From IMG/VR virus record IMGVR_UViG_3300045988_154997, positions 32,001 to 96,000 of that record: a stretch of DNA of 64,000 bases; one strand, given 5' to 3'. A program made the position numbers and the translations under genes. This document shows positions 1 through 64,000 of the stretch, one piece after another; within the stretch, counting starts at the first letter, position 1; the number at the start of each line of letters is the position of its first letter. This stretch comes from a virus (lineage: Duplodnaviria; Heunggongvirae; Uroviricota; Caudoviricetes). Under the pieces are notes generated by a model. The model was not told the DNA's origin. It did not search any database and saw only the letters and a program-made list of their open reading frames with translations.

Positions 1-1929
1 CGTTTTAAAGCTCATTGGCTCAATTCCACCACCTAAATCTTTAAGCAGCTTGCGCATTGGGCCTGATTCAAGCTGGAAAACACCTTGAGTGTACCCAGCA
101 GCAAAACCATCCAGCACCTTGCGATCTTCAAGAGAAATGGCATCAAGATTGATATCCTCACCTGTGTTCTCTTTAATGTAGCGTTTTGCACTATCGAGCA
201 AATCGAGAGTCGCCAGGCCAAGTACGTCCAGCTTAATTAGGCCCATAGCCTCGCAGTAACGCTTGTCAAATGCGATACAACGCGCGTCACCACGTCGTTC
301 AACCGGTGTTCGTTCTGTCAGAGGAACACCTGCTACGATCATCCCTGCCGCATGTCTACCATAGCCACGCATAAGGCTTTGTAACTTGCAGGCTGCATTG
401 AATGCATCAGGATATTTTGTCGCGTATTTGTCGAGGCTTGCCAGTTGTTCGCGCAGCTCTTCCAATGGAAGGCTATCATCCTCGACGTTCTTCAGTTCTT
501 TTGATACCGCCATATCTGCGGACTCCACACCATAAATACGAGCGGTGTCACGTAGTGCAGAGGCCGCGCCCAGGTAGGTGAAGTTCGGAATGCCTGCAAC
601 GTAATCTTCGCCGTAGCGTTCATTCAGATACTCGATCACCTCATGGCGACGTGCCTGGCTGAAGTCCAAGTCCGCATCTGGCAAGTCGAGACGCTCAGGG
701 TTGATGAAACGTTCAAACAGAAGACCGTGACGGATAGGGTCGACGTTGGTTATGCCTATGCACCATGCCACCAAAGAGCCAGCGGAGGAACCACGACCAG
801 GCCCGACAGGAATGCCAGTTTCACGGCTGTGATTCATCAGATCGCGTACCATCAGGAAGTAACCACAAAATCCCAGGCGAGTAAGCGTGTCCATTTCGTA
901 CTTAAGTCGCTCAACATAAACCCTGTTCTCAGAAGCCGGTGGTGTGTAGCCAAACTCTTTTGTGGTAAGACGTTTACGCAGCCCAGCAACGGCCAGTTTC
1001 ATCAGCGTTGCAGGCTCGTCGTCTGCCATCTTTGGCAGTGCTGGTGGCAATTCATGCCAGCGCCATGTGCAGGCATCGATAATGGTATCCTGCGTTGTTG
1101 AGGCCATTGCGGCTGTTACCGGCACATCCATGCGAACGGAGAAGGCTTTCAGCGCCTCAAGGAGATGGCGGCGACCATTGACGGCGTTATCTCGCTGGTG
1201 GGGGATACGCAGACGATGCGGCTGGTCGATTTTGATGTTGTTCGTAACCATGTGCGCAATGTCTTTAATGTCTGCATCGTCGATCGATTCGTAATAAGCG
1301 GGATAGAACGCTACTGGCTCTATTTTCAGTGCGCTGGCGACTTTCATCGCCCGGACGTTAATCTGGTCGTAGAATGGGGTAGGGTGCGGATAAACCACAC
1401 TATAGAAGTTGTTTTTTCCACCCGCTGTAATCAGTGAGCTTATGATTTTTGCAAAATCGTTGCGTTGGTACACGCTACCGATGTCGGCAGTGAGCAGGAT
1501 GATGTTGCCTTTGGCATATGTAGAAACCAACTGTTCGAGCGAGAGACGCGGTACAAAGTAGAACTGTTCTCGTGTGTTGGCCGCCGTCATTAGTTCGCAG
1601 ATGTCTCGATATCCCTGCTCATTTTTAATTAGAGCGGTAAAGGAGTAGTTCCGCCCACGCTCTAATGATTCCATACATCCCATAGACTCTTTAGCAAGTT
1701 TAGCCCGGTGCTCGTATGTGGGATCATCAACAATGTTTAGTTTCACACCACAAATAACCGCCATGTCGTCACCAGCGGCACGTTGTAGTGGAATAACACT
1801 CGCAATATTCATGCTATCTGCCGAAATTACAGCGGTGTAGCCAGCTTCTCTGGCAATCTTCACCGCGTTTTCTGCTTTTAGAGCCGACTCCCCAAGAGAG
1901 AAGTCAGTTCGAACCATCAGAGCCTTCAT
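1..1929 (-). CDS. dnaE: DNA polymerase III alpha subunit (DnaE-like), N-terminal part; gene runs off the window start
   Basis: Minus-strand frame is open from the ATG at 1929 to position 1. Translation starts MKALMVRTDFSLGESALKAENAVKIAREAGY (PHP-domain-like) and contains GFCGYFLMVRDLMNHSRETGIPVGPGRGSSAGSLVAWCIGITNVDPIRHGLLFERFINPER, a classic DnaE core motif. AAAGG RBS lies upstream of 1929. Not in the ORF track because no stop codon falls inside the window. Confidence 0.85.
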   Translation of the reverse strand, partial: MKALMVRTDFSLGESALKAENAVKIAREAGYTAVISADSMNIASVIPLQRAAGDDMAVICGVKLNIVDDPTYEHRAKLAKESMGCMESLERGRNYSFTALIKNEQGYRDICELMTAANTREQFYFVPRLSLEQLVSTYAKGNIILLTADIGSVYQRNDFAKIISSLITAGGKNNFYSVVYPHPTPFYDQINVRAMKVASALKIEPVAFYPAYYESIDDADIKDIAHMVTNNIKIDQPHRLRIPHQRDNAVNGRRHLLEALKAFSVRMDVPVTAAMASTTQDTIIDACTWRWHELPPALPKMADDEPATLMKLAVAGLRKRLTTKEFGYTPPASENRVYVERLKYEMDTLTRLGFCGYFLMVRDLMNHSRETGIPVGPGRGSSAGSLVAWCIGITNVDPIRHGLLFERFINPERLDLPDADLDFSQARRHEVIEYLNERYGEDYVAGIPNFTYLGAASALRDTARIYGVESADMAVSKELKNVEDDSLPLEELREQLASLDKYATKYPDAFNAACKLQSLMRGYGRHAAGMIVAGVPLTERTPVERRGDARCIAFDKRYCEAMGLIKLDVLGLATLDLLDSAKRYIKENTGEDINLDAISLEDRKVLDGFAAGYTQGVFQLESGPMRKLLKDLGGGIEPMSFKT

Positions 1930-2107
1930 GTGTTTTTACCTTTCTGGTTTTTTTGATTTTGTCATTGGGGAAGCCTACGAATTTCCCATACATCGAAATC
2001 GCAACTTCTTTTGCTGATTGGTGACAATCGGGCTTGTCTGGACACACCAGACAAGCCTTGCCAGTTTCAGAAGCAGCGATAAGAGAGCCGAAACATCCTT
2101 TACGCAC
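1904..2107 (-). CDS. small Cys-rich protein (possible zinc ribbon); existence uncertain
   Basis: 67-aa ORF with GTG start 2 nt after the upstream stop; Cys pattern C-x13-C-x2-C-x5-C; 3' end overlaps the dnaE start by 26 nt. Confidence 0.25.
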   Translation of the reverse strand: MRKGCFGSLIAASETGKACLVCPDKPDCHQSAKEVAISMYGKFVGFPNDKIKKTRKVKTHEGSDGSN

Positions 2108-2109
2108 GA

Positions 2110-3345
2110 TTAACCAAATATTTTTTGAACAACTTCACGTGCCGCTTGCGCAGAAGCTGAAGGGAGTTTGTTAATGAAAGAACGCTCAATACCTGTCACA
2201 AAGTCGCCTCGCATCATTCCAATCTTGGCCGACAACAAAAGTTCACGAGGGCCAATCGGCTGACTGATCAGGTGTTCTTCGTATCCATCGCGAACGATAC
2301 CGGCAAACTTAACCATCTTTTCAGCGTATTCATCCACGATGCCAGCATTTATCAACATGTTGATCTCTGCCTCTTTGCTCATGTATTTCACATTCGAAAC
2401 GATGCCAAAACGCGAAAAGTTAGCGGCGTTCTGGATGTTTGTACCCTGGTACAAGCCGGTTTCATCACCAGATCCGTTCGTGTTGCCAGTGCCAATGAAA
2501 GCAAACCGTTCATGCGGAGTAATGCGACGCCATTCTTGAGTCGCCTCTTTGATGACCAACGCTTCACCTTCCAGCACTGGCTGATACACGCCAAGAATCT
2601 GTGGAAACGCAAAGTCGTATTCATCCGCGAGGTAAACCCAGCCATGCTTCATTGCGAGCGCAAGCAAGCCAGGCTCGAAATACGTAGAGCCATCACGCGC
2701 CAGAATTTGTCCCGTAACATGAGCCTCTTCCATTGATGCTGTATGTTGGGCACGGATTAACGGACGATTGAGCAAAGCACATAGTTGTGTAGGCAATGAA
2801 GATTTGCCTGTTCCTGCATGACCCCACAAATAGCCTGGTATGCCAAGTTCAAGCATCATGAAAATGTCTTTGATCAGTTCGAAGTCGCCATATACGTATC
2901 CCTTCTTCACTTCTGGAACGAACTCTGGAAACGGCGTATTGACGTTGACGCTAACCATGAGCGGCGTCCCACGTTTTGTTCCGAGTTCTTTCACCGTTAC
3001 ATTTAGCAGTTCGTGAGCTGCGACCAGATCTGTCTTGTACTCAACTGTGCCTGTATAGCCTGGGCTATTGGTCACGCCAGATGATTTGGCCATTTCGCTT
3101 ATTTGCTCGGCACGTTTAGCTTGAATTGCATCAAGTGCCTTTTTCGATAGCGTTGGCTCATCTGGAAACTGCGTTGTGTACATTTTCAGTACGGTGTCAG
3201 GATCGGCATCTTTTACTGACTCAGGAATGCCCTCGCAATTACCATTGGCTACATGGGACTTAAAATAGTGAAATGATTTTCCGCACCACTTGCAAACAAG
3301 GTAATCAGAAGGATTTTTTTCATTTTGCAGTGCAGTAGTAGTCAT
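2110..3345 (-). CDS. AAA+ ATPase, CobS/MoxR-like
   Basis: Walker A GHAGTGKS and Walker B VYLADEYD in a 411-aa protein, immediately downstream of a VWA-domain partner (CobS/CobT-like pairing). Confidence 0.7.
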   Translation of the reverse strand: MTTTALQNEKNPSDYLVCKWCGKSFHYFKSHVANGNCEGIPESVKDADPDTVLKMYTTQFPDEPTLSKKALDAIQAKRAEQISEMAKSSGVTNSPGYTGTVEYKTDLVAAHELLNVTVKELGTKRGTPLMVSVNVNTPFPEFVPEVKKGYVYGDFELIKDIFMMLELGIPGYLWGHAGTGKSSLPTQLCALLNRPLIRAQHTASMEEAHVTGQILARDGSTYFEPGLLALAMKHGWVYLADEYDFAFPQILGVYQPVLEGEALVIKEATQEWRRITPHERFAFIGTGNTNGSGDETGLYQGTNIQNAANFSRFGIVSNVKYMSKEAEINMLINAGIVDEYAEKMVKFAGIVRDGYEEHLISQPIGPRELLLSAKIGMMRGDFVTGIERSFINKLPSASAQAAREVVQKIFG

Positions 3346-3440
3346 GCGTTTTTCCTTTGTTTTCTAATGAGCTTTCAACTTCTTATATAAATATACCATC
3401 AAATATCGTAAGTGATTACTTATCATTAAGGCTATTCTAA

Positions 3441-5549
3441 TCACTTCAAAATGATACGAGATAGTTCAGTAACTACAGATGAACCAAGACTATCAACGCT
3501 CGTTACCAGGGCATGGTTTGCGTAAAATCTCTCCGGTGCGTCAGTCATGATGCCAATTGCCATCAAATCAATGTCAGTCTGCGTTTCAATTTGCTTCGCA
3601 ACCGAACGCAAATGAGCGTCAAAACCTCTCCCAACAGCCCACGGCGCGCCATCGCTTAGAACAAGCATGATCTTCTTGTCCTCCATGCGACCAGAAAATA
3701 ACGATGCAAGGCTGGCTATGCTTTCACCATCCACGTTATTAAGAAGTGGGAATGTGTAGCCTACGCACCCCATACGTGAGCGAACTTCGCGAGAATTGGC
3801 CTTTTCATTCCAATTTTTGATGATAGGTAGCATTAAAGATTCAAAGCGAGAGAACTCATACTTGATTGCCTTAAGCTCTCCTGCTGCCATATGACTACCA
3901 AATGTTGTGAAGCCGGTGATAATGTTGGGAACATTTATTCGATCAAGCGCATCGGCGATGGTATATGCACTTGCAAGAGCCAGTTTAATCGTTTCGCCGC
4001 TCATTGAACCTGATAAATCAATCACTTGTTGAACACAGGCGTTAACGGCCTTAGATTCTTCTTTTTTACGAAACACGCGATCATCATTCATTGCTAATCT
4101 GTAGATACTAGAACCATGAATGCGCCCCCGACGCTGGCCCGGTATAAACTGAACTCTGTTTCTGCTTGCAATTGCACGCTCCAGGTCTTTTGCCAGCGTC
4201 GACGAAACACCTGACGAAAGATGCTTTTCAATATATTTGTCGAAGAGTTGGTTGCCTTCAGGAACGATGCGATAACGGCTGATTGGATATCCACCTAAAT
4301 CAATATCGGAGAATGTTTTAATAAGCCGTTTGATATGGGCTTCTGCCTGATCAATCGAACCGATGAAGTCGTATGAGCGATTGTATGGCCTGTATTCGCT
4401 TTTCGAGCTTTCTGTTAACTCGCTTTTAATCGTTTCGGATAGTGCATCTTCTGTCATGCCTCCGACTTCATCTTCCATGCTATCAAGCTCCTCTAAAGCC
4501 TCTTCCAGACTCATTTTGGACGGAGTGGGAATGTCTGAAGAGCCGTCTTCTGCCGTTTTTCTTTTTTCGTGATCCGAGGTAGTTGCTTCTGTCGTCGCGC
4601 TATTGGAAGTATCAGAATCTAATACCTCTTTATCATTTTTTGTATCATCGAATATTGTTTCTGATGATTCAGAATTATCTGAATCATCACTATCGTTATT
4701 ATCATGTATGTACTTACCTTGTGACTCATCATCTATAGATATGTGGTTATCTAGCATCTCATGTGTCTTGTGATCTTCATTGTCTTCATTACTTTCTCCA
4801 GAGGAATCCGCTTGGTCAGCGTCTGAAGGATCGGGAGTTTTTCCCGGAGCTGACTCCTTACCTTTGCTTTCACTTTCAGTGTCTTTGAGGATCTTAGCTA
4901 TGGTCGCAGCCACCTTTACACAATCCTCGGTGCAGGACATGTTACGCGCGGCCACATCGATACCATGTTTTTTTAATAATGAAATTGGTTTCTCAATGAC
5001 AGGCCAGTATTCATCCATGAAATCTACGAACGGTGCTTGGCCATCCCAGGCTCTTACAACCGGACAGAGAAAGAAGTTTAGAAAAAGCGCGCGCTGATCT
5101 TTGCCACAATAAGCAATAGCCTCTGAAGCCTTTGGTTTAAAGACTTTTTCGATTATAAGGCGCTGAGTTGCCATCAGATTACGTCTTGTTCCGTTAAAGA
5201 CCTGACCCATTTTTCGCTCGATGAACACGTCTTCTAAGGCATTCCATAGCGACCAGGAAGGAACGCGTCCTTTTTCTCTCATTTTGTTGGACACACGAAT
5301 ATCGGTAAACAAAATGTGAGCAACCTCATGATCGAGAAATCCGCGCACAGCATTCATCAATGCCGGTGTTGCGTTATCCGGGATTGATGGGATGTTTACG
5401 AGAATTGGCTCTCCATCATCGTTATAGCGTACATAAGCGTCGTCCCCTCGTTCTGCAACAGGGATGTTTTTACCTGAAAGGAGAGCGACTACTCGTTTTA
5501 CACTGTCACGGAAGTCCTGAACCTCTTTGATGGAACGTTTTTTAGACAT
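3441..5549 (-). CDS. von Willebrand factor A domain protein, CobT-like partner of the AAA+ ATPase
   Basis: MIDAS-like motif VIDLSGSMSGE near the C-terminal third; long acidic Asp/Ser/Glu-rich low-complexity linker; 702 aa. Confidence 0.65.
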   Translation of the reverse strand: MSKKRSIKEVQDFRDSVKRVVALLSGKNIPVAERGDDAYVRYNDDGEPILVNIPSIPDNATPALMNAVRGFLDHEVAHILFTDIRVSNKMREKGRVPSWSLWNALEDVFIERKMGQVFNGTRRNLMATQRLIIEKVFKPKASEAIAYCGKDQRALFLNFFLCPVVRAWDGQAPFVDFMDEYWPVIEKPISLLKKHGIDVAARNMSCTEDCVKVAATIAKILKDTESESKGKESAPGKTPDPSDADQADSSGESNEDNEDHKTHEMLDNHISIDDESQGKYIHDNNDSDDSDNSESSETIFDDTKNDKEVLDSDTSNSATTEATTSDHEKRKTAEDGSSDIPTPSKMSLEEALEELDSMEDEVGGMTEDALSETIKSELTESSKSEYRPYNRSYDFIGSIDQAEAHIKRLIKTFSDIDLGGYPISRYRIVPEGNQLFDKYIEKHLSSGVSSTLAKDLERAIASRNRVQFIPGQRRGRIHGSSIYRLAMNDDRVFRKKEESKAVNACVQQVIDLSGSMSGETIKLALASAYTIADALDRINVPNIITGFTTFGSHMAAGELKAIKYEFSRFESLMLPIIKNWNEKANSREVRSRMGCVGYTFPLLNNVDGESIASLASLFSGRMEDKKIMLVLSDGAPWAVGRGFDAHLRSVAKQIETQTDIDLMAIGIMTDAPERFYANHALVTSVDSLGSSVVTELSRIILK

Positions 5550-5647
5550 GGCTAATCCTTTGTTATGAAAACAAATTATTTACTAGTGTGTTTAATGTAG
5601 CACTGCGCGAACAGGGAACTAAGCCATTCGCGCAGGGAGAAGAGGGG

Positions 5648-5860
5648 TTAACAGATTCTGACGGCTAAAGACCCGGAGCCGGTATTGAGAAGCGTGAAGC
5701 GTTTGTTGTTAAGTTCGAATATAAAGCCAGTGGTGTCATTCACACCAACCTGAATCTGCTCATTCGGTAGATCGGTAAGGATGTCTGTTACACACTCAAC
5801 AGCTAATTTTTGTACGTGTCCGATCTCAAGAGCGATTAGGCTGGAAATAGTGGTGTTCAT
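5648..5860 (-). CDS. hypothetical protein (70 aa)
   Basis: ORF only; no recognisable motif. Confidence 0.25.
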   Translation of the reverse strand: MNTTISSLIALEIGHVQKLAVECVTDILTDLPNEQIQVGVNDTTGFIFELNNKRFTLLNTGSGSLAVRIC

Positions 5861-6066
5861 TCAATCAATCCATTCTAACTTATACTATGGTAAGGAATAC
5901 TACTAAAATTTGTATCAATACTGAATACATTCATATCATATGCAAGTTACTTTTCTTACCTATTTTGGGCTAATTTTTCTCCGTGCAATGGCCTTTAACC
6001 GGTCTTTTAAGTGCCTATCGAAAAAAATGATAATAGCTTTACAACCCTAACCTTTGATGTAATATC

Positions 6067-6080
6067 GGTAAGCACTTACC
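6067..6080. promoter_or_regulatory. perfect 14-bp palindrome GGTAAGCACTTACC, candidate operator upstream of the HTH gene
   Basis: Read directly; lies about 32 nt upstream of the ATG at 6112; same core as the recurrent intergenic motif. Confidence 0.5.
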
Positions 6081-6111
6081 AGAGAGAATTGAACGCGCAA
6101 AGGTTGTGACC

Positions 6112-6498
6112 ATGTCTGATAACAAGATTGAATTTATAGAAAGTCGCTACGCTGCTTTTATCGCAGGGTTGATTGAATCCTCACCTATGAGCCAGGCCCA
6201 GATAGCCAAAACAATTGGGTATAAAAACGCCAACAACCTTTCTTTAATTAAAAGCGGCAAAATTCCTTTGCCTATCGATAAGGTTCGTCCGCTGGCGCTG
6301 GCACTGGGTATTGAGCCAAGTCGTCTTATGATGATGGTGCTGGAAGAACGCCAACCCGAACTCGCAGCATTTTTATACAAAGAAGGCACTGCTCCTCTTA
6401 ACGAGGACGAAAAACAGGTTCTTGCTGCATATAACGAGCGATTCGGTAAAGAGAAAGGCGCATCACAAAAGGTTGTTGAGGCCATAAAGTCTCTATGA
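6112..6498 (+). CDS. HTH (Cro/CI-type) DNA-binding protein
   Basis: SQAQIAKTIGYKNANNLSLIKSGK resembles an XRE-type helix-turn-helix; ATG at 6112 with AAGG RBS preferred over the track's GTG at 6106. Confidence 0.5.
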   Translation: MSDNKIEFIESRYAAFIAGLIESSPMSQAQIAKTIGYKNANNLSLIKSGKIPLPIDKVRPLALALGIEPSRLMMMVLEERQPELAAFLYKEGTAPLNEDEKQVLAAYNERFGKEKGASQKVVEAIKSL

Positions 6499-7596
6499 AA
6501 AATTTACACGAATAAGCTCTGTTGATAGACGATCTCCCTTAAATTTGTGGTCAATTTCGTCTAAATCCGGTTGCTCTACGATTGATGCGATGTACGTCGA
6601 GAAACTTTCTAAGGCGTCTCGCATCTCGTCCATATAATCGTGCCGGTCGTAGACCCGATCTATCCCCTCAAGACTGTGGTTCATGATTTTACGTGATACC
6701 TCCTGGCTTATGCCTAATGCTGGGAAGTAACTACGCGCAGTACGGCGCAAATCTCGGGGTGTAAATGGCTCAAGCTCCATCAGTTCTGGTCGTTCCAGAA
6801 TACGACGTAATGCCTGGGCTATTGCCACTTTAGACATAGGAAGGTCTTTCCCGATTTTTTTATTCGAAGGCACGAGCCACTGGCTGTCTTTACCATATTC
6901 GAACAACTCTTCAATACATGTGCGCATTAATGAGCTTAAAGGCAGAGAATGCTCACGGGCAGATTTGTTCCTCTTGCCTTGATTCCAAACCCCACGCTTA
7001 AGATTGAACTCACTTTTTTTAGCCCGCAGTACTTCGTCAGGTCGTCTTGCGGATACAAGACATAGCCTGGCCGCCCATTTTGTACCAGCACACACATTGA
7101 AGTAGTCCCATATATTCCAGAACACCCATACCTCTGCGTCGGTCAGCTTCCGCTCGCGAGGTGTGGGCTTTGCGCCACCGGCAACTTTGTTAAGTGACAT
7201 ATCGTTTAACGGTGACACGTCGATCATCCCCTGGAAGGCGCACCAGCTGAGGAACTGCTTCATCAGAGAGAAAACGCGGCGACCCATAACAATTTTGCCA
7301 TCCAGTATTAGTGGGTTGACCAGTTGGTTCACCATGAACCTATTAATATCACTTACTTTTACATCGGCAATGTGCGGCAAAACATGTATCAAAATACAAT
7401 GAACAGCGATCTCTGGCCGACGTCTTGTTATCAGCAGAGATAAGCGAGTGAATAACATGAATGCGTCCGAGAATCTCATGTCATTGCTGACCTGGGAGAT
7501 CATAACGGCCTGCATTTGAGATGCTCTTTCGAGATACTCAATCGCCTCTTTTGAGGTGTTCTCCGCAGCGCGTGCTCTGTCAAAGCTATTTTTCAT
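6493..7596 (-). CDS. int: tyrosine site-specific recombinase (integrase/resolvase family)
   Basis: C-terminal catalytic signature DLRRTARS ... NHSLEGIDRVYDRHDY (R..T.R / H / R..Y pattern of tyrosine recombinases); 367 aa. Confidence 0.75.
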   Translation of the reverse strand: MKNSFDRARAAENTSKEAIEYLERASQMQAVMISQVSNDMRFSDAFMLFTRLSLLITRRRPEIAVHCILIHVLPHIADVKVSDINRFMVNQLVNPLILDGKIVMGRRVFSLMKQFLSWCAFQGMIDVSPLNDMSLNKVAGGAKPTPRERKLTDAEVWVFWNIWDYFNVCAGTKWAARLCLVSARRPDEVLRAKKSEFNLKRGVWNQGKRNKSAREHSLPLSSLMRTCIEELFEYGKDSQWLVPSNKKIGKDLPMSKVAIAQALRRILERPELMELEPFTPRDLRRTARSYFPALGISQEVSRKIMNHSLEGIDRVYDRHDYMDEMRDALESFSTYIASIVEQPDLDEIDHKFKGDRLSTELIRVNFS

Positions 7597-7694
7597 ATGA
7601 CAATCACCGAGTTACGCCGATGCACTGTATAAGTAAACAGTATATTAGGCATAGATTCTTATAGGATCAAGAGTAAAAGTAACTCATTTTCAGT

Positions 7695-7727
7695 AATGAT
7701 TCCATACATAGTAGGTATGGAATCATT
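7695..7727. repeat. lox/dif-like recombination core candidate: 13-bp inverted repeats around a 7-bp spacer
   Basis: AATGATTCCATAC-atagtag-GTATGGAATCATT, perfect arms, about 100 bp from the recombinase start codon. Confidence 0.5.
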
Positions 7728-7804
7728 GGGGGGCGATTTTTTTGAATCTATCTTTTCGAACGGAGGGGTTGGCTTCACTTTTATCTTCATCACCTAAAAG
7801 GTAA

Positions 7805-8794
7805 TTGATTTACTTGAAAATGGCTGGTTTTATAGTATTGTCATGCGATCGCTGCAACAGGATAAGAAAAATGATAAAAGAGACACCGGAAGTCAACACG
7901 CTATCTGAGTTATTAGGGGCTACGCCTCCCAAACCTCAGCTAGTAGTGACGACTAAAGGTATTGATTTAGGTCTGGATATCTCCCTCGGAGATTGGAATA
8001 ACTCTTCATTATTATCACGACCTTCAGCTTTGTTAGCAATTGAGCATGGGGAAAATTTATTTGAACTCATGGATAAAGAGTTAGGTCTTGTTGGTATTAA
8101 TGAAGAAGGAGTGATCAAGTCAAACATCATTATCGAACTAGATCCCCATAAAACAACTATGAGAATATTAGGTAAAATTGCGGAAGCACTCATTGTTGAA
8201 GAATGTGAAAAAAACGCGAAACAAAATGAAAACTGGGCATTATTAGCAAAGAGATATACCCCTTTCACAGATAGTTTGTCTAATTATAAAGCTGTTGGGA
8301 CTGGACTCAACTATACGAAAATTAACTATCCTACTAAATATCAACCTAATGATACTCAACGGGACATTGTGTGGATAGACAAACGAGACCCACTTTCTCA
8401 ATTACTTATTTCTGCTCCAACGTCGAATTCAGGTATACAGGCTGGAATTCAAGTGAAGGTCAGTGCAAATGGTCTTAACTATCTATCACCAATGGATTTT
8501 TCTAGCAGAAGATATGAGGTCCCTATTGTTTACTTTGATTTAAATAATGATTTTTTTGAAATTCAGATGAAGATAGTGAACTCAGGAATTGATTCGGTTT
8601 ATGGAATGGATTATCACCGTGGTAGAAACATTTCTCCTGAAATACATGAAAAACTATGTGCATATTATAACCTTATATACTCCATTATCATTGGTGATAT
8701 GAAATTAGAGGCTCTGTTACTAAATGAAGAGGCACTGAAAGGGTATGTGACTGAGATTAAAGATAGACAAGGTAAAAGAATAATCGTGACGTGA
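7805..8794 (+). CDS. hypothetical protein (329 aa), AT-rich cargo gene
   Basis: Long ORF in a roughly 35-38% GC segment; no recognisable motif; true start may be an internal Met. Confidence 0.5.
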   Translation: MIYLKMAGFIVLSCDRCNRIRKMIKETPEVNTLSELLGATPPKPQLVVTTKGIDLGLDISLGDWNNSSLLSRPSALLAIEHGENLFELMDKELGLVGINEEGVIKSNIIIELDPHKTTMRILGKIAEALIVEECEKNAKQNENWALLAKRYTPFTDSLSNYKAVGTGLNYTKINYPTKYQPNDTQRDIVWIDKRDPLSQLLISAPTSNSGIQAGIQVKVSANGLNYLSPMDFSSRRYEVPIVYFDLNNDFFEIQMKIVNSGIDSVYGMDYHRGRNISPEIHEKLCAYYNLIYSIIIGDMKLEALLLNEEALKGYVTEIKDRQGKRIIVT

Positions 8795-8986
8795 AAACCT
8801 AAACTGTAAAGGCAACAAAAGGTGAAATAATAACTCATTAAAAGCACATTGTGTGAAATTTTAATCTGATAATTCATATATCGGAAGGGATTTTAGATAT
8901 TTTTAATATTTATAACTGTCCTTTTCATAGATATAGTTGATTTGAGCGCACACTTTCATGTAAAAAGCCGCCTAAGCGGCTCTTAA

Positions 8987-9232
8987 TTATAATGTACTCA
9001 CCAGAGCGGCGAATTCCGTATAGCCACCGATAGATTCGCCATTTACGAACACCTGCGGTATGGTCTCCACCGGCTTGCCAACCAGGGCGCTCAATTTCTC
9101 TTTGTCTATCCCAGCAGACACAATATCGATGTATTCGTAATCGCCAAAACCGTGACCGTGAAGCTGCTTCGCCAGCTCGACCGCACGTTTGCAGTATGAG
9201 CAGTTATCTCGTCCATAGATAGTGATCGTCAT
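8987..9232 (-). CDS. glutaredoxin-like protein
   Basis: 81 aa; N-terminal MTITIYGRDNCSYCKRA with a CxxC redox motif (CSYC) and overall glutaredoxin/NrdH-like layout. Confidence 0.75.
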   Translation of the reverse strand: MTITIYGRDNCSYCKRAVELAKQLHGHGFGDYEYIDIVSAGIDKEKLSALVGKPVETIPQVFVNGESIGGYTEFAALVSTL

Positions 9233-9372
9233 TGCTTTGCCTCGTTATGCGCTTCGCTGGGGAACGTGTAGCGGTTAGTGAAAGAGCTGAGGTGGTAGTG
9301 CTCGTGAATGTATGGATTTGACTTCTGCACCTGACGAGATGCGCGACGCGCATGTTTACATTTATTTCCCAT
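9229..9372 (-). CDS. small hypothetical protein (47 aa), translationally coupled to the glutaredoxin gene
   Basis: Internal ATG at 9372 preceded by GAAAGGA RBS; stop overlaps the glutaredoxin start (ATGA). The longer track ORF would start inside the conserved intergenic motif. Confidence 0.3.
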   Translation of the reverse strand: MGNKCKHARRASRQVQKSNPYIHEHYHLSSFTNRYTFPSEAHNEAKQ

Positions 9373-9428
9373 ATTGAGTCCTTTCAAGTGAGTATCCGAA
9401 AGAACTATACAGTTAACGTGCGTAAAAA

Positions 9429-9448
9429 GTAAGTGCTTACCTATCATT
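9429..9448. promoter_or_regulatory. recurrent intergenic motif GTAAGTGCTTACCTATCATT (palindromic core GTAAG-TG-CTTAC)
   Basis: Exact 13-mer CTTACCTATCATT also at 15558-15570 and 27927-27939; sits in the divergent region between the glutaredoxin operon and the 273-aa gene. Confidence 0.5.
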
Positions 9449-9521
9449 TATTGATAGAAGAATAGCCGCCTGTCGTGTGATACTATTTACAGAACTAAAC
9501 TGGCTTTCCACAAGGTGTAAA

Positions 9522-10343
9522 ATGACTATCCTTGAAAATCCTGATGCGAATGTTGAATCTGTTTATAGTCTTCATCCAACCACGTTGTTTCATTTTACAA
9601 AAAACGAAGATGCTTTCTATAGCATATTGGCTGAGAAATATTTTAAACCATTTCTTGCTCGCGAGGAAATAAGAGGAGTCGGGGGACGCAGGAGGTTTGC
9701 AGTACCAATGGTATCGTTTTGTGACATAAAACTATCACAAATCAGAGATCATAGCGGAAAATATGGAGAATTCGGTCTTGGGCTAACTAAGTCTTGGGCG
9801 GAAAAGAAAGGTCTACACCCAGTTCTATATATGAATAAGAGTAGTGAAATATTTTCTAAATACAATGCCAGAATTCGACTTATTAAAAATAAGTTGGTGC
9901 CGCTTTGGAAGGCTAGAGGAAATTTAGATACCAAAAACAGAATAGAGTTTGAGAAATTGAAAGCAGAATATTCTGATCTATATAATTTACTGCGTTATAT
10001 GAAAAATTACAGAGGCAAGCTAGAGCGAAAAGATAATAAAACAATAGAGAATTATATATATGCAGACGAGAAAGAGTGGCGTTATGTGCCAGCTCCTTTT
10101 ATTGGTGATTTATGGCCTAGTCTGAGTTTGGAGCGTGTTATCACTTCTGATGACAAAGCAAAAATTAGCTCAAAATTTTCAAAGTTTGGCATTGATTTTG
10201 AGTTCAATGATATAAAATATATACTTATACCTAAAGAACAACATATCCAAAAGCTAATTAACTTTCTCTCAGGTTTAGATGGATTTGAATCTTCAATTAT
10301 TAGCAAAATTCTGACCATGGATAAAGTAAAGCAAGATTTTTAA
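9522..10343 (+). CDS. DUF2971/Abi-like protein (tentative family assignment)
   Basis: ATG at 9522 with AAGGTG RBS. Motifs LFHFTK...FYSIL, FAVPMVSFCD...HSGKYGEFGLGL and C-terminal EKEWRYV echo the LYKY / MWSHY..HKGFCIGF / E.EWR pattern of the DUF2971-like protein at 23116-23835. AT-rich. Confidence 0.45.
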   Translation: MTILENPDANVESVYSLHPTTLFHFTKNEDAFYSILAEKYFKPFLAREEIRGVGGRRRFAVPMVSFCDIKLSQIRDHSGKYGEFGLGLTKSWAEKKGLHPVLYMNKSSEIFSKYNARIRLIKNKLVPLWKARGNLDTKNRIEFEKLKAEYSDLYNLLRYMKNYRGKLERKDNKTIENYIYADEKEWRYVPAPFIGDLWPSLSLERVITSDDKAKISSKFSKFGIDFEFNDIKYILIPKEQHIQKLINFLSGLDGFESSIISKILTMDKVKQDF

Positions 10344-10369
10344 TTTTTGGTTTAACGGGAGCCTAATTA

Positions 10370-11581
10370 GTGTCAATATTTTTAAGCGAAAAGGAAATGC
10401 AAAATTGGATAATTGACAAATTATCTGATCAAGATGGATTATATAATTCAATCATCAATATTGATAAATTAAATGAATTTAATCCGAAAAGACCCGAAGA
10501 GAAAAAAATTAAGGAGAGTTATCAGTTTTGTTTAAAGAACATAACATTGTTACATTTAATGACAGATGATGAGAATATCTCAGCAACAAAATCTGAGATA
10601 TTAAGACCTGATGTCGTTGCTTATTCAACAGAGAATGAATCCTTAGTTCTTATTGAGTTAAAAAATTTTTCAACACCAACAAGGGAAGCTGGAACTGAGC
10701 TAGTGGCATATGCTGCGGAACTAAAAAGTTACTTGTCATACTTGTCTGATGGAGATATTACCAATGTACTTATATCACCTGACTGGCCACCTTTGGTTAG
10801 ACACTTTATTTTTAATATGATCGTGTGGCAGAAGAAAAACTTTCTATGTTTAGAACCTTGCTATGATTTACAAGGTAACGTATCACTTACTCCTTTAGAT
10901 ATTAATAAATTAGTTATTGCGGAAGAAGCACTCAAGTTCTCATTTCGTCATCTTGGCGGGTTTCATATATGTTTGTATGATGATGAAATGTATAATCAAC
11001 CGACTTCCACTTCTCGTTTACATTCGAAATTGAATGTTATTAAAGCCAGCATGGCAAAAATGTCCTCAGACGGTGAAAAGACTAATAGCCATGGGTTTGC
11101 TATTTTATGTAGAAATTTGAACGAGAGAACTTTAGCACCATATACGATTACTCTAGTTAATGTTTCTGCGTTTTCTTCCATAGAGCGATACTTTCATTCG
11201 CCACAAATATCCAATGCTTCTCAACTCCCTAGAATAGGACAAAAAATTTATGACATTTACACTCATTACCAACCATCAGGTTTTGGGGCATCAATGTCGA
11301 AAATTTACAATTCTGGGAGGGCATATTTAGAAAAAATTAATTGCAAGCCGCGGATCGAGGTTATAGACACCTGGGATGTATTGCAAGTACATACACATGC
11401 GCCTTATATGGAAATGGTTCATATTGAAACGTGGGGAGTTTTTAAAGAAAAATTGATTGAAGGTCTAAATGAATGTTATGAGGATGAATATTACACACCT
11501 GATTTTAACGATGTAGATTTTTGCATGGTGTGTATTGAATCCTTAATTGACCAGAATTATGAATTTATAAAACTTTTTTGA
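10370..11581 (+). CDS. PD-(D/E)xK nuclease-like protein with unknown C-terminal domain
   Basis: N-terminal ILRPDVVAYSTENESLVLIELKNFS fits a D ... E-x-K restriction-endonuclease-fold signature; GTG start at 10370 with GGGAG RBS; 403 aa; about 33% GC. Confidence 0.5.
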   Translation: MSIFLSEKEMQNWIIDKLSDQDGLYNSIINIDKLNEFNPKRPEEKKIKESYQFCLKNITLLHLMTDDENISATKSEILRPDVVAYSTENESLVLIELKNFSTPTREAGTELVAYAAELKSYLSYLSDGDITNVLISPDWPPLVRHFIFNMIVWQKKNFLCLEPCYDLQGNVSLTPLDINKLVIAEEALKFSFRHLGGFHICLYDDEMYNQPTSTSRLHSKLNVIKASMAKMSSDGEKTNSHGFAILCRNLNERTLAPYTITLVNVSAFSSIERYFHSPQISNASQLPRIGQKIYDIYTHYQPSGFGASMSKIYNSGRAYLEKINCKPRIEVIDTWDVLQVHTHAPYMEMVHIETWGVFKEKLIEGLNECYEDEYYTPDFNDVDFCMVCIESLIDQNYEFIKLF

Positions 11582-11584
11582 AGA

Positions 11585-11604
11585 AAAGGGGCCGAAGCCC
11601 CTTT
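11585..11604. terminator. stem-loop AAAGGGGC-cgaa-GCCCCTTT, probable intrinsic terminator, likely bidirectional
   Basis: Directly after the stop at 11579-11581; on the minus strand it is followed by TTTTCTTC, so it also ends the tRNA transcript. Confidence 0.55.
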
Positions 11605-11680
11605 GAATATTGCGCTGAAAAAAAGTGTTGCTAGGATGTTAGCAAGCTATGGTTAAGAACGTCTGCCGTAATTGTCAATC

Positions 11681-11758
11681 ACAGCGTTGAGCGGTCTGGT
11701 TTATGTTAGCGGAGTCTTAATCGAGTTGATTAAAAGGCCAAACCGCTCAACGCTGTGT
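11681..11758. repeat. 16-bp perfect inverted repeat (CACAGCGTTGAGCGGT / ACCGCTCAACGCTGTG) forming a long hairpin abutting the tRNA-Ser 3' end
   Basis: Read directly; arms separated by 46 nt. Confidence 0.6.
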
Positions 11759-11759
11759 C

Positions 11760-11846
11760 TGGCGGAGAGTAATGGAATCGAACCATCATCGTTTGCACAA
11801 TGGGACGATTTTCAAGACCGCTTGAGCACCATGCTCCCTACTCTCC
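11760..11846 (-). tRNA. tRNA-Ser (anticodon TGA), type II with long variable arm, CCA encoded
   Basis: Minus-strand sequence GGAGAGT...CGGTCTTGAAAATCG...GGTTCGATTCC...ACTCTCCGCCA: 7-bp acceptor stem, anticodon loop CTTGAAA, T-loop TTCGATT. Confidence 0.7.
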
Positions 11847-12070
11847 GGCCGTTGTGGTGGCCGGTACTGAATCTCCGGCATACGGTGCAGCCAATTAGGA
11901 CTACGGACGATCACCGCTCGCGAAAGGGAAGATTTGCGGCCGCATTTCCCTAACATCCAAGAAAGCTATCGCATCAGTCTGCGAATCCACCACAACGGTA
12001 AGATCACTACCTTTCGACCAGTCATTGTGCACATGAACGACGATTAACCGTAATGATCTTATCGTTGTAT

Positions 12071-12147
12071 TGGTGCCGGTTAACGGACTCGAACCGCTGA
12101 CATCCTGCTTACAAGGCAGGCGCTCTACCAACTGAGCTAAACCGGCA
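12071..12147 (-). tRNA. tRNA-Thr (anticodon TGT), CCA encoded
   Basis: TGCCGGT-TT-AGCTCAGTTGGTAGAGC-G-CCTGC-CTTGTAA-GCAGG-ATGTC-AGCGG-TTCGAGT-CCGTT-AACCGGCA-CCA; canonical cloverleaf. Confidence 0.85.
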
Positions 12148-12150
12148 ATT

Positions 12151-12237
12151 TGGTGGGGAGTGATGGAGTCGAACCACCCGAGTCGCAATGACAGTAGATT
12201 TACAGTCTGTCCCGCTACCTCTACGGACTAACTCCCC
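12151..12237 (-). tRNA. tRNA-Tyr (anticodon GTA), type II, CCA encoded; two non-canonical pairs in the anticodon stem
   Basis: Anticodon arm and variable arm AGACTGTAAATCT.C.GTCAT closely resemble E. coli tRNA-Tyr as recalled from memory; acceptor GGGGAGT/ACTCCCC; T-loop TTCGACT. Confidence 0.65.
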
Positions 12238-12242
12238 TAAAT

Positions 12243-12317
12243 TGGCGATGGTGGGTGGATTCGAACCACCGACCAGTTGGTTAACAGCCAACTGCTCTAC
12301 CGCTGAGCTACACCATC
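12243..12317 (-). tRNA. tRNA-Asn (anticodon GTT), CCA encoded
   Basis: GATGGTG-TA-GCTC-AGCGGTA-GAGC-A-GTTGG-CTGTTAA-CCAAC-TGGTC-GGTGG-TTCGAAT-CCACC-CACCATC-G-CCA. Confidence 0.85.
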
Positions 12318-12581
12318 AATTCAGCACTGCCAGTATTTATTACTCAACAGTGCCAATCGCGGCGGTGTTAGTTTCTGCCAGGAAACACACCGCTACTGGC
12401 ACTTTCCGTTAGTGCCAGACGTTTTCGACTTCGCTCAATAGAAGGCAAAATCTTTAAGTAGATGATGTTTCTGAGGACAGCACCTACTTTGTAATTTATA
12501 CAATGTGATGTATGGAATCATTTGTTGTGAAAACAGGCACTAATGGCAACAGTGGTTAAACCTATACAACAATCCTGTCTT

Positions 12582-12703
12582 CACAACGTTGAGGCCACTA
12601 CTCCGATTGAATGTTTGCCCAACATGTTACATATCAACGCTCGCCGGTATCTCTGTGAATAGAACCTTAGAATTGATAAAAATGTAATGGCCTCAACGTT
12701 GTG
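12582..12703. repeat. 15-bp perfect inverted repeat (CACAACGTTGAGGCC / GGCCTCAACGTTGTG) separated by about 92 nt in an ORF-free region
   Basis: Read directly; similar in sequence to the arm of the 11681-11758 repeat (CACAgCGTTGAG). Confidence 0.6.
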
Positions 12704-12781
12704 TGCTGGCTAACCATACCAGCCGGGCTACGTCGCCGCTTTTTAACCCAGTATAAACGACATAATTGAACAAAATGACGT

Positions 12782-12857
12782 AACAGGATGGGCGGTCATT
12801 GGCTAAGAATCCGGGAGTCGTATATGAGTTGAAAATATACTGACCGCCCATTCTGTT
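12782..12857. repeat. 17-bp inverted repeat (AACAGGATGGGCGGTCA / TGACCGCCCATTCTGTT, one mismatch), spacer about 42 nt
   Basis: Read directly; followed by a further 9-bp hairpin GGAGGGAAC/GTTCCCTCC at 12867-12891. Confidence 0.55.
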
Positions 12858-13094
12858 ACTTCATCGGAGGGAACTCTCATGTTCCCTCCTGCGTTCTGCA
12901 ATCACACTCGCTCAGTGTGTCCCATTTCGGTAACGAGGCTGGAAACTGACCTCGCTGGTGTTTGGCTTATTAGGCTACTGCCAGATAGACTTCTTCGTTT
13001 GCACTTGTATTTAAGTTCAAACAGTCGCGTCTCAACGAAAACAAAGTCATCTTATACATAAAAGATAGGTAAGTAAATACTTATTATTGTATTT

Positions 13095-13385
13095 TTATTC
13101 GGTTGTGACTTTTTTGATCAAGGCCACTCTACGACTAGGTGTTCTTGTGATGGTGGCAGTGAATTGTTTCGCTTGGATAGTAATGGTTTCGTTCTCCTTA
13201 AGTTGCCCGTAGCGAGTTTCCACCAGGGTGCCAAGACGCCACAGACCATCATCGATACGTTTATGACTAGCAAATTTAATCAGCAACAGTTTTACGACTA
13301 ACTGACCTACGTAAAAGGCGAATGCGACTCCGGCCGCTAAGAAATAGGTGACCAACCACCATTCCCAAGAAGTTAACTTGCTCAT
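13095..13385 (-). CDS. small membrane protein (96 aa)
   Basis: N-terminal hydrophobic helix WEWWLVTYFLAAGVAFAFYVGQLVV; ATGA overlap with the upstream small ORF. Confidence 0.45.
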   Translation of the reverse strand: MSKLTSWEWWLVTYFLAAGVAFAFYVGQLVVKLLLIKFASHKRIDDGLWRLGTLVETRYGQLKENETITIQAKQFTATITRTPSRRVALIKKVTTE

Positions 13386-13534
13386 TTTTTCACCTTTGTT
13401 TCATGAACTACTCGATACACGCGCTTTCCGATGCACAGTGTTTTGGTTTTAAGTTCCTGCTTAATCAAATCATGACAGATGCCGAAGCCGATAAGGAAGC
13501 CAGCCATAAAAGCCAATGAGATGTATGGAATCAT
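13382..13534 (-). CDS. small membrane protein (50 aa; below the ORF-track size cutoff)
   Basis: ATG at 13534 with AGGAGCC RBS; translation MIPYISLAFMAGFLIGFGICHDLIK...; overlaps neighbours at both ends (ATGA). Confidence 0.35.
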   Translation of the reverse strand: MIPYISLAFMAGFLIGFGICHDLIKQELKTKTLCIGKRVYRVVHETKVKK

Positions 13535-13746
13535 TTAAAGGCTCCTGATTCTACTAATTGCTGTAGCAATAATTTCCCTTTATCAGTTAACTGGTAGTTG
13601 GCCGAGCGCCACGTTTCAGAAACGTTTGCAACCAACCCTAAACGCTCTAACTTAGCTCGCGTTTTAGGCTTCCAGTACTCAGGGAACTCCGGCCACTTAC
13701 TTATTTCATGAAGCGTTTCTTTCTCCCGTTTACTTAATACGATCAT
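13531..13746 (-). CDS. hypothetical protein (71 aa)
   Basis: ORF only; coupled to the ligase stop. Confidence 0.4.
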   Translation of the reverse strand: MIVLSKREKETLHEISKWPEFPEYWKPKTRAKLERLGLVANVSETWRSANYQLTDKGKLLLQQLVESGAFK

Positions 13747-15065
13747 TCTTTATCTCCGATTCGATCTTCGGTATCGCGTAAGCAACGCGGCCATTTCAGT
13801 CGTGGGTGGCGTAAGCTGCCATCAGGTGTTTTCTCGTGACAATGAACCTCGACAATACGACCACGGTACTTCTCTTTGTTGTTCCAGATCTCGTCCAGAT
13901 ATTTATGCTTAATGCCGCTCGCACGAACGATGACGCCGTTTTCAAGACGAATAACAATTTTCCCAAGCGTGTTGGCAAAACCAGAGTCCGGGTCGCCCGG
14001 CTCAAAATCGATAATTTCACCATCTTCTGAATCTTCGTCTTTTAACTTCCACCAGCTGCGGGTACGTTTAAACTCGTAAACAGAGTTCGGATCTTTGCCC
14101 ATCTCCCCTTCTTCGTTATCGTCCAGGCGTTTCATGAAGCGTTCGATGAAGTCTTCGTGGCTATGGATGATGTAGAACGGATGCAGGTGAATGTCTTGTG
14201 CGTAGCCTTCACTGCGATCGTTTTTGAACAACGCCACGAGCATAGCCAGGCGCTCTTTCAGCTTCATACCTGTCTTTGCATACTCTTTGGATTTAGCCTG
14301 TGCTCGCCATTCCGGTAGGAAGAAGTCGAAAACATGATAAATAGCGCCAATTGCCTGCACGTTCTTTTTGCGCAATGCAGATACGGACTGGTTAAATGAA
14401 CCGGCTGTGCCTTCACCATCGAAGAAGATGTGTTTGTGGCCTGAAAGTTTGCCTAATTCGAGCATGGCTGGCTTTAGGTGATCGAGAGACGTGATTGGAT
14501 TACCAGTACGAGAAAGGAAGTTAACCTCTTCTTCGTCAACAATAACCTCGCAAATTACTCGCAAACCATCGAGCTTAAGGCTGCCAATCATCGGCCATTT
14601 TGCTTTAGGGTTTGGCTTGAAGGGGTATTTGTCGCCTTTTTCTTTATACGGTGACGCCAGCTGCACCTCGAATTTCGGAATGGGATTTTCAAAAACCTTG
14701 TTGCATAGGCTAATCCCAACGCCAGCTTTCGGATCTTTTAAGAGGAAACGACGGAAGACGTCCTGCCCATCGGCGCACATTGACGCCACGATAGACTCAA
14801 CAGCAGCTATTGCTGCGTTCCCCGTCAGCTCGCGAGAGGCCAGCTTATTCAGTACATCAATGGCTTTTTCGTCACTTGGGACGGACTCACTAAGCGGCTC
14901 TGCCACTTTGTATTTCTTTACCCCAAAACGGATGAAAGGGTTGAGCATCAATGAAACCATGCTTTGTTCAAAGTCATCCATGTTGGCCAATGCCTCTTTT
15001 TTTGCATTGGTTCCCATAGCTTTCATTTCGTCCAGCTTATGCTTAAGTGCGATCAACTTTTTCAT
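13743..15065 (-). CDS. ATP-dependent DNA ligase
   Basis: Adenylation motif I KxDGxR present as SLKLDGLRVI; 440 aa. Confidence 0.8.
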   Translation of the reverse strand: MKKLIALKHKLDEMKAMGTNAKKEALANMDDFEQSMVSLMLNPFIRFGVKKYKVAEPLSESVPSDEKAIDVLNKLASRELTGNAAIAAVESIVASMCADGQDVFRRFLLKDPKAGVGISLCNKVFENPIPKFEVQLASPYKEKGDKYPFKPNPKAKWPMIGSLKLDGLRVICEVIVDEEEVNFLSRTGNPITSLDHLKPAMLELGKLSGHKHIFFDGEGTAGSFNQSVSALRKKNVQAIGAIYHVFDFFLPEWRAQAKSKEYAKTGMKLKERLAMLVALFKNDRSEGYAQDIHLHPFYIIHSHEDFIERFMKRLDDNEEGEMGKDPNSVYEFKRTRSWWKLKDEDSEDGEIIDFEPGDPDSGFANTLGKIVIRLENGVIVRASGIKHKYLDEIWNNKEKYRGRIVEVHCHEKTPDGSLRHPRLKWPRCLRDTEDRIGDKE

Positions 15066-15532
15066 TGTTGTTTTGCCTCCATATGTTGATCGATTTGCTC
15101 ATGTGTTTCTTTTGTTGTTTCTTCAATCAACGCCGCATACACGTCAGTGATCGCTGTTTGTGATGTGGCGCTCTTCTTAACCATGCTATTAATCGTTACA
15201 CTGTCACGTTTTCGTTTTATAGTTCTGGCTTGTTTATTCCGTTCTTCAACCTCCTTAATGAGTGCGGTCATATCTTCGTAATACAGAGATTCTCCTTTAC
15301 GAATCTCTTCAACCATCATTTTTAACGCCTTGCATTTGCCTGCTTTAATAGCGGTTGCGCACGACTGGAAAGACGTTCGAGGAAGACGGTTTTCTTTGAA
15401 GGCAAGAATGGTGTGCTGGCAAACGGAGTAGCTGCAATATGCCGACTCACCGTTTATCTTTACTTCCTCACAACGAAGTGAATAACCGTTATTTCCTGAA
15501 ATAGAAGGGATTTTTGACAAATCAGCTTTCAC
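15062..15532 (-). CDS. hypothetical protein (156 aa), GTG start
   Basis: ORF only; preceded by the CTTACCTATCATT motif and a 15-codon upstream ORF beginning MIGK. Confidence 0.45.
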   Translation of the reverse strand: MKADLSKIPSISGNNGYSLRCEEVKINGESAYCSYSVCQHTILAFKENRLPRTSFQSCATAIKAGKCKALKMMVEEIRKGESLYYEDMTALIKEVEERNKQARTIKRKRDSVTINSMVKKSATSQTAITDVYAALIEETTKETHEQIDQHMEAKQQ

Positions 15533-15599
15533 AATTACCGCCAGAAATAATCTTGTGCTTACCTATCATTATTTGCGTAAAAAACGACACACAGAGAGC

Positions 15600-16382
15600 T
15601 TACCAACTTCCCCAGCTAATCATCTTGCGCTGATCGCTTTCTAAGCGATAGGGGGCAAGAAGCTCTGTGACATGATTGGTGGCGTATGATTTGGCCTCTT
15701 GCTCTATCATCGGTAATTCGTTAGCAATCCTGACCATCTTCCCAGCAAATTCCGCCATTACGCCATCACACGCCTTACCCGCATCAACAATGATATGCAC
15801 AAGATCCAACTGGCTTTTGCACATGTCCCAAAGAGTCGAATATTCGCTCTCCCTGATTAGATTTACAGCATCATTAGCCCCTTTATTAATCAAAACCTCC
15901 AACAGATTTGTCGGGGTGACGAAATCGGCTTTCAGAGACAATGTTGGTTCAGCTTTTACCGACAGCAAGTAATCTTCAAAGTTTTGCTTGTCTTCCAGCA
16001 AAGCTAAACTACGCATAGCTCGAATTGATTCTCGAATAACGGCTTCAATATGTTCGTCACCTGGAGGACAGATAATGGTATCTGTATAGATGACTCTGCC
16101 ATCAAACCACGTCCCAACCTGCACTTTTAGAGTTCGTAAGTTTTCTTTGCGTACAAAAACAACTAATGCAGAACGTCGTGCATGTGCAGGTTCGCCCCAT
16201 ACGCACAACTTAACCTTCAGATAAGGTAGCCCCGGTAGCGGGATCTCGACCAAACGAGTGGCGATATGATCCATTGCCGTATTGACGGCTTTTCCAATGA
16301 TGTCTAGCCGATTGCTCTCGCTGATTTCTAAACCAGTTTTATCAATGATGTTGCAGGCTAATCTCTTAATTTCTTCTTTCAT
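15600..16382 (-). CDS. hypothetical protein (260 aa)
   Basis: ORF only; no recognisable motif. Confidence 0.5.
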   Translation of the reverse strand: MKEEIKRLACNIIDKTGLEISESNRLDIIGKAVNTAMDHIATRLVEIPLPGLPYLKVKLCVWGEPAHARRSALVVFVRKENLRTLKVQVGTWFDGRVIYTDTIICPPGDEHIEAVIRESIRAMRSLALLEDKQNFEDYLLSVKAEPTLSLKADFVTPTNLLEVLINKGANDAVNLIRESEYSTLWDMCKSQLDLVHIIVDAGKACDGVMAEFAGKMVRIANELPMIEQEAKSYATNHVTELLAPYRLESDQRKMISWGSW

Positions 16383-16507
16383 ACCAACTCCTAGCTAACG
16401 GATGAAAGTATTCTTACAAAAACTTAAGTATGTATATACTTATCATTTTAGGTGCAATAGTTCTTTATACTAAGATGCCGGGCGTATCCGCAGCCCAGCA
16501 TTCACCT

Positions 16508-16921
16508 TTAATGAGCTACAGCCTCACTGTTGCACATCTTTCTGTAGACCTGCTTATAACGCTGTAAATCATGAGGATCATTAGGTGCCAACGACTTCGA
16601 TAGGATTTTGTATACCACCCCTTTTGAAAACATGCCCTTTGGCTTCATTTCGAGTTCAACAACATATGAGTGATAGCCCACGTATGCACCAAAGCCATTT
16701 TTGGCGTTTAATTCACCACACACAAAGCCTGTCACACTCCCATCATCATGATCAGTCCTGACAAACTTATCTTTCCTAAACATCACCGACGTGGGATCTT
16801 TCATATCATCCGCAATTGCCTGTTGGCCCAGAGTAATAGCCTTCTCGTCTGTAGGCTTACACCCAACTAATGCAAACAAAGACAATAAAGCACCTGTTAA
16901 AATCAACTTCTTTTTGCTCAT
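16508..16921 (-). CDS. lipoprotein (137 aa)
   Basis: Signal peptide MSKKKLILTGALLSLFALVGC with lipobox LVGC. Confidence 0.6.
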   Translation of the reverse strand: MSKKKLILTGALLSLFALVGCKPTDEKAITLGQQAIADDMKDPTSVMFRKDKFVRTDHDDGSVTGFVCGELNAKNGFGAYVGYHSYVVELEMKPKGMFSKGVVYKILSKSLAPNDPHDLQRYKQVYRKMCNSEAVAH

Positions 16922-17154
16922 TTTGACTTCCCTTTATTTATATTTATCGTAGGTATTAGTTAACCAAAACACGAGCCGTGTCACAATAATTCCATAGCTC
17001 ATTATTTCCATCGGTGATTAATATCACATCAACTTTACAGTTCATAAATTAAATTATCAAAGCTGACAGATTAACTAAATTTAAGTACCCTTTTCGCACA
17101 CTTGACGCTTGCCGCGTCTAAACTGTTCATCCTATATCAACAGAACAAAAAAAC

Positions 17155-18300
17155 ATGAAATACATAAAATCTTCATCGTTGCTGGCATTAACTTTGCTTT
17201 TTAACTCTGGATTCGTTAACGCAGACAATAAACAAACGCTGATAGAAGCCGCTACCGCAGGGGATACCGCAGCACAAAGTGAGTTAGGTACAAATTATTT
17301 TGATGGTGTCAATGGTTTTGATAAGGATGTAGTTGAGGCCAAGAAGTGGATTGATCTAGCTGCAGAAAAGGGAGATAAAGTAGCATATTATGCACTTGGA
17401 GTTATGTACACATTTGGCGAGGGTGTAGATAAAGACCTAAATAAAGCTGTTGAGTACTACAAACTTGCGGGGGATGCTCGTGAAGGTAGAGCCTACAACA
17501 ATCTTGGTGCTATTTATCAAAAGGGGATGCTTGGTAAAGTAGATCATGCACTCGCCATTAAATACTTCAAACTAGCCTCTGATGCCGGGTATGTTAAAGC
17601 AACTTCAGTTCTTGGGGCGTATTACCAATATGGTAAAGGCGTTAAAAAGAATTATAAAAAGGCTTTTACTTATTACAAAAAGGCGGCAGACCAAGGCAGT
17701 TCAGAAGCTATGATAGGATTAGGAATACTATACGATGATGGGTTAGGCGTTAAACGCAATGATGCAGAAGCAGTTAAGTGGTATAAAAAGGCAGCGGAAC
17801 TTGGAAACGCCGACGCCATAACCAATCTTGGCATTATGTATGAGAATGGGGAAGGTGTAAAAAAGGACTATAAAAAAGCAGCCGACCTTTATCAGACTGC
17901 TTGCGATAAAGGAGAAAAAAGAGGCTGCGATTACATTGCAGAACTGAAAGAAAGCGGCAAATATCGAGCGCCGGCTTCCAAAGCCAAAACAAAATCCGCC
18001 ACCCAGCGACTTATTGCTAAATCCATTGATAAGGGCGTTAACGCTACATTTACCTGGCAGGGTGATGATGCTACCTTCACCGCTAATGATGGCAAAGTTG
18101 ACTGCACCTTCCTGAAGGATTTTTCAGAGAAAGGAGGCAATCTGGCTACCTCGTTTGTTTGCACCGACAACGTTCAAATCATCCTGAAGCAATTCAGAGA
18201 TACCAAGAATGCCTACCTCGCGGTAATGACTGACAACTTCAACACAGAAGTTAAATCATTTTCGGTCAATGTGTACGTGACTAATACTGGTTCAAACTAA
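17155..18300 (+). CDS. secreted Sel1-like repeat protein
   Basis: Signal peptide MKYIKSSSLLALTLLFNSGFVNA followed by about 7 Sel1-type repeats (A.YNLG.MY..G.GV.KD...A..WYKKAA..G); lone plus-strand gene inside a minus-strand block. Confidence 0.75.
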   Translation: MKYIKSSSLLALTLLFNSGFVNADNKQTLIEAATAGDTAAQSELGTNYFDGVNGFDKDVVEAKKWIDLAAEKGDKVAYYALGVMYTFGEGVDKDLNKAVEYYKLAGDAREGRAYNNLGAIYQKGMLGKVDHALAIKYFKLASDAGYVKATSVLGAYYQYGKGVKKNYKKAFTYYKKAADQGSSEAMIGLGILYDDGLGVKRNDAEAVKWYKKAAELGNADAITNLGIMYENGEGVKKDYKKAADLYQTACDKGEKRGCDYIAELKESGKYRAPASKAKTKSATQRLIAKSIDKGVNATFTWQGDDATFTANDGKVDCTFLKDFSEKGGNLATSFVCTDNVQIILKQFRDTKNAYLAVMTDNFNTEVKSFSVNVYVTNTGSN

Positions 18301-19545
18301 TGCTGCTATGCCTTTTACCTTGCTTAAAAGTTCAAGCTGTCGTGAGTAAGGTTTTGCGCAATAGTAGGCTTTGATAATCTGCCCCGGGGTCGCATCGCCG
18401 GGGTCGAGTCCTTCCTCGCCCAAACATGCAATTTTCACATTAAGACCGATACTGGTCAGTCGCCTGGCTGCGGCCATAGTGTTTCGTATAGCTTGCTTTT
18501 CACTATCCCACATCATGATCACATTACGTAATCCACGCGCCTTGAGCGTCAGGAACGCGCCCAACTGATCTTCTGCATCCTGAGTGGTGTTACCAGATAG
18601 ATGCATCCCGAACGTTCCTATTGGTTCCACGTAATCGCGTAATGTTTCTTCGTCAAAAATAGCTCGTTTGACCCCCATAACATCGAACGCCCCCTCACAG
18701 ACAACTACAGTCTGTTTGCCGACTGCATTGTGGCCGTTGTAGAGAAACTTACCTGAAGCTGGAAGCTGCATAGGAAAGAGGTAGCGGCGTTCTGCTGTAC
18801 CGGTAATGTCTCGTCCTTGAAATGTCTTCATTACCCCATCCAGATCGTAAACCGGTATCAGTATTCGCATATCGAAAATCTGTCCTTTAACCTGATCTGT
18901 ATACGGATCTACATAAGCGTGCTTGCCTTCGACGCAGTATCGTAGGTCAAAATACTTTGCCATTTCAGGCGATATATTTCGTTCAACCAGATAGTCTGGA
19001 AGATGGCCATCTATAGGAAGATCGTAATGACGAGGGAGTGCAACTGGTCCCTCTAACTCGACTGTGCTTGCAAGCACTATCTCTTCTTTCTTTGGTGCCC
19101 ACCCCTGGGAAAGAAGAGCGTTCTGCACATATTCCTCGAACTGTCGTCGTGATTTACCGCTGTAGTGCTTGAGGAAGACCAGCTTATTGAACTGAATCTC
19201 TTCGGGATGATCACCAGCGAAGCATTTACCGACGCCACTGGTCAGATTGAAATATACCTTCCAGTTGGAGCTGCCGCATACCGGACACTCCTTGATATTC
19301 ACTTCACGACCGCGAGTACTCACGCCTCCACGTCGATAAACGATACCTTCAGTATCCAACCATTGTTCAAAATCTAATTCGGTAATTAGCTCTTTCAGCT
19401 CGCTCACGATAATTCCACTTTTAACAGGCAATATTGTGACCAACCTAAATGTTGATATAACATAAAGGCTCATGTGTTTTTCTTTTGTGGTTTGGCAAAA
19501 GAAAAGTTGTTTCACCAATGAATCAAGCGTGGAGGTGTTCTCCAC
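18292..19545 (-). CDS. DnaG-like DNA primase (zinc-binding plus Toprim)
   Basis: Zinc-ribbon-like CPVCGSSNW...C..GDH and Toprim-like VVVCEGAFDV ... MWDSE; start codon uncertain. Confidence 0.65.
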   Translation of the reverse strand: MENTSTLDSLVKQLFFCQTTKEKHMSLYVISTFRLVTILPVKSGIIVSELKELITELDFEQWLDTEGIVYRRGGVSTRGREVNIKECPVCGSSNWKVYFNLTSGVGKCFAGDHPEEIQFNKLVFLKHYSGKSRRQFEEYVQNALLSQGWAPKKEEIVLASTVELEGPVALPRHYDLPIDGHLPDYLVERNISPEMAKYFDLRYCVEGKHAYVDPYTDQVKGQIFDMRILIPVYDLDGVMKTFQGRDITGTAERRYLFPMQLPASGKFLYNGHNAVGKQTVVVCEGAFDVMGVKRAIFDEETLRDYVEPIGTFGMHLSGNTTQDAEDQLGAFLTLKARGLRNVIMMWDSEKQAIRNTMAAARRLTSIGLNVKIACLGEEGLDPGDATPGQIIKAYYCAKPYSRQLELLSKVKGIAALV

Positions 19546-19554
19546 GCTTATTTT

Positions 19555-20895
19555 TTAGGTAACGTCTAAGATTCGCTCAATGAAGCGCATTTGTTCGAGG
19601 TTTTGTTTAACGCGAATGCTGATCCCTCCCTGCTGGTTACGCGAACCAGCAAAGTAGAGACGAGCCTCTCCTTTCGCTTCTTCTTCTTCGGTTTTGTTGA
19701 TCGTTATTACCAGGTCAGCAATACGTACTTTTTCGATGTTGTCGGCAGCGTGCATCATTGTGGCAACTTCTGACGCGCCACCTTCACGGTTTGTTTGCGA
19801 CGCCGTGATACCAGCAACGTTATGCTTGTCATAAAGAGCACGTAAATCGGTGTAGATACTACGAATGTTGGCGCGATCATCACGAAGGTCATAACTGGCA
19901 CGCATCAAATCTGCGTAGTCGACAACAACCATGTCAGGCACCATGCCGTTGGCTTTCATGCTGTTAAGCATACGGTCCAGATCTGCCGGTGACATACTTC
20001 CTGACGGACGCTCAACCACCCACAAACTACCAATCCCCTTCGTGGCTCCCAACTCTGCCAACTTACGATGAACCTCATCGCGCCGTTCCACCAGCTTGGA
20101 CATTTCTGTCTCCGACAATCTTGCATCAAAACGGTCGGATAAAATGGTGGTGTGAACCTCCAGCGAGAGATACAGAACATTGTAGCCAGCAAGCGTTGCG
20201 TTTATGGAAAACTCACCCATTGCGGTCGATTTGCCGGATTTAGCGAACCCCATGAAGAGCACCATTTCACGCTTCGCCCAGCCTTTTTGGTACAGCAACC
20301 TATCGAGCAGAGGGAGTCCAGTTGTAATGCTGTTTGGCACATACTCCTCTGAAGCCTCATATTCACGCGCTTTCAATCGCTCACTTGCGGAGGTGTAGTA
20401 GTCATAGATTCCGGTCGCTTCGTTCGAGCCTATCTGCTGAACCTTGGCCATGATTGCCATCGCCCCCTGAAAGTCGCCCTTCTCTTTCAGTTCAGCAGCT
20501 TTAATCAGAGCATCATCAAACGCTACACTTTTTGCGAATGTGGATACCTGGTCAACCATGTACGAGGTATCAGACAATTTTTCTGCAAGGATGCGCTTAA
20601 ACGCAGCAACAACATCCGGGAAGAGTTCCTCACGGATGGTCTTATCGCGTTTCGCGCGCTTAAGCATATCCAGAATCGCAGATGAAGAAGGCGCGCTCTT
20701 GTACATACGGTAATAGCCCGAAACCATATTAACCAATATGGCATTGGCCGCATTGGCAAATTGGCTAGGCACAACCAGATCTCCCGCACGAGTAAGAAAC
20801 TCGTGATCACGACAAAAATATGCCGTCAGTCTGTTCTGGAAATCTTCATCAAACTCTTCGGACAGCCCGCGTCCTGTATGGCAAAGTTCGGTCAT
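19555..20895 (-). CDS. DnaB-family replicative helicase
   Basis: Walker A GFAKSGKST, Walker B-like VLYLSLE, and VVVDYADLM plus ITASQTNRE matching DnaB H4/arginine-finger regions. Confidence 0.8.
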   Translation of the reverse strand: MTELCHTGRGLSEEFDEDFQNRLTAYFCRDHEFLTRAGDLVVPSQFANAANAILVNMVSGYYRMYKSAPSSSAILDMLKRAKRDKTIREELFPDVVAAFKRILAEKLSDTSYMVDQVSTFAKSVAFDDALIKAAELKEKGDFQGAMAIMAKVQQIGSNEATGIYDYYTSASERLKAREYEASEEYVPNSITTGLPLLDRLLYQKGWAKREMVLFMGFAKSGKSTAMGEFSINATLAGYNVLYLSLEVHTTILSDRFDARLSETEMSKLVERRDEVHRKLAELGATKGIGSLWVVERPSGSMSPADLDRMLNSMKANGMVPDMVVVDYADLMRASYDLRDDRANIRSIYTDLRALYDKHNVAGITASQTNREGGASEVATMMHAADNIEKVRIADLVITINKTEEEEAKGEARLYFAGSRNQQGGISIRVKQNLEQMRFIERILDVT

Positions 20896-20938
20896 GTGCT
20901 TTCCTTTGTTTTTTAAACAAATTGTTTTCTAGTATTAG

Positions 20939-21679
20939 TTAATTAGATAGGGGATCAATAAACCGCCGTGCTTCTTCCAGTTCTTCTGGAAAGTGGGCGG
21001 AAATAAGGCGCTCTGGAACGATTTCCATTAGCCAGATAGCAGAGAAAATTGCGCGTATGCGCTTGCTGCGGGGGATGATGCGCAAACGCTCCAGAATCCA
21101 CTCAAAATAGCTTTCCTGAATCGGGTTGAACTGCATGTCTCCCATATGCTTAAAGCTAACCAGAGAGTCATCCAGACGGGTTGTTGCGCGTCTGGATAAT
21201 TTCTCTTCGAATATCTCAATCAGTTCTGGCTGCCATAAATGCTGTGGGCGCGGCAACTTGTCCCACAGACGCCGTGCAGCTGCGGAAAGAACCGTGGAGA
21301 TAAAGTAGTCGTATGAACAGCAATAGCGATCAGCAAACTGGCGTGCTTTCCATAGCGACGTTTTATTGGCAGTCGACAACTCCTGATAAGGCAGGCGTTT
21401 TAACCCGGTGGTGAACGGAGCTGTTTCAAAGTGTTCGCGACCGTGCGTCAGCATGATATTTGAGTACTGACGTTTGTATGCCTCCGTAAAAAGACAGGTG
21501 GCCATGAGAGGATGCATGTCGCGGTAATCAAACCACTTCGTCTCGAAGAGTTCAGCCTCGTCATTGCAGCGCGACAAACCAATGTTTTCAGCGACCCACT
21601 TGTCCATAACAGCGGTATTCCACTCTGTCATGAAGTCGTACTGGTCGTTGTCAATGGTATCAAAAAAGATTTGGCTCAT
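20939..21679 (-). CDS. hypothetical protein (about 246 aa from the ATG at 21679)
   Basis: AGGTGAG RBS precedes the ATG at 21679; track start at 21688 is a GTG. Confidence 0.5.
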   Translation of the reverse strand: MSQIFFDTIDNDQYDFMTEWNTAVMDKWVAENIGLSRCNDEAELFETKWFDYRDMHPLMATCLFTEAYKRQYSNIMLTHGREHFETAPFTTGLKRLPYQELSTANKTSLWKARQFADRYCCSYDYFISTVLSAAARRLWDKLPRPQHLWQPELIEIFEEKLSRRATTRLDDSLVSFKHMGDMQFNPIQESYFEWILERLRIIPRSKRIRAIFSAIWLMEIVPERLISAHFPEELEEARRFIDPLSN

Positions 21680-21798
21680 GTGGCTCACCTGATAGGTAGT
21701 TACTTACTTATTGCAATGAGCGGATGATAGCGACTGGTGGCAGTTTTTGGAAGTGGAAACGGAAGGGAATGTGTCTGGGAAGTTGGCATAGAAAAAGA

Positions 21799-21851
21799 CC
21801 TGCTTCCGTATAAATAATAATAAGTAACTTAGTATTTATATACAGAAGCAG
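21799..21851. promoter_or_regulatory. about 54-bp conserved intergenic element with terminal inverted repeats (CCTGCTTC ... GAAGCAGG); copy 1 of 2
   Basis: Near-identical copy at 55859-55912 upstream of terS; contains TAAGTAACTTA palindrome and TATATAC. Confidence 0.5.
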
Positions 21852-21876
21852 GTTCCAAATTCAACCAGCAGGATGC

Positions 21877-23073
21877 TTAAACATCTTTTAGAAAGCCTGG
21901 AAACCAATGTTTCATGATATACCTAAAATGTGCTCTAGTTGGTTCAAAAACCTGTCTAGATACCAGCGCTCCATCAGGATGATTCTGAACAGACTGTTCT
22001 TTTTCCATATCGTAAAAATTATGAGTTATCTCTGGGGGGAAGAAAATATTTCTGTCCAGTGGCACTGTCGCAAAAGGATTGTAGTAAATATGAAGGCCGT
22101 CAAAGTGCGTCTCTTCATGAGCAGTGGAATGGCAAACTACAATATCCGCACCAGTGACTTCGTTATTTAAAAAATGCCGATATGTAGTGATGAAATGATC
22201 AGGACCTATCCTTTGTGTGTGCTTTCCCTCGTTTTTCATCCCTTCATTGGCGATGAAATCATTCACATCAATGGCTCGATATCGTGTTGACCTTACATAT
22301 CTACCGATACCGCTTTGAACCACGGCTTTTCCAAAAGTGCCGGTGGTGGAGAAAATAACCGCACTTATTTCTTTATATGAGTCGTTAGTAAATATACCTA
22401 ATGGAATTTCAACGTCTTCATTCTTTTTGATTGAGGTAACTTTAGTTTGGCTGCCAGTCACCAAATTTCTGGTGGTAGGTTCCTCAATGCCAAACAACAC
22501 TCGATTGATGATTGTGTTATTTTGAGACAATGATAAATCGGAGTCAAAGGGTGCAAGCGCCAGAACAAACGGCTTATTAACTACATGAGACATCGTAGAG
22601 TACGGGAATTTTTTGCCATTAACTCCTGTAAAAAGATCATGTTTGTCTTTGATTTTTCCGATTAATTTTAGCGTTGATTGATGTTTGAATTTTGATTCGC
22701 TAAAAAGAGCACCTGCAGGTGGATTATGTGGCCGATCTGATATCACAGCTTCGACGTTAAACTGGTAGCCTGACGGTGTAGTAACACAGAAATCGGGACT
22801 GTCTTTTGTGTAGTCGACAGAATAATCGAGACGAATAAACATTTCGTTCAGATACAATTCCCATAAGGCGGAATTGAAGGTTGTCTGAAACTCTTTAACG
22901 AATTTAGTCTGCTCACCGCTACGCTCCAGTAACCCACGCCCCCACGACTGTATCACTTCTCTTACTGGAGCATATGTATTATCTTGATAAATCTGTTTAA
23001 AAGATTCGTGCAGCTTGTTTTTTGCTATTTTGGTTGAGAACAAATCCATTATTAGCCTCACTAACCAGTTCAA
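21877..23073 (-). CDS. hypothetical protein (398 aa), AT-rich
   Basis: ORF only; no recognisable motif; adjacent to the DUF2971-like gene. Confidence 0.5.
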   Translation of the reverse strand: MNWLVRLIMDLFSTKIAKNKLHESFKQIYQDNTYAPVREVIQSWGRGLLERSGEQTKFVKEFQTTFNSALWELYLNEMFIRLDYSVDYTKDSPDFCVTTPSGYQFNVEAVISDRPHNPPAGALFSESKFKHQSTLKLIGKIKDKHDLFTGVNGKKFPYSTMSHVVNKPFVLALAPFDSDLSLSQNNTIINRVLFGIEEPTTRNLVTGSQTKVTSIKKNEDVEIPLGIFTNDSYKEISAVIFSTTGTFGKAVVQSGIGRYVRSTRYRAIDVNDFIANEGMKNEGKHTQRIGPDHFITTYRHFLNNEVTGADIVVCHSTAHEETHFDGLHIYYNPFATVPLDRNIFFPPEITHNFYDMEKEQSVQNHPDGALVSRQVFEPTRAHFRYIMKHWFPGFLKDV

Positions 23074-23115
23074 TAAGAAAAGCGCCCAACATAATCATTT
23101 GAGGAAAGTCTGGAG

Positions 23116-23835
23116 CTACTTCAGCTTTTCTTTGACAAGAAGATAACCATCATCAGGTGTACTCATTTTGTAAACCTCGATGCTCGTGTCTAGCTGTGTC
23201 CGGGCATATTCTTCTACTTCAGGAGAAACGTTATACCCAAGAATGATCTCTCTAATATATTTCTTATCAAATGCCTGAGCGCCTATTTTTTTAGTAATAA
23301 CCCTTTGTTCTTCCTCATATTTCCAGCATTCGTGCTTGTAGAAAAAGAGCTTATCAAAAAGTACCTTAAACTCATCTGTAACTTCATCGAACACGGGAAC
23401 AGAAGGTATATATTTCACATTATCAAAGCTGTGATACCCCTCAATAGAGGTAACAAAATCATCATCAAAGCCTATGCAGAAACCTTTATGCGACACTGAG
23501 TAATGTGACCACATCAAGATGTTATCTTCGTTTGGTGACAAGCACACCACACCAAAAGCCCCTAATGATTCTTTCCGCAAATCCACAGCCAACGATTTTG
23601 CAGCTTCAGGAGCTACAGCATCCCAGTCTTCAAAGGAAAAATCCTTACATCCATTGTCTTCAAAGTGTTTCCGGCGCTCCACTTCTGTACCTCCCATCGT
23701 TATCGAAACTTTGAACTCTGATGGGTCGTTGAATGAAGAAGGTGCGCTAGCAGAGATAGTGCCGTCCTCTACAAACCGTTTGAGGTTACGTAACACTTTT
23801 TGCGAATCTTCACTTCCAATATATTTGTAGAGCAT
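23116..23835 (-). CDS. DUF2971-family protein
   Basis: From the ATG at 23835: MLYKYIGSEDSQKVL...SFNDPSEF, ILMWSHYSVSHKGFCIGFD, ECWKYEEEQRV, the signature pattern I recall for DUF2971. Track start at 23874 is a TTG. Confidence 0.55.
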   Translation of the reverse strand: MLYKYIGSEDSQKVLRNLKRFVEDGTISASAPSSFNDPSEFKVSITMGGTEVERRKHFEDNGCKDFSFEDWDAVAPEAAKSLAVDLRKESLGAFGVVCLSPNEDNILMWSHYSVSHKGFCIGFDDDFVTSIEGYHSFDNVKYIPSVPVFDEVTDEFKVLFDKLFFYKHECWKYEEEQRVITKKIGAQAFDKKYIREIILGYNVSPEVEEYARTQLDTSIEVYKMSTPDDGYLLVKEKLK

Positions 23836-23879
23836 TAGGGAACCTATAGAAAGAGGTGCCAAGCAGCACCTCAATAAAA

Positions 23880-24239
23880 TTAACCTTTCTTCATCAACTC
23901 GCGTTTGATTTCATCGGTACGCATCGTGACGTCGGCAGCAGTGATCGCCTCGTTAAGTTTCACGATATCCTCGATTTCCTGCGGCGACTTCTCTGCCAGA
24001 TGGAAAATAGCAGCACGAATCACATCAGAGCGGGTGAATTTCTCGAAGCGAGGGATGAACTTCATCATCTCCAGCAGTTCGAAGTATTCGTCTTCCAGTG
24101 ACATTGTGCGGCTTTTAATTTTCTCTTTGCCACGAGTCGGGCGTCCCTGTGGTCTGACTGGTTGGCGCAAAGGAGTTGTGTTCTTAGCCGGTGCATCAGG
24201 CTCTTTGCGCTTTGCTAGGTCACCCATTTTCATGGACAT
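23880..24239 (-). CDS. small partition partner of ParA (ParG-like ribbon-helix-helix candidate)
   Basis: 119 aa, basic disordered N-terminus and C-terminal MSLEDEYFELLEMM ... RSDVIRAAIFHLAE; directly downstream of parA with a 1-nt overlap. Confidence 0.45.
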   Translation of the reverse strand: MSMKMGDLAKRKEPDAPAKNTTPLRQPVRPQGRPTRGKEKIKSRTMSLEDEYFELLEMMKFIPRFEKFTRSDVIRAAIFHLAEKSPQEIEDIVKLNEAITAADVTMRTDEIKRELMKKG

Positions 24240-24907
24240 TATTCTTCTTCCTCCAGACTCAACAGATAATCTACAAATTCTTCAAACTCGGCTTCCGCCT
24301 TTTTGTCGCGCTCGCTACCGGTCATTTCAAAGATAGAACGACCAGACTCTTCCGCATCATCGTAGACGTTGCGGTTATATAGATTGACAGGCGCAGACTC
24401 GATGCCAAACGTCTCGACAATCTCTTTAGCCGCCAGAATGCGAGACACTTGTGATGGCAAAGCCGGGCACTGGTTCATGACCGCGCGGACCTTCACTTTA
24501 TCGTTTACATTGCGAACATTGTCGATAATAGGATCGATGTCACGTAAAGATTTCAAATCACGACGCTTAGGACGCAGCGGGATAATGATAACGTCAGCCA
24601 TCAGCATCGCTTGTCGCTGAATTTCGGAGTCGAAGCCACCAGCATCTACCACTACATACTCAGCTCTACCCTGAAGCGATTTTAGGTGCTTAATGATGTC
24701 ATCCTGAACGTATGCAAAAGGAATCAGCTCAAGGTCTTCGTTCTGTCGACGGTCTTCACACCAGCTCGTTGTCGTGCGCTGAATATCTATATCGGTGATA
24801 TAAACCTTCTTCTTCTTTTTGACTTTCAGGCAAACGGCAATTTGCTGGGCAACGGTGGATTTGCCAGGCCCGCCCTTTGTGCCGCCAACCACAAAGATCT
24901 TGGTCAT
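24239..24907 (-). CDS. parA: ParA/MinD-family partition ATPase (small type Ib-like)
   Basis: Deviant Walker A GGTKGGPGKST near the N-terminus; 222 aa without an N-terminal HTH extension. Confidence 0.8.
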   Translation of the reverse strand: MTKIFVVGGTKGGPGKSTVAQQIAVCLKVKKKKKVYITDIDIQRTTTSWCEDRRQNEDLELIPFAYVQDDIIKHLKSLQGRAEYVVVDAGGFDSEIQRQAMLMADVIIIPLRPKRRDLKSLRDIDPIIDNVRNVNDKVKVRAVMNQCPALPSQVSRILAAKEIVETFGIESAPVNLYNRNVYDDAEESGRSIFEMTGSERDKKAEAEFEEFVDYLLSLEEEE

Positions 24908-25039
24908 TGGAGAGTTCCCTTTGCGTATATAATTATCGTCTGAAACAACTTGTTTTCTTATATGTGATATAGCCTAAATGCCTACGGCTGTGGTGTAAAG
25001 GTTTAATGATAGGTACATAGATTTGGTAAGGACTTAATA

Positions 25040-25064
25040 ACAAAAAACCCGCCGTAGCGGGTTT
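25040..25064 (-). terminator. intrinsic terminator (AAACCCGC-tacg-GCGGGTT plus TTTTTTG on the minus strand)
   Basis: Immediately downstream of the stop at 25070. Confidence 0.6.
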
Positions 25065-25069
25065 AGGAA

Positions 25070-25846
25070 TTAGTGGTTGGTAGACCTGGCATCAAATGTT
25101 GTAACGCCCACTTCAATGTGGCGGTCTTCTTTGGAGATGATGGTGAGAATCTGACTAGATGGGTCTATGCTGACAGCCATAGGGTTCCAGTGACGTAACT
25201 GAGCCTCGCTGTTCAATAGCAGCGCATCCCACGGTTTGACGCCATTCTGCCCAATACCACCTTCAACAAGGACATCTATAAATTCTTTATTTAAATTGTC
25301 ATAGATTTGGACACGCCCGACCAGAAGCATACCGACCGCCCAAATTCTGGCACCGTAAACCGTCTGATGGTCATCACATACCACATGGTCATGCCAATTG
25401 AGAAGGAAATTGTAAACTCTTCTAGCAAGTCCCTTTTGTTCCTTTGAAGGGGTTACAAATGCCCCTTTGATCTGGACACCAAGGTGAGAGCCTTTTTGTG
25501 AGCGAAACTGGAAACGTTTGTAGACGAACCTGGCAATCTGAATGCCGTCATCATCTTCTTGTTCATCACCAACTAACTCACGAACACTATGAACTATCTC
25601 TGCTTCTGAATACCCCTGCTCGTCAAGATCCATTGCATGTTCTTGAAGCCAATCTGCATCAGGGTCGCCTACAAATGATACTGTCAAACAGTAATCATAA
25701 TTAGATCCCGTCAAGGACCATTCTGTGAGCCGTAAAACAGAAAAATCAGAGTTAACCATGTAGCCAACTCTGATTTTCTCTCTTGCTTCACATTCAGGGA
25801 AATCAGACAGAACTTTTGAATACTCTGCTATGAATGATGGTGACAT
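25070..25846 (-). CDS. hypothetical protein (258 aa)
   Basis: ORF only. Confidence 0.5.
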   Translation of the reverse strand: MSPSFIAEYSKVLSDFPECEAREKIRVGYMVNSDFSVLRLTEWSLTGSNYDYCLTVSFVGDPDADWLQEHAMDLDEQGYSEAEIVHSVRELVGDEQEDDDGIQIARFVYKRFQFRSQKGSHLGVQIKGAFVTPSKEQKGLARRVYNFLLNWHDHVVCDDHQTVYGARIWAVGMLLVGRVQIYDNLNKEFIDVLVEGGIGQNGVKPWDALLLNSEAQLRHWNPMAVSIDPSSQILTIISKEDRHIEVGVTTFDARSTNH

Positions 25847-26245
25847 TTAGTTCGCAAGCCGCATATCCGTAGATGAATCCAGTTTCGCTATTTTAACATC
25901 TACGCGGTATTTATCTTTGATAAATTTAGCTATTTTGCTTTCAATCTCATAGAAAGCATCCTGTTCACAACGCACAACATCGGGAAACTGTTTTTCTGGC
26001 TTAACAAGAAAACGTAACCGATTGTTGAGCACCATCATTTCTGCAAACAATTTGATGGTAAACTTGCCTTCTTCAACGTCACTTTTAAGGTTAACGATGA
26101 AACGCTGATCCTTAAGCATACCCGGTTTGTTCATTTCACGAATTTGGAGCGAGTCATTCCAATGCCGCAACGGAACCGATGCGATCATCTTGGTACAGTC
26201 TCTTATCGTCTGAATAGAACGAGATGCGTTAAGTGCAGTATGCAT
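25847..26245 (-). CDS. hypothetical protein (132 aa)
   Basis: ORF only; TAAATG junction with the downstream gene. Confidence 0.45.
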   Translation of the reverse strand: MHTALNASRSIQTIRDCTKMIASVPLRHWNDSLQIREMNKPGMLKDQRFIVNLKSDVEEGKFTIKLFAEMMVLNNRLRFLVKPEKQFPDVVRCEQDAFYEIESKIAKFIKDKYRVDVKIAKLDSSTDMRLAN

Positions 26246-26419
26246 GTTTCCACCTTAGCCGGTAATAACTTTATGTCATAGCGGCGACCTTGTCGGTTTA
26301 GAGGCTACGAGTATGCGTCGATTTATTAAAACAAGGTATGATTTACTTGACATCCATGCTTCAAATCTACCTTGTGCTCTAATAATATGCAAATTTTATG
26401 TTAGAAAATTCCGCTTTTA

Positions 26420-26650
26420 TTATGGCACTTTTCTGCCCCATCCACACAATCGCTCCCCTATCATATTGTGAAAAAGTACTTCCCTTTCAGTCTCTTCGGT
26501 CATGAGATCATCACGGCTGATGTATAGCGGTGTAGCCGCATCGCAGAAAAGCACACCAGAGGATTGAGGCTTAATCACGCAACCACTTATTGTGCAACTC
26601 ATGATGAACAGTAGAAGCATCTTTGCGCCGTAACTCATCAAGTGTTTCAT
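26420..26650 (-). CDS. o-spanin candidate (Rz1-like outer-membrane lipoprotein), overlapped with the i-spanin gene
   Basis: Internal start MKHLMSYGAKMLLLFIMSCTISGC gives a signal peptide with lipobox ISGC; starts inside the i-spanin ORF in another frame and ends beyond it. Confidence 0.45.
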   Translation of the reverse strand: MKHLMSYGAKMLLLFIMSCTISGCVIKPQSSGVLFCDAATPLYISRDDLMTEETEREVLFHNMIGERLCGWGRKVP

Positions 26651-26822
26651 TTTTGACATCCACTGTGCTTTGAAGTCGTTTCCTGTCTTCCTGTTTTGCC
26701 TTCTCTTCCATTGCTCGTCGCGCCGCATTTCCGCCCATCGTGTAAGCGCCGACCAGAACGAAAAGAACGGCAGCCAGCGTAATCAAAGCAACTTTTAGCT
26801 TTGTCATCAGGCTGCCTAGCAT
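26571..26822 (-). CDS. i-spanin candidate (Rz-like)
   Basis: N-terminal transmembrane helix KLKVALITLAAVLFVLVGAY then charged helical region; 83 aa; last gene of the lysis cluster. Confidence 0.5.
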   Translation of the reverse strand: MLGSLMTKLKVALITLAAVLFVLVGAYTMGGNAARRAMEEKAKQEDRKRLQSTVDVKNETLDELRRKDASTVHHELHNKWLRD

Positions 26823-26823
26823 A

Positions 26824-27516
26824 TTAGACCATCCCTTTCTGGTGTCTTCTTACCTGCGACCAGGCGATAAATCCAGCCACAACAATAGTGGCAATACCGA
26901 AGATGATGCGTACTGTATCCCCACTAGAGATATGACCTTGTGCTTTATCCATAGCAGCGGAAACCTGCGGCATAACATCGGCCAGCTGCGCCAGACCAAT
27001 ACCTGCTGTAACAGTTGCGCCTGCTGTTTCTTTAGTTACAGGAACAGCCTTCACGGTTTTCACCGGCTTAACGACGCCAGCTCGACGCAGACCTTCCTCA
27101 ATAACTTCTGCCGCATACCAGGTGTTCAGCGTTTTTAGCGGACCTCGCCCATTCTCATGGCGAATGATTGCCTCAACCAAAGGTCGAAGAATGTCGTAAT
27201 CATGCAGATCGATGATCATGTCTGCGGTTACACCAACGGCTTTAGACACCTCATTAATGTAGGCGTCAGTGTTGTTTTCATTCGGCGGTGCCCAACGTTC
27301 AATAACTTCACGAATGGTATCGATACTTGAGCCGTCTTTTGCGCGACGTTTGTCGTGGTAGGTAATTAGAGTCACCGCCAGCGCACGAATCCCCCAAACA
27401 GGGTCTTTAAACGTGCAAAAGCGCGGTTCGTCTGGATTCGCAACCAGACCTTGCCACGGTGATCCTTTATCAAGATTACCGGGGTTATTATTACGAATGC
27501 CTCTCGGAGTCTTCAT
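26824..27516 (-). CDS. lysis-cassette protein, endolysin candidate with C-terminal transmembrane helix (function unverified)
   Basis: Conserved-looking GIRNNNPGNL motif near the N-terminus; hydrophobic C-terminus IIFGIATIVVAGFIAW; sits between the holin-like gene and the spanins. Confidence 0.3.
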   Translation of the reverse strand: MKTPRGIRNNNPGNLDKGSPWQGLVANPDEPRFCTFKDPVWGIRALAVTLITYHDKRRAKDGSSIDTIREVIERWAPPNENNTDAYINEVSKAVGVTADMIIDLHDYDILRPLVEAIIRHENGRGPLKTLNTWYAAEVIEEGLRRAGVVKPVKTVKAVPVTKETAGATVTAGIGLAQLADVMPQVSAAMDKAQGHISSGDTVRIIFGIATIVVAGFIAWSQVRRHQKGMV

Positions 27517-27529
27517 CCTTGATCTCCTG

Positions 27530-27865
27530 TTATTGCAGTCCATTTTTTACGCCATACGCGGCTAACCCCAAAAGCAGTGCAGTAATAAAGAACGACGTTA
27601 TTTTAGAAACAATGCCGCCAAAGAACCCACTGGAGATGGAATCTAACCGGTTAAGGAGTTTGTCCAGATTGGAGTGTTGAATACTATGTTGCGCCGGGGT
27701 CATATCACCAAAGTAGGTTTTCAGCTGATCATTGACCTCCTGGCCAATTTCTTCACGTAGCTCTTTACCTAATTTGCCAACAACCTCCCGAGCAACGATC
27801 GCGGCAATACGCTCAACTTGCTCTGTTGTAACGCTCGCCATCTCGTTCGACATGTTTTCCTCCAT
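27530..27865 (-). CDS. membrane protein, holin or antiholin candidate
   Basis: 111 aa with C-terminal hydrophobic helix ITSFFITALLLGLAAYGV; first gene of the lysis cluster. Confidence 0.3.
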   Translation of the reverse strand: MEENMSNEMASVTTEQVERIAAIVAREVVGKLGKELREEIGQEVNDQLKTYFGDMTPAQHSIQHSNLDKLLNRLDSISSGFFGGIVSKITSFFITALLLGLAAYGVKNGLQ

Positions 27866-27934
27866 GAAAAGTCAAATCGGGATGGCGGATTTATATCACA
27901 TTTCACCCTTTTGTTGTAGGTGTGTACTTACCTA

Positions 27935-28168
27935 TCATTCAGCATTGCAACGAACTGATGAGAAAGCACCTACTCCTACCCATCGCCAGTTATAGATGCT
28001 ACCCGCTTTGTATAAGGTATAGTCGTTCACTTTTTTAACAGCATATATGGGTATGACTGTCTCCTGTCCACCAATGATAGCCTCACCGTAACATATAGGT
28101 GTCGGCAATTTCTGGCAGCCAGTAAGAGAGAGAACAACAGCTATTGTTAGAAATAATCTTTTCATCAT
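27935..28168 (-). CDS. small lipoprotein (77 aa); possible superinfection-exclusion protein (Llp/Cor-like by context)
   Basis: Signal peptide MMKRLFLTIAVVLSLTGC with lipobox LTGC; immediately downstream of the tail-fiber locus. Confidence 0.5.
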   Translation of the reverse strand: MMKRLFLTIAVVLSLTGCQKLPTPICYGEAIIGGQETVIPIYAVKKVNDYTLYKAGSIYNWRWVGVGAFSSVRCNAE

Positions 28169-28175
28169 TTACTCA

Positions 28176-28784
28176 TCAGTTATACAGATTTCTATTTATT
28201 ACCGGTACTCTGCCATTTACGCTAAAACTATGGCCGCCATTAAGTTGGTTTACGAATATCGAGCTAACAGTATTTCCATATGCCGCATATCCATAAACCA
28301 TTGTCATGGCCCCGCCCGGTACTGGAACCGCGAACACATTTGCATATGTTGGGATTATCGCTGGCGGGTAATCAAAAACATGCCCTCCAGAACTGTTCCA
28401 CTCCGTATTATTAAGAAAGGTAAATGAAAGTGGGATATTTGCCGTATTATAGATCTCCTCTCCTCGCGCATTGAAAAAACTCATGCCCCAAGTTTCTTTT
28501 TTGGCTATACCTTTCGAAAATACGTATATCGTGGCACTAGAATCGCTACCCTGACCTCCGAAACTGTAAATCACCTGGTTGTTACGCACTATTCTGTTGG
28601 CTATTAATGAAACAGCTTTCGAATAGGCAACAAAAATCATCGGTGAACGATCTGGAGATATTTGGGTGTTAAACTCTGTCCCGCCAGACAAAGAAACAAC
28701 CTGCTTTCTCTGAAAAACGATAGGAGACAAAGAAGGAGACATCCAGACCTTCCCGTCAGATCGATATATCTTGCTTCCGTACAT
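28176..28784 (-). CDS. tail fiber-associated protein (202 aa), possible distal adhesin part
   Basis: Gly/Ser/Asn-rich beta-type composition; start overlaps the upstream ORF stop by 1 nt, in the -1 frame. Confidence 0.4.
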   Translation of the reverse strand: MYGSKIYRSDGKVWMSPSLSPIVFQRKQVVSLSGGTEFNTQISPDRSPMIFVAYSKAVSLIANRIVRNNQVIYSFGGQGSDSSATIYVFSKGIAKKETWGMSFFNARGEEIYNTANIPLSFTFLNNTEWNSSGGHVFDYPPAIIPTYANVFAVPVPGGAMTMVYGYAAYGNTVSSIFVNQLNGGHSFSVNGRVPVINRNLYN

Positions 28785-29038
28785 TATTTTTGAAAAACCA
28801 ATATGTTTAAATTGCCACTAGCTCCAGACCATGAAATGGTATTTCCAGAAACCGTAAGACTTGTGTATTTCCCATTGGTTACGTCCATTATGTAATAGTC
28901 GATTCCCAATCCCGCCTCAACCTCATATGTTCTACTTCCTGAACCAGAGGGAGTAAAATAATCGAGGTAATAAACAGGGGCCAACGCATCGACCATCTCC
29001 TGTCTTGATGGCGACCAAACCTGTGCACCATAGCTCAT
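28784..29038 (-). CDS. tail fiber-associated protein (84 aa); possibly the N-terminal part of a frameshifted or split gene with 28176-28784
   Basis: TAATG junction; composition similar to the downstream ORF. Confidence 0.35.
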   Translation of the reverse strand: MSYGAQVWSPSRQEMVDALAPVYYLDYFTPSGSGSRTYEVEAGLGIDYYIMDVTNGKYTSLTVSGNTISWSGASGNLNILVFQK

Positions 29039-29098
29039 AAATATATCCTTATACTTTTAAGCAGGGGCTGGTTTAGTTCCAGCCCCGATTGAAGTTGT

Positions 29099-32000
29099 TT
29101 ATTCTTTAGGTGAATTTAACTTCGTTTCAAGCTCCTCAACCCTTTTGGTCAATTGCTGAATATGATGAATGAGTGGTACAACCAAACGCTCATACATCAC
29201 TCCTTCAGCGACCATACCATTTGAGGAAATATCTCCTGGAGAATCATTATTTGTTGGTTCACGCCAATGGACATATTGCGGGGCAATCTCACCAACCTCT
29301 TCAGCAATAAGGCCGTAATACCCCCAATCCTTTCGGTCACCTCGACAAATTGAACGATACCAAACAGGTCTTAATGACAAAAGTTCATCAGCATATCGAT
29401 CTTGTAATGTTTCAATATCCTTTTTATAGCGCCTTGAAGATGTTGAACGCCAAACTGTATTGATACCTGGGTTTGGATCAATGTACATATTGGCACCGCT
29501 AGTAGTTGTGCCAATATCCCATATAGCAAACCCTCCACTACCGCCTGATTTGACAACCAGTGTTTCAGCAATAATATCCAGGTTGCCACTATAGCCTGTC
29601 AGTGATGATCTGCTTGCATAGGAACTTAGAAGGTTTGTTACCTCTGTTTTCGTATAAGCATTAAGGTTAGCCGCAGTCAAAGTAATATCGGCAGAGCCAT
29701 CAAACGCCACACCAGCAATTTTCCTTGCTGTCTGCAATTTTGTGGCTGTTGCGGCATTACCAGTAGTATTCTGATTACCGGTTGTATTCACACCAGGGAT
29801 TGAATCCTTAGCGGTATATACCTGCGCCCACGCTGACCATGCCGCATCAGTGGTATCTCTTCTGGAGCGAATGAAAACCGGCGCATGTGCACCGCTCGTA
29901 CCACTCCAGCCAATAAGCAACTCGCCCTCACCAGCAGCACTCGCACCTTTCATGTGCAATACGTTGCCATACGTGGTCGGGTAGCTATTGTTGTACGCCT
30001 CGTACATTTGAATGCCAGCAGTACCTTGAGTAGAACCGCTTAAAGCCGTAACTCGACCACGAGAAACCAATGTATTAATATTGATATCACCTGAACCATC
30101 AAACTTAACACCATTGATGTTTCTCGCTGTTTGCAACTTCGTAGCTGTTGAAGCATTGCCATTCAAGCTACCATTTACGCCACCAGTAACATTTAGTCCA
30201 TTACCAATAGACACAACACCGCTGCTATTATTAATTATAATCGGTCGCAAACTGTTCCATGAACCTAACGTATCTCCTGATGCTGTTAGCATGAAATATG
30301 TGCTGCCGCCGTCATTACGGATAAAGAACCCGTAGTTACCGTAAGCAATGCGGAAACCATTTGCATATTTTGAAACGATCTCACCAGAAGACGTTAACCC
30401 TCCAGATAATGTGCCACCTGAAAGCGGTAATGCTCCTACATCAGAAGCTGTTGGTTTGTTTCTAGTGTTATAAGAACGACGCCAGCCTGGTGCATAATCA
30501 CTTCCATTGTACACATAAATAAATTCCGCATTGTTAACACCACCATGACCCGATGTTGTTGTCGTTGTAACACGAATAGTGTAGTGGCTTGTTGCCTTAT
30601 TACTAAACACCTCAATCACGGAACCAGATAGATCGATCCTACCGCAACCAGTGTCGTCTATATAATTATTGTTGGCGTAAGTCCATGAGCACCGTGCGAT
30701 CCAATGTTTGTTTGTAAATGCCCCCTGATTATTTAGCCAAGTTATAAATTGAGCAGTCGTAAATGCCGTTCCGTTACCACTATTTAACCATCCAGCGGCA
30801 GCGGTTGGCGCGTTTATATCAGCCGGCTGAGGCATAAATCCAGTCGTGTAAACCTGCTCCCAACCACTTTCAAAACCATAGCCATCTCTTGAGGAACGGT
30901 AGAACAGACCACCATTTTTATAGTGAGCTTTAATTTGAAGCGTACGGCAACTACCTACACCGGTATAAAAGTTGGCAAGAATATAACTGTCGCCTGTTCT
31001 AGTTACATTGTAAGCACCAGATTCAGCATTCCACGGCACGCCACCATCAGCATCCGCATATGACCCTGTTGCCCTTCTTGCGAAAGCGGCAACATGCGCA
31101 GCGGTTAAAGTGATATCAGTAGAACCATCAAATGGAACACCGGATATTTTTCTTGCAGTCTGAAGTTTTGTAGCAGTTGCAGCATTACCAGTGGTGTTCT
31201 GATTACCCGTAGTGTTTACACCTGGAAGGTTGATATTTGCAGAACCGTCGAAACCAACTCCACCGATAGATCTTGCCGTCTGCAATTTCGTTGCTGTACT
31301 TGCATTACCATTTAATGTTCCGGTGATCCCACCAGTAACAGACAACGGACCTGAAACTGTTCCTCCGGTTGTTGGCAGTGCTCCAATATCTAACGGCGTC
31401 GGTTTCTGATGTGTGCTATACATCGTATAAACAACACCATCGGTAACGCTGGAAGGCTTACTCGCTGAATATGTTGGCGATGTATAAATAGAAACTGACG
31501 CATTTGCAGTACAATCCCAATGGATATTTACACTCGTCGCATAATTGCCAATTTCAACGTAAATATCATATGTATCGCCGGATGTGTTGATCCAGGCGAA
31601 ATTCGTTAATCCGACAGCTGTACGCTTCCACAAAGCACCTGTAATCCCTTTGGGGTTTCCATTGCCTGCTCGTAGAACCAGTTCTGAAATGCCTGCCTGA
31701 TGTGGGGAGCCGACGTTGTAACCAGCGCCACCAATCAATGCGATGTAAACGATGGAACTCGCTTGTGGCATTGTAACAGTAGCCAGTTTGAACCACCCGG
31801 CCCCGCCAGAGAAAGACATCGTTATTGAATTTAAAGTACCAATATCTTTCGGCGTTAATGTGATATCCGCAGTCAGTGCTTTCCCGTTAATTTTTCGGTT
31901 AGATGGCACCCTGCTGTTCGCATTGTCATTGACTACTTTAACTGCTTTTGGCGTTGCGGCCAGCGATTCACTGGTGCTGTCGACAGCACTGCTAAGTTTC

Positions 32001-33397
32001 ACAACACCTTTAGTTGTAAGGCTTGCGTCTTCCATCGCAACTGCACCGGCAATCTCTTCAGCACGATCAGCAGCAGCTTCCGCACGGGTCGCAGCGGATT
32101 CAGCAGCAGTTTTGCTCTGAGATGCTGCCGTCGCACTGCCTGCCGCCTCTGTTGCTTTCGTGGATGCCGTCGTGGCGCTGCCCTTCGCTGCTGACGCCTG
32201 TCTGGTCGCCTCATCTTTTGAAGCAGACGCAGATGATGCCGATGACGCCGCCGAACTGGCGGACGATGCGGCAGCCGTTTTTGAGGATTCTGCGCTGGTT
32301 TCCGACGCTTTCGCGTTCGTTTCGGATGTCTTCGCTGCGGAAGCAGACCTCGCTGCTGCGCTGGCCTGTTCAGTGGCTTCGCCAGCCTTCGTTGTGGCTG
32401 TTGAAGCAGACGATGCGGCACTTTCTGCCGATTTTCCGGCGGCGGTGGCACTGGCTGAGGCCTGCCCGGCACTTGTTGACGCGGCACTGGCAGACGACGC
32501 AGCCGCTGTTTTTGAGCCTGCCGCAGCCGAGGCGCTCTGTCCCGCTGCCGTTTCAGAAGACCTGGCGTTCGTCTCGGACGTTTTTGCCGCCTTCGCGGAA
32601 TTTCCTGCCGCCGTTGCCGAGGAAGCGGCATTACTGGCGCTCGAGGCTGCGCTCGTTTCTGATGATTTCGCTGCCTCTTTTGAGGCCGCCGCATCCCGGG
32701 CTGAGGTGGCAGCTTCTGACGCCTTCGTGGTCGCGGTGGATGCAGAAGTGGCTGCAGATTTTTGTGACGCTGCAGCATTCGTTTCAGACGTTTTCGCGGC
32801 ACCGGCACTGGTGGCCGCCGCGCTTTTTGAGGACTCTGCAGCGGATGCACTTTGAGACGCTTGAGAGGCTTTTTCTCCAGCGGTATTGGCGCTTTCTGCT
32901 GCTGCGGCAGCACTGGCCGCCGCCTCACGAGCTTTGTCGCCAGCAGCATCAATCGCGTCAGTGTTATTTTTATACCACTCAACGTTTTCGTTGTGCTCGT
33001 TGACGATCTGCATTAGCGGCTTAACGGTCACTTCTGTACCGTCTTCACGCTCGATTGTCACCTCATCCAGAGCAGTCAACCAACTGCGCATGGACTTGGA
33101 ATCAGCCGACATACGCGACATTAGTGCTGTAAAGCGCGCGCTAAACTGTGTTAAGTCGCCTTCATAGGTCGTAATGATTCGGCACGGAACTTCAGACTGA
33201 GTTTCGCCGGTATAAGGTTCTGAGAGAACAATGTTCGTATCACTGGTTACGCGCTTGATCTCATACAGCTTATTGTCGGGGCCAATGACGATCATCCCCG
33301 GCAACACACCATTAGCTGTTACGTTCCAGGCTGTCCCTGCCCCAACCAGAGTATTGCTGCCCTGTGTAAATGTGATAGTACCTTCCCTGTACCACAT
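29099..33397 (-). CDS. tail fiber protein (1432 aa) with Ala/Ser-rich repeat region, fibre repeats and C-terminal intramolecular-chaperone-like domain
   Basis: Repeated GN(A/S)ATATKLQTAR...GVxFDGSxDI fibre motifs; long AS-rich low-complexity segment; C-terminal DIETLQDRYADELLSLRPVWYRSI...GLIAEEV resembles self-cleaving chaperone domains of tail fibres/tailspikes. Confidence 0.8.
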   Translation of the reverse strand: MWYREGTITFTQGSNTLVGAGTAWNVTANGVLPGMIVIGPDNKLYEIKRVTSDTNIVLSEPYTGETQSEVPCRIITTYEGDLTQFSARFTALMSRMSADSKSMRSWLTALDEVTIEREDGTEVTVKPLMQIVNEHNENVEWYKNNTDAIDAAGDKAREAAASAAAAAESANTAGEKASQASQSASAAESSKSAAATSAGAAKTSETNAAASQKSAATSASTATTKASEAATSARDAAASKEAAKSSETSAASSASNAASSATAAGNSAKAAKTSETNARSSETAAGQSASAAAGSKTAAASSASAASTSAGQASASATAAGKSAESAASSASTATTKAGEATEQASAAARSASAAKTSETNAKASETSAESSKTAAASSASSAASSASSASASKDEATRQASAAKGSATTASTKATEAAGSATAASQSKTAAESAATRAEAAADRAEEIAGAVAMEDASLTTKGVVKLSSAVDSTSESLAATPKAVKVVNDNANSRVPSNRKINGKALTADITLTPKDIGTLNSITMSFSGGAGWFKLATVTMPQASSIVYIALIGGAGYNVGSPHQAGISELVLRAGNGNPKGITGALWKRTAVGLTNFAWINTSGDTYDIYVEIGNYATSVNIHWDCTANASVSIYTSPTYSASKPSSVTDGVVYTMYSTHQKPTPLDIGALPTTGGTVSGPLSVTGGITGTLNGNASTATKLQTARSIGGVGFDGSANINLPGVNTTGNQNTTGNAATATKLQTARKISGVPFDGSTDITLTAAHVAAFARRATGSYADADGGVPWNAESGAYNVTRTGDSYILANFYTGVGSCRTLQIKAHYKNGGLFYRSSRDGYGFESGWEQVYTTGFMPQPADINAPTAAAGWLNSGNGTAFTTAQFITWLNNQGAFTNKHWIARCSWTYANNNYIDDTGCGRIDLSGSVIEVFSNKATSHYTIRVTTTTTSGHGGVNNAEFIYVYNGSDYAPGWRRSYNTRNKPTASDVGALPLSGGTLSGGLTSSGEIVSKYANGFRIAYGNYGFFIRNDGGSTYFMLTASGDTLGSWNSLRPIIINNSSGVVSIGNGLNVTGGVNGSLNGNASTATKLQTARNINGVKFDGSGDININTLVSRGRVTALSGSTQGTAGIQMYEAYNNSYPTTYGNVLHMKGASAAGEGELLIGWSGTSGAHAPVFIRSRRDTTDAAWSAWAQVYTAKDSIPGVNTTGNQNTTGNAATATKLQTARKIAGVAFDGSADITLTAANLNAYTKTEVTNLLSSYASRSSLTGYSGNLDIIAETLVVKSGGSGGFAIWDIGTTTSGANMYIDPNPGINTVWRSTSSRRYKKDIETLQDRYADELLSLRPVWYRSICRGDRKDWGYYGLIAEEVGEIAPQYVHWREPTNNDSPGDISSNGMVAEGVMYERLVVPLIHHIQQLTKRVEELETKLNSPKE

Positions 33398-33489
33398 GTT
33401 GAATATGCTCCTTGATTTGGTGGGCTATCCTTGCCCACCATTAAGTATGTACCTACTTATTTTTACCGATATAAATATTTTTTTCTACA

Positions 33490-36400
33490 TTACAGAAGGC
33501 CAATTCTTACTCGTAGGACGTTGTTATCGTCATAAACGTCAATCCGCTGACCATTTATGACCAGTCGCCCATTACCCCCGCTATTACCGTTGATCTCAAG
33601 CGTTCCATTTTTGCCGAACCGCCATCCAGATCTACCGCTAACAAAATTGGTAGATTGCAGATCGCCTACTTTTGCATTGGTGATTGTGCCATCCTTGATA
33701 TACGCACCATTCATATAGGCGATACTGTTTTCGATAACAAATGGCGTGGTGATCTTCCCGTTAACAGAGTTGACCAAACCAAACCTGTCAGCCTGCACCA
33801 AAAACTGAGAAAGGCCAGTGGTGTCGATACCAAGCGCAATACCAGCAACATACTTCTGCCCTCCGCTCGTTGAAGTTTCCATTTTCAACGTCCACGCGGT
33901 TGACACTTTTTTGTTGGTATCAGCAATAGCTGTTGCCTGCTGTTGAATTGTCGCGGTATTTCCATCCACCTCTGCTTTCAGAGTATCGATTCGCCCACTC
34001 AGAGCATTATCTGCCTGCGTTCTCGCTGTCGTTTCAGTTGTTACCGCCGCGGAAATGTTGGCTGCCGTTTGAGACTCTAAGTTTGTGATTTGAGTCGCCA
34101 ATGCAGCATCTTGCTCTGTACGCGTTTTCGTTTCGGTTGCTACAGCCGCTTTAATATCCTCTTTGTATTGAGAGGTCAGCTTGGTGATCTGAGACGACAA
34201 CGCCGAGTCAGCATCAGTTCGAGCCTGCGTTTCAACTGCAACGGCCGCACTAATATCTTTCGCTGTCTGTGCTTTTAAACTTGAAACCTCTTTTGTTAAA
34301 GCGGTATCACCATCAGCACGAGCCGTTGTTTCTCTGGCAAGAGATGCCTCGAGATCATTAGCTTTTGCTGTAAGAGACGAAATCTGAGTGGACAATGCAC
34401 TATCGGCATCAGTCCTTGCCTTTGTCTCTACAGCAACCGCTGCGGCAATATCAGTTCCGGTTTGTGCTCGCAGGCTGTTAATTTCTCGTGAGAGCGCCTG
34501 GTCAGCACTTGCTCTGGCCTCCTGCTCCTGAGTGATGGCAGCGGATATATCACCGTCAACCTTTGACTGAAGCTGGTTTATTTGTTTGGCTAACGCAGAG
34601 TCCCCGCTTGCTCGGGCCTCCTGCTCACTACGTATTGCAGCAGAAATATCATCATCAACCTTTGCCTGAAGTTGGGTGATCTGGCTTGCCAGAGCCGAAT
34701 CTTCCGTTGCTCGGGCTTCTTGCTCTTCCTTAATAGCTGCGACGATATCGTTGCTTACTTTCGACTCAAGCTGAGTGATCTGTGTCGTCAGAGCTTCATC
34801 GGCAGATGTGCGAGCCTCCTGCTCTGTACTAATCGCCGCGCTGATATCTCCTTCAAACTTAGATTGCAGCTGAGTGACACGCTTTGCCAACGCTTCATCG
34901 CCATCGGCACGAGCGGTGGACTCTTCCAGAATACTGGCCTTAATGTCTTCGCCAATTTCTACGCGAATTTCCTCAACCTTCGTGGCCATTGCAGACATAT
35001 CATCAGCAAAGGTTTTCTGTGTTGTTGCGATCTTCGCGTTATTGACCATCTGCTTGTGCTGGTCTTCATCTTGACGAAGAGCCAGGTCAATATTTGTTTT
35101 GGCTAACGCCTCAATGTTCGTAGTCAGTTCTGCACTGGCACGATCGACCTCTGCAACCGTCTTTTTCATTTCTTCAACGGCAGCGGAGCTTTCCTCTACC
35201 GTTGACTGCAACACTTCCAGTTGTTTAGCGTTTGCAGCATCGCCTTCAACACGAGCCTCGCTTTCCTTAGCAATAAGAGCCGCCGCTTCATCTCTTGCAG
35301 CCTTTATTGCCTCGACTGTATTAGCGAGAGCTTTATCGTGTTCAGATACGGTGTTTTCGATTTCAACAATTGCAGCATCAGTAGCATCAATTTTTTCAAA
35401 CGCTTCATTGACCTTGTCGATCGTTGCCGAAACCTCACCTTTAAGCTCGGTTTGTGCGTTCTCCAAAGCATCGCTACGCTCGTTGAATTTTATTTCAAAA
35501 CCCGCGAGGTTATCGCTGAACTGCTTATCTAATTCAGCTATATCTTCCTTAACGTCGTTTACCGACCCCTCCAAAGATTCGACGCTCTGGTTGATATGCT
35601 CATTTAACTCGTCAACTGCTTCTTGAGAGGCTTTGCTGTTGATGTCCTCAAGCAGAGCCTGACCAAGCTCGGAAGATGTAATTTTGCCAGCCAGGAACGA
35701 CAGTACATCGCGAGTTGTCGCCTCTGTACCCAAGTTTGAGTTCGGAGGGCTTAACATACCTCGCTTGTTCGATGCTCGAACCCAGTAATACCACGTTTCG
35801 CTATCCCCAAGACCAGCATGTGTAAAGGTGGTGCTTGCAGACTCTGCGATCAGTTTCGCCGTATCCAGATTGTTGGTCTGGGATGCGTAAACATTAATGT
35901 GATCAAGGTCTACCGAATCTGGATTAACCCAATTCAGTATCACATTACGATAGTCTCCAACGGCCGTTAATGACGTTGGTGCATCCGGCGGTGTCATTGT
36001 GCCCAGCACCTGATAAACGGTACTGATAATTTCTGTTTTTTTACCGTTGAATGAAACCGCATACAGTTGGAAGTCGTAGCGTCCATTCTCCGCGACATTA
36101 ACGATTTCGTATTGCTCTTCGGTTACACGCGCCGATTGCCAGTTCGATACATTGTTTTCATCAGAACGTCGCCAACTGATCCAATACTCTGGAGATTTCC
36201 CTTCCCATGTTGCAGTCAGTTTTACTGACAGGTTGCCCGGGCTTGAGAGGTAAGTCCCTTCAGTGATTTGCAAATTAGACGGCTTGGAGTAAGTCGGGTC
36301 CAATACCGTCGTATTCTGCGGGATAAGCGTTGCACCATTGTCGATCGCCTCATATTTAGACGGATTGTTTTCAACAGCGGTGATGTCAAAGCTACCCGAC

Positions 36401-38220
36401 GTTTCCCCCTGAGCGATGTTAACGATGCGAACGCGCATAGGTTCGAGATCTGGTTCTGTAATTGTCCAGACACCGTTCAAAACAGGCGTTTCCGCTGACG
36501 ACAGAGCTTTTGAAAACGTAACCTTTGTTATGTTTTCGCCAGTTTCAAGAACATCGCGCTCAACGATTTTGCCTTCCTGATTCAATATCCGAATAAAGCT
36601 GCCGCTTTTAGCTAACGACACAGGCGCATCGAGAGTGATGCTGTTTTTGGTAAACTCCACAATTCGACCGGAGTTACGTTTACCTGCACGATATTTGTTC
36701 TGAATCAGAACGGTTTCACCGGGCATCAGAAATGAGGCGTCTAAGCCGGCAGTAAATGTAATTACATCCGACTCCATTCTGGCGGTATACAAAAGCCACA
36801 AACCAACTCGGTGAGCCTGGCCTCGGCTTGTACATCCAAATGCTACGACTTCTGTTTTACGCTCACCATAACGGCGCATTGCGTCCTGATCTTCAACGTA
36901 CTCGATATTTTGCTTATAACCGTCCTCCTTGTTGTTGTAGGTTACGAGCGCAACGGATGGGCGATCTTTACGCGCAGAACCTTTATAGGTAAACAGTCCA
37001 TCTTTGACGTTGGAGTTGGTAAACATCATTACCGGATCTGATGGGCTATCCTGCATGATGTTAACCATGCCACCAGCCCAAAACACCATGCCGCGGAATG
37101 CACCGGCAATATCCTGAATTAATCGGTATGCGTCTTGTCGACTGGTGATCTGCGTATTGATTGCAAAGCGTTTCTCTTTACCCCCAAAGCCATCATCGAC
37201 CTCTTCGTCACAATATCGACCAATCTGGTAGAGCTGGCCGAGGTCAATCATGGATTCCGACACAAATTGCCCAAGACCATACCGAGTATTGGTAAGCAAA
37301 TCGTAGAGAATCCACGCAGGGTTTGAAGAAGACAACAGCTTAAAAGTACCGTCCCATACGCCGACATAAGTATTGGTGTATTCGTTGTAGTTTGACGGTA
37401 CTCGGATTTTGATACCGCGCACCAAATACGAACGGGAAGGCATTGTGCTACCAAACTGCTCTGAATTGACCTTCAAGCCAACAAGAGCAGAGTTAGGGTA
37501 GTTCATTGGCGTGTCGACAATCTCACCGATGGAATCAACCCATGTGTCGTTGTAGAGGTACTGGCTACTGTTATCATCTGTAAGACGAATCACCCTAACC
37601 TTGTATGCACGACCAGGCTTAGGTAGTTTCAGCTCATAGCTACGGTAATACACGCCTGTTTTCTTTGCCGTTAGCGTGATATCAACGCTTTTCTCACCTT
37701 CTGCCACCACATCAGAAAATGTTGCGTCTCCGTTGGCGATCTGGAATTTGTACTTCACCGTAGTGCCATTTGTATCGCCAGAGCTTTTATCAACGCTACG
37801 TAAAGAGGGGAATTTCATGATGACACGAACGCGATCAGCTTCATCGTTATCGATTGAAACCGTAACGTCGTGTGTTTTTTTAAGCTGAATATTTACGGAC
37901 TTAGGCGTTTCAACAAAATCAAAACCAGCCATTGGCGTCTGGTCTTGTGAGCCGTCACGAAAATCCCATGTAATACCGCTGAAGTTGGAAGAGCCATCTT
38001 CATTCAAGATCGGTAAATCGTCGATGAAGATCGACTTTGCGCCATTTACCAGGCCACCGATAACCCCCTCGCCAAGAAGGTCGAGGATGGCTGCCATAGC
38101 ACGAGAATTGACAGTATCATCAGCTTCAACCGGGGTACGGCTGGAGCTTTTACTTTTCTTGCCACCAGCACCGGCAATAAGAAGCGGTAATTTTTTCTTC
38201 TTGAACTGTTCCATGTCCAA
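33490..38220 (-). CDS. central tail fibre / host specificity protein (lambda J-like) with extended coiled-coil repeat region
   Basis: 1576 aa; N-terminal two-thirds read as J-like with fibronectin-III-type segments; about 11 tandem 28-aa repeats (EQEARASGDSALAKQINQLQSKVDGDISAAI-like); sits downstream of gpI/K/L/M homologues. Confidence 0.8.
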   Translation of the reverse strand: MDMEQFKKKKLPLLIAGAGGKKSKSSSRTPVEADDTVNSRAMAAILDLLGEGVIGGLVNGAKSIFIDDLPILNEDGSSNFSGITWDFRDGSQDQTPMAGFDFVETPKSVNIQLKKTHDVTVSIDNDEADRVRVIMKFPSLRSVDKSSGDTNGTTVKYKFQIANGDATFSDVVAEGEKSVDITLTAKKTGVYYRSYELKLPKPGRAYKVRVIRLTDDNSSQYLYNDTWVDSIGEIVDTPMNYPNSALVGLKVNSEQFGSTMPSRSYLVRGIKIRVPSNYNEYTNTYVGVWDGTFKLLSSSNPAWILYDLLTNTRYGLGQFVSESMIDLGQLYQIGRYCDEEVDDGFGGKEKRFAINTQITSRQDAYRLIQDIAGAFRGMVFWAGGMVNIMQDSPSDPVMMFTNSNVKDGLFTYKGSARKDRPSVALVTYNNKEDGYKQNIEYVEDQDAMRRYGERKTEVVAFGCTSRGQAHRVGLWLLYTARMESDVITFTAGLDASFLMPGETVLIQNKYRAGKRNSGRIVEFTKNSITLDAPVSLAKSGSFIRILNQEGKIVERDVLETGENITKVTFSKALSSAETPVLNGVWTITEPDLEPMRVRIVNIAQGETSGSFDITAVENNPSKYEAIDNGATLIPQNTTVLDPTYSKPSNLQITEGTYLSSPGNLSVKLTATWEGKSPEYWISWRRSDENNVSNWQSARVTEEQYEIVNVAENGRYDFQLYAVSFNGKKTEIISTVYQVLGTMTPPDAPTSLTAVGDYRNVILNWVNPDSVDLDHINVYASQTNNLDTAKLIAESASTTFTHAGLGDSETWYYWVRASNKRGMLSPPNSNLGTEATTRDVLSFLAGKITSSELGQALLEDINSKASQEAVDELNEHINQSVESLEGSVNDVKEDIAELDKQFSDNLAGFEIKFNERSDALENAQTELKGEVSATIDKVNEAFEKIDATDAAIVEIENTVSEHDKALANTVEAIKAARDEAAALIAKESEARVEGDAANAKQLEVLQSTVEESSAAVEEMKKTVAEVDRASAELTTNIEALAKTNIDLALRQDEDQHKQMVNNAKIATTQKTFADDMSAMATKVEEIRVEIGEDIKASILEESTARADGDEALAKRVTQLQSKFEGDISAAISTEQEARTSADEALTTQITQLESKVSNDIVAAIKEEQEARATEDSALASQITQLQAKVDDDISAAIRSEQEARASGDSALAKQINQLQSKVDGDISAAITQEQEARASADQALSREINSLRAQTGTDIAAAVAVETKARTDADSALSTQISSLTAKANDLEASLARETTARADGDTALTKEVSSLKAQTAKDISAAVAVETQARTDADSALSSQITKLTSQYKEDIKAAVATETKTRTEQDAALATQITNLESQTAANISAAVTTETTARTQADNALSGRIDTLKAEVDGNTATIQQQATAIADTNKKVSTAWTLKMETSTSGGQKYVAGIALGIDTTGLSQFLVQADRFGLVNSVNGKITTPFVIENSIAYMNGAYIKDGTITNAKVGDLQSTNFVSGRSGWRFGKNGTLEINGNSGGNGRLVINGQRIDVYDDNNVLRVRIGLL
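33990..35000 (-). repeat. tandem roughly 84-bp coding repeats inside the J-like gene (boundaries approximate)
   Basis: Protein-level periodicity of about 28 aa; generates shadow ORFs on the plus strand. Confidence 0.55.
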
Positions 38221-38231
38221 AAAATCCTTGA

Positions 38232-38822
38232 TTACATAAGCTGGTCGATGGTGATAGAAGAACTCACGACCTGTGAGCCAACTAAAATTTCCTCGCCATA
38301 GATAAGCTGTACAGGGTTCCCCTGGTTTGTTGTGTTTTGAGGTCCATCAAAGTAATAAGAGTTCGAGTTATCCGCCTGCCTCACACTTTCGTTAGTGGCT
38401 TGCGGAGATATGATTTGCGCTATACCGCCCATCATCAGTGACAAACCGAGAGGCGCAAGAGCGGGCACCCATATCGAGGCAACCATTAATACTGCTCCAA
38501 CAACCGTCTGAAACCATCCAAAAGCAGATCCACCACTTCCTCGCGGAACAGGGGTAATGCGGATTTTTGCAATATTGTCAGACTGCCCCATCATCTGATA
38601 TTCACTCTCGTCCACAGACCACTTGTGGCCCTGTTTATTGGTGATCTGGATGTGGTATCTGTCATAGGTTTTGATATTGCGCTTCATCCATGCTTTAAAC
38701 CCAGGCTTGTTGGCCTCAATTAAATCCAGAGCCTGTTTTGTATTACGCACCTTTAGATGCCAGTGGCGGCCAAAATGTTTGGCCATAGGGCCTCCAAGCT
38801 GCACATGAACTAACTCAGACAC
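38232..38822 (-). CDS. tail assembly protein, lambda gpI-like
   Basis: 196 aa with hydrophobic segment FQTVVGAVLMVASIWVPALAPLGLSLMMGGIAQI; position between K and J homologues. Confidence 0.65.
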   Translation of the reverse strand: MSELVHVQLGGPMAKHFGRHWHLKVRNTKQALDLIEANKPGFKAWMKRNIKTYDRYHIQITNKQGHKWSVDESEYQMMGQSDNIAKIRITPVPRGSGGSAFGWFQTVVGAVLMVASIWVPALAPLGLSLMMGGIAQIISPQATNESVRQADNSNSYYFDGPQNTTNQGNPVQLIYGEEILVGSQVVSSSITIDQLM

Positions 38823-39634
38823 GTCTCATCTCCCTTGAGCAAGTCTCTGTGACGCAAGTGATGCGTCGTATGTTTCTGATACATTCCGCCGTAATAAGCA
38901 CGACAACTTAGGCGGTCGATCTGGTGATGAAGAATCATTCCATCGCCGATATAAACCGCGCAGTGGTCAGGCATTTTCCCGTATTGGATAAAGAATACGT
39001 CCCCACGTTGAGGCTCTGTTCCGGGCGCAAGACGCACCAATCCCTCGTTACGGTAGTTCTGATCGAGAATGTCGTTATCGCCGGTGTACCACGATGGAAT
39101 ATGCAGGTGTGCGTTCGGGTTTAGTTCGACGTTAAACTCACGCTTCAAATAGTCCCGACACAACATCCAGCAATCAAATACGCCAAATACATACGGTCTG
39201 CCCAGGTATGGCATTTCGAAACCATCAGGTGTGATCACATTCATCTCGCTAAAATGGAAAGGGGCATCTCCCTCAACATTCTTGCGAATAGCCAGAATCA
39301 TCCACGGAACTTCCGTCGTTTCGCAGCCTGCACGATCGGCATAAGATGCTTCTGCTGATTCATCAGTATGTGAATGCCAGATTGCGATAACATCACCCGC
39401 ATCCTCTGCCGCCATAATGTCGTCAACGTGCATTACAAAAGTGTTCTGCGGGTTCTCCGAAACATTCCGCGCTTCCATAAAGCGATATTTGTCGCCATTA
39501 GTTCTAACCAGAAAGCCACACGCTTCATTAGGGTAGCGATTTATGGCGCAGAGATAGATTTGCTGCATAACGTCAGAGCCAAGCTCAGGGATTGCTTTAT
39601 TACCCATACCGCGTAGCTCCAATAAATCCGCCAA
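38810..39634 (-). CDS. tail assembly protein, lambda gpK-like (JAB/MPN plus NlpC/P60 domains)
   Basis: JAMM-like IAIWHSHTDESAEAS and a Cys/His hydrolase-like C-terminal half (CWMLCRDY ... DHCAVYIGDG). Confidence 0.75.
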   Translation of the reverse strand: MADLLELRGMGNKAIPELGSDVMQQIYLCAINRYPNEACGFLVRTNGDKYRFMEARNVSENPQNTFVMHVDDIMAAEDAGDVIAIWHSHTDESAEASYADRAGCETTEVPWMILAIRKNVEGDAPFHFSEMNVITPDGFEMPYLGRPYVFGVFDCWMLCRDYLKREFNVELNPNAHLHIPSWYTGDNDILDQNYRNEGLVRLAPGTEPQRGDVFFIQYGKMPDHCAVYIGDGMILHHQIDRLSCRAYYGGMYQKHTTHHLRHRDLLKGDETCLS

Positions 39635-40331
39635 AATGGATCACACCGTCGGCAAAATAATTCCGACGCGCATTACAGGCGTCATAACGTTTTGTGCAGT
39701 AATCCGCACCAGACATAGACGTCTGCTGGTTATTTTTGTCGAAATATGGACCGGTATAGCCGCATTCTGGCCCTCGGTATTTCCACGGGCAGGTGTTTTT
39801 AATGATCTGACGATACGGCAGTTGCACCCCCATCAAATCGAACACACTGGACAATTCAAACTCGACAACCTGATGAGTTTCGAGAGTTTTCTGTTCGATA
39901 AACCACATTTCATCCGGGAAATGTTGGTTTGGATCTGCTGTTGGGTTGCCGTCTTTAAAATTAACGGCATCGAGGAAGCGAGCCAGCGTCATCTTGCGAA
40001 TAATGCGGCAGCCAACAAGATCGTCGTTCGCCTGAACTTCCGCAGAGACGGTTCCGGCAAAGTTCGATACCTGAATTTTTGGACGAGGCAACGTTCCCTG
40101 GCCCGTTTTGTCAAAGCCTGATGCTTTTATTGGCCACGGCTCGTATGTCACTCCTTGCCAGACGACCGGTTGCATCAGTTCGTTTGTTCCGGCGTGGAAG
40201 AATAGCTTCCCCCCTGAAGTTGTGTTCGACATATCCAGTACGAACAACTCAATGAGTGCAGAGGGAGATAAGCTCTGAATATCAGCTTTAATTCCCATTG
40301 TTTCATCCTTGAAATAAGTAGGCGCTAACAT
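39600..40331 (-). CDS. minor tail protein, lambda gpL-like
   Basis: C-terminal Cys cluster CPWKYRGPECGYTGPYF ... CTKRYDAC; position between M and K homologues. Confidence 0.7.
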   Translation of the reverse strand: MLAPTYFKDETMGIKADIQSLSPSALIELFVLDMSNTTSGGKLFFHAGTNELMQPVVWQGVTYEPWPIKASGFDKTGQGTLPRPKIQVSNFAGTVSAEVQANDDLVGCRIIRKMTLARFLDAVNFKDGNPTADPNQHFPDEMWFIEQKTLETHQVVEFELSSVFDLMGVQLPYRQIIKNTCPWKYRGPECGYTGPYFDKNNQQTSMSGADYCTKRYDACNARRNYFADGVIHFGGFIGATRYG

Positions 40332-40380
40332 CCTGTCAGCGCCACAATGATAGTAAATTAGTACTTACTTATCCAGATAC

Positions 40381-40716
40381 TTAAGCCTCAAATACTTGTC
40401 TGAATGTAGCAGTTAAGACACAGTACCCCTGATATCGCTTGACCGTATGACTGTCACATACAACTACAATCTGCTTGCCTCTTGGATTAACCCAATAGAA
40501 CGATTCAACGCCTGATCGCTCAGTCAGGAAGTCATCGATTGCATTAATTTCGTTGTATGATCTGGTAAAGGTTAACGACCATTCTTCTTTAATACGATTA
40601 AGACCTTGAGCCTGTCGCTGCTCGTAGTCATCACCAAAATTAAGTACCGTTACATTCGGTTTTACGCTTTTTTCAGATTCGTAATCTGGATACCAATTAA
40701 ACGTTTGTCTTTCCAT
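40381..40716 (-). CDS. minor tail protein, lambda gpM-like
   Basis: 111 aa, immediately downstream of the tape measure gene. Confidence 0.6.
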   Translation of the reverse strand: MERQTFNWYPDYESEKSVKPNVTVLNFGDDYEQRQAQGLNRIKEEWSLTFTRSYNEINAIDDFLTERSGVESFYWVNPRGKQIVVVCDSHTVKRYQGYCVLTATFRQVFEA

Positions 40717-40758
40717 CTCACATCCTTGTGAGACTGCCCCGGTCGGGGCAGTCGATAG

Positions 40759-43700
40759 TTAGTTACGTTGAGTGTTTGGGTTGAGTGATCCGCCAGGGCG
40801 TTTCTCTTGAGCAATAGTCTCAAGCGCGATTGCTTTCATCCGTTGAGCGGCATTGTTCCATATGCTTTCTGTATCGCCGGATTCAGTTGTGCTACCGTCA
40901 CTATGGACGTTGATCTCAATTGATACCGGAGAAAGAACATTTCCTCCTCCACTCATACCATCGGTACTGAGCGTTACAGGGATTGTTCGGCCATCAGGCA
41001 ATGGAACATACGCCTCATTCATAGAACCTTCCCCAAACAACGCTAATTGAGGCGAGTTAGCAATACCGCCTTTCTGGTATGCCCGGAGCGGGATCACGCC
41101 GTCTTTTCCGAATATTCCTCCATTTGCAAACTTCGGGATTGCAGGAATGCCTTTAGTTCCGTCAGCCACACTGCTGGTTGCGGTTTTAGCAGAGCTTGAT
41201 GTCACGCTGTCGAAACCACCGCCAGCCCAAGCTGAAACAAGACCAGATGCAACCGTTGCTCCAAAACTCAACCACTTATTACCAGAGCCGGAAGCATTAG
41301 CTCCAAGCATTGCAAACGCGGCAGACAGCGCGCCGGTAACAGAGCTTAGGTTCTGCATCGAGAAGATGGAGTCCTTCACTGCTTTTGTCTCAGCATCTTT
41401 GGCTTCAGTGCTATCAAATAGCCCTGATACCCAGCTACCAATCGCATTTGTTGCAGTGCCAATTGCGCTGGTGGTCTGCTGTGTTGTTTGCCCCAATCCA
41501 GTTACCGAACTGGACGTCTCCTTCGTGGCTTCTCCTACTGACTTGTCGCCGTTAACAGTGTTACCCATTCGTACACCTTGATTGGCAACGGCGGAAGCAA
41601 CCCCGGTCAGCAAATTACCACTCTGTGAACTACCAGCTGCGGTGGTTCCCATCCCCAACATGTTCATTAGAGGCAGCGTGATCTGCGACTTCACGACCAT
41701 ATTGGTGATATCTTTCAAAATGGACTGAGATAGGCTGGAGAAGCTCATCTTCCCGTTAATAACGAAATCAGTCAGGGCATCAGTTAAGCCACTAAACAAA
41801 TCAGTCCAGGTGTTTTCGATCTGCTCTGCCAGATTTTCGTATTCCAGTGCCAACTTCTGCGTCGCAGTCCCCGTCTCTTTAATGAGCGCGGTATTTCCAG
41901 CGGCAATAAGTTGATTGATTTTCTTAGTATAAAGCGCCACGACTTTAGGATCAGACGCCTTATCACGAAGTTCTATCAACGCTTTAAGATTACGGTTGTA
42001 GGTGCCTTCGAAATCAGCAACTTTATCTTCGCGAGACGGCGTATAGCCAGCACTAATAATGGAATCCGCCTCCGGTGCCCAAGTGGAGATCATCTGCTCA
42101 ACATTGCGGCGATTAAACATCTCGCGATATTCAGGTGTCGCATTTTTGAGGTCTTCAAGACGTTTTTTCGCCTTGTCGATCATCTCTTGAGTGATGAACT
42201 CGTTAGGAACCGCATTAGCCAAATCTGTCAGCGATTTCGTTGTATCGCGAAGAGACTGATCAAACGATACCGTAGCCTTAGAGCTTTCACCCATTTGCCC
42301 CATAAGCTGATCGGCTTTGTCCAGAGCCTTCTGGTATCCGGCTGCCAGTTTCTGTTGCGCTGCCTGTTCCTTCTTGGCCGCACGCTGCGAGGCGTTAGCT
42401 GATCGTTGGGCTGCTTTCTCGGCAGCTGCTGCATCCTGTTCACGAGCTTTAGTCAGTGCAGCAATGGCTGCGGCACGCTCTTCATCGCTCATTTTCTCCA
42501 GAGAGCTGGCGCTGGATGCTTTCTGCAAATTAAGCTGCGTCTTGAGTTGTTTAGGCCCAATAATCGGCTTACCTTCGAAGTCCATCATCGGAGTGCCGTC
42601 AGGCAAAGTACGTTGATAAGTCGCAGAATCCATCTGGTTTCGCATATATTGCGCCAGCGCCTTCTGAGCTGCTTTATCAGTTGTACCTAACCCAAGAACA
42701 GTCCCCTGGTTTGACATTACGCCCTTACCAGTTTTGGCCGCGTTATCTCTCTCGAACTCTGCCTGAGTCAGCTCCTGAGCAACGGCTTCCAAATGCTCCT
42801 GATAACCACGAATACTGCCTTGCAGTTTCTGGATCTGCTCGGTATTTCCATCCTTTTTGGCTTTTTCAAGCTGATCATTAAGAGTCGCGATTTGCTTCTC
42901 GGTCGCATTCTTACGAGAAGAAAGTGAATCAACCAGTTTTTGCGCAGGCTCCAGATAGCTTTTGTTTACCGTTTCACGTAACGGTGCCAATAGCTTGTTC
43001 TTTTCGTCATCTGAAAGTGAACCGTCATCATTGATTTTCTGGATCTTATCCAGAGCCTCCTGCCGGGCTTTCACGAATGTTGCCGCGAAAATCTGGTTTT
43101 CCGCTCGAATTTTCTCAATCTGAGATTCGGCAGCCTCTTTAGCCAAACGCTTTGCTACAGCGCCGTCACCAAGAGCTATCGTGCCGGTTATCTTTTGATA
43201 CTCTTCCTGATTTTTTTTCAGGCGTGCTTCGATGTCAGCCTTCGACTCTTTGTGAGTAATAACACCGGCAGAGTTAGATACGTAATTAACGCCCTCACCA
43301 TTTTTTAATGCTCGTTGATCAGCGAGAATCTGCTTTTCGAGCTTTTCTGCGCGATCGGCCATCTGTGCTCGTTTGGCCGCTGTCATCGCCTCTGGTATTT
43401 TCCTAATCTCGTCAACGACCTTTGAAGTTTCGCTGCGGAGCATGGTCATGTACGTGATTAGGCCAGCAACAGCTACAGTGGCAACTGTAAATGCTGCCCC
43501 TATAGGGTTTGCTGCAATGAACGCCGTTAATCCCGCAAAAGCGCCTTTAAGCCCCGTAATCGCCCCACGGATGGCGAAAATAAGAGAGGGAATCGGAGCC
43601 AGCCCCATACGTGCCGCACGATTGAATCGAGTTACTGCTGTAGCACCGAGATTAAATGGAGTCTGTATGGCGGTCGCCATCGTGGCAAAGGTGCTAACCA

Positions 43701-45333
43701 TCTGGCTCCCAGCGCCAACTACCCCCATGATCCCTGCTCGCATCAGTTTGAACGCAACCATCGCGGCCACGACCTTACCGAGATTAATTACCAGCTCTTG
43801 GTTCTTTGCTAACCATTGAGCAAGCTGACGCAACCCATCGATTGCCGTTGTTAACCCCGAACCTAAAGAATTGGCAAACGAAATCCCTTCGGCGCTATTC
43901 ATGATTGAAGCCAGTTCTTTCATCCCCTTCGATAGAGAATCCAGATATCCGGCCTGACCAACCCGATCAGCAAATAACGTGAATGACGTCTGAAGTTGCG
44001 CCAGCGCACCTGTGTAGGTTTGCATCATGTCTTTCGCTGCGTTCTCATTCTCCGCACGCAGACCAACAAACATCAGAGACAACGCCTGTTTTGCCTCAAC
44101 CGTACCGCTGGCAACGGCTTTAGTCAGTTCCCCCATAGTGATGCCTGCGGCGTCTGCCATTGCCTGCATCGCGTTAGGAACGGCTTCACCTAATTGCTGA
44201 CGTAGCTCTTCCATTGACACAACGCCCTTACCGGACATCTGCTGAACGGCCACAGCCGCACGTTTCAACAGCTCACTATCACCACCAAAACGAGCAACGG
44301 AGTCCACCAGCGCCTTCAGAGAACCATCGGTTGGATCTAAGCCAGCAGAACGAAACTTCACGAAGGAGTCTGTTAACGCCTGCATCGCGAACGGCGCATT
44401 TTGAGCCATGTCTACGATGTACCTCATATCATCAGCGGCAGCCTGGCCCGGGTTGGACTTCTCCTTATTCAACCCTCGAAGCATCACCCGCATACGTTCC
44501 ATTTCGGCCGCAGCTTCAACAATAGGCTTCTGCCACCCAAACATGATGTCAGTAACCGTTCTGGCTGCATCTCCGATCTCGCCAAGCAGGAAAATGTTGC
44601 CACGAAGGCCAGAGAACATACCTCCTTCGTTACTTTTACCGCTATGGCCAGAAGCGCCGCTACGCCGCCCGCTACCACCATCGCCACTTCCAGATGTACG
44701 AACGCGTACCGGCTTGCTAATCAGTTGCTGACGTCCGATAACTTCGTCCATCTGCTCACGAACCTTTTTCAGTCCCTCGGCAGCCTGACTCGTTGTGACA
44801 CCCCAATTACTGAGTCGCTTCGTCGTGGTATTAAGGCGCGTATTCATGCCACTCACGGACGCAGAGGCTTCTTTGACCTCCGTACCAAAGCGGCTTGCGC
44901 TTTTGCTTGCATAGGTCGCCCAATCAGAGAAATCATTTAGCTCTGATTGCACTTTACGTAATGACGCGGTGAGTTTATCTACTGAAGAAGTTGTCGTATC
45001 GACGCGCTCAATCAGGGCTTTAAGACCAGAATTGAGGCTGGTGATGTTGCCACGCATTTTACGCGTAGCATCTGAAGCAAGCTCAAAACCGGCAGCTACA
45101 TCCTGTAGTTTATCTGCCGTAGAATCGAGCTTGCTTTCCAGAACGCCAATGATACGGGCGACCGAACCCAAAGAGCGTTCAAAGGTTTGGATTTTTTGAG
45201 CAGGCTTTGTTACCTGCTCACCAAATCGAGTAAGCAGTTTCCCCGCACGATCGATTGACGCTGTAAACTGTTTGTCTTCCAGCGACAGGATAAACTCTAC
45301 GTTTTGTGACATTCCCTTGTCATCCTCTGCCAA
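40759..45333 (-). CDS. tail tape measure protein
   Basis: 1524 aa, alpha-helical, Ala/Gly-rich with hydrophobic segments; follows the G/T chaperone pair. Confidence 0.85.
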   Translation of the reverse strand: MAEDDKGMSQNVEFILSLEDKQFTASIDRAGKLLTRFGEQVTKPAQKIQTFERSLGSVARIIGVLESKLDSTADKLQDVAAGFELASDATRKMRGNITSLNSGLKALIERVDTTTSSVDKLTASLRKVQSELNDFSDWATYASKSASRFGTEVKEASASVSGMNTRLNTTTKRLSNWGVTTSQAAEGLKKVREQMDEVIGRQQLISKPVRVRTSGSGDGGSGRRSGASGHSGKSNEGGMFSGLRGNIFLLGEIGDAARTVTDIMFGWQKPIVEAAAEMERMRVMLRGLNKEKSNPGQAAADDMRYIVDMAQNAPFAMQALTDSFVKFRSAGLDPTDGSLKALVDSVARFGGDSELLKRAAVAVQQMSGKGVVSMEELRQQLGEAVPNAMQAMADAAGITMGELTKAVASGTVEAKQALSLMFVGLRAENENAAKDMMQTYTGALAQLQTSFTLFADRVGQAGYLDSLSKGMKELASIMNSAEGISFANSLGSGLTTAIDGLRQLAQWLAKNQELVINLGKVVAAMVAFKLMRAGIMGVVGAGSQMVSTFATMATAIQTPFNLGATAVTRFNRAARMGLAPIPSLIFAIRGAITGLKGAFAGLTAFIAANPIGAAFTVATVAVAGLITYMTMLRSETSKVVDEIRKIPEAMTAAKRAQMADRAEKLEKQILADQRALKNGEGVNYVSNSAGVITHKESKADIEARLKKNQEEYQKITGTIALGDGAVAKRLAKEAAESQIEKIRAENQIFAATFVKARQEALDKIQKINDDGSLSDDEKNKLLAPLRETVNKSYLEPAQKLVDSLSSRKNATEKQIATLNDQLEKAKKDGNTEQIQKLQGSIRGYQEHLEAVAQELTQAEFERDNAAKTGKGVMSNQGTVLGLGTTDKAAQKALAQYMRNQMDSATYQRTLPDGTPMMDFEGKPIIGPKQLKTQLNLQKASSASSLEKMSDEERAAAIAALTKAREQDAAAAEKAAQRSANASQRAAKKEQAAQQKLAAGYQKALDKADQLMGQMGESSKATVSFDQSLRDTTKSLTDLANAVPNEFITQEMIDKAKKRLEDLKNATPEYREMFNRRNVEQMISTWAPEADSIISAGYTPSREDKVADFEGTYNRNLKALIELRDKASDPKVVALYTKKINQLIAAGNTALIKETGTATQKLALEYENLAEQIENTWTDLFSGLTDALTDFVINGKMSFSSLSQSILKDITNMVVKSQITLPLMNMLGMGTTAAGSSQSGNLLTGVASAVANQGVRMGNTVNGDKSVGEATKETSSSVTGLGQTTQQTTSAIGTATNAIGSWVSGLFDSTEAKDAETKAVKDSIFSMQNLSSVTGALSAAFAMLGANASGSGNKWLSFGATVASGLVSAWAGGGFDSVTSSSAKTATSSVADGTKGIPAIPKFANGGIFGKDGVIPLRAYQKGGIANSPQLALFGEGSMNEAYVPLPDGRTIPVTLSTDGMSGGGNVLSPVSIEINVHSDGSTTESGDTESIWNNAAQRMKAIALETIAQEKRPGGSLNPNTQRN

Positions 45334-45589
45334 ATATTTGCATCAGTTGCTCTTTGGCGTCAGGGTCTGCCTTATCCTGGCTTGGATCGTAGACTTTATC
45401 TGTTACGACTGGTCTTCCAATCCTGAGTTGCAAACCCTCCATGAACGCCTTCACAGCCTCGCCATCCGCCTGGGACGCACGAGCGACTTGTAAGTTGCGG
45501 ACATCCTCTTCCGCACGCAGACGGTCTATATTGCGACTGAGCATCCAGAACATCGTGAGAGGAACGTTCAGTAGCTCTAATGGCGACAC
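45320..45589 (-). CDS. tail assembly chaperone T-like segment, expected to be expressed as a G-T fusion by -1 frameshift
   Basis: Frame is -1 relative to the upstream G-like ORF and stays open upstream across G's stop; run GAAAAAG near 45690-45700. Confidence 0.45.
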   Translation of the reverse strand: MSPLELLNVPLTMFWMLSRNIDRLRAEEDVRNLQVARASQADGEAVKAFMEGLQLRIGRPVVTDKVYDPSQDKADPDAKEQLMQIFGRG

Positions 45590-45669
45590 GGCGTAGTGAG
45601 CAACTACACGACTGAAATAGAATCCGAGATCTATTGAGACGGTCCTTGTCCCGGATTCATCGCGGGAAA

Positions 45670-45987
45670 TTACTTTGCCCCTTCGCCAGCCGCTTTTTCG
45701 TTTTCTTCATCAATCACTTCCATAGCGAAGGTGAAGATCTGCTGGAGTTGCGGAACAGTCAGTTTTTCAAGAACTTCGTTAGGTACTGAAGGGATAACCT
45801 TACGAACCAGATCTGCATAAGCTGTCACTTGCTCAACAGGAGACATGTTCATGAGATCTTTGCCTTCCATCTGCTTGATGGAAACGAACAGACCTACCGT
45901 CATTTCAACGATGGGATATTCCTGACCGCCAAATTTGATGCTTTTCTTCGGAGGCAGAATGGAATCTAGATCGAGTAATTTGGTCAT
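45670..45987 (-). CDS. tail assembly chaperone, gpG-like
   Basis: 105 aa, acidic C-terminus, between major tail and tape measure genes. Confidence 0.55.
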   Translation of the reverse strand: MTKLLDLDSILPPKKSIKFGGQEYPIVEMTVGLFVSIKQMEGKDLMNMSPVEQVTAYADLVRKVIPSVPNEVLEKLTVPQLQQIFTFAMEVIDEENEKAAGEGAK

Positions 45988-46042
45988 TGGTTAAAATCCT
46001 TTTAAAAGAGAGGCCCATCCTGAGCCTCTGCTTAATTACTGA

Positions 46043-46789
46043 TTAATCTGCGGGGTTAATCGTTACTGACTTAGTTGCCTTCTTACCACCGCTATTGCTG
46101 GTGAAGGAGATATTTGTAGAACCCTGCGCCACACCACGTACCAGACCCGTTTGATCTACCGTGGCCTTTTTCTGGTCTTCGGATTCCCAAACACCGGTTT
46201 TGTCTGCGGCATCAGCTGGAGTGATTTCGGCTGTCAGTTGCACAGTCTCCCCTGCTTTTACAGTTGGAGATTCCGGTTTGATCGACACGGTTTTTACCGG
46301 TTTAGGGCCGCTCATTCTTCCCAGAACGCCTTCGTCATCAGGGTATGCGCTGAACTGAACAGAGAACACACGAACATCATCAGACTGGTAAGTCATGGTG
46401 AAGTTACCTGCGGTCGCAGCTTTCGGGATGGTCAGAACGTAGTCGGTAGTGTCCTGCGGAGTCAGAACCAGCTCTTTGGCTACGTCGATCAGGTTGACAC
46501 CCTGTGCGGAAGTGATGGTCACAGCGTTGTCGTCTTCGTTCAGAGTAGACCCCGGCATCAGATCGACCATATTTTTCAACACAGACTCGGCCAGCGGCGC
46601 AGTAATGGTAATGTTACGACCCTGCACCAGCTCTGACATAATTGTCTGGCCGTGCTGGTCGACAGTGACTTTCAGCGTTTCAGTGGCTACTTCAACCTGA
46701 ACACCACCTTTGGTGTAACCCAAATCCACACCACCAAACGACACCTTACAGGCACCAAGTTTGATGTTTTTTACATGGGTATTAGACAT
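46043..46789 (-). CDS. major tail protein with C-terminal Ig-like (Big_2-type) domain
   Basis: ATG at 46789 preceded by AAAAGGAG RBS; C-terminal PKPVKTVSIKPESPTVKAGETVQLTAEITPADAADKTGVWESED is Big_2-like. Confidence 0.7.
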   Translation of the reverse strand: MSNTHVKNIKLGACKVSFGGVDLGYTKGGVQVEVATETLKVTVDQHGQTIMSELVQGRNITITAPLAESVLKNMVDLMPGSTLNEDDNAVTITSAQGVNLIDVAKELVLTPQDTTDYVLTIPKAATAGNFTMTYQSDDVRVFSVQFSAYPDDEGVLGRMSGPKPVKTVSIKPESPTVKAGETVQLTAEITPADAADKTGVWESEDQKKATVDQTGLVRGVAQGSTNISFTSNSGGKKATKSVTINPAD

Positions 46790-46838
46790 TGATGGAAAAC
46801 TCCTTTTTCCGTTAATTCTACGCATTCATTGCGCTAAC

Positions 46839-46856
46839 AGTAAGTATATACTTACC
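46839..46856. promoter_or_regulatory. recurrent palindromic motif AGTAAGTATATACTTACC in the leader of the major tail gene
   Basis: Palindrome GTAAGT-ATAT-ACTTAC about 50 nt upstream of the 46789 start. Confidence 0.5.
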
Positions 46857-46863
46857 GATTAAC

Positions 46864-47220
46864 TTAATTCAATAAATAGCCAGCAAATTCAACAGGAATG
46901 CCTGCTTCTATTAATGCTCCATCATTTTTGGGATAAATGATTGGCATCGCCATCGGTCGTACCAGTCGAAAATAAACACCACCAGATTCCGTTTCCTCTA
47001 CTGGAAACATCTCAATGATTTTATTGGCTTTCTCAACCGTCGTAGTAATTGACGAACCACGCACAATTATTGTGAATGATTCGTGGTAAAAGCCCTGTAG
47101 CTCATGATCGATGCTGATACCGGTATTTGGGTTAATAAGCAGGACGCCAGATTTCACATTGGCAGGCAAGTAGTGACAGAAAATGTCAGTCCCGACCGTG
47201 CCAATCTTTGCCTTCTGCAT
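46864..47220 (-). CDS. tail terminator or tail completion protein (by position); start uncertain
   Basis: Track ORF begins at 47370, overlapping the upstream gene by 120 nt; the internal ATG at 47220 (MQKAKIG...) avoids the overlap. Confidence 0.4.
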   Translation of the reverse strand: MQKAKIGTVGTDIFCHYLPANVKSGVLLINPNTGISIDHELQGFYHESFTIIVRGSSITTTVEKANKIIEMFPVEETESGGVYFRLVRPMAMPIIYPKNDGALIEAGIPVEFAGYLLN

Positions 47221-47248
47221 CAAACTTGCAAACGCTTCAATAAACACA

Positions 47249-47722
47249 TTAACCTCTCGTAAAACCGGCTTTTCTGGCAGCCTCAAGAATCGCTTCTGAG
47301 AACTGCTTCTCGCTAATTTCCACCGTTCTTTCCAGAAAGTGTGGCCCAACACGAGGTTTAACACCGGCAATTGGTGGGTTTGTCACGTTCTTCATTCGAG
47401 AAAGATAACCGAGTCGGTATTTACCCAGCTCCATGTACTTAGCATAGTCACCGACTTCTACGCCCGGATGCCCCTGACGTGGTTTTGCTCCAGACACAGA
47501 AAGCTCAATGCGCAGCCCTGAATAACCTTCTTTAATCACCCTGGCAAAGATGGCTGTCTCCAGAGATCCGGTTTCCAGCGGGGCCATTGCACGGCTGAGA
47601 CGCTCAACCAAACGCGCCAGCTTTTCCATGTCCCGAATAAGATATCGCTTAAATGCTTTCTGGCTGTTATTGAGTCTATTCCCCGCACGTTTGAACTGAT
47701 GCGCATCGTATTTCAGACCCAT
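47249..47722 (-). CDS. head-tail joining / tail completion protein (by position)
   Basis: 157 aa; synteny only. Confidence 0.4.
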   Translation of the reverse strand: MGLKYDAHQFKRAGNRLNNSQKAFKRYLIRDMEKLARLVERLSRAMAPLETGSLETAIFARVIKEGYSGLRIELSVSGAKPRQGHPGVEVGDYAKYMELGKYRLGYLSRMKNVTNPPIAGVKPRVGPHFLERTVEISEKQFSEAILEAARKAGFTRG

Positions 47723-48153
47723 ATATTCGCCCCCACTTCAAGATGCCCAGGTCTTCCTCGTAGCCCCCAGCGGCGATGAACACTGGACACCTTTAATTTT
47801 TGACCTTCAAGGATCAGCACATCATCAAGTTGTACAGCCGCTTCTAAAGGGACAACTAACACAGCATCAAACAGCTCCAGACTCGCCTTACCACGACTAC
47901 CAGAGCTATCAGCACGAACTGACGATTTCTCATTACTCTGTTCGAACTTAACCACGCCGACATTCGTCTTCCTGACGAATTGTAATTGCGCCTCGCCGTA
48001 AACGTTCTTTGCGCCAAAGCGGTAGATCGCAATTTCTGTTTGCCACGAAATATTCATGCTCTCTCTCTGTTGTTGTCGGTCGCTCTCATTACTGGCCAAA
48101 AACCCTTTCGACCAAAAGTAAATAATGCGACTGGCGTTACGCACGGCGAACAA
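47713..48153 (-). CDS. head-tail adaptor protein (by position)
   Basis: 146 aa; synteny only. Confidence 0.4.
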   Translation of the reverse strand: MFAVRNASRIIYFWSKGFLASNESDRQQQRESMNISWQTEIAIYRFGAKNVYGEAQLQFVRKTNVGVVKFEQSNEKSSVRADSSGSRGKASLELFDAVLVVPLEAAVQLDDVLILEGQKLKVSSVHRRWGLRGRPGHLEVGANIWV

Positions 48154-48970
48154 TCATACGGTTGTTGATGTAACTGACCAGCAAGCGCCAGGTACTGCGA
48201 GCCACATGCACGTTTGCAGCTTTACCGGTACGGTACATGTTGGTTGTTTCACCGATTGACTCTGATAAAATGCCATCCTCTCGTGCTGCGGCAACATCAT
48301 TGCCATTTGCGATCTCACACGCTTCGTTGACAACGGCAAGCATCAACGCTTCTTTGAAGTAGTCAGGGAACTCTTCAAACTTCTCCTGCGTCATCTTTTC
48401 CCAATCGACTAAATCATGCCGGTACGCTCCATCTGCTCCCCACGGAATGTCATACACATTCAGCATATTTTGAGGGCGATCGTATCGGTCAAAGTCGATA
48501 CGTAGAATTTTGCAGATTGAGAACGGTAAAGTTTTAATTCGTCTGGTAGCCTCAATGAGACGCTTGCGCATTAAGCCTTCACCATCCGACAGCAAAGTGT
48601 CCCCATTCAGCATATCGATCGCCTGCATTTGAGCATCAGCGACAGTTGCAAACGACTGTTCTGGTATCGACAGTTCAAAACTATTCAGCAGAACATACAT
48701 TTGCCGCTCTTCATGCGTCAGACCCGATGCAACAGCCTTCACAATGATGTACCGCAGATCGCGTTCTTTCTCAGAGAGCTGGTTATATTCAGCCGACACG
48801 ACAACCGGAATCGACATTTGACCGCTGGTAATTTCTAGCGGCTCGCCATCAACGAGAATAGCCCCGGTGCTGTCCTTTACTGTGTAGGTAGCAGATTCGA
48901 TATCCAGCACGTTGAAGGCAAATGAAAGGGAAACAGCTTCACCGCTACGATACGAGTCGATCTGCGCCAT
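48137..48970 (-). CDS. head morphogenesis / connector-associated protein (by position)
   Basis: 277 aa; synteny only. Confidence 0.4.
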   Translation of the reverse strand: MAQIDSYRSGEAVSLSFAFNVLDIESATYTVKDSTGAILVDGEPLEITSGQMSIPVVVSAEYNQLSEKERDLRYIIVKAVASGLTHEERQMYVLLNSFELSIPEQSFATVADAQMQAIDMLNGDTLLSDGEGLMRKRLIEATRRIKTLPFSICKILRIDFDRYDRPQNMLNVYDIPWGADGAYRHDLVDWEKMTQEKFEEFPDYFKEALMLAVVNEACEIANGNDVAAAREDGILSESIGETTNMYRTGKAANVHVARSTWRLLVSYINNRMIVRRA

Positions 48971-49404
48971 TACTCACCGCCTTGTGCTTTCAGGATGCCT
49001 TCAATCATCTCGACAATTCCTTTCGCTTTGACACCAACCTGATTACCAATCACACGTAGACCGGCAATGCCTTCATTGTCTGCAATTGACTCCAACTCTT
49101 CTCGTGTGAAAGTCTGGATCTGTTTGGCCGGTTCATCTGGTGTCCCACGTTTCATTGGCACAATGTCAGGTGCTGCTGGCTCGGTAATCAGGTCTGCGGT
49201 CAACTCGCCACGATCACTGTATGCGGCAGACGGAGAAACATTTTTGCCCTCGACTGTTGATGCTCGCATTGAGGCACAAATCCTTTGCTGATCGATAAAA
49301 GGCAACTCCGCTACGGACACCCCGTTCTCGAACTGAACGCCGCACAACATTCCCGAATAACCGGAAAATTGCGGTTCTAATAAAACAATTTTTGCTGGTT
49401 TCAT
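48970..49404 (-). CDS. hypothetical head protein (144 aa)
   Basis: ATGA-coupled to the downstream gene. Confidence 0.4.
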   Translation of the reverse strand: MKPAKIVLLEPQFSGYSGMLCGVQFENGVSVAELPFIDQQRICASMRASTVEGKNVSPSAAYSDRGELTADLITEPAAPDIVPMKRGTPDEPAKQIQTFTREELESIADNEGIAGLRVIGNQVGVKAKGIVEMIEGILKAQGGE

Positions 49405-49448
49405 AACGCATTCTCTCTACATGGGCGGCTTTCGCCGCCCAATATTGA

Positions 49449-50369
49449 TTATTCCTGTGCAGCAGTGACTTCTACGGTCGCTGTCGCTTTGTGGCTACCA
49501 TCTTGGGTAGTAACCTCGATTGTGGCAGTACCAGCCGCAACGCCAGTTACAACACCGGTTTCGCTATCCACCGTTGCAAACTCGGTATTTTTGGATTCCC
49601 AAGTAACGGTTTTATTTGTTGCTCCTGCCGGCTCGACATTTGCGGTCAGCTGAACAGTTTTGTTTGCCTCAACGGTTGTGCTATTTGGGTCGATTTCGAC
49701 GCCGGTAACAGCCACAACAGGCGCAGTTACTTCCACCGTTGCAGTTGCCTTTTTGCTGCCATCTTGGGAAACGATCTCAATCGTCGCAGTGCCAACTTCT
49801 ACACCAGTAACGTTCCCGCTCTGGTCTACCGTTGCCTTATCTTCATTTTTGGAAGACCAGGTAACAGCCTTATTCGTCGCATTTGACGGCTGAACATTCG
49901 CTTTCAGACTGACTGATTTCCCTTTCTCAACAGACGTTGATTCTGGCGTTACCGTTACGGATTGAACGGCTACCGGATTTACGGTGACTTCCACTGAAGC
50001 GGAAAGCTGGGTTTCCTGATCAGTTGCAGTAATTTTTACTTTGCCTGGTGCTGCGCCAGTTACTAATCCAGTGCCGTTAACGGTTGCAATTTGGTCATTG
50101 GCTGACTTCCAGGTGAATGAACTGGCACTCTTACCCATACTAATACCTGCACTAAGTTGAACAGTTTTCCCAACCAAAACTGACGGTGAAGCCGGGGTTA
50201 TGTTTACGGATTGGGAGAGGGGAACCGCCTGCAAACAAGCAGATAGCTGACTTTGTTGCCGCTCGGTTAAAGGTTCATCGGAGATAGAATTGGTAAATCC
50301 GGCACGGCACATATGCCCCGTAAAATCCGAAAATGCCTCTTCCGTAATCTTCATCTTTTGTTCTGGCAT
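49449..50369 (-). CDS. Ig-like (Big_2) domain protein, probable capsid decoration protein
   Basis: Three tandem Big_2-like repeats (VTV.P.S..V..GK.V.L.A.V.P..ATNK.VTW.S.N...ATVD..G.VTGV..GTATI). Confidence 0.7.
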   Translation of the reverse strand: MPEQKMKITEEAFSDFTGHMCRAGFTNSISDEPLTERQQSQLSACLQAVPLSQSVNITPASPSVLVGKTVQLSAGISMGKSASSFTWKSANDQIATVNGTGLVTGAAPGKVKITATDQETQLSASVEVTVNPVAVQSVTVTPESTSVEKGKSVSLKANVQPSNATNKAVTWSSKNEDKATVDQSGNVTGVEVGTATIEIVSQDGSKKATATVEVTAPVVAVTGVEIDPNSTTVEANKTVQLTANVEPAGATNKTVTWESKNTEFATVDSETGVVTGVAAGTATIEVTTQDGSHKATATVEVTAAQE

Positions 50370-50442
50370 TTCTCGCTCCTACAAAAAGGGTGGGCGTATA
50401 GCCCACCCTTTAACATAGATAACTACCTATCTACCACACTGA

Positions 50443-51318
50443 TTAAATTTTTACATTGGTCAGTGCAGCGATAGCCTTATCGTGCTTATTCGCCAGAGAG
50501 CAGTACCACTTCACACGGGTACGTACTGCGTCTTTGTTCTGTACAGTACCAATGTTTTCAACAACGATACCTGCGTTGTCGCCGCCATACAGACCAGTAA
50601 CGCCGTTCTCTTCTGACAGATGCAGGCAGTAGATGCTTGCTTTGCCAGCATCGGTCGGGATGAAGTCGTTGATGATGAACGGAACGCCGTTATGACACAG
50701 CATCGGACGACCGAAGTTCTCCATCATGATTTCAGACGGACCTACGTTTACTGTACGCAGCAGCGCACGGTAAGCACGCAGGTGCTCTGAACGCATCATG
50801 ATGCAGTCAGCACCAAGATCTTTCACCGCATCGACCAGTTCGTCGAACATAGAGAAAGTCATAGATGCACCGGCGATATCGATCTTCTGATCTGCGTGCA
50901 TCAGGCGTGGAATGCCGTCAAACGCCTTGTTGTTGGAGCTGGAGTCACCCAAAATCAGGTTGCGACGGAACGCACGAGCCAGACCTTTAACTTTCTGACG
51001 AACCTGAATAGCCAACTGGTTGTTGGTGTCGGCCATAGTGGTCGCCAGGAATTTATCAACGTCTACGTCACCAGCCAGAATACGCAGTTTCGCAACGCAT
51101 TCTTCGAAGGTTGCTGCACCTTCAGGGATGGTGTCGTTAACGTCGATGAAGGTAGCTTCACTCAGCGTTTTTTCACGGTTGTACAGATATGCCTTTGAAT
51201 TAATTTTCATAAAAGGCAGGATGGCAAACAGGTCATCGCGATCGATGATAGTTTCGATCACACCCTGTTCAAGTTCGTTGTTAGACAGCTTTTCAGCTTC
51301 TTCACGCAGTAGTGGCAT
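50443..51318 (-). CDS. major capsid protein
   Basis: 291 aa directly downstream of the scaffold gene; assignment by synteny and size. Confidence 0.65.
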   Translation of the reverse strand: MPLLREEAEKLSNNELEQGVIETIIDRDDLFAILPFMKINSKAYLYNREKTLSEATFIDVNDTIPEGAATFEECVAKLRILAGDVDVDKFLATTMADTNNQLAIQVRQKVKGLARAFRRNLILGDSSSNNKAFDGIPRLMHADQKIDIAGASMTFSMFDELVDAVKDLGADCIMMRSEHLRAYRALLRTVNVGPSEIMMENFGRPMLCHNGVPFIINDFIPTDAGKASIYCLHLSEENGVTGLYGGDNAGIVVENIGTVQNKDAVRTRVKWYCSLANKHDKAIAALTNVKI

Positions 51319-51343
51319 CTATCAATTCCCTTTGATTTAGATG

Positions 51344-52231
51344 TTACTTAAGTCCAATTTTCCCCAGACCGGAGGCCAACTTATCCATAGTCGACTTGTT
51401 CTTCGGTTGGGATATTGTGTAGGTCGATTTGGAATGTGAGCCTACACCCTGCTTGGCTTCGCTACGCATCAATGCGTCAGCTTCCGGATCTGCCCGCACA
51501 ATGCGTTCAATCGCGGATTCAAACGGCAACGGCTTACCTTCACCGTCAACCAGAACAGCTCGTTCTTTGTGACCTGCCGGTTTGTCATAACCCACTACGC
51601 TACCGTCTTCACCCACTTCAAAATGAGAACCGTAGATCACGCGGGCTTTTGCCGGGGTCATCAGAACTTTGTCACGTAGGAAGAGAGAGTTACTGAAGGA
51701 AGCGCCCACGGTCATCTCGACTAATTGAGATTTCAGTGATGCGTTTTCACTTTCCAGTGCTGCATAACGTTCGTCACGCTGTGCCAGCTCTGCCTGGTGT
51801 GCTTCGATCATCTGTTTTTTAACAGCATCGAACTCACCACGACGCTCCAGTTCAGCTTGCTCCGCCTCACGACGTGCGTTTTCTGCGGCCTGTTCAGCTT
51901 CTAAAAGCTGGCGAGCACGAGCCGGATCGATATCACCGTACTGAGCAAGCTGATCGGCCAATGTGCGCTCTTTCTCTTTGCGCTTCATGTTCTCCTTCAG
52001 CAGTTCAGCACCAGCTTTCTTGGTTTTACGAAGTTCGGCCAGTAACTCTTCCTGAGTCATGCCAGCGTATTCGTCATCGCCCTTCGGCTGCTCTTTTTGT
52101 TCCCCCTGTTTGTCAGGATCTTGTGTACTCTGCTCATTATCAGCAGCTACACCGCCAGCGCCTCCACGCTCATGCGCTTCAGCGACATCCATCAGACCAC
52201 GACGGGCCAAAAGCATTTGCCACAGATTCAT
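51344..52231 (-). CDS. scaffolding protein
   Basis: Charged coiled-coil-like protein (EAEQAAENARREAEQAELERR) between portal and capsid genes. Confidence 0.55.
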   Translation of the reverse strand: MNLWQMLLARRGLMDVAEAHERGGAGGVAADNEQSTQDPDKQGEQKEQPKGDDEYAGMTQEELLAELRKTKKAGAELLKENMKRKEKERTLADQLAQYGDIDPARARQLLEAEQAAENARREAEQAELERRGEFDAVKKQMIEAHQAELAQRDERYAALESENASLKSQLVEMTVGASFSNSLFLRDKVLMTPAKARVIYGSHFEVGEDGSVVGYDKPAGHKERAVLVDGEGKPLPFESAIERIVRADPEADALMRSEAKQGVGSHSKSTYTISQPKNKSTMDKLASGLGKIGLK

Positions 52232-52252
52232 AAAAATTCCTTTTGTTACTTA

Positions 52253-53827
52253 TCACTCGTTCTCTTGAGTAGATGAGTCCCCATTCCCTCGGGGTTGATC
52301 TTGCCCGCTTTCTTGGGCTGCACCACGATCATAAGTAAGTACTGACTTATTTTCAAGGGTATTTAGATCATTTTTTGGAGGAAAATTCAAGAGATCTTTA
52401 TCAAATTCCTTTTTCATCGCCTCAGTAATGTTCGGGAAAATCTTCTCAATAAGCATTTCCATCTGGTGACGACGTACAGAGTCCGGTGCCTGAAGTAATG
52501 ACAGTTTCTCGGCAACAGAAAATTCATCAGTAAGGCCACGAATATCGAAACTTTCTGGATACGCAATTAAAGAGTGGTCTTCGTCCAGATCTACCCCCAT
52601 CCATTTCGCAACCAGTAGCATGATTTGGCGTTCAGCCCTTTCCAGACGCTCTGCTTTTGTGACAAGCAAGCTATTTACACGCTGGAAGTCATACATTTTT
52701 GCGGCACCAGATGAATTATCGATTCCCTGTGCGTTGTCCTGCTTCGTTCGCTCACCAGCTACACCAACTGAATGGTAGATTTCGTTAATCACCGTCTTAA
52801 TCGTAGTGATGATCATCTGAGCTTGTTTCGGGTCTGGTGACAGATAAAACGGCTGGTTTCCACCTTCAGAATCGTAGGTGAAGACTCGCTTTGTGCCCAT
52901 TTCAAGCACTTTAGTGTGGTTTTCATCACCAGGTAAAAGCGACTGTACCGGTATAGCCAACTGGCTAAATGTCTGATCCTGAATAATGGCATCAAGGTTT
53001 GACAGATAGTTTGCAACCGCACGATCAAGATAAGCGATATCATCGATCAACGATGGGCTGAAATACGGTGATTCACTTTCTCCAATACAATCAACAGGAA
53101 ACACAGGAACTACGCCGAGATTATGCTCACCGCTATCCTCTAAAATAACTTTTGCCTGACGGCGACCTGCTCCACCAGCGCCCTTCTTCACTTCCTCACG
53201 GAACAGATACCACTCGTTTTGTGTCCACAGACGATAACGTTGGTATTCCTGACCTGTAGAAGTAAAAGGATCTGCGTCATCACGAGCGACTTCCACAATT
53301 AACGCCCACAACATATTCCCGTCGTCGTCCCATGCCACATCCAGCATTTGCTGAGGTGAAATCCAGTAGGCGTAGGCGCGAGCATCTTTCTTTTTCTCGT
53401 CAGCTACTGACTCAACATCACCACTCATCGTGCTATCGACAACAACCCATATGCGACCGTAAATAGACGACTGCAAATCAATAGCGGCCATAAATGAGTC
53501 AATAGAGGCATTCTGGCGAGTCGCACGTTTCCAGAAATTGCGGATCTGCTCTGGTGCCTCTTCGATATTTCTATGAATGTCTTCTTTAAAGAGATATTTG
53601 TTGATGAGGTTTACCACCTCACGAGTGTGGTTGAAGCGATAAGCACGTTCAACTCGCTCCTTAAACTCCTGATCTCCCTCTTTAAAGTAACGAAAGATAT
53701 TGTCTGTAAACCAACCACGCCCGCCAGCGTAAGTGCTGGCGAGGAAGTCCCAATGTTCTTTTTTCTTTTCGTATTCCGGGTGGCGTCGCGCCACCAGATC
53801 CTTAATTTGTTTGTCGTTCAATTCCAT
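52253..53827 (-). CDS. portal protein
   Basis: 524 aa immediately downstream of terL; synteny and size. Confidence 0.65.
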   Translation of the reverse strand: MELNDKQIKDLVARRHPEYEKKKEHWDFLASTYAGGRGWFTDNIFRYFKEGDQEFKERVERAYRFNHTREVVNLINKYLFKEDIHRNIEEAPEQIRNFWKRATRQNASIDSFMAAIDLQSSIYGRIWVVVDSTMSGDVESVADEKKKDARAYAYWISPQQMLDVAWDDDGNMLWALIVEVARDDADPFTSTGQEYQRYRLWTQNEWYLFREEVKKGAGGAGRRQAKVILEDSGEHNLGVVPVFPVDCIGESESPYFSPSLIDDIAYLDRAVANYLSNLDAIIQDQTFSQLAIPVQSLLPGDENHTKVLEMGTKRVFTYDSEGGNQPFYLSPDPKQAQMIITTIKTVINEIYHSVGVAGERTKQDNAQGIDNSSGAAKMYDFQRVNSLLVTKAERLERAERQIMLLVAKWMGVDLDEDHSLIAYPESFDIRGLTDEFSVAEKLSLLQAPDSVRRHQMEMLIEKIFPNITEAMKKEFDKDLLNFPPKNDLNTLENKSVLTYDRGAAQESGQDQPRGNGDSSTQENE

Positions 53828-53853
53828 TTGAATAACCTTGGATAATTACTTAC

Positions 53854-55110
53854 CTATCGAGAACCACCAAGAATAACACGGTTTTTGACTGGATACCTAC
53901 GATGTACTGGATAGCCCAATGCGTCTGCACTATGCTCAATGCCACCTGTCTTATCCATATCTCGTGTTCCAGGCTTGTAGATGACTTTTTCCAGTGAATC
54001 AATCAAATGCTTGCACTTCGGATCGATATACAGCCGGATATCTCCAGATGCGGACATCAGCATTCGGTTAACAGCATTAACACGATCCGCAATTGGCGGG
54101 TGCTTTTTCGAATAATCGACACGTAAGAATCCCTTCTCTTTGAATATGTCTACGTCAGACTCCCCACGAGCATGTTGGCGATAAGCACCTGCCGGATCTG
54201 GAAATACCGTTACCTGTGATTTCCAGCGCCAGAAGCGTCTCTCAAGCTCATCACAAACTTCTGCCGTGTTAGAGGAAAAGAGCACCAATTCATCAATTGC
54301 CCATAGCTCACCATTTGGCTGAGGTTGCAAAATTACTGAAGACATCGGGTCAATGTTGAAGTCCTGCCCTACCCATATAGGCAACCGAGGGTTGAACTGA
54401 AGCGGTTTTACATGCACGTTACGATCGAACGGGTAGTAAACGCGCCCGGACATGTTCTCAAAGCTGGCCAGGTACTCCTGAGCGAACGATTTGGGGTCCA
54501 TATCGTTCTTAGCAGCTTCAATTTCCGCCGTAGGTACAAACGGAGAATCGGCAGTTACAAACTGCCAGCTCTTCCACTGTCCCTTTCTTTGCAGCTCTAC
54601 GTTCTGGCCTATAGTCCACAGTTTGTGAAATTCCGAGAAGCCTTTTGGCGTACCAATGATCAGTGCACCGCCGCGTGTCGATGAAAGAGTAGGTCGTAAC
54701 ACCTTGTACCAGGTGTCAGCCTTCATATCCTGAAATTCATCAAGCACTACAAAATGCAACGCTACGCCGCGCAGAGTGTCAGGCTTATCAGCACCTTTGA
54801 GGGCGATCTCCGAACCGTTCTTCAACACGATTGTCATCGTGGTGTCGTTCTTTTTCCTAACCCACTTACGAGGCAGAACTTCCTGTAGATCGTCCCATAA
54901 AATCTGGCGAGCCATCTGGTAAGTAGGAGCGACATACCAGACCCTTTGCTTTTTTTCCTTTGCCGCCGCACGAATAATAGTGGAGATCGACAACCGGGAT
55001 TTTCCCCAGCGTCGACCAGCACAAACAACTTTAAATCGATGCGGAGACTGGAAGACTTTCATCTGTCCAGAATGCAGTTGCACAAGACTGAGCGAGGACG
55101 GGATTGCCAT
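53854..55110 (-). CDS. terminase large subunit
   Basis: Walker A CAGRRWGKS and Walker B VVLDEF; 418 aa; ATGA overlap with the small subunit gene. Confidence 0.85.
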   Translation of the reverse strand: MAIPSSLSLVQLHSGQMKVFQSPHRFKVVCAGRRWGKSRLSISTIIRAAAKEKKQRVWYVAPTYQMARQILWDDLQEVLPRKWVRKKNDTTMTIVLKNGSEIALKGADKPDTLRGVALHFVVLDEFQDMKADTWYKVLRPTLSSTRGGALIIGTPKGFSEFHKLWTIGQNVELQRKGQWKSWQFVTADSPFVPTAEIEAAKNDMDPKSFAQEYLASFENMSGRVYYPFDRNVHVKPLQFNPRLPIWVGQDFNIDPMSSVILQPQPNGELWAIDELVLFSSNTAEVCDELERRFWRWKSQVTVFPDPAGAYRQHARGESDVDIFKEKGFLRVDYSKKHPPIADRVNAVNRMLMSASGDIRLYIDPKCKHLIDSLEKVIYKPGTRDMDKTGGIEHSADALGYPVHRRYPVKNRVILGGSR

Positions 55111-55742
55111 TATTCGTCCTCCCCTTCACTTCCATCATCTGTCGCATCAAATTCGCTTAGAGCTTCTTCTTCCAACGTCTCAAGCAATTCGTCATCGATG
55201 ATTTCAGGCTCGTCGTCTTCCTGACGTAATTTCGCCACCTGGGAAGGCGTAAGCTCACCAAATACCAGGTTCGGAATTTCTTCCTCGTCATTTTCCGCAT
55301 GATCCATGCCCAATGCTTTGGACGAAACTTCAAAGCATTTTGCAAGGGTATTACTGGCTCTCTGTAAGCTCTTGAGAGAATCCTCAATCGCCCCTAAAGG
55401 CTTACCCTCACGTTTGGCCGTAGTGACTTCGACCATCACCATCTGCCCCAACGCATACGCCCAGCCGTCATAACGTGTACGACGTTCTTCTATCTTTTCC
55501 GCACGGGCTTTAGCGCGAAGCTCTGCGTCAGATTTAAGAGACTCACGAACCATCTTCCCAACAGAGTCCGCGCCTTTCTCTAATCCTCGCTTTTTGAAAT
55601 GTCTGGAGAGTGTTTCACGACGAATGCCGTACTCTTCCTCCAGCTTTGAGAGTGTATATTCGCCTGACGTCCATTTGGCTTCAGCTTCGGCCCACTCCGC
55701 TGGTGTCAGGCGAGTTTTTACCTCGTCTTTTTCGACCGTCAT
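55110..55742 (-). CDS. terminase small subunit
   Basis: N-terminal HTH-like YTLSKLEEEYGIRRETLSRHFKKRG and acidic C-terminus; directly upstream of terL. Confidence 0.6.
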   Translation of the reverse strand: MTVEKDEVKTRLTPAEWAEAEAKWTSGEYTLSKLEEEYGIRRETLSRHFKKRGLEKGADSVGKMVRESLKSDAELRAKARAEKIEERRTRYDGWAYALGQMVMVEVTTAKREGKPLGAIEDSLKSLQRASNTLAKCFEVSSKALGMDHAENDEEEIPNLVFGELTPSQVAKLRQEDDEPEIIDDELLETLEEEALSEFDATDDGSEGEDE

Positions 55743-55858
55743 AGATCCCTCTAAAACACACAGAGCGCGTCCATGCGCTCTAAAACAACTTGTTTACTGC
55801 ATCTGCTAACCAACTTGTTTTCTGGGGTGTTTAATTAGGTCTGGCATGTCTTACGAAG

Positions 55859-55912
55859 CCTGCTTCCGTATATATTTAATAAGTTACTTATTATTTATAT
55901 ATACAGATGCAG
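55859..55912. promoter_or_regulatory. about 54-bp conserved intergenic element with terminal inverted repeats; copy 2 of 2, upstream of terS
   Basis: CCTGCTTCCGTATATATTTAATAAGTTACTTATTATTTATATATACAGATGCAGG versus the copy at 21799-21851. Confidence 0.5.
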
Positions 55913-55937
55913 GTCTTTAAATAAGCTCCCAGACCGA

Positions 55938-56204
55938 TTACATCACCAGTAACTTCGCTTTGGCTCGACCTAAAGTGGTTAACCCAAGAGTTCGGCGGTG
56001 ATAGCGATTGTCACTGCGTTGGCGCGTATGCCCTTTCTCCACCAGCCCCTTTTTTATCAGAGCGCGAATTGAGAACTGGATACTTTGCTTGGTTGTCTTG
56101 TACGGCAAAACTTCAAGCAATTCGTCCAGGTCAAGTAGATGACCTCGCTCATAACCGAGATTGAGCGTTTTGATGATGTCCTTTTGTTTATCGGTTAACG
56201 TCAT
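55938..56204 (-). CDS. small winged-helix-like DNA-binding protein (88 aa)
   Basis: Composition and size only (IQFSIRALIKKGLVEKG). Confidence 0.35.
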   Translation of the reverse strand: MTLTDKQKDIIKTLNLGYERGHLLDLDELLEVLPYKTTKQSIQFSIRALIKKGLVEKGHTRQRSDNRYHRRTLGLTTLGRAKAKLLVM

Positions 56205-56213
56205 GGCAAATCC

Positions 56214-57104
56214 TTATGCCGGTAAAGCAATTTCTAACGGTTTATCCAAAGGTTGTTTGTCGAATGCCAGCAGTGGCAGCGTGTCAGGCAGTCGACGGCC
56301 AAAGTCAGGGTTTCGGTACACACCATACAACGGAGACGTAAAGCTCAGGTTGTGAATGTCCTTGAGCAGCTTCACAATGCTGGCCTCGTCCACCAGACTG
56401 TCGGCAATGTCCTGAATCGTCGTGCCACGATTCCGCCCAGCTTTTGCCAGGGAACTGTTCTTGTGGTAGTCCGCCACCAGATCACGCAGTGCACGGCGAC
56501 GACGAGACTCGCTCATTGCGAACAACTCTTTGACGATCGCCTCGTTATCACCCGGGTCGGAACGGAAATGGCGCTGGAATACACGCAGTGCACTTTCATA
56601 GCTCTTCGGTCGCTCAGGGCGGATGAACTTAAACCCTGCTTTCATGGCGAAGGGATTGTATTTGCTCATCGAGGACTGGATCTCAATGATTGGCCGGTCA
56701 TGCATCCTGCTAACCAGGTTAATCATTCGATAAGAGACGCCTACGCCACGATACTGAGTATCCACAACTGAGCGACTGATCACCGCAAAGTTGTTATTCA
56801 CGTACCGACCCCAGTACTGGTTAGCCACGGTGGTATTAGTGGTTGGTTTCAACTTAGGAAACATGCGGTGGCGAGGTGCCAACAGTAGTTTCGGGTAAGC
56901 CATAACCACGACGCCCACCAGACGGTCATCAAGTTCGCAGCGATAGTAAGTTGGCGCGAAAGGTTTGCCGTCTGTTTTGTAGTGAAGCGACTTAAGAGCG
57001 TGCCAGTCCTCTACAGTTCCCTTTGTAACAGTCATTCGCTCCAGAAAGTCCAGATGACGCGGAAACTCTTCAGGGCGGTAGCGTTTAATGATGATGTCCG
57101 TCAT
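56214..57104 (-). CDS. GNAT-like acetyltransferase-domain protein with C-terminal extension
   Basis: Acetyl-CoA-binding-like VVDTQYRGVGVSYRMINLV and NPFAMKAGFKF; ATGA overlap with the upstream gene. Confidence 0.45.
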   Translation of the reverse strand: MTDIIIKRYRPEEFPRHLDFLERMTVTKGTVEDWHALKSLHYKTDGKPFAPTYYRCELDDRLVGVVVMAYPKLLLAPRHRMFPKLKPTTNTTVANQYWGRYVNNNFAVISRSVVDTQYRGVGVSYRMINLVSRMHDRPIIEIQSSMSKYNPFAMKAGFKFIRPERPKSYESALRVFQRHFRSDPGDNEAIVKELFAMSESRRRRALRDLVADYHKNSSLAKAGRNRGTTIQDIADSLVDEASIVKLLKDIHNLSFTSPLYGVYRNPDFGRRLPDTLPLLAFDKQPLDKPLEIALPA

Positions 57105-57766
57105 GAATGGACCTCATCATGACTACCATTGTGATATTCCACCTTCACGCGTTCTTTGTAGTGCTTGGTGATCTGCATATCCGGGCGCAGCGCGTTCTTC
57201 AGGTCTTCGTGAGTCGTCGCCACCATTACCGTCGCACCAACCTTTCGAGCGGCACGCTGGAGGTTAGACGCCACAACCTGAGCGGTTACACGGTCGAGAA
57301 CAGCGCCGAACTCGTCAGCAGCCCACACTTTAGCGCCTGACTCAATCAGTTTGGCAATCTTGAGACGATATTTCTGACCGTCTGACATTTCAGAAGGCTT
57401 GCGAACAAACAGATATGCATCGTTCAGACCAGCCATAGATAACAACCCAAGCGCATCGCTGGTCGTTTTGCCCAACTGATCGATGACGTTAACCTCATTA
57501 TCGAAGGTAAAATCATCGATGGAGGCTACAGACAGCCCTTCATCCTTCATCTGTCGTTGCAACTCGCGCAGCACAACGGATTTGCCGGAACCGGATTGGC
57601 CGGTGATGTACACCACATCGCCCTGCTTCACTTCCAGCTCCAGATTGTCGTAAAGCGTCCACTCTTTTTCGTCCAGGCCAAGCCCGAACGACTCAGCGAT
57701 TTCCAACGTGCGCGTGGTTTTATTTACGCGTGTCTGAAACGATACGTTGATGATGTATTTGCTCAT
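57101..57766 (-). CDS. stand-alone ABC-type ATPase domain protein
   Basis: Walker A GQSGSGKS, ABC signature LSDGQKYRL, Walker B VWAADEF, H-loop ATTHE; 221 aa. Confidence 0.7.
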   Translation of the reverse strand: MSKYIINVSFQTRVNKTTRTLEIAESFGLGLDEKEWTLYDNLELEVKQGDVVYITGQSGSGKSVVLRELQRQMKDEGLSVASIDDFTFDNEVNVIDQLGKTTSDALGLLSMAGLNDAYLFVRKPSEMSDGQKYRLKIAKLIESGAKVWAADEFGAVLDRVTAQVVASNLQRAARKVGATVMVATTHEDLKNALRPDMQITKHYKERVKVEYHNGSHDEVHS

Positions 57767-58464
57767 GCAGCCATCTCCCCGGAAGAGATCTTCTCCGCAT
57801 ATGCCACAAATGCGTCTACCCCGCTTTCTCCCGTCATTTCTTCCATGTGGGCAAGCAAATCACCAACAACAATGGCAGAGCCAGCAGGAAGCGTTTTAAA
57901 GCCCAATACGTCGACAACACGTACTTCTTCCGCTGCAACTTCACGACTGATCTCGGTGTGTTCATCCTTCTGTCGTTTAGTTTCTTCGCCAAGATCGATA
58001 ACTAGCGAGTCGGTGTCCATTTCTTCTGTCATGCTACCAACGAGAACATTCAACTCACGCTCTTCAAAGCCGAAAACCTCGATATCGTCCAGAACAAGCG
58101 ACTCAAGCTCTTTCTGTAGCTTAATTGCATCGTAATCAATGCTGGCAAGTCGGTTATCTTCAAGGCGCTTCGCACGAACCTCGTCATCACTGAGATCATC
58201 GCGAACAATAACCGGTACGCGCTCAAGTCCAGCAAAAATTGCAGCCTCACGGCGGCCGTGGCCAGTAATAATTACGTCGTTCTTATCGACCGTAATTGGC
58301 TGGTCAAATCCGCGCTTTTTAATGGCTGCGGCTAGATCTCGGATCTGCTGTTCATCATGCTTTTTGGCATTCATCTCATAGGGAATAAGATCTGCCGGGT
58401 CGCGATATACGATTTCAAACTTTTTGGTCATTACATACGCTCCTTGTAGTAGTCGACCAGCCAC
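57763..58464 (-). CDS. ParB N-terminal (ParB/Srx nuclease-like) domain protein
   Basis: ITVDKNDVIITGHGRREAAIFAGLERVPVIV; acidic C-terminal half. Confidence 0.65.
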   Translation of the reverse strand: MAGRLLQGAYVMTKKFEIVYRDPADLIPYEMNAKKHDEQQIRDLAAAIKKRGFDQPITVDKNDVIITGHGRREAAIFAGLERVPVIVRDDLSDDEVRAKRLEDNRLASIDYDAIKLQKELESLVLDDIEVFGFEERELNVLVGSMTEEMDTDSLVIDLGEETKRQKDEHTEISREVAAEEVRVVDVLGFKTLPAGSAIVVGDLLAHMEEMTGESGVDAFVAYAEKISSGEMAA

Positions 58465-59129
58465 ACCAGAGCCTCACCAGCGTTCTCCATTTCATTACCG
58501 GTGTTAATAGCCTGCTCTTTGATGATGTTTTTTATGGTTTCTGCAACACGATCTGACGCATCGAAAGTTACTTTGAAGCGCATGGTCTGATGTTCCGCAC
58601 CCACACGTTCGGTTTTCTCTCGTTTGTCGGTATCGACAGGCTCATCACTACCACGAGACAACGCCTCCAGTGCTTCAAGGTCGATTGCCGCCTCTTTTGC
58701 TAAAACCATCGAGATTTCGTCGTCATACGGGGCGATTTCAGACAGTTGATAGTCAAGTTCTGACTGAATTTCTTCAATGAAGCGTTGCAATGCGATTTGG
58801 TCGTCTTCACCGTATCGCTCGTTGTCCACCAGTGACATCTGTTTAGCTACGACATCGCTAATTTTGCCCACAGAAAGCACCGGAACCGTTGAAATTCCTT
58901 GCTCAATAGCAGCACGCCAGCGATGTTCGCCGCCGAGGATTTCAAAAAATCCATCTTCAAGTTCACGAGCCAAAATTGGCTTAAAAAAGCCCAATTTTTC
59001 GATAGAACCTTTCAGTTTTTCAAAATTCTGCGCACCAACCGAATTGGTGTTCCAGGTATTCGGGCGAAGGTTGGCAACATCAACCTGCAAAATCGTGATT
59101 TTTACATCCATTTTATTGCTACAATCCAC
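58431..59129 (-). CDS. ParB N-terminal (ParB/Srx nuclease-like) domain protein, second copy
   Basis: FFEILGGEHRWRAAIEQGISTVPVL; overlaps the downstream ParB-like gene by 34 nt. Confidence 0.65.
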   Translation of the reverse strand: MDCSNKMDVKITILQVDVANLRPNTWNTNSVGAQNFEKLKGSIEKLGFFKPILARELEDGFFEILGGEHRWRAAIEQGISTVPVLSVGKISDVVAKQMSLVDNERYGEDDQIALQRFIEEIQSELDYQLSEIAPYDDEISMVLAKEAAIDLEALEALSRGSDEPVDTDKREKTERVGAEHQTMRFKVTFDASDRVAETIKNIIKEQAINTGNEMENAGEALVWLVDYYKERM

Positions 59130-59154
59130 TAAGTAATCACTTACTTATTATAAT
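59127..59154. promoter_or_regulatory. recurrent motif ACTAAGTAATCACTTACTTATTATAAT in the divergent region between the ParB-like operon and the helicase
   Basis: Shares TAAGTAATCACTTAC with the element at 3408-3427. Confidence 0.45.
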
Positions 59155-59193
59155 AGCCAAATAACATACAAAAGGCACTAAGGAAAGAGGTTT

Positions 59194-60753
59194 ATGACTG
59201 TTCGGATTGTATCTAACGCAGTTAATGCGCTTATTTCTGGCGCAGATGACAAGGTAAAGCAAATGGTGCAACAGATGTTGAGCTACGAAGTCGAGACTGG
59301 CGACTGGAAGGGCACAAGCACGATGTTCAACTGGAGTAAAAACTCGTTCCCTGCTGGCTTTGCCAAGCCTGTAGCGGCGAACTTGAACAAGGCGGGCATC
59401 AAATGTGTTCATATCCGCAAAGACAAAGCCCCGGCGCTTGGTAAACCAAATCCTGCGGTTAACCCATTCCCATACAATCCTGATTATGCGTATCAGGATC
59501 AGACTGTGGAAACACTGGTTCGAGAGGGAATGATGATTGCGCAGATCGCTACTGGTGGCGGGAAATCTAACGTTGCCTGCAAAGCAGCTGCACGTATCGG
59601 TCGAATGACATTATTTTTAACAACCCGCTCTGTTCTGATGTTTCAAATGGCCGAAAACTTCCAGAGATCCATCGACTACCGCGCCGAAAATGGCGAACCG
59701 TGGTTAAAAGACCAAAAGGTTGGAGTCATTGGCTCGGGTGAGTTCCAGGTATCACGACATATCAACGTCGCTACAGTTCAAACTCTTGCAAGTTTCCTCG
59801 AAGAACCACCACGCGATGCAACACCAGATAAGAAAAGCTACCACCTCAAACGTCGGGAGTTGGTGAAACGCTTCCTTTCAAGTGTCTCTCTTCTTATTCT
59901 GGAAGAGGCGCATGAGTCTTCAGGCTCAAATTTCTATGACATCGCCAGATTATGTGTGAACGCAGACTATCGTCTGGCGCTTACAGCCACGCCGTTCATG
60001 AAGGATTCGACGGAAGCCAACATGCGCCTGATGGCGGTGGCCGGGCGAATTGAAATTAAAGTCACAGAAAAGTACCTGATTGATCGAGGCATTCTGGCAA
60101 AGCCGTACTTCCTTTATCATAAAGTTGCCTACAAGCCAGACGAGGCCAGAATCAAGGCCGAACTTGCCAACAAACACCTCAATTTTAGAGTTGGTATGAG
60201 CACCGCCTACCAAAAGGCTTATCAGTTGGGGATCGTGTATAATTTGGGACGTAACGAGGCCATTGTTCGCGAAGCATTGCTCTATAAGCAACATTCTCTC
60301 AATTGTATGACTCTGGTTCGTCTTAAACGCCACGGGCAAATCCTGATGGAAATGATGAAAGAGTCCGGCCTTAGAGTTGACTTCATCTATGGGGAATCTA
60401 ACCAGGCGACAAGGCAAGCAAAGCTGAACAGTTTAGCGTCTGGAGAAATAGATGTTTTAATAGGCTCGACTATTCTGGATGTCGGTGTTGATGTGCCAAG
60501 CGTTGGTGCGGTCATTCTTGCTGGTGGTGGGAAAGCAGAAGTTGAAATGAGGCAGCGTGTCGGTCGTGGCTTACGAGCCAAAAAAAATCAGGCAAACGTG
60601 TGTTTTATCACTGATTTCATTGACATTAGCAACAAATACCTGTTGTCTCACTCTTATGAGCGAAAACACATCATCGACACCACACCTGGCTTTGCAGAAG
60701 GTGTATTGCCTATTGATGGAGCATTCGATTTTGGAGTTCTGAAACGAGATTAG
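59194..60753 (+). CDS. superfamily 2 (DEAD/DEAH-type) helicase
   Basis: Motif I ATGGGKS, motif II ILEEAHE, motif III LTATP, motif VI QRVGRGLR. Confidence 0.8.
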   Translation: MTVRIVSNAVNALISGADDKVKQMVQQMLSYEVETGDWKGTSTMFNWSKNSFPAGFAKPVAANLNKAGIKCVHIRKDKAPALGKPNPAVNPFPYNPDYAYQDQTVETLVREGMMIAQIATGGGKSNVACKAAARIGRMTLFLTTRSVLMFQMAENFQRSIDYRAENGEPWLKDQKVGVIGSGEFQVSRHINVATVQTLASFLEEPPRDATPDKKSYHLKRRELVKRFLSSVSLLILEEAHESSGSNFYDIARLCVNADYRLALTATPFMKDSTEANMRLMAVAGRIEIKVTEKYLIDRGILAKPYFLYHKVAYKPDEARIKAELANKHLNFRVGMSTAYQKAYQLGIVYNLGRNEAIVREALLYKQHSLNCMTLVRLKRHGQILMEMMKESGLRVDFIYGESNQATRQAKLNSLASGEIDVLIGSTILDVGVDVPSVGAVILAGGGKAEVEMRQRVGRGLRAKKNQANVCFITDFIDISNKYLLSHSYERKHIIDTTPGFAEGVLPIDGAFDFGVLKRD

Positions 60754-60755
60754 TT

Positions 60756-61034
60756 ATGAGCGAAAAGAAAACAACTTATTGTCAGGTAGCATTGTCTGAT
60801 AAGGCCAATGACAAACTTGGAAAGTTTCAAGTGAAACTAAAAGAAAAAAATATCAAAATGTCTAAGGCTGAAGTCATAAATACCATTCTGGAACAATTGA
60901 CAATGGCCGACTTTGACAAGGTTATATCTTCTGTCGGGGCTTCCGCTAAGACTCGTGAGAAAATCATGCGTATCTATGAGAACTCTAATATGACAAAGGA
61001 AGATCTCGAAACGCTATTAAGCAGATTAAAATAA
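60756..61034 (+). CDS. hypothetical protein (92 aa)
   Basis: ORF only. Confidence 0.4.
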   Translation: MSEKKTTYCQVALSDKANDKLGKFQVKLKEKNIKMSKAEVINTILEQLTMADFDKVISSVGASAKTREKIMRIYENSNMTKEDLETLLSRLK

Positions 61035-61060
61035 TCACGCTATCAATTAGGGAGACAAAG

Positions 61061-61525
61061 ATGAAGTCTCCCATACTGTTCACTTTCTGTTCTAAAACTA
61101 TCATGAAATACTCGCTTCTCCCTCTACTAACGTTACCAGTGTTGATGCTTACCGCGTGCCAATCACGCCCAATATCAATCCATGACGCCAAACCAGCACC
61201 GCAGGCCAAAGTGTTCAAGTATCAAAGCGCAGCGCCAGCTACGTTGGTGGTAATGAGAGACACAGGTTTTGTAGGAGCTGGATGTGATGCTTCCATTTTC
61301 ATCAACGGCGAAACTGTCGCAAAACTGGCTACAGGCGAAAAAGCGACTTTCCATTTAAATGCCGGAGAATTAATTGTGGGTGCATCTCTTGAAGGTGCAG
61401 GTTTATGTGCTCTAAACCCCGCTCGTCAAGAGCGAGAAACGACTCTGAAGAATGGAGACACAAAAGCGTTCAGGGTGTTCACCAGCAATTCTGGTGACAT
61501 CGACATTCTGCCAACAACTCTGTGA
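61061..61525 (+). CDS. lipoprotein (154 aa; true start may be the internal MKYSLLPLL)
   Basis: Signal peptide with lipobox LTAC. Confidence 0.55.
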   Translation: MKSPILFTFCSKTIMKYSLLPLLTLPVLMLTACQSRPISIHDAKPAPQAKVFKYQSAAPATLVVMRDTGFVGAGCDASIFINGETVAKLATGEKATFHLNAGELIVGASLEGAGLCALNPARQERETTLKNGDTKAFRVFTSNSGDIDILPTTL

Positions 61526-61529
61526 TGAC

Positions 61530-62054
61530 ATGACAACCAAAGATATTACCTACGGTATCCAAGCTGAACTCTGGCCGCGAGATTACACTAACGTTGAAAA
61601 ACTACTGATGTTCTGGCGCAGAGAACAAATTCCTGTAAGGGTCACTCTCGAAGATGGCCAGGCGTTTTGCATGTACGTTTATGGCCTCATGCCATCTCGT
61701 AACAAAGTTGACCTTTGCCCAGCCCCTTTTGACAAAGAAAATCGTATAAGGCTCCCACTTGAACGCATTAGTACAATTGAATCAGGTGTGGTTGACAGTA
61801 TCGCTCACGATTTCAAAGGTCGACTAACAGTTCACCCTGATTATGTCGATAATCGGCCATCACGCCGCGATTTTTTTGCAATTTGCAACCAAGCCTACAA
61901 AGCAAACAAATCTATAAGGGTGTACATGGCGGATGGCCGTGAAATTGAGGGGGTGTCAGCAGGCGCAGATGCTTGTCAGGTTACACTACGTGTCGAGAAC
62001 GGTAGAAAAATAGTTGTTTTGTTCGATTGGGTTGAACGAATTTTGCCTTTTTGA
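61530..62054 (+). CDS. hypothetical protein (174 aa)
   Basis: ATG at 61530 just after the lipoprotein stop; the longer track ORF overlaps the upstream gene. Confidence 0.45.
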   Translation: MTTKDITYGIQAELWPRDYTNVEKLLMFWRREQIPVRVTLEDGQAFCMYVYGLMPSRNKVDLCPAPFDKENRIRLPLERISTIESGVVDSIAHDFKGRLTVHPDYVDNRPSRRDFFAICNQAYKANKSIRVYMADGREIEGVSAGADACQVTLRVENGRKIVVLFDWVERILPF

Positions 62055-62057
62055 GTT

Positions 62058-62366
62058 ATGAAATCGATATTGTTACCACCATTATTTTTACTTTGCTCAG
62101 TTGCGGCAAATGCAATGGACTATAAGCCTGTCATTCAGTCGCTGATGAATGACGTGTGCTCAACGTCTCAGAATGTATCAGTTTGCATGTATCAATTTTC
62201 GGCAGCCGTAAAAGCAGGAAAAGCGATAGGTGAGAATGTGGAACTGTGTAAGAAAGTGGCAAATGAAGAACGGGCAATGTTGGATTGCGAATCTAGCGAG
62301 TCATCGGCACAGTTCGTTGATGCGCTATTTGACACCAATCGTAAGGCTGTAGATTCTGTTCAATAA
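62058..62366 (+). CDS. small secreted protein (102 aa)
   Basis: Signal peptide MKSILLPPLFLLCSVAANA; four Cys in the mature part. Confidence 0.5.
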   Translation: MKSILLPPLFLLCSVAANAMDYKPVIQSLMNDVCSTSQNVSVCMYQFSAAVKAGKAIGENVELCKKVANEERAMLDCESSESSAQFVDALFDTNRKAVDSVQ

Positions 62367-62377
62367 ATCTATAAGGT

Positions 62378-62410
62378 TAATAACCGGCTAAGTCCGGTTA
62401 TTATTTTTCA
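62378..62410 (+). terminator. intrinsic terminator (AATAACCGG-ctaagt-CCGGTTATT plus T-run)
   Basis: Directly after the stop at 62364-62366. Confidence 0.6.
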
Positions 62411-62649
62411 CATCACTTCTTTATATCTACAAATCAAATAACCTAAATATATATAAGGTCTAAAGCCGCAATCGATTATTTATTTAGGGAACACCTTCGA
62501 CGATCTCGCTTTTATTTCTAGGACTTTCATCCCTGCAAAAAATTTAAAAAAAACACTTGCAATCTTTTTTCGCATATCGATAATTGAACTCGTCGAAAGC
62601 GAAGACGCTAACGACAATAAATTTTAAATTTACATAAGGAAAAATTATC

Positions 62650-63300
62650 ATGGCTAACATTATCATTTCTAAAAAATCCATCATTGAAGCTGCTTCCATT
62701 GTATCCGATGAACTGCGCGAAAAAGCAGATCTGGCAACTCAAACATATAACGAACATTATAAAAATGGTACGCACACTAAAGCAGACAAAGCAAATATGC
62801 AAGCTGCGACCACTAAACTTGCTTACTTCATCAACAACGTCGTAAACGCAGTAGAAGACGAAAAATTATGCTCTGTTTTCTACTATGCGATTAAAGCAAG
62901 CAAACAAGCGCCAGAAGTATTTTTCCGTGATGCAATGACTAATAGTTATTCTCTGGAAAAACTGGTTTATCTGGTTAAATCAATTAAATCTGGTAAATGC
63001 GTTTATTCCATCGCTGATATGTCTGGATCTCGTGTATTCGCTTTAATCGATATGATTAACGACGAGATCGACACGTTCACTAATGGCGCTGTTTTCGATT
63101 TAATGAATGAAGCTAAAAAAGCGTGTGAAATTAAATTGGACGCTGGTTATACTCAAGCCAACCAGTTGATCAATCTTTGCGAACGTCTTGGACTTGTTGA
63201 AAAAGTCAAAGGAGCTGGGAGCGCGAAAGCTGGTACTCAGCAATATCGCTTCATTAAAAATGATTTCTACAATTATTTAGCTGATGCTTTCAAAGCGTAA
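62650..63300 (+). CDS. hypothetical protein (216 aa), AT-rich gene with distinct codon usage
   Basis: Candidate sigma70-like promoter TTGCAA-N16-GATAAT near 62556-62584. Confidence 0.5.
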   Translation: MANIIISKKSIIEAASIVSDELREKADLATQTYNEHYKNGTHTKADKANMQAATTKLAYFINNVVNAVEDEKLCSVFYYAIKASKQAPEVFFRDAMTNSYSLEKLVYLVKSIKSGKCVYSIADMSGSRVFALIDMINDEIDTFTNGAVFDLMNEAKKACEIKLDAGYTQANQLINLCERLGLVEKVKGAGSAKAGTQQYRFIKNDFYNYLADAFKA

Positions 63301-63348
63301 TTAATGGAATCAAGCGCCCACTATGGGCGCTTTAAAGGAGCTTTGAAA

Positions 63349-63552
63349 ATGGTCAGCTATGACAAGATCCGCGCGGAATATCGCGCAAAGTATCGCGCTT
63401 ATAAACTAGAATTAATCGATGATTTAATCGCGCAACGCGACCAATTAAATTTTACGTTTTCTGATTTGCTTAACAGCAAGCGAGATTGCAAGCGCAAACG
63501 TGAATACTTACGTTTAAGCGCATTAATCGGAAAACTTCAAAATTCTATTTAA
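63349..63552 (+). CDS. small hypothetical protein (about 67 aa from the internal ATG)
   Basis: ATG preceded by AAAGGAG RBS; the track's longer ORF would start inside the conserved hairpin. Confidence 0.4.
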   Translation: MVSYDKIRAEYRAKYRAYKLELIDDLIAQRDQLNFTFSDLLNSKRDCKRKREYLRLSALIGKLQNSI

Positions 63553-63572
63553 TTTTTTTAAGGAGCTTAATC

Positions 63573-63803
63573 ATGTTTGTTCTTATCGCTGGCGTTAACG
63601 TCCATAACGAATATTATGTTAATCGCATCGCTGGGATCGCTGGTTACGCTGGGCGCGCAGTCGAGCTTATAGATGAAACGACGCGCAAAATTGACTTATT
63701 GAGCGACCAGGAGCGAAAAAAAGCAGACGTGAACGACGCTGATATATTTTTAATGTTAAAAGCGTTTGTAGAAATGGGATTTAAAATCAGTTTACACAAA
63801 TAA
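63573..63803 (+). CDS. small hypothetical protein (76 aa)
   Basis: AAGGAG RBS (63561-63566) upstream of the ATG. Confidence 0.45.
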   Translation: MFVLIAGVNVHNEYYVNRIAGIAGYAGRAVELIDETTRKIDLLSDQERKKADVNDADIFLMLKAFVEMGFKISLHK

Positions 63804-63807
63804 AATC

Positions 63808-63834
63808 GAGCGCCCACTATGGGCGCTTTTTTCG
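63808..63834 (+). terminator. intrinsic terminator (GCGCCCACTATGGGCGC plus TTTTTT)
   Basis: Same hairpin, without the T-run, recurs at 63313-63331. Confidence 0.7.
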
Positions 63835-64000
63835 TTTCCAATACTCCCACCATAACGCGCCATCATTAGCACGTTTTTTATTGTCTTTAACTCACTCCAA
63901 CAACATAAAAATAAGCGCCAAAATAACGCTATGGACGCGTTTTTATATCCTTACCAGTACATACCCATTACTTAACACATTAACGCGCTTAAAACACGTT

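What the first reader, a model, noticed from the sequence alone, without database searches (positions are those of the whole stretch)
7805..11581. AT-rich cargo islet between the recombinase and the tRNA cluster: unknown 329-aa protein, DUF2971/Abi-like protein and PD-(D/E)xK nuclease-like protein
Three plus-strand genes at about 33-38% GC (by eye) sit inside a minus-strand phage backbone at about 50% GC. They are bracketed by a tyrosine recombinase with a lox-like site on one side and a hairpin terminator plus four tRNA genes on the other. The 273-aa product carries motifs that echo the DUF2971-like protein at 23116-23835. The 403-aa product starts with a D...E-x-K restriction-endonuclease-fold signature followed by about 250 aa of unassigned sequence, the shape of a sensor-plus-nuclease effector. 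This is the best candidate in the window for an uncharacterised phage-borne defence, anti-defence or exclusion module.
Basis: partly seen in the sequence, partly recalled or inferred. Interest (0 to 1): 0.75.

Follow-up and report, generated by a model that had tools for sequence, protein, structure and literature searches.

The report
Two cargo hotspots with candidate defence nucleases
This AT-rich stretch of an E. coli SSU5-like phage-plasmid is two neighbouring swap-in slots that hold three separately mobile accessory genes: a restriction-enzyme-like protein, a lone AbiGi-family protein and a new nuclease-plus-unknown-domain protein. They are probably anti-phage genes of the ordinary "defence hotspot" kind, and none has been tested.

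Summary
They are split by a conserved, GC-normal minus-strand grxA and a phoH remnant.

- **Slot A** (about 7728-8986) carries P1 (7871-8794, 307 aa).
- **Slot B** (about 9449-11584) carries P2 (9522-10343, 273 aa) and P3 (10370-11581, 403 aa).
- **Composition and distribution:** The three genes have 33-36% GC against a window mean of 45.7%. About 724 related plasmids share grxA. Only 18 carry P2+P3 and 6 carry P1.
- **Cargo in relatives:** These slots hold YafO toxin modules, a type I R-M system, other unknown genes, or nothing.
- **P2** is an AbiGi-family protein, not DUF2971. It has no AbiGii partner.
- **P1** has no family hit. It has an E...D...QxK motif. One relative sits behind two C5-methylase genes, and another is fused to a C5 methylase.
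- **Independence:** Each family occurs alone elsewhere, in P2-like prophage int-att ends, ICEs, prophage ends and defence islands. In Klebsiella relatives AbiGi sits in slot B without P3.

Best reading: three independent single-gene modules that are probably defence or exclusion genes. Function is inferred, not shown.

The parts
6493..7596 (-). Tyrosine recombinase (backbone, left flank of slot A)
   Evidence: Pfam Phage_integrase 2.9e-10. Annotated as site-specific integrase in the identical plasmid NZ_CP100547.1. Conserved in all relatives examined.
7695..7727 (.).
   Evidence: Seen in the sequence and as inverted repeat I3, 94% complementary. Homology to relatives with other or no cargo ends at 7727-7750. 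Its function as a recombinase site is not tested.
7728..8986 (.). Variable slot A (recombinase | grxA)
   Evidence: Boundaries come from blastn against seven relatives. Content elsewhere: empty (L003, L004, L063), YafO toxin plus a hypothetical (L002, L060, L064), antitoxin plus type I R-M hsdMSR (L065), other hypotheticals (L059, L061, L062), and a diverged P1-like gene (L058).
7871..8794 (+). P1, 307 aa: uncharacterised family, probable PD-(D/E)xK-type restriction-endonuclease-like protein, solitary here
8966..8981 (.). GC hairpin between P1 and grxA (right edge of slot A)
   Evidence: Terminator-like site AGCCGC-CTAA-GCGGCT. Homology to relatives resumes at 8978-9006.
8987..9232 (-). grxA glutaredoxin: conserved backbone gene that splits the 'islet'
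   Evidence: NCBIfam GrxA equivalog 5.8e-32, above its cutoff. GC 0.496. tblastn matches in 727 plasmid records, 724 of them nearly full length.
9229..9447 (-). 72-codon ORF containing a phoH 5' remnant
   Evidence: Window 9317-9410 matches DNA annotated as phoH in Klebsiella and E. coli relatives. It aligns to the 5' end of phoH and the phoH-AbiGi intergenic region in L049/L050. RefSeq annotates only 9229-9372 as a hypothetical protein.
9449..11584 (.). Variable slot B (grxA/phoH remnant | hairpin + tRNA cluster)
   Evidence: Boundaries. Content elsewhere: AbiGi alone (L049/L050), two unrelated minus-strand genes of 262 and 193 aa (L004, L063), a 302-aa gene (L062), several hypotheticals (L061, L065), and almost nothing in phage Cyrano.
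9522..10343 (+). P2, 273 aa: AbiGi-family protein without an AbiGii partner
   Evidence: Pfam AbiGi 4.8e-25 (89 bits, cutoff 22.4), PADLOC AbiGi 5.3e-47, phrog_13416 2.7e-119. NCBIfam AbiGI equivalog scores only 52 bits against a cutoff of 300. Close homologues stand alone.
10370..11581 (+). P3, 403 aa: new family with an N-terminal PD-(D/E)xK nuclease domain (about residues 40-155) and about 250 aa of unassigned alpha/beta domains
11588..11601 (.). GC hairpin GGGGC-CGAA-GCCCC flanked by an A-run and a T-run (right edge of slot B)
   Evidence: Read from the sequence. It is conserved in relatives from 11573/11584 onward whatever the cargo. The scan tool did not call it.
11760..12317 (-). tRNA-Ser, Thr, Tyr, Asn cluster (backbone, right flank)
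   Evidence: ARAGORN and Rfam.

Best explanation
**What is shown**
- The region is a pair of adjacent accessory-gene hotspots in the backbone of an SSU5-like phage-plasmid of E. coli.
- One lies between the tyrosine recombinase and grxA. The other lies between grxA and the tRNA cluster.
- They hold three AT-rich, horizontally acquired genes, and each gene behaves as an independently mobile single-gene module.
- P3 was added to, or lost from, a pre-existing AbiGi cassette. In Klebsiella relatives the AbiGi stop codon is followed directly by the conserved hairpin and tRNA-Ser.

**What is inferred (function)**
- All three most likely protect the lysogen, and so the plasmid-prophage, against other phages or mobile DNA.
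- P1 is a restriction-endonuclease-like DNA nuclease of the PD-(D/E)xK type, with an E...D...QxK motif. Its relatives can serve as the R part of m5C restriction-modification units. Here it is solitary.
- P2 is a lone AbiGi-family protein. That family takes part in abortive infection in Lactococcus.
- P3 is a stand-alone nuclease. Its N-terminal RecB/YhcG-like PD-(D/E)xK domain would cut nucleic acid. The conserved C-terminal two-domain region would hold it inactive or target it until a phage cue appears.
For: **Hotspot structure**
- The window is 100% identical to plasmid pLH09-a-C.
- The cargo genes have 33-36% GC against 45.7% for the window.
- Homology breakpoints are sharp, at the palindrome, the two hairpins and the phoH remnant.
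- grxA is found in 724 plasmids, P2+P3 in 18 and P1 in 6. Among 5426 complete E. coli genomes, 210 have a match to the region (in most of them only the grxA/phoH backbone), 7 carry the full cargo and 12 more carry P2+P3, always on plasmids.
- The same slots hold YafO modules, a type I R-M system, other unknown genes or nothing.

**Independence**
- P3 homologues in 34 genomes of many phyla have no AbiGi neighbour.
- P3 homologues at 52% and 44% identity are the last gene after int in P2/186-like prophages. That position is described as a minor P2 defence hotspot (PMC13586616). Another homologue is ICE cargo.
- AbiGi homologues at 58-71% identity, and 15 further viral loci, are all solo.
- P1 homologues have no conserved neighbour among 93 neighbour clusters.

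**Defence context**
- P3 neighbours include Cas1, type I and IIG R-M, AbiEii, AriA, mads and PDC-S05.
- P1 neighbours include GmrSD, DarT, AbiU2 and SIR2.

**Nuclease assignments**
- P3.
- P1.
Against: - No experiment or expression data exist for any of the three genes.
- Promoter-like sites are no more frequent than in shuffled sequence.
- P1's methylase association is seen in only 2 cases out of more than 100 contexts.
- P2 and P3 are only 26 nt apart, with no hairpin between them, and have nearly identical composition. A functional pairing in this lineage is therefore not excluded.
- A solitary active restriction-like nuclease should be toxic. There is no C5 methylase in the 64-kb window, so P1's mode of self-protection is unexplained.
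- The mechanism of AbiG is unknown even in Lactococcus (PMC13064643).
Confidence: 0.6

Rival explanations
1. P2 and P3 form one two-gene abortive-infection system, a variant of AbiG. AbiGi would be the sensor or regulator. The AbiGii component would be replaced by a PD-(D/E)xK nuclease effector.
For: - The genes are on the same strand with a 26-nt gap. P3 has its own RBS, there is no hairpin between them, and one hairpin follows P3.
- GC and GC3 are nearly identical.
- All 18 plasmids with P3 also have AbiGi upstream.
- P3 (403 aa) is close in length to lactococcal AbiGii, which I recall as about 397 aa (from memory, not checked here).
- An AbiGi domain fused to an HNH nuclease exists (P0191). 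This shows that AbiGi can be coupled to a nuclease.
Against: - The pairing is seen only in one near-clonal E. coli plasmid lineage, at >= 95.7% identity.
- P3 relatives lack AbiGi in all 34 genome loci and in the three further homologue contexts examined (P0002, P0009, P0022).
- AbiGi relatives lack any conserved partner in 18 contexts. One of these is the same slot in Klebsiella plasmids, where the AbiGi stop is followed directly by the conserved hairpin.
Confidence: 0.2
2. The genes act as addiction or post-segregational-killing modules that stabilise the plasmid-prophage rather than defend against phages. P2 would be the 'AbiGi antitoxin' for a P3 nuclease toxin. Alternatively, P1 would be a restriction nuclease whose protection depends on a methylase.
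For: - Pfam and RefSeq label AbiGi an antitoxin.
- The same slot carries YafO toxin modules in relatives.
- P1 relatives occur with C5 methylases.
Against: - P3 homologues are widespread without AbiGi or any conserved neighbour, so P3 cannot be an unconditional toxin.
- AbiGi is usually alone.
- No methylase lies near P1, and no C5 methylase is present in the window.
Confidence: 0.08
3. P3, and possibly P1, is a selfish free-standing homing-type endonuclease gene. It would have inserted into an intergenic site and would give the host or plasmid no benefit.
For: - P3 is a precise 1.24-kb extra segment between the AbiGi stop and the conserved hairpin, relative to Klebsiella plasmids.
- P3 homologues sit tightly after int in P2-like prophages.
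- It has a nuclease domain.
Against: - About 250 conserved non-nuclease residues with invariant positions argue for a regulated or targeted enzyme.
- The family is spread over chromosomes of many phyla in unrelated contexts, often defence islands, rather than between conserved phage genes.
- tblastn found no match in 50,697 GenBank phage records, although P3 does match PHROGs family phrog_30092.
Confidence: 0.06
4. The genes serve the phage's own life cycle or counter-defence, for example host DNA degradation during lytic growth or destruction of host defence nucleic acids, rather than exclusion of competitors.
For: - They are carried by a phage-plasmid next to nucleotide-metabolism and tRNA genes.
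- Nucleases are common phage take-over tools (general knowledge).
Against: - They are absent from more than 97% of related elements, so they are dispensable for the life cycle.
- Homologues also sit in ICEs, small plasmids and chromosomal islands that have no lytic cycle.
Confidence: 0.06

Closest known systems
Lactococcal AbiG (AbiGi + AbiGii, plasmid pCI750)
   Same: P2 is a clear AbiGi-family member (Pfam above cutoff, PADLOC 5e-47). It is carried on a mobile element, and a gene of about 400 aa follows it on the same strand.
   Different: - P3 gave no AbiGii hit: PADLOC returned no family at all at E <= 1, and Pfam returned only weak HSDR_N matches. It has a PD-(D/E)xK nuclease domain instead.
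- P2 is far below the NCBIfam AbiGI equivalog cutoff, 52 against 300 bits.
- Close P2 relatives are solo genes.
- The AbiG mechanism itself is unknown. [quoted passage not shown]
Defence hotspots of temperate phages and satellites (P2 old/tin loci, P4 hotspot, P2 int-att region)
   Same: Slots between conserved genes have sharp boundaries. The content is AT-rich and swappable, and mixes known systems (type I R-M, toxin modules) with unknown genes. P3 homologues occupy the P2 int-att hotspot described in PMC13586616.
   Different: This is an SSU5-like phage-plasmid backbone. I found no paper describing these two slots. No anti-phage phenotype has been measured for this cargo.
Stand-alone PD-(D/E)xK nucleases with accessory domains (NucS/EndoMS, FokI cleavage domain, Can2/Card1, type I HsdR N-terminal and YhcG-type domains)
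   Same: The P3 N-domain has the fold and the invariant D...ExK catalytic triad, followed by an E-x3-Y motif.
   Different: P3 has no CARF, helicase, methylase or known DNA-binding domain. The C-terminal 250 aa match only generic ferredoxin-like folds. No Pfam family is reached at its cutoff, and there is no PDB sequence relative.
Type II restriction endonucleases of m5C R-M systems (for example the AgeI/NgoMIV D...(E/S/Q)xK group)
   Different: In the window, and in nearly all other contexts, there is no methylase next to P1. The fold match is not significant. No sequence family link exists.

Membership tests
AbiG abortive-infection system | An AbiGi-family protein | tested here: met
   Pfam PF10899 at 89.1 bits (cutoff 22.4) and PADLOC AbiGi 5.3e-47 over the full model. 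It is not an equivalog of lactococcal AbiGI, scoring 52 bits in NCBIfam against a cutoff of 300.
AbiG abortive-infection system | An adjacent AbiGii-family partner | tested here: not met
   P3 gave no AbiGii hit: PADLOC returned no family at E <= 1, and Pfam returned only weak HSDR_N_2/HSDR_N matches. Its family members match only PD-(D/E)xK models, weakly.
AbiG abortive-infection system | Abortive-infection phenotype that needs both genes | not testable with these tools
   This needs cloning and phage challenge.
PD-(D/E)xK nuclease superfamily (P3) | Conserved catalytic D ... (D/E)-x-K motif | tested here: met
   P80-D81, E96 and K98 are invariant in 38 sequences at 32-52% identity.
PD-(D/E)xK nuclease superfamily (P3) | Alpha-beta-beta-beta-alpha-beta core fold | tested here: met
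PD-(D/E)xK nuclease superfamily (P3) | Membership of a curated Pfam nuclease family above its cutoff | tested here: not met
   For the window protein the best hit is HSDR_N_2 at 16.7 bits against a cutoff of 25. YhcG_C and BsuBI_PstI_RE appear only as weak matches in some family members (best E-values 1.6e-4 and 2.5e-3).
PD-(D/E)xK nuclease superfamily (P1) | Catalytic motif on the expected elements | tested here: met
   E105 lies in a helix, D165 at the start of a strand, and Q194-x-K196 in the next long strand. All are invariant in 49 sequences.
PD-(D/E)xK nuclease superfamily (P1) | Significant structural match to known members | tested here: inconclusive
Type II restriction-modification system (P1 as R subunit) | Cognate DNA methyltransferase encoded next to it or on the same element | tested here: not met
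   No methylase lies in slot A. tblastn finds no C5 methylase anywhere in the 64-kb window. The feature is met only in relatives: L079 (two C5 methylases upstream) and the P0281 fusion.
   P2 has no PF11185 hit at E <= 1. BLASTP gives E 3.3. hhalign of an AbiGi profile against the DUF2971 ORF gives probability 0.6%.
Mobile-element defence/accessory hotspot | Variable gene content between conserved flanking genes across related elements | tested here: met
Mobile-element defence/accessory hotspot | Known defence systems occupy the same slot in relatives | tested here: met
   Slot A of K. oxytoca plasmid NZ_CP138770.1 holds type I R-M hsdM/S/R. YafO toxin modules occupy slot A in several others. 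AbiGi alone occupies slot B of Klebsiella plasmids.
Mobile-element defence/accessory hotspot | Measured anti-phage activity of the cargo | not testable with these tools
   This needs an experiment.

The most novel reading that the evidence does not exclude
AbiGi is a portable sensor or adaptor module that can be wired to different nuclease effectors: AbiGii in Lactococcus, a fused HNH nuclease in P0191, and here the PD-(D/E)xK protein P3. On this reading the P2-P3 pair is a newly assembled two-gene abortive-infection system, caught just after its formation in one E. coli phage-plasmid lineage.
Probability: 0.2. Interest if true: 0.65.

Novelty: new member of a known kind. Interest (0 to 1): 0.45.

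Why it matters
SSU5-like phage-plasmids are common in clinical and livestock Enterobacteriaceae. A grxA-bearing SSU5-like plasmid is present in 210 of 5426 complete E. coli genomes. Mapping their two cargo slots, with sharp boundaries, gives a place to look for new immunity genes, as was done for P2 and P4. P3 and P1 are compact, widely scattered nuclease families that no current domain or defence database recognises. If they protect against phages they would add two single-gene systems. P1 would also pose the question of how a restriction-like nuclease is tolerated without its methylase. The solo AbiGi genes show that the current rule "AbiG = AbiGi + AbiGii" misses most of this family.

Tried and rejected
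- **One three-gene operon.** Rejected. Conserved grxA on the other strand splits the region, and the three genes have different distributions among relatives.
- **P2 is DUF2971-like.** Rejected.
- **P3 is a diverged AbiGii.** No support from Pfam or PADLOC.
- **A conserved partner for P3.** Scanned 121 neighbours in 34 genomes and found none.
- **A conserved partner for P1.** Scanned 93 neighbour clusters from 108 loci and found none. A methylase is adjacent in only one locus.
- **Solved-structure relatives by sequence profile.** None for P1, P2 or P3.
- **Foldseek of P1 against the PDB.** Nothing. The AFDB library was not available.
- **Literature search by RefSeq accession.** Nothing.
- **Flanking direct repeats that would mark transposition of the cassettes.** None convincing.
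- **Rfam.** Only the tRNAs.
- **Promoter scan.** No enrichment over shuffles.
- **GenBank phage collection.** No P2 or P3 relatives and only three for P1.

Full report
**What the window is**

The stretch 7600-11700 is 100% identical to E. coli plasmid pLH09-a-C (NZ_CP100547.1, 111 kb, non-mobilizable). It shares flanks with hundreds of plasmids of about 110 kb from Klebsiella, Escherichia, Enterobacter and Salmonella, and with phages such as Cyrano. S. Typhi pHCM2 is among the relatives. From my own knowledge this is the SSU5-like phage-plasmid group.

**Checking the observation**

The three plus-strand ORFs exist.
- GC is 0.360 for P1, 0.339 for P2 and 0.333 for P3, with GC3 0.28-0.29. The window mean is 0.457. 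These are the only 1-kb windows below 0.36 in the 64 kb.
- The recombinase (6493-7596, minus strand), a 33-bp palindrome (7695-7727), a GC hairpin right after the P3 stop (11588-11601) and four tRNA genes (11760-12317) are all present.

- A conserved minus-strand grxA (8987-9232, GC 0.496; NCBIfam GrxA equivalog 5.8e-32) lies between the first gene and the other two.
- A 72-codon ORF next to grxA carries the 5' end of a deleted phoH gene.

The first ORF is better read as 307 aa from ATG 7871 than as 329 aa from TTG 7805.

**Two slots, not one islet**

I compared the window by blastn with seven relatives that carry different cargo. Homology stops at 7727-7750, just past the palindrome. It resumes at 8978-9006, at the grxA hairpin. 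It stops again at about 9449 and resumes at 11573-11584, just before the hairpin and tRNA-Ser.

Slot A, between the recombinase and grxA, holds the following in relatives:
- nothing in three E. coli plasmids;
- a YafO toxin plus a small gene in E. coli, Enterobacter and Klebsiella plasmids;
- an antitoxin plus a complete type I R-M system in a K. oxytoca plasmid;
- unrelated hypothetical genes in Cyrano, pHCM2 and pRHB14-C15_3;
- a diverged P1-like gene in Enterobacter pCP102.

Slot B, between grxA and the tRNAs, is equally variable.

grxA is found at nearly full length in 724 plasmid records. P3 is in 18 of them, always with AbiGi, and P1 is in 6. Among 5426 complete E. coli genomes, 210 have a match to the region (mostly only the grxA/phoH backbone), 7 have the full cargo and 12 more have P2+P3. 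None of these is chromosomal.

**P2 (9522-10343)**

P2 is an AbiGi-family protein: Pfam 4.8e-25, PADLOC 5.3e-47 over the whole model, phrog_13416. It is not an equivalog of lactococcal AbiGI (52 bits against a cutoff of 300) and it is not DUF2971.

The ORF at 23116-23835 does match DUF2971 (1.2e-6). It shows no similarity to P2 by BLASTP or by profile comparison (probability 0.6%).

A 2026 review states three things about AbiG. It is a two-component system of unknown mechanism. [quoted passage not shown] Neither of its proteins has a fold match (PMC13064643).

Close relatives of P2 are solo genes.
- A 64%-identical copy sits in slot B of Klebsiella plasmids with nothing after it.
- A 58% copy is the last gene of a prophage.
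- A 71% copy lies next to caspase-like and STAND genes.
- Fifteen further viral loci have no same-strand partner. The one candidate was an integrase.
- One relative is fused to an HNH nuclease.

**P3 (10370-11581)**

P3 belongs to a small family of 54 clusters. All are 390-433 aa and none has a Pfam domain. The alignment shows two groups of invariant positions.
- N-terminal: P80-D81, E96-x-K98, then R105, G108-T109-E110 and Y114. I read this as a D...ExK...ExxxY pattern like RecB/YhcG-type nucleases.
- C-terminal: C160, Y203-D204, G242-F243, E330 and W355-G356.

**P3 travels alone**

In 34 genomes from Proteobacteria, Bacteroidota, Planctomycetota and others, no AbiGi gene lies nearby, and no neighbour is conserved among 121 examined. 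The neighbours include the following:
- integrases and transposases;
- Cas1 and Cas7;
- type I and IIG R-M;
- AbiEii, AriA, mads proteins and PDC-S05.

The closest relatives sit in mobile elements.
- Those at 52% and 44% identity are the last gene after int in P2/186-like prophages. A 2026 study lists the int-att region of P2 as a minor defence hotspot (PMC13586616).
- Another relative is cargo of an integrative conjugative element.

In Klebsiella plasmids the AbiGi stop is followed within 15 nt by the sequence that follows P3 in the window. P3 plus a 26-nt spacer is therefore a 1.24-kb addition to, or loss from, an AbiGi cassette.

**P1 (7871-8794)**

P1 has no hit in Pfam, PADLOC, PHROGs, NCBIfam or PDB sequences, whether searched alone or through 49 family members. 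An exhaustive profile search found only 234 representatives in 1.84 billion proteins.

The invariant residues are E105, D165 (in DTQRD), Q194-x-K196-x-S198 and Y215/P218. In a model with pLDDT 86 they fall on a helix, the start of a strand and the next long strand. That is the usual layout of a PD-(D/E)xK site.

Context gives a better lead.
- Priestia protein WP_430060227.1 is a C5 cytosine methylase fused to a P1 domain at 39.5% identity.
- In metagenome contig L079 a 43%-identical homologue follows two C5-methylase genes in a tight operon. Two methylases plus one nuclease is, from my own knowledge, the layout of R-M systems with asymmetric sites.

These are the exceptions. Among 93 neighbour clusters from 108 loci there is no conserved partner. 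The neighbours include integrases, GmrSD, DarT, an AbiU2-type HEPN protein and SIR2. The 64-kb window has no C5 methylase.

**Best explanation**

What is shown: two hotspots with sharp boundaries, and three AT-rich cargo genes whose families each move independently.

What is inferred: the genes act against incoming phages or other foreign DNA.
- P3 would be a stand-alone nuclease kept in check or targeted by its C-terminal domains.
- P1 would be a restriction-like nuclease.
- P2 would be a solo AbiGi-family protein.

I put 0.6 on this overall. The structural part is close to certain. The functional part rests on guilt by association and domain content only.

**Rivals**

- *P2+P3 as an AbiG variant with a swapped effector (0.2).* It is supported by the 26-nt spacing, the shared hairpin, the matched composition and the AbiGi-HNH fusion. 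Against it, the pairing exists in only one near-clonal lineage and each gene is usually alone.
- *Addiction or toxin-antitoxin (0.08).* This is unlikely because P3 is widespread without any partner.
- *Homing-type selfish nuclease (0.06)* and *a phage life-cycle or counter-defence role (0.06).* Neither is excluded. Both fit the distribution less well.

**A further speculative idea**

P1's methylase-linked relatives are all m5C-type. E. coli could therefore tolerate a solitary P1 through its own Dcm methylase. I could not test this, and solitary P1 genes also occur in taxa where Dcm is not expected.

**Novelty**

The kind of thing is well known: hotspots in temperate mobile elements filled with defence genes and unknown genes.
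- P1 and P3 appear to be undescribed families within a known superfamily.
- The solo AbiGi subfamily is not captured by the two-gene AbiG definition.
- I found no paper that describes these slots or these proteins.

I rate the finding a new member of a known kind, with moderate interest.

Noticed in passing
window 7695-7727: A 33-bp near-perfect palindrome sits about 100 bp upstream of the recombinase start codon, exactly where homology between plasmids with different slot-A cargo ends. It could be the recombinase's target site, and it could be mechanistically linked to cargo exchange.
   Followed up: partly
window 9229-9447 (minus strand): The 72-codon ORF overlapping the grxA start contains the 5' end of phoH (9317-9410 matches phoH DNA in Klebsiella and E. 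coli relatives). This E. coli lineage has lost phoH, gp49 and a small gene that lie between grxA and the cargo in Enterobacter, Salmonella and Klebsiella plasmids.
   Followed up: partly
window 11847-12064 and 12151-12237: The tRNA array itself varies. The window has Ser, Thr, Tyr and Asn. Phage Cyrano has only Ser, Thr and Asn and lacks the 218-bp spacer after tRNA-Ser, as does plasmid pEC16-2 (L002) by blastn.
   Followed up: no
window 11680-11699 / 11738-11757: A 20-nt inverted repeat (95% complementary, 38 nt between the arms) lies just downstream of tRNA-Ser on the minus strand. Its function is unknown; it may be a processing or termination structure for the tRNA cluster.
   Followed up: no
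window 21877-23874 (minus strand): A second possible cargo pair: a 398-aa ORF with no Pfam hit, directly followed by a DUF2971 protein (PF11185, 1.2e-6). I did not examine its variability among relatives.
   Followed up: no
L079:94-2853 (metagenome contig Ga0256826_1015601): A compact operon of two C5 cytosine methylase genes and a P1 homologue (43% identity to the window protein). It has the layout of an R-M system for an asymmetric site. Priestia aryabhattai WP_430060227.1 fuses a C5 methylase to the same domain.
   Followed up: partly
P0191 (411 aa, Logan assembly): A single protein combines an N-terminal HNH nuclease (PF01844/PF14279) with a C-terminal AbiGi domain. This is the only hint found to what AbiGi domains may be coupled with.
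   Followed up: no
L069-L071 (P0093 contexts): In one gut Firmicutes lineage the P1 homologue is followed by conserved genes of 139 aa and 262 aa with no Pfam hits. The 262-aa gene is interrupted by a transposase in two loci. This may be a lineage-specific multi-gene arrangement.
   Followed up: no
L057 (Acinetobacter plasmid pYH16056-8, 5955 bp) 3713-4630: A P1 homologue (about 43% identity) is one of only seven genes on a 6-kb Acinetobacter plasmid. A gene annotated as ADP-ribosyl hydrolase lies nearby. Several other small Acinetobacter plasmids carry fragments of the gene.
   Followed up: no

Follow-up and report, generated by a model that had tools for sequence, protein, structure and literature searches.

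A structured minus-strand RNA operon of an SSU5-like phage-plasmid begins with a tmRNA-derived tag RNA that may act on host tmRNA

A stretch of 670 bp with no convincing ORF and several long inverted repeats, lying beside a tRNA cluster, raises the question of what it does for the virus that carries it. The window analysed here (the whole stretch of DNA, 64,000 nucleotides) belongs to a replicon that matches E. coli plasmids at 100% and phages CMS-2020a and Cyrano at 97%, and judged by its sequence it is an SSU5-like phage-plasmid. The original prediction had named a replication origin, a packaging site and a structured non-coding RNA as candidates. Its starting point held, as PGAP/RefSeq annotates nothing between tRNA-Asn and a 96-aa gene on the identical plasmid, and the corresponding region of Cyrano and SSU5 is also without a CDS. 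Of its candidates the structured RNA proved right, with hairpins that are conserved in 22 orthologues, share one orientation with the tRNAs and lie behind a conserved promoter. The inverted repeats are minus-strand RNA hairpins, and neither an origin nor a packaging site. The main content of the region, a tag RNA on the minus strand at 13042-12890, was missed at first because the region was read on the plus strand.

The stretch is read here as the promoter-proximal part of a minus-strand stable-RNA operon of approximately 1.45 kb (13042 to about 11600), which would begin with a tmRNA-derived tag RNA that acts on host tmRNA; taken as a whole, we give this reading roughly even chances. The structured RNA operon and the tmRNA derivation of the tag RNA are well supported, and we infer the action through host tmRNA from complementarity. 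Along the operon, the order was found to be tag RNA, long hairpins, tRNA-Asn/Tyr/Thr, a tRNA-like RNA, tRNA-Ser and terminators. The features of its promoter-proximal end are as follows.

13049 to 13077, minus strand: sigma-70-type promoter, TTTACT (13077-13072), 17-nt spacer and TAAGAT (13054-13049), read from the sequence
13042 to about 12890, minus strand: tag RNA, with tmRNA-like resume context, 10-codon frame, stop helix and pseudoknots
13019 to 13042, minus strand: 5' arm of the tag RNA, GUUUUCGUUG (13042-13033), AGAC and GCGACUGUUU (13028-13019), antisense to host ssrA nt 82-104
12970 to 13002, minus strand: tag frame, GCA AAC GAA GAA GUC UAU CUG GCA GUA GCC UAA (ANEEVYLAVA and stop)
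12955 to 12984, minus strand: helix around the stop codons, CUGG (12984-12981) with CCAG (12958-12955), comparable to tmRNA helix 5
Within 12891 to 12954, minus strand: pseudoknot PKa, CGAGG (12954-12950) with CCUCG (12938-12934), loop UUCCA (12944-12940) with UGGGA (12924-12920)
Within 12891 to 12954, minus strand: pseudoknot PKb, CACACU (12919-12914) with AGUGUG (12908-12903), loop GCG (12911-12909) possibly with CGC (12893-12891)

The transcript and its 5' end are predicted, with G13042 as the putative start. Promoters lie directly upstream of the tag RNA in four lineages, those at the same position being TTGACA-N17-TATAGT in Mooglevirus, TTGACA-N17-TAGATT in the compact lineages and TTGACA-N17-TAATCT in an Erwinia phage. 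The promoter of the window is a moderate consensus match, and a consensus promoter scan of the window did not report it since only 8 of 12 positions match. A copy of a recurrent motif had been noted near 13064, and GATAGGTAAG is indeed exact at 13064-13073, where it sits in the -35/spacer part of this promoter. This motif has 12 matches at one mismatch or fewer in the 64 kb against 2.1 expected, five of them exact.

The tag RNA, with a predicted length of approximately 150-250 nt, contains a tag frame without a start codon that begins with an alanine (GCA) resume codon in a conserved upstream context. The A at position -4 was kept in all lineages read, and the U at -5 (U85 in E. coli) in most, with a C in the window. 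Among 34 unique tag sequences, retrieved by an anchor lying outside the frame, 33 have exactly 10 codons and a stop, and the stop codons across lineages were TAA (30), TAG (2) and TGA (1). The pN/pS of the tag frame was 0.55, compared to 1.7 and 0.71 for the other two frames. In the window, a second UAA stands behind the frame at 12969-12967. Relatives differ by indels upstream of the tag, so that no conventional ORF reads into it. ARAGORN takes the homologous frame of phage Mijalis for a tmRNA tag.

The stop codons lie inside a helix of the helix-5 type, with the pseudoknots following. The CUGG/CCAG helix was paired in 43 of 43 sequences and invariant within that set; in IME11, whose tag ends in LMAA, it is replaced by CUGA/UCAG, and the change is compensatory. 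Over the 43 sequences, pairing was found in 99.5% of cases for PKa S1 and in 100% for both PKa S2 and PKb S1, with 3-17 sequences having both sides changed for each variable pseudoknot pair. S2 of PKb is weak in the window, comprising 3 bp. For the pseudoknotted fold overall, 94.4% of cells were paired and 70 cells showed double changes; the covariation score was equalled by none of 500 shuffles, and slid controls paired at 33-41%. Base pairs of one strand are thus kept through compensatory change in diverged relatives. It is well supported that the tag RNA represents the message half of a tmRNA (resume context, LAVA-ending tag, stop helix and two pseudoknots) without its tRNA-like half.

The missing half was sought in several ways. 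ARAGORN found no tmRNA in the window, HK620, SSU5, Cyrano, Carvaje, S115 or IME11, nor in 141 of 143 related loci, the exceptions being Mooglevirus only. The permuted tmRNA called there was rejected, as its tRNA domain is stitched together from a tRNA 3' half and tRNA-Lys. No usable acceptor strand complementary to the 5' end and followed by NCCA was identified in the 64-kb window, and the tRNA-like domain of standard tmRNA, which combines a G3-U70-bearing acceptor stem of 7 bp with a T arm and a 3' CCA, is not present. Upstream of the tag RNA lie the promoter and a protein gene, not the acceptor piece of a two-piece permuted tmRNA. An Rfam scan, which had been proposed with the original prediction, recovered the four tRNAs and one chance snoRNA match, and assigned the region itself to no known family; at E up to 1, no tmRNA match was found in 10500-14500. 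On the relatives, RF00023 scored 10-15 bits against a threshold of 47, these sub-threshold scores being driven by the resume/tag consensus, and RF04321 scored 20-33 bits against 47, likewise owing to the tag consensus, with the helices of the tRNA domain deleted in the alignment. Homology to E. coli ssrA was confined to nt 79-125, plus an 11-nt T-loop match in Mooglevirus.

Between the tag RNA and tRNA-Asn, the following hairpins were identified.

12866 to 12889, minus strand: first spacer hairpin, 9 bp with loop AUGAGA, 7 pairs in RNAalifold
12775 to 12864, minus strand: long hairpin I1, 24-27 bp stem, 42-nt loop with a UUCAACUC hairpin and GACUCC
12765-12756 with 12737-12728, minus strand: conserved stem, UUAUGUCGUU / GGCGACGUAG, RNAalifold pairs 155-164/184-193
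12723-12705, minus strand: hairpin GCUGG...CCAGC, RNAalifold pairs 198-203/211-216, compensatory change in 2 orthologues
12582 to 12703, minus strand: long hairpin I4, 20-bp stem, 82-nt loop, CACAACGUUGAG family
12524 to 12587, minus strand: hairpin I9, GUUGUGAAGACAGG / CCUGUUUUCACAAC, 14 nt, 93%
12415-12397 and 12392-12361, minus strand: hairpins upstream of tRNA-Asn, GGCAC...GUGCC and GCGGUGU...ACACCGC

The repeats noted originally were present, and the two longer ones extend further than had been described. The 17-bp repeat is a 24-nt pair with 92% complementarity (12775-12798 / 12841-12864; about 27 bp in orthologues), the 15-bp repeat is a 20-nt pair with 95% complementarity (12582-12601 / 12684-12703), and the 9-bp hairpin given at 12867-12891 lies at 12866-12889. 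A family of hairpin arms on both sides of the tRNA cluster had also been claimed correctly: CACARCGTTGAG occurs in four copies against 0.5 expected, which are exactly the arms at 11680, 11746, 12582 and 12692.

The repeats were found to be conserved in related genomes, the hairpins being kept in the 22 orthologues with compensatory changes and with many G-C to G-U changes, which leave the arms paired only on minus-strand RNA. I1 (z = -6.7) retains 27 pairs with many GC/GU alternations; its single-sequence folding energies (-42.1 on the plus strand, -35.5 on the minus strand) do not distinguish the strands, which are told apart by the orthologue comparison alone. I4 (z = -6.7 on the minus strand; -46.7 kcal/mol there against -38.6 on the plus strand) has 18 conserved pairs, with double changes of 9 GC-to-AU and 2 CG-to-UA. 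The first spacer hairpin (z = -5.3) shows changes on both sides of a pair in up to 13 of the 22 orthologues, and other phage lineages have a homologous spacer hairpin, ...GGUAAGAGCAUU / AGUGCUCUUUCC.... The terminal hairpin I3, listed below, gave z = -9.9. For each of I1, I4, the short hairpin and I3, none of 200 shuffled controls folded as well. I9 and I4 share GUUGUG in the 3' arm of I4 and are therefore alternative pairings, and support for I9 is weak as the consensus fold does not predict it. The hairpin block before tRNA-Asn is 90.6% identical to the SSU5 group and partly present in the consensus fold. Stems across the long hairpins range from 18 to 27 bp, and from stem length we propose that I1 serves as a double-strand-specific (RNase III-type) processing and stabilising stem.

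The remainder of the operon consists of the following features.

12243-12317, 12151-12237 and 12071-12146, minus strand: tRNA-Asn, tRNA-Tyr and tRNA-Thr (ARAGORN, Rfam, RefSeq annotation of the identical plasmid)
11987-12073, minus strand: spacer hairpin I2
11849-11998, minus strand: tRNA-like module, 12-bp closing stem, two hairpins with complementary loops (GACUGA / UCAGU), variable core
11760-11846, minus strand: tRNA-Ser (ARAGORN)
11680-11757, minus strand: terminal hairpin I3, an inverted repeat directly after tRNA-Ser
11647-11618 and 11601-11581, minus strand: two terminator-like hairpins with U runs, read from the sequence

The two terminator-like hairpins were not listed by the consensus scan, and tRNA-Asn, tRNA-Tyr and tRNA-Thr are placed in the same transcript as the tag RNA. 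The promoter near 13077-13049 would start this transcript of about 1.45 kb, with the tag RNA as its first product, separated by the long hairpins from the tRNAs and the downstream tRNA-like RNA. The hairpins are most likely processing and stabilising stems, in which case RNase III would cut the long stems and RNase P would cut at the next tRNA, the cleavage sites and enzymes both being predictions.

The 5' arm of the tag RNA (GUUUUCG...GCGACUGUUU) was found to be near-invariant, GTTTTCG occurring in 89 of the 93 unique upstream regions and GCGAC in 76 of them. RNAduplex paired it with E. coli ssrA nt 81-105 over 20 bp spanning the resume codon (-25.5 kcal/mol), compared to -10.7 kcal/mol with the tag region of the phage itself. 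For 130 of 135 loci the best arm site on the whole ssrA falls within nt 76-112, although the arms of the lineages are homologous and their shared target site is therefore non-independent evidence. Shuffle z-scores of the duplex against the whole ssrA were modest (-0.1 to -4.3). In the L009-type lineage the arm is the complement of ssrA 87-105 barring a 2-nt insertion and one change, and the first five nucleotides of the tag RNA are predicted to be unpaired in most lineages. Salmonella ssrA presumably has one difference within CGAAAAC (CGAAACC), yet Salmonella phages retain GUUUUCG, which counts against pairing with host tmRNA.

For several lineages, structure prediction folds much of the arm back onto the resume region of the same phage RNA, so the arm could be a cis element or what is left of an inverted duplication. 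No consistent downstream cis partner was found. CGAAAAC at about 12427-12421 was rejected as a partner as it is not conserved in relatives, and pairing with the phage's own tag codons was rejected as a conserved cis helix as it shows no covariation, the arm being invariant and codons 3-6 variable.

As the tag RNA begins with a stretch antisense to the message of host tmRNA, the tagging that accompanies host ribosome rescue may be interfered with or reprogrammed by the phage. By itself, the tag RNA cannot enter the ribosome. Its exposed, near-invariant arm may anneal to the host message (nt 82-104, across the resume codon). Annealing would prevent use of the host tag, and ribosomes under rescue by host tmRNA-SmpB might then be offered the phage tag. 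A tentative extension, which we consider unlikely, is that the tag RNA acts in trans as a replacement message, in which case ribosomes rescued by tmRNA-SmpB would read the phage frame and stalled proteins would receive ...LAVA (or LAAA/LMAA) and not ...ALAA.

At many loci, the missing half could be supplied by the downstream tRNA-like RNA instead of host tmRNA. The module is homologous to the HK620 module that comes after the tag RNA, is found in 49 of 119 loci with enough flank, always downstream and on the same strand, and its stems and loop-loop pair covary between variants; it was called by neither ARAGORN nor Rfam. Together with the tag RNA it might form a split phage tmRNA that is self-sufficient, both pieces being released from one precursor and staying joined through the spacer-hairpin arms, which could keep them paired after cleavage. 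Two-piece tmRNAs are established (PMC11915505), and in the Mooglevirus and Kuttervirus analogues of the module a canonical T loop is accompanied by an acceptor-like stem of 6-7 bp and an NCCA end that is encoded. The T loop of the Mooglevirus form, UUCAACU, is the one found in E. coli tmRNA. However, the module is absent from SSU5 itself and was found in no more than those 49 of 119 loci, with an ordinary tRNA (Arg, Ser, Leu or Asn) coming next in other loci; the form in HK620 and the window has a 9-10-nt loop, not a T loop, and usually no encoded CCA; and the message would be attached to the acceptor stem on its 5' side, which is the site of RNase P cleavage. The G3-U70 pair is found in no form, for which reason the module was rejected as an alanine acceptor. 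We regard the split tmRNA as quite unlikely.

Relatives of the tag RNA were identified in 588 phage records, 773 plasmids and 350 of 5426 complete E. coli genomes. The phage groups include Felix O1-like phages, Kuttervirus, N4-like phages and HK620, with Escherichia, Salmonella, Klebsiella, Shigella, Citrobacter and Erwinia as hosts, and relatives are also carried by phage-plasmids that are common in the clinic and by prophages of pathogenic E. coli. Among the matches listed, almost all are without any annotation underneath, and none has an RNA gene there; annotation pipelines do not report the tag RNA. No description of this tag RNA was found in the literature. The only mention is a line of the Moogle genome announcement, 'ssrA identified using ARAGORN' (PMC4319497), and the text-format supplements of the 2025 tmRNA database paper contain no enterobacterial phage entry.

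The position of the element, in or beside tRNA clusters in most phages, would suit a leader or spacer without a trans function, in which the hairpins direct the processing and stability of a tRNA operon and the tag segment is a decaying captured fragment of ssrA. Spacer hairpins of this family stand beside tRNAs and other modules as well, and the lack of a tRNA-like domain would also fit. This is distinctly doubtful, as a decaying fragment would not be expected to keep 10 codons and a stop in all but one of the tag sequences, a synonymous bias, switching stop codons and covarying pseudoknots, nor to persist over unrelated phage families and so many records, and the HK620, IME11 and S115 loci examined contain no tRNA.

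In lambdoid prophages, the element is part of the leader of the late operon, with Q/qut on one side and the holin gene on the other, and in several lineages it directly follows a promoter. Both positions would be compatible with a cis-acting transcription element, for example put RNA or boxA-type processive antitermination through a long untranslated structured operon, a transcript that should be Rho-sensitive. However, no boxA-like sequence was noticed on reading the sequence, and the frame constraint, the stop-codon switches and the antisense match to ssrA would be left unexplained, making this very unlikely.

The origin or packaging site of the original prediction, with the inverted repeats as DNA cruciforms or protein-binding sites, found little support and is highly improbable. 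The region adjoins a replication block (ligase, primase, helicase and DnaE) and the local cumulative GC skew turns near 12-13 kb; however, this change only tracked the switch in gene orientation. No DnaA box at one mismatch or fewer was found in 11500-13500, where the most AT-rich 40-mer is the promoter region, and no iterons or direct-repeat family were found inside the region. In addition, the arms vary between relatives yet remain paired, in part through G-U pairs possible only in the RNA of a single strand, and the elements are shared with unrelated phages that replicate and package their DNA by other systems. Scarcely credible is a 60-aa protein encoded on the plus strand antisense to the tag RNA (12879-13061), the longest ORF, open throughout in most SSU5-like lineages and often with an ATG start, which was rejected on a pN/pS of 1.5 across 10 lineages, is broken in the L085, HK620, compact and Mooglevirus lineages that all retain the RNA features, and is not called by PGAP.

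The preferred reading, a tag RNA that acts on host tmRNA, bears on an old question. Several phages depend on host trans-translation, and why they do so would become testable if the tag RNA acts in this manner, which would also constitute a new viral control of ribosome rescue and protein turnover. As a replacement message, it would mean that a virus rewrites the degradation tag of its host by means of an RNA whose tRNA-like half has been lost. Even if it does not act on tmRNA, it remains a widespread family of strongly structured phage RNAs for which a covariance model is warranted, and its recognition would correct 'tmRNA' calls in Felix O1-like genomes. tmRNA is viewed as one molecule, or two paired pieces, in which a tRNA-like part has to be joined to a message part; in hundreds of phages, selection has here preserved the message part on its own.

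Among known systems, stable RNAs C and D of phage T4 (species 1 and 2) are likewise non-tRNA stable RNAs co-transcribed and processed with phage tRNAs, but, compared by description only, they have no sequence relation to the tag RNA and no tag frame. T4 species 1 RNA is a substrate of RNase III. Stems of at least 20 bp flank functional RNAs in rRNA operons and T7 early transcripts, and in MALAT1/mascRNA a tRNA or tRNA-like fold directly follows an RNA that needs a 3' end; these are analogies of mechanism only to the cleavage predicted for the operon described here. Enterobacterial tmRNA (ssrA, RF00023) resembles the tag RNA in its GCA resume codon after an A-rich stretch, in stop codons within a helix and in pseudoknots behind the tag, the tag motif here being AN(D/E)xx(Y/F)LAVA, of 10 codons, compared to ANDENYALAA in E. 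coli. Unlike tmRNA, the tag RNA is without an acceptor stem, T arm and CCA end, has two pseudoknots only with no clear PK1, is about 150-250 nt long, has its own promoter at the very 5' end or lies inside a tRNA operon, and carries a 5' arm antisense to the host message. Two-piece tmRNAs (RF04321, RF01849-51) also keep the message piece separate from the acceptor piece, both being cut from one precursor by tRNA-processing enzymes (PMC11915505), but here an upstream acceptor piece is lacking, and the RNA does not begin with an acceptor strand. The tag-less tmRNA of mycobacteriophage DS6A is reported to inhibit host tmRNA when expressed in E. coli (PMC11915505, citing earlier work). DS6A is thus another phage with one half of a tmRNA only, and the mirror image of the present case: it keeps the tRNA-like half without a tag, and the tag RNA is the reverse.

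Positions 11400-13500 of the window were found to match the E. coli plasmids pLH09-a-C and pEc2-51408 at 100%, phages CMS-2020a and Cyrano at 96-97% and Salmonella phage SSU5 at 77%, and on these matches the window is assigned to an SSU5-like phage-plasmid. No annotation places a gene at 12318-13094, a stretch flanked by a tRNA cluster (Ser, Thr, Tyr and Asn, all on the minus strand) and by a run of minus-strand genes that ends with DNA ligase and primase. The original prediction had described 12420-13090 as ORF-free, with nested inverted repeats marking a candidate origin, packaging site or structured non-coding RNA. All of its repeats were present, most being longer than first given:

12582-12601 / 12684-12703: inverted repeat, 20 nt, 95% complementary
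12775-12798 / 12841-12864: inverted repeat, 24 nt, 92% complementary
12866-12889: short hairpin, 9 bp

Folding energies of the hairpins were 5-10 standard deviations under those of shuffled controls, and CACARCGTTGAG arms occurred in four copies (0.5 expected). Twenty-two orthologous regions of SSU5-like elements were aligned and then folded on the minus strand. Stem 12582-12703 kept 18 pairs, with nine GC-to-AU and two CG-to-UA double changes, while stem 12775-12864 kept 27 pairs with many G-C to G-U alternations, the G-U states being C-A mismatches if read on the opposite strand. The 9-bp hairpin kept seven pairs, with both sides changed in up to 13 of the 22 sequences, and more conserved hairpins occupy the stretch down to tRNA-Asn. 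This retained pairing, with G-U changes that fit the minus strand only, identifies the repeats at the sequence level as RNA structures on the tRNA-bearing (minus) strand, bearing out the structured RNA that had been predicted. The origin or packaging site was incorrect, as no DnaA boxes or iterons were found in the region and the turn in GC skew tracks gene orientation. From the anatomy we read the long stems as putative elements for processing and protection, with the following tRNA as a putative RNase P site that would release the RNA upstream of it. A 33-nt exact match to 12683-12715, on one arm of a long hairpin, was also identified in a CRISPR-annotated stretch of an E. coli chromosome (NZ_LR778147.1, 1705873-1705905), and has the appearance of a natural spacer directed at this phage-plasmid.

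When 12318-13094 was used as query in a distant search, approximately 110 nt (12900-13054) was found also to match unannotated intergenic DNA of Felix O1-like phages, HK620 and Klebsiella siphoviruses, all matches of this tag region outside SSU5-like elements being oriented like the adjacent tRNAs or late genes. The minus-strand core reads GCA AAC GAA GAA GUC UAU CUG GCA GUA GCC UAA UAA, giving ANEEVYLAVA and two stops, compared to the tag ANDENYALAA of E. coli tmRNA, and ARAGORN reads a tmRNA tag from the homologous frame of Citrobacter phage Mijalis. Loci for a test of the frame were gathered with two independent DNA patterns, one anchored outside the frame. Exactly 10 sense codons and a stop were present in 33 of 34 distinct sequences (TAA 30, TAG 2, TGA 1), with peptides of the form AN[D/E/S][E/D/N/T/A]x[Y/F]LA[V/A]A, K at the second position in one variant, and ANDDVVLMAA in the N4-like phage IME11. 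Variation lies mostly at the third positions of codons 2, 8 and 10, and pN/pS was 0.55 in the tag frame versus 1.7 and 0.71 in the two alternative frames. The frame possesses no start codon, and upstream indels in close relatives disrupt any longer ORF reading into it. The A at -4, which in E. coli tmRNA helps to set the frame, is kept in all lineages read, and the U at -5 in most, being C in the window. A 60-aa ORF antisense to this RNA (12879-13061, plus strand) is open in most SSU5-like lineages and broken in others; with a pN/pS of 1.5 it was rejected as a small protein, and is most likely kept open by constraint on the RNA.

The tag RNA (minus strand, 13042 to approximately 12890) was modelled with a stop-codon helix and two pseudoknots. 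On 43 non-redundant sequences this model was 94.4% paired, three of its helices reaching 99.5-100%, and both sides of its variable pairs had changed in 3-17 sequences each (stem variants including CGAGG/CCUCG, UGAGG/CCUCA, CAAGG/CCUUG and CAGGG/CCCUG; pseudoknot variants including CCGA/UCGG, CCAG/CUGG and CCAA/UUGG). The observed covariation was reached by none of 500 shuffles, and pairing fell to 33-41% when partners were slid as a control. No tRNA-like domain was identified, ARAGORN calling no tmRNA in the window or at 141 of 143 loci. Scores of the Rfam tmRNA models were 10-33 bits, below their thresholds of 47-50, the match being limited to the resume/tag consensus in the alignment.

The element was found in 588 of 50,697 phage records (Felixounavirus, Mooglevirus, Kolesnikvirus, Kuttervirus, Gamaleyavirus, Klebsiella siphoviruses and HK620-like phages), in 773 plasmids and in 350 of 5426 complete E. 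coli genomes. No RNA gene is annotated at it in these phage, plasmid or E. coli matches, and almost every listed match carries no feature of any kind. In lambdoid prophages of O26 strains it is placed between Q and the holin gene. The tag RNA of the E. coli O26 RM8426 prophage (3501-3694 of its locus) and of HK620 (1501-1610) lies in the late-operon leader, between the Q antiterminator and the holin gene, a niche that carries tRNA genes in Shiga-toxin phages.

The single mention of the element found in the literature is one line of the genome announcement for Moogle, which credits ARAGORN with the identification of 'ssrA' (PMC4319497). ARAGORN's Mooglevirus call assembles its tRNA domain from a tRNA 3' half and part of tRNA-Lys. 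At the Mijalis locus the 'permuted tmRNA' (1432-2180, minus strand) covers three real tRNAs, its 5' tRNA domain coming from tRNA-Lys and its 3' domain from an isolated tRNA 3' half. As phages Mijalis and Moogle are near-identical, the published 'ssrA' of Moogle is probably not a complete tmRNA. Positions ~2060-2125 (minus strand) of the Mijalis locus hold a T arm, an acceptor 3' strand and GCCA; 4 nt further on stand a matching acceptor 5' strand (GAAGGGU) and D-arm-like sequence. This arrangement looks like a permuted tRNA gene or a junction between two decayed tandem copies.

A sigma-70-type promoter lies directly upstream of the tag RNA in four lineages, those of Mooglevirus, the compact lineages and Erwinia phages being near-consensus (TTGACA-N17). 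The promoter of the window, together with the exact copies of a recurrent motif, is as follows:

13077-13049, minus strand: promoter, TTTACT-N17-TAAGAT
13064-13073, plus strand: GATAGGTAAG
9436, 15558, 27927 and 53849, minus strand: GATAGGTAAG

The promoter places the predicted transcript start at G13042 or within a few bases. No terminator was found 3' of the tag RNA pseudoknots, and the transcript should continue through the hairpins to tRNA-Asn, tRNA-Tyr, tRNA-Thr, a tRNA-like module (11849-11998), tRNA-Ser, a terminal hairpin and two terminator-like hairpins (11647-11581). GATAGGTAAG occurs in five exact copies in 64 kb, and in 12 with at most one mismatch (2.1 expected); read in reverse sense, the copies share ACTTACCTATC(A/T)TT. 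The copy at 13064-13073 overlaps the -35/spacer of the tag-RNA promoter, and the motif may serve as an operator or as a promoter element specific to the phage. Facing the operon end is a plus-strand, low-GC island (~9400-11600; 0.36 versus ~0.45 elsewhere) with an AbiGi-family gene and a 403-aa gene of no assigned function, which converge on the operon and have a terminator in common with it; Cyrano has other genes at this position.

One family of spacer hairpins stands 3' of the tag RNA in every lineage, the 9-bp hairpin being the window's member (arms ...GGUAAGAGCAUU / AGUGCUCUUUCC... in other phages), followed by a tRNA or else by a tRNA-like RNA. In the window the latter (11849-11998, minus strand, between tRNA-Thr and tRNA-Ser) has a 12-bp closing stem, a variable core and two hairpins with complementary, co-changing loops (GACUGA / UCAGU, or GCUGA / UCAGC in HK620). 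Of 119 loci with sufficient flanking sequence, 49 have this module downstream of the tag RNA; Cyrano and SSU5 lack it. The module of Salmonella phage S115 (Kuttervirus), closed by GCCGUU / AACGGC ~150-290 nt past the tag start, combines a canonical T loop (GGGUUCGACUCCC) with an encoded U-CCA end and draws no ARAGORN or Rfam call. Operon content differs among close relatives (window 12151-12237 and 11849-12070 versus Cyrano, where Ser, Thr and Asn lie within 250 nt and both tRNA-Tyr and the tRNA-like module are missing), and P7 and D6 have the Ser/Thr part in common at 93%, which suggests cassette-like exchange at spacer hairpins.

Two motifs at the 5' arm of the tag RNA (13019-13042, minus strand) are near-invariant among 93 unique upstream regions (GUUUUCG in 89, GCGAC in 76), with a spacer of 2 to 12 nt. 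No conserved partner of the arm was found downstream or elsewhere in the window, and the arm shows no change corresponding to the variation of the tag RNA's own tag codons. Each motif has a complement in E. coli ssrA, the host tmRNA gene, GUUUUCGUUG pairing with nt 95-104 (tag codons 2-5) and GCGACUGUUU with nt 82-91, spanning the resume codon. The predicted duplex of the window arm is 20 bp (-25.5 kcal/mol, versus -10.7 for the arm with its own tag region). When all 363 nt of ssrA were considered, 130 of 135 loci (17 of 22 distinct arms) had their best site within nt 76-112, though these arms are homologous and so do not count as independent tests; z-scores from shuffles, taken against the entire ssrA, were modest. 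In one further lineage the arm is the complement of ssrA 87-105 except for a 2-nt insertion and one change. By reading of the sequences, the window arm departs twice from the exact complement inside paired segments, by a C to U and an A to G change, and G-U pairing is kept at both. Exactly at these positions the tag of the phage itself has diverged from that of the host. In most lineages the first five bases of the tag RNA are predicted to be unpaired, and in several the remaining arm could pair in cis with its own resume region. In the mechanism proposed, the arm would anneal to the message of host tmRNA; functional pairing of any kind is a tentative proposal, and an actual message swap on host tmRNA is unlikely.

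The region is very probably a minus-strand stable-RNA operon, led by a tmRNA-derived, pseudoknotted tag RNA under coding-type frame constraint and continued by conserved RNA hairpins. The rivals, all less likely, are a split, self-sufficient phage tmRNA employing the downstream tRNA-like RNA, a processing leader carrying a decaying ssrA fragment, a cis antitermination element, and the origin or packaging site and antisense small protein treated above. Should experiments bear it out, one of the readings would be new in category. A 2025 tmRNA database paper gives 79 phage tmRNAs, with phage DS6A carrying a tag-less tmRNA that is reported to inhibit host tmRNA (PMC11915505). The tag RNA falls outside the tmRNA family as defined, being a derivative that retains the message half only, and is the opposite case to the tag-less tmRNA of DS6A.

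Follow-up and report, generated by a model that had tools for sequence, protein, structure and literature searches.

Separable genes for a predicted lipoprotein and a predicted periplasmic Sel1-repeat protein in a variable slot of an SSU5-like phage-plasmid

The stretch of DNA analyzed here, hereafter called the window (64 kb), is assigned to an SSU5-family phage-plasmid of Escherichia coli on the basis of its identity to plasmid pYLPM7a (99.9%) and, on the flanks, to phage Cyrano (96%). Phage-plasmids of the SSU5 type have been tied by published surveys to multidrug-resistant lineages of Shigella sonnei and S. Typhi, and their accessory genes are the part able to alter the phenotype of the host. 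Their backbone is present in 253 of the 5,426 complete E. coli genomes (~5%). The subject of this analysis is a slot situated between the gene of phrog_4248, which was found in every SSU5-like relative examined, and the 3' end of the primase gene. The features of the region are the following:

15600..16382, minus strand: left flanking backbone gene, 260 aa, phrog_4248 (PHROG E 7e-131)
16409..16447: conserved intergenic element at the left boundary of the slot, with the inverted repeat TAAGTAT-gtat-ATACTTA inside
16449..17823: hypervariable segment defined by blastn breakpoints, which takes in the lipoprotein gene, the spacer and the Sel1 gene's 5' part
16508..16921, minus strand: gene of a predicted outer-membrane-type lipoprotein, 137 aa, mature form ~13 kDa (lipobox, cystatin/NTF2-like fold)
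16922..17154: divergent AT-rich spacer, 233 bp, 33% GC
17155-18300, plus strand: gene of the Sel1 protein, 381 aa (Pfam PF08238)
17155..17223, plus strand: Sel1 residues 1-23, predicted Sec-type signal peptide with predicted cleavage after VNA (sequence features, homologues)
17224..17958, plus strand: Sel1 residues 24-268, seven Sel1-like helical hairpins (invariant C250/C258, DNA repeats of 108-nt periodicity)
18007..18297, plus strand: Sel1 residues 285-381, C-terminal beta domain (eight beta strands, invariant C317/C336)
18292..18317: right junction, with a 9-bp overlap between the region of the Sel1 stop codon and the 3' end of primase, the two genes being convergent
18292..19407, minus strand: right flanking backbone gene, DNA primase, 371 aa (phrog_47 E 1e-62, Toprim_2, RefSeq annotation in pYLPM7a)

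The initial annotation, a reading of the letters and open reading frames alone, had described the 381-aa gene as the only plus-strand gene within a long minus-strand block, encoding a signal peptide followed by about seven Sel1-type repeats, with a lipoprotein gene just upstream on the other strand; it had also proposed a repeat-domain profile search as a check. This description is borne out by our analysis. Between 13 and 59.5 kb the gene is the only substantial plus-strand ORF outside the minus-strand ORFs, and the profile search matched PF08238 with six scored repeats (178.2 bits vs a cut-off of 30.7, E 1.1e-53), membership of the SLR proteins being defined by several alpha/alpha repeats of 36-44 residues above the Pfam gathering threshold. 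The AlphaFold model contains 14 helices forming seven hairpins with pLDDT >90, which build a helical-hairpin superhelix like that of solved SLR structures. The N-terminus reads MKYIKSSSLLALTLLFNSGFVNA up to the predicted cleavage site and DNK beyond it, with Lys at positions 2 and 5, a hydrophobic core spanning residues 6-20 and V-N-A at -3 to -1 before D24. This pattern is retained in homologues at 50-60% identity, and residues 1-22 are unstructured in the model (signal-peptide pLDDT <50); by such signal-peptide criteria the product is predicted to be a Sec-exported periplasmic protein. Invariant cysteine pairs, present in this protein and in the lipoprotein alike, also speak for export. The lipoprotein gene does lie on the other strand, but 'just upstream' has to be read as divergent transcription over the AT-rich spacer.

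Absent from the initial annotation was the conserved C-terminal beta domain of ~100 aa (residues about 285-381), which does not consist of Sel1 repeats. Within the protein, conservation is highest in this domain, with 64-99% identity vs 49-60% for the repeat region, and its strands are modelled with moderate confidence (pLDDT ~70 in an AlphaFold model from 10 sequences). The domain falls in no known family: a lenient Pfam scan returned only DUF3617 (E 0.17), profile and sequence searches of the PDB gave no match, and a word-index search for homologues of the beta domain alone retrieved only three fragments, all of them truncated, and revealed no further domain architectures. For the Sel1 protein as a whole, the NCBIfam scan gave nothing specific, and PADLOC produced a weak repeat/TPR-type match to PtuA, without a scoring stretch, and matched no defence model. 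Our literature search found nothing on the Sel1 gene of this slot in the contexts of SSU5, phage-plasmids, prophages or phage resistance, and it located no transcriptome of an element with the cassette.

The 137-aa ORF on the minus strand begins with MSKKKLILTGALLSLFALVG followed by C, in which L18-V19-G20-C21 forms the lipobox LVGC at the end of the signal peptide, in agreement with the consensus [LVI][ASTVI][GAS]C and with the earlier designation of the gene. Close homologues all share L18, G20 and C21, and most of the wider family retains the lipobox Cys. Processing by Lgt/Lsp would be followed by sorting to the outer membrane, at its inner face, since Lys occupies position +2 (the E. coli +2 rule). 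The cystatin/NTF2-like domain carries a single strongly conserved hairpin loop, an invariant cysteine pair and the conserved motif KDPxSxxFR...VCGExNAKNxFGAYxG...C; the combination of fold, QxVxG hairpin and PW loop that characterizes cystatin-type inhibitors is not found in it. The family is very large (~4,800 clusters at 50% identity, including phage and bacterial proteins) and has no Pfam or NCBIfam model. Profile and sequence searches of the PDB retrieved no match for it, a fold search against viral models returned uncharacterized phage proteins only, the NCBIfam scan gave nothing specific and PADLOC no match. Comparison with the Bor, Cor and Llp families showed no sequence or profile match (Pfam, PHROG), and both the lipoprotein and the Sel1 protein match only PHROG families of unknown function.

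The spacer between the two genes presumably holds the promoters of both; a consensus scan found 8 promoter-like sites in comparison with 8.8 expected from shuffles. No terminator directly after the lipoprotein or the Sel1 gene emerged from the terminator scan, the 3' end of the latter overlapping primase, and the Rfam scan returned no match. A conserved plus-strand hairpin followed by a T-run is present at 19525-19556, at the far end of the primase gene; it was considered as a Sel1-specific terminator and rejected, since it is conserved also in elements with an empty slot. In base composition, the lipoprotein and Sel1 genes have a GC content of 0.42 vs 0.47-0.49 for ligase, primase and helicase, and GC3 within the Sel1 gene is 0.33 in the repeat region and 0.50, hence backbone-like, in the part encoding the beta domain.

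On the left side of the slot, blastn homology to Cyrano, SSU5 and the related elements L008 and L013 stops at 16443-16455, at the conserved intergenic element, which may serve the phrog_4248 gene as an upstream regulatory site. Its 39 bp are 90% identical to SSU5, whereas the adjoining coding gene has no detectable nucleotide match to SSU5. The hypervariable segment that follows includes, of the Sel1 gene, the signal peptide and the first five of the seven hairpins, and shows no nucleotide homology (blastn) to L008, an element with Sel1 only, the flanks of which are 95-97% identical. On the right side, homology to Cyrano and SSU5 restarts at 18308/18317 (blastn), and the exchanged segment takes in the last few codons of primase. 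All primases compared have 371 aa, with a C-terminus ..KGIAALV common to the elements bearing Sel1 and ..LGIKALS/V/L in the others. The 9-bp overlap of Sel1 and primase recurs in L008, L013, L014 and L023-L027, and the position, orientation and overlap of the Sel1 gene are constant across elements of Escherichia, Enterobacter and Citrobacter, the primases of which are 91% identical. The Sel1 gene is a long-standing resident of the slot in these genera rather than the product of one recent insertion event. Two repeats, a direct one of 12 nt close to either end of the slot and an inverted one of 27 nt (70%) that surrounds the lipoprotein gene, are weak and off the junctions, and were taken as chance.

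At least five states of the slot were seen. It is empty in phage Cyrano, CMS-2020a and PhiR41_1, and among related plasmids sampled from a listing, many E. coli/Shigella records have a span too short for a slot gene; it contains the lipoprotein only in Enterobacter pHD8642-1 and Cronobacter pCS1, Sel1 only in L008, L013 and L014, and unrelated genes in SSU5 and Klebsiella pJN2-26. Lipoprotein and Sel1 occur together in 55-62 of the complete E. coli genomes positive for the SSU5 backbone (about a quarter), and the cassette is carried by 62 of all 5,426 complete genomes. Except for the lipoprotein, all slot occupants lie on the plus strand and converge on primase. In the elements with lipoprotein only, the gene follows primase after 33-45 bp and reads in the direction of the replication genes; joint expression with these, and not as a lysogeny gene, is therefore conceivable and, embedded as it is in this gene string, the gene may be expressed in lytic growth. 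Since the two genes are found singly, jointly or not at all, they behave as separable accessory modules.

Both genes are under purifying selection, with dN/dS of 0.04 for the lipoprotein, 0-0.09 for the beta domain and 0.10-0.28 for the Sel1 repeat region; they are real genes and not chance ORFs, and selection of this strength on the coding sequence implies that the gene product itself matters. Synonymous divergence is distributed very unevenly, for in the comparison with L023 dS reaches 1.1-1.3 in the repeat region vs 0.01-0.10 in the lipoprotein, beta domain and primase. Similarly, L008 is 97-99% identical in the flanks and 99% in the beta domain but only 60% in the repeat region. These patterns indicate that the Sel1 repeat region has been swapped between otherwise near-identical backbones. 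An identical lipoprotein (WP_000038288.1) is moreover found with Sel1 alleles of 381 and 417 aa; an obligate two-gene system was consequently rejected, because each gene also occurs alone and the same lipoprotein pairs with different alleles. Spread of the slot would proceed through homologous exchange in the conserved flanks rather than site-specific insertion.

Relatives of both proteins are encountered outside the slot. Homologues of the lipoprotein are encoded in the P2-like phage SEN5, flanked by ogr and int, in Enterobacter, where a prophage ends, and in the lambdoid phages Fraca and AUS531phi, with tail genes K and I on either side; the family extends to phages of Pseudomonas, Paracoccus and Acinetobacter, and other phages have the domain joined to a cell-wall-binding one (SPOR or PG_binding_1). 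A homologue combining Sel1 repeats and beta domain (Sel1-beta) is encoded behind the tail-fibre genes where a lambdoid prophage ends, full-length homologues are present also in Pantoea and Leclercia, and a chromosomal remnant in E. whittamii retains the Sel1 gene intact next to degraded pieces of lipoprotein and primase. Both genes recur in this way as cargo of unrelated temperate phages.

The genes resemble lambda bor/lom, phi80/N15 cor and T5 llp in being small accessory genes, variable among syntenic relatives, that encode lipoproteins or exported products. Like other morons, they vary in presence among collinear relatives, have relatives at prophage ends or beside tail genes and deviate from their neighbours in base composition, which is below that of the backbone. 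The moron-like, non-core character proposed in the initial annotation is upheld by these properties; the predicted export and accessory nature of both genes stands, and they are not one unit. Lysogenic conversion or an envelope effect, also named there, may be a role of these genes, and the host interaction mentioned there is taken from what the Sel1 family is reputed for. They differ from the Bor, Cor and Llp morons in residing inside the replication gene block of a plasmid-prophage and in lacking a family match. We conclude that the lipoprotein and the Sel1 gene are very probably independent, exported-type accessory cargo in a variable slot. What goes beyond routine annotation is the swap slot, the two-part design of the Sel1 protein and the unmodelled lipoprotein family.

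Sel1 repeats are protein-binding scaffolds, and lytic transglycosylases can be inhibited by periplasmic Sel1 proteins; Legionella EnhC-Slt is among the closest known systems. [quoted passage not shown] The likeness to the slot lies in the types of component and in the cell-wall connection, IltA binding a lytic transglycosylase and homologues of the lipoprotein domain being fused to cell-wall-binding domains. However, IltA has three repeats and no beta domain is mentioned for it, LiiA binds via an alpha-helical domain (PMC10746161), and the slot proteins have seven hairpins plus a beta domain and a cystatin-like fold, respectively; their genes, unlike those of IltA/LiiA, occur independently of each other.

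Considering the scaffold nature of Sel1 repeats, the IltA analogy, the lipoprotein fusions and the anti-phage systems PD-T7-5 and PDC-S31 nearby (neighbouring genes at 21877-23874, PADLOC), we infer that the two independent modules of this recombination-prone slot, a lipoprotein and a soluble periplasmic Sel1 protein, would both bind, and probably inhibit, an envelope-acting protein in the periplasm. The variable superhelix would be the target-binding part and the conserved, disulfide-containing beta domain a constant anchoring or effector part. Candidate targets are a cell-wall hydrolase, the injection component of an incoming phage or a periplasm-acting toxin, and the carrier cell would be protected against superinfection or interbacterial attack. 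Taken whole, cargo together with this protective role, the statement is tentative, plausible but somewhat short of probable.

Several results speak against the protective reading: neither protein matches a PADLOC defence model or a PHROG family of known function, no cognate toxin adjoins the Sel1 gene in the window, the promoter scan stayed at the chance level and gave no terminator for either gene, and the beta domain is modelled with moderate confidence. The repeats of the Sel1 protein are moreover most similar in sequence to those of EsiB and HcpC, both linked to interaction with animal hosts, which also counts against a protective binder or inhibitor. EsiB binds secretory IgA, HcpA and LpnE modulate host cells, and Bor/Iss act in serum resistance; the genes might accordingly serve in the animal host or in virulence, a released Sel1 protein binding host factors and the lipoprotein acting like Bor/Iss. 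Yet the similarity mostly mirrors the consensus of the repeat and says nothing specific about function; neither EsiB (c5321 of uropathogenic E. coli) nor Helicobacter Hcp has the C-terminal beta domain, and both are chromosomal, not carried by phages; the Sel1 protein has no route across the outer membrane, and the lipoprotein does not match the Bor family. The occurrence of Sel1-beta in Pantoea and Leclercia, and of the lipoprotein in phages of the three genera named above, is not pathogen-specific either, and we consider a virulence role quite unlikely. Orphan immunity against periplasm-acting toxins, of the T6SS Tle/VgrG type or CDI, by which the host would be protected from its neighbours, is a further reading; PA5086-5088 of P. 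aeruginosa are periplasmic Sel1-repeat immunity proteins. These and Sel1E are toxin-neutralizing Sel1-repeat binders forming arrays of diversified paralogues. Sel1E of Klebsiella confers T6SS immunity, with inconclusive localization predictions and an uncharacterized C-terminal extension (PMC7108748). Their genes adjoin the effector, T6SS immunity genes of this type (Tli5b/Sel1E) lying beside tle or a toxin-domain vgrG, whereas no cognate toxin adjoins the Sel1 gene in the window or in four of five chromosomal loci, and no effector was found beside it in L005, L010, L018 and L020, nor in E. whittamii, Pantoea, Leclercia or the lambdoid prophage. In the CDI island of L004, where only CdiA fragments are nearby, the Sel1 gene is ~870 bp from the nearest toxin fragment and off the immunity position. 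A beta domain has not been reported for the PA508x proteins, although Sel1E has its extension, and orphan immunity seems unlikely to us.

The constancy of position, orientation and primase overlap in three genera, the plus-strand occupants facing primase, the lipoprotein homologues inside lambdoid tail-gene clusters and in the replication gene string of pHD8642-1/pCS1, and the conserved hairpin at the far end of primase would all suit a function in the phage life cycle instead, either in controlling the host's cell-wall hydrolases (infection, lysis, release of virions) or in keeping progeny from adsorbing to debris, or mainly a plus-strand antisense effect dampening primase in the plasmid state. 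Against this stand the many viable relatives without both genes, including the isolated phages Cyrano and SSU5, the presence of the hairpin where the slot is empty, the strong purifying selection on protein-coding sequence and the intact Sel1 gene in a chromosomal remnant without phage; a life-cycle role is rather improbable.

Going further along the protective binder or inhibitor reading, Sel1-beta and the cystatin-like lipoprotein might each represent an uncharacterized class of temperate-phage periplasmic exclusion or immunity factor. The superhelix would recognize varied phage or toxin proteins, such as tail-borne cell-wall hydrolases, the beta domain would tether or inactivate them, the NAKNxFGAY hairpin would act as a wedge that inhibits an enzyme of the cell wall or envelope, and the slot would be an envelope-defence hotspot beside the cytoplasmic PD-T7-5/PDC-S31. 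We regard this extension as speculative and decidedly improbable. If either protein were such a factor, many 'hypothetical' prophage genes would acquire a role; if neither is, they are ordinary cargo, a solid but fairly ordinary phage example. The slot is in any case a natural swap site, and the design of the Sel1 protein, with its variable binding part and constant beta domain, makes target specificity directly testable by allele exchange.

Around the lipoprotein and Sel1 genes, the minus strand encodes a primase, a DnaB-like helicase and an ATP-dependent DNA ligase. Flanking sequence matches Escherichia phage Cyrano at 96% identity and Salmonella phage SSU5 at about 80%, and the two genes themselves are 99.9% identical to the E. 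coli plasmid pYLPM7a; given these identities, the window is an SSU5-family phage-plasmid of E. coli. Both open reading frames were found where the initial annotation had placed them, and the Sel1 gene is indeed a lone plus-strand gene, with no other substantial gene on that strand within 13-59.5 kb.

Features of the variable slot and its neighbourhood
16409-16447: intergenic element of 39 bp, lying upstream of phrog_4248 and 90% identical to SSU5
16508-16921, minus strand: lipoprotein gene, 137 aa
17155-18300, plus strand: Sel1 gene, 381 aa
21877-23073, minus strand: PD-T7-5, anti-phage gene (PADLOC E 1.5e-139)
23116-23874, minus strand: PDC-S31 / DUF2971 protein, anti-phage gene (E 2e-38)

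The slot extends from the phrog_4248 gene to the 3' end of the primase gene. On the left, homology to relatives is lost at 16443-16455, just past the 39-bp element, which is conserved in SSU5 even though the adjacent coding sequence has no detectable SSU5 nucleotide match; this element holds the inverted repeat TAAGTAT-gtat-ATACTTA, a candidate operator or promoter, and marks where recombination bounds the slot on the left. On the right, homology is back at 18308-18317, within the last primase codons, and the primases of Sel1-bearing elements share a distinct C-terminal variant. Five states of the slot were found among relatives, in which Sel1-beta denotes Sel1 repeats followed by a C-terminal beta domain.

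Occupancy of the slot in related elements
Empty, about 75 bp: Cyrano, CMS-2020a, PhiR41_1 and, in the sampled listing, many E. coli/Shigella plasmids
Lipoprotein alone: Enterobacter pHD8642-1, Cronobacter pCS1 (60-62% identical)
Sel1-beta alone: one E. coli contig; Enterobacter and Citrobacter plasmids
Both genes: the window and comparison loci L023-L027
Unrelated plus-strand gene, function unknown: SSU5, Klebsiella pJN2-26

The lipoprotein gene of pHD8642-1 and pCS1 runs in the backbone direction, 33-45 bp past the primase, and elements with Sel1-beta alone have the same orientation and 9-bp primase overlap as the window. The primase-helicase backbone is present in 253 of 5,426 complete E. 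coli genomes, 62 of which carry the cassette of both genes, always on a plasmid (coverage of at least 80% in 55 of the 62). Since the two genes are found separately or together across these states, they are independent accessory modules with one hotspot in common.

By pairwise Nei-Gojobori estimates, dN/dS is 0.04 in the lipoprotein, 0-0.09 in the beta domain and 0.10-0.28 across the repeats, compared with 0.05-0.09 for the primase and 0.31-0.37 for the phrog_4248 gene. Both genes are functional and under purifying selection, with no sign of positive selection in either by the same pairwise measure. The repeat region, moreover, is swapped as a block. Against L008, an element carrying Sel1 only, the flanks and beta domain are 95-99% identical, whereas 16449-17823 lacks detectable nucleotide homology; against pTLYA-2 the lipoprotein is identical in protein sequence, and dS, at 0.01-0.10 across the lipoprotein, beta domain and primase, reaches 1.1-1.3 within the repeats. 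Whole repeats account for the differences among Sel1 alleles (335, 381 and 417 aa), and DNA repeats with a period of 108 nt occur in the gene. A specific partnership between lipoprotein and repeats seems unlikely, given that different repeat alleles occur beside the same lipoprotein.

The assignment to Sel1 proteins is borne out by the Pfam Sel1 profile (178 bits against a cut-off of 30.7; six repeats), and the proposed number of about seven repeats agrees with the AlphaFold model, in which 14 helices form seven hairpins (pLDDT >90). The N-terminus, MKYIKSSSLLALTLLFNSGFVNA followed by D, fits the signal peptide originally suggested, being of Sec type in its charge, its hydrophobic core and its residues at -3 and -1; it has no structure in the model, and the pattern is retained in homologues at only 50-60% identity. 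Residues ~285-381, overlooked in the initial annotation, are non-repeat and form eight consecutive beta strands (pLDDT ~70) with two invariant cysteines. This beta domain is the best-conserved part of the protein among homologues (64-99% identity vs 49-60% in the repeat region), but matches no Pfam family (top match DUF3617, E 0.17) and has no sequence relative in the PDB. Full-length Sel1-beta proteins are uncommon: scanning 185,579 species genomes with a pattern left only five confirmed loci, each of them in Enterobacterales.

The neighbouring protein likewise proves to have a canonical lipobox, its N-terminus being MSKKKLILTGALLSLFALVG followed by CK. By the E. coli sorting rule, Lys at +2 directs lipoproteins to the outer membrane, and this location is therefore predicted here; both proteins would be exported, judging from their N-termini. 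Searched with a profile, 1.84 billion representatives yielded 4,780 clusters of this family at E<=1e-3, mostly lipoproteins of 100-140 aa named "hypothetical protein" throughout. Their common features are KDPxSxxFR, a C-terminal Cys and the hairpin VCGExNAKNxFGAYxG, and a diverse set of 40 members gave no Pfam domain match. The model (pLDDT 89) places one helix against an antiparallel sheet of four strands and has a second, C-terminal helix. Three homologues from Providencia and Moellerella (P0147, P0148 and P0155, 274-289 aa) combine an N-terminal lipoprotein domain with an unrelated C-terminal half, on contigs of 97-110 kb, about the size of SSU5-like elements, one of them annotated as a plasmid.

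Comparative genomics upholds the initial description of moron-like cargo, in that the genes are accessory, separable and recurrent in temperate phages; their products belong with the accessory exported proteins of such phages, while lysogenic conversion, suggested in the same place, is a possible role. Lipoprotein homologues (47-48% identical) occupy the ogr-integrase interval of P2-like phages SEN4 and SEN5 and an Enterobacter prophage end, and shorter or fused ones separate tail genes K and I in lambdoid phage Fraca and Pseudomonas phage AUS531phi. Fusion partners of the domain are a cell-wall-binding SPOR domain in AUS531phi and PG_binding_1 in other phages. One Sel1-beta homologue (46% identical) follows the tail-fibre genes at a lambdoid prophage end (L010); 0.8 kb downstream, at 7047-7982, lies a second Sel1-repeat protein of 311 aa without a signal peptide; it has a membrane segment at its C-terminus and a zinc-ribbon-like motif, CPFC...CTGC. 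Another homologue shares an island with transposases and CdiA fragments. On the Escherichia whittamii chromosome (L018 6517-9905), a decayed SSU5-like phage-plasmid fragment between yciB and yciA/tonB comprises IS3 transposase pieces, 21 codons left over from the N-terminus of the lipoprotein and a primase fragment. Its Sel1-beta gene is nevertheless intact, with a beta domain 90% identical, and this survival is one indication that Sel1-beta benefits the bacterium without the phage. The homologue on the Leclercia adecarboxylata chromosome (L020 7998-9039) is broken into ORFs of 142 and 197 aa and is probably a pseudogene.

As to function, we infer that each protein would bind another protein in the periplasm, and favour, with modest confidence, a protective role as binder or inhibitor, on account of precedents, the cell-wall-module fusions and the nearby anti-phage genes. 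Cor and Llp are phage exclusion lipoproteins, and T4 Spackle inhibits a tail lysozyme. [quoted passage not shown] The fusions in other phages lend circumstantial support, as do PD-T7-5 and PDC-S31, 3.5 kb from the gene pair.

Several observations count against a defence role: neither protein matches in PADLOC, no toxin adjoins the genes, no autonomous promoter or terminator is detectable there and, in lipoprotein-alone elements, the gene lies within the replication gene string. The proteins might instead serve as orphan immunity proteins, which we consider unlikely, or in the phage life cycle, to which we give a similarly low probability; a virulence-type role seems slightly less likely still. 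The two uncharacterised protein modules and the natural swap site merit bench testing.

The Cyrano gene map has no PD-T7-5 counterpart and holds only the PDC-S31 homologue CYRAN_30 in this region, which therefore represents a second variable site within the replication block; PD-T7-5 was reported earlier from SSU5-group E. coli elements (2025 preprint, bioRxiv 10.1101/2025.09.12.675607). The 147-bp helicase-primase spacer (19408-19554) is highly conserved in Escherichia, Salmonella, Enterobacter and Klebsiella elements. Within it lies a plus-strand hairpin (19525-19549, 11-bp stem), antisense to the genes and followed by a T-run to 19556, which is found in filled-slot and empty-slot elements alike and shows an apparent compensatory A-T to G-C change in an alignment judged by eye; it could terminate antisense transcripts or belong to a site for replication or regulation. 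Position 32001-33000, inside a minus-strand ORF of 1,432 aa (29099-33397), is anomalous in composition (GC 0.60, AT skew -0.33), and the long overlapping ORFs around it, in several frames and on both strands, suggest a low-complexity or repeat-rich part of a large tail or fibre protein. A cluster of four tRNAs (Ser-TGA, Thr-TGT, Tyr-GTA, Asn-GTT) lies at 11760-12317 on the minus strand; in the matching regions, Ser, Thr and Asn only are annotated in Cyrano and Asn only in SSU5.
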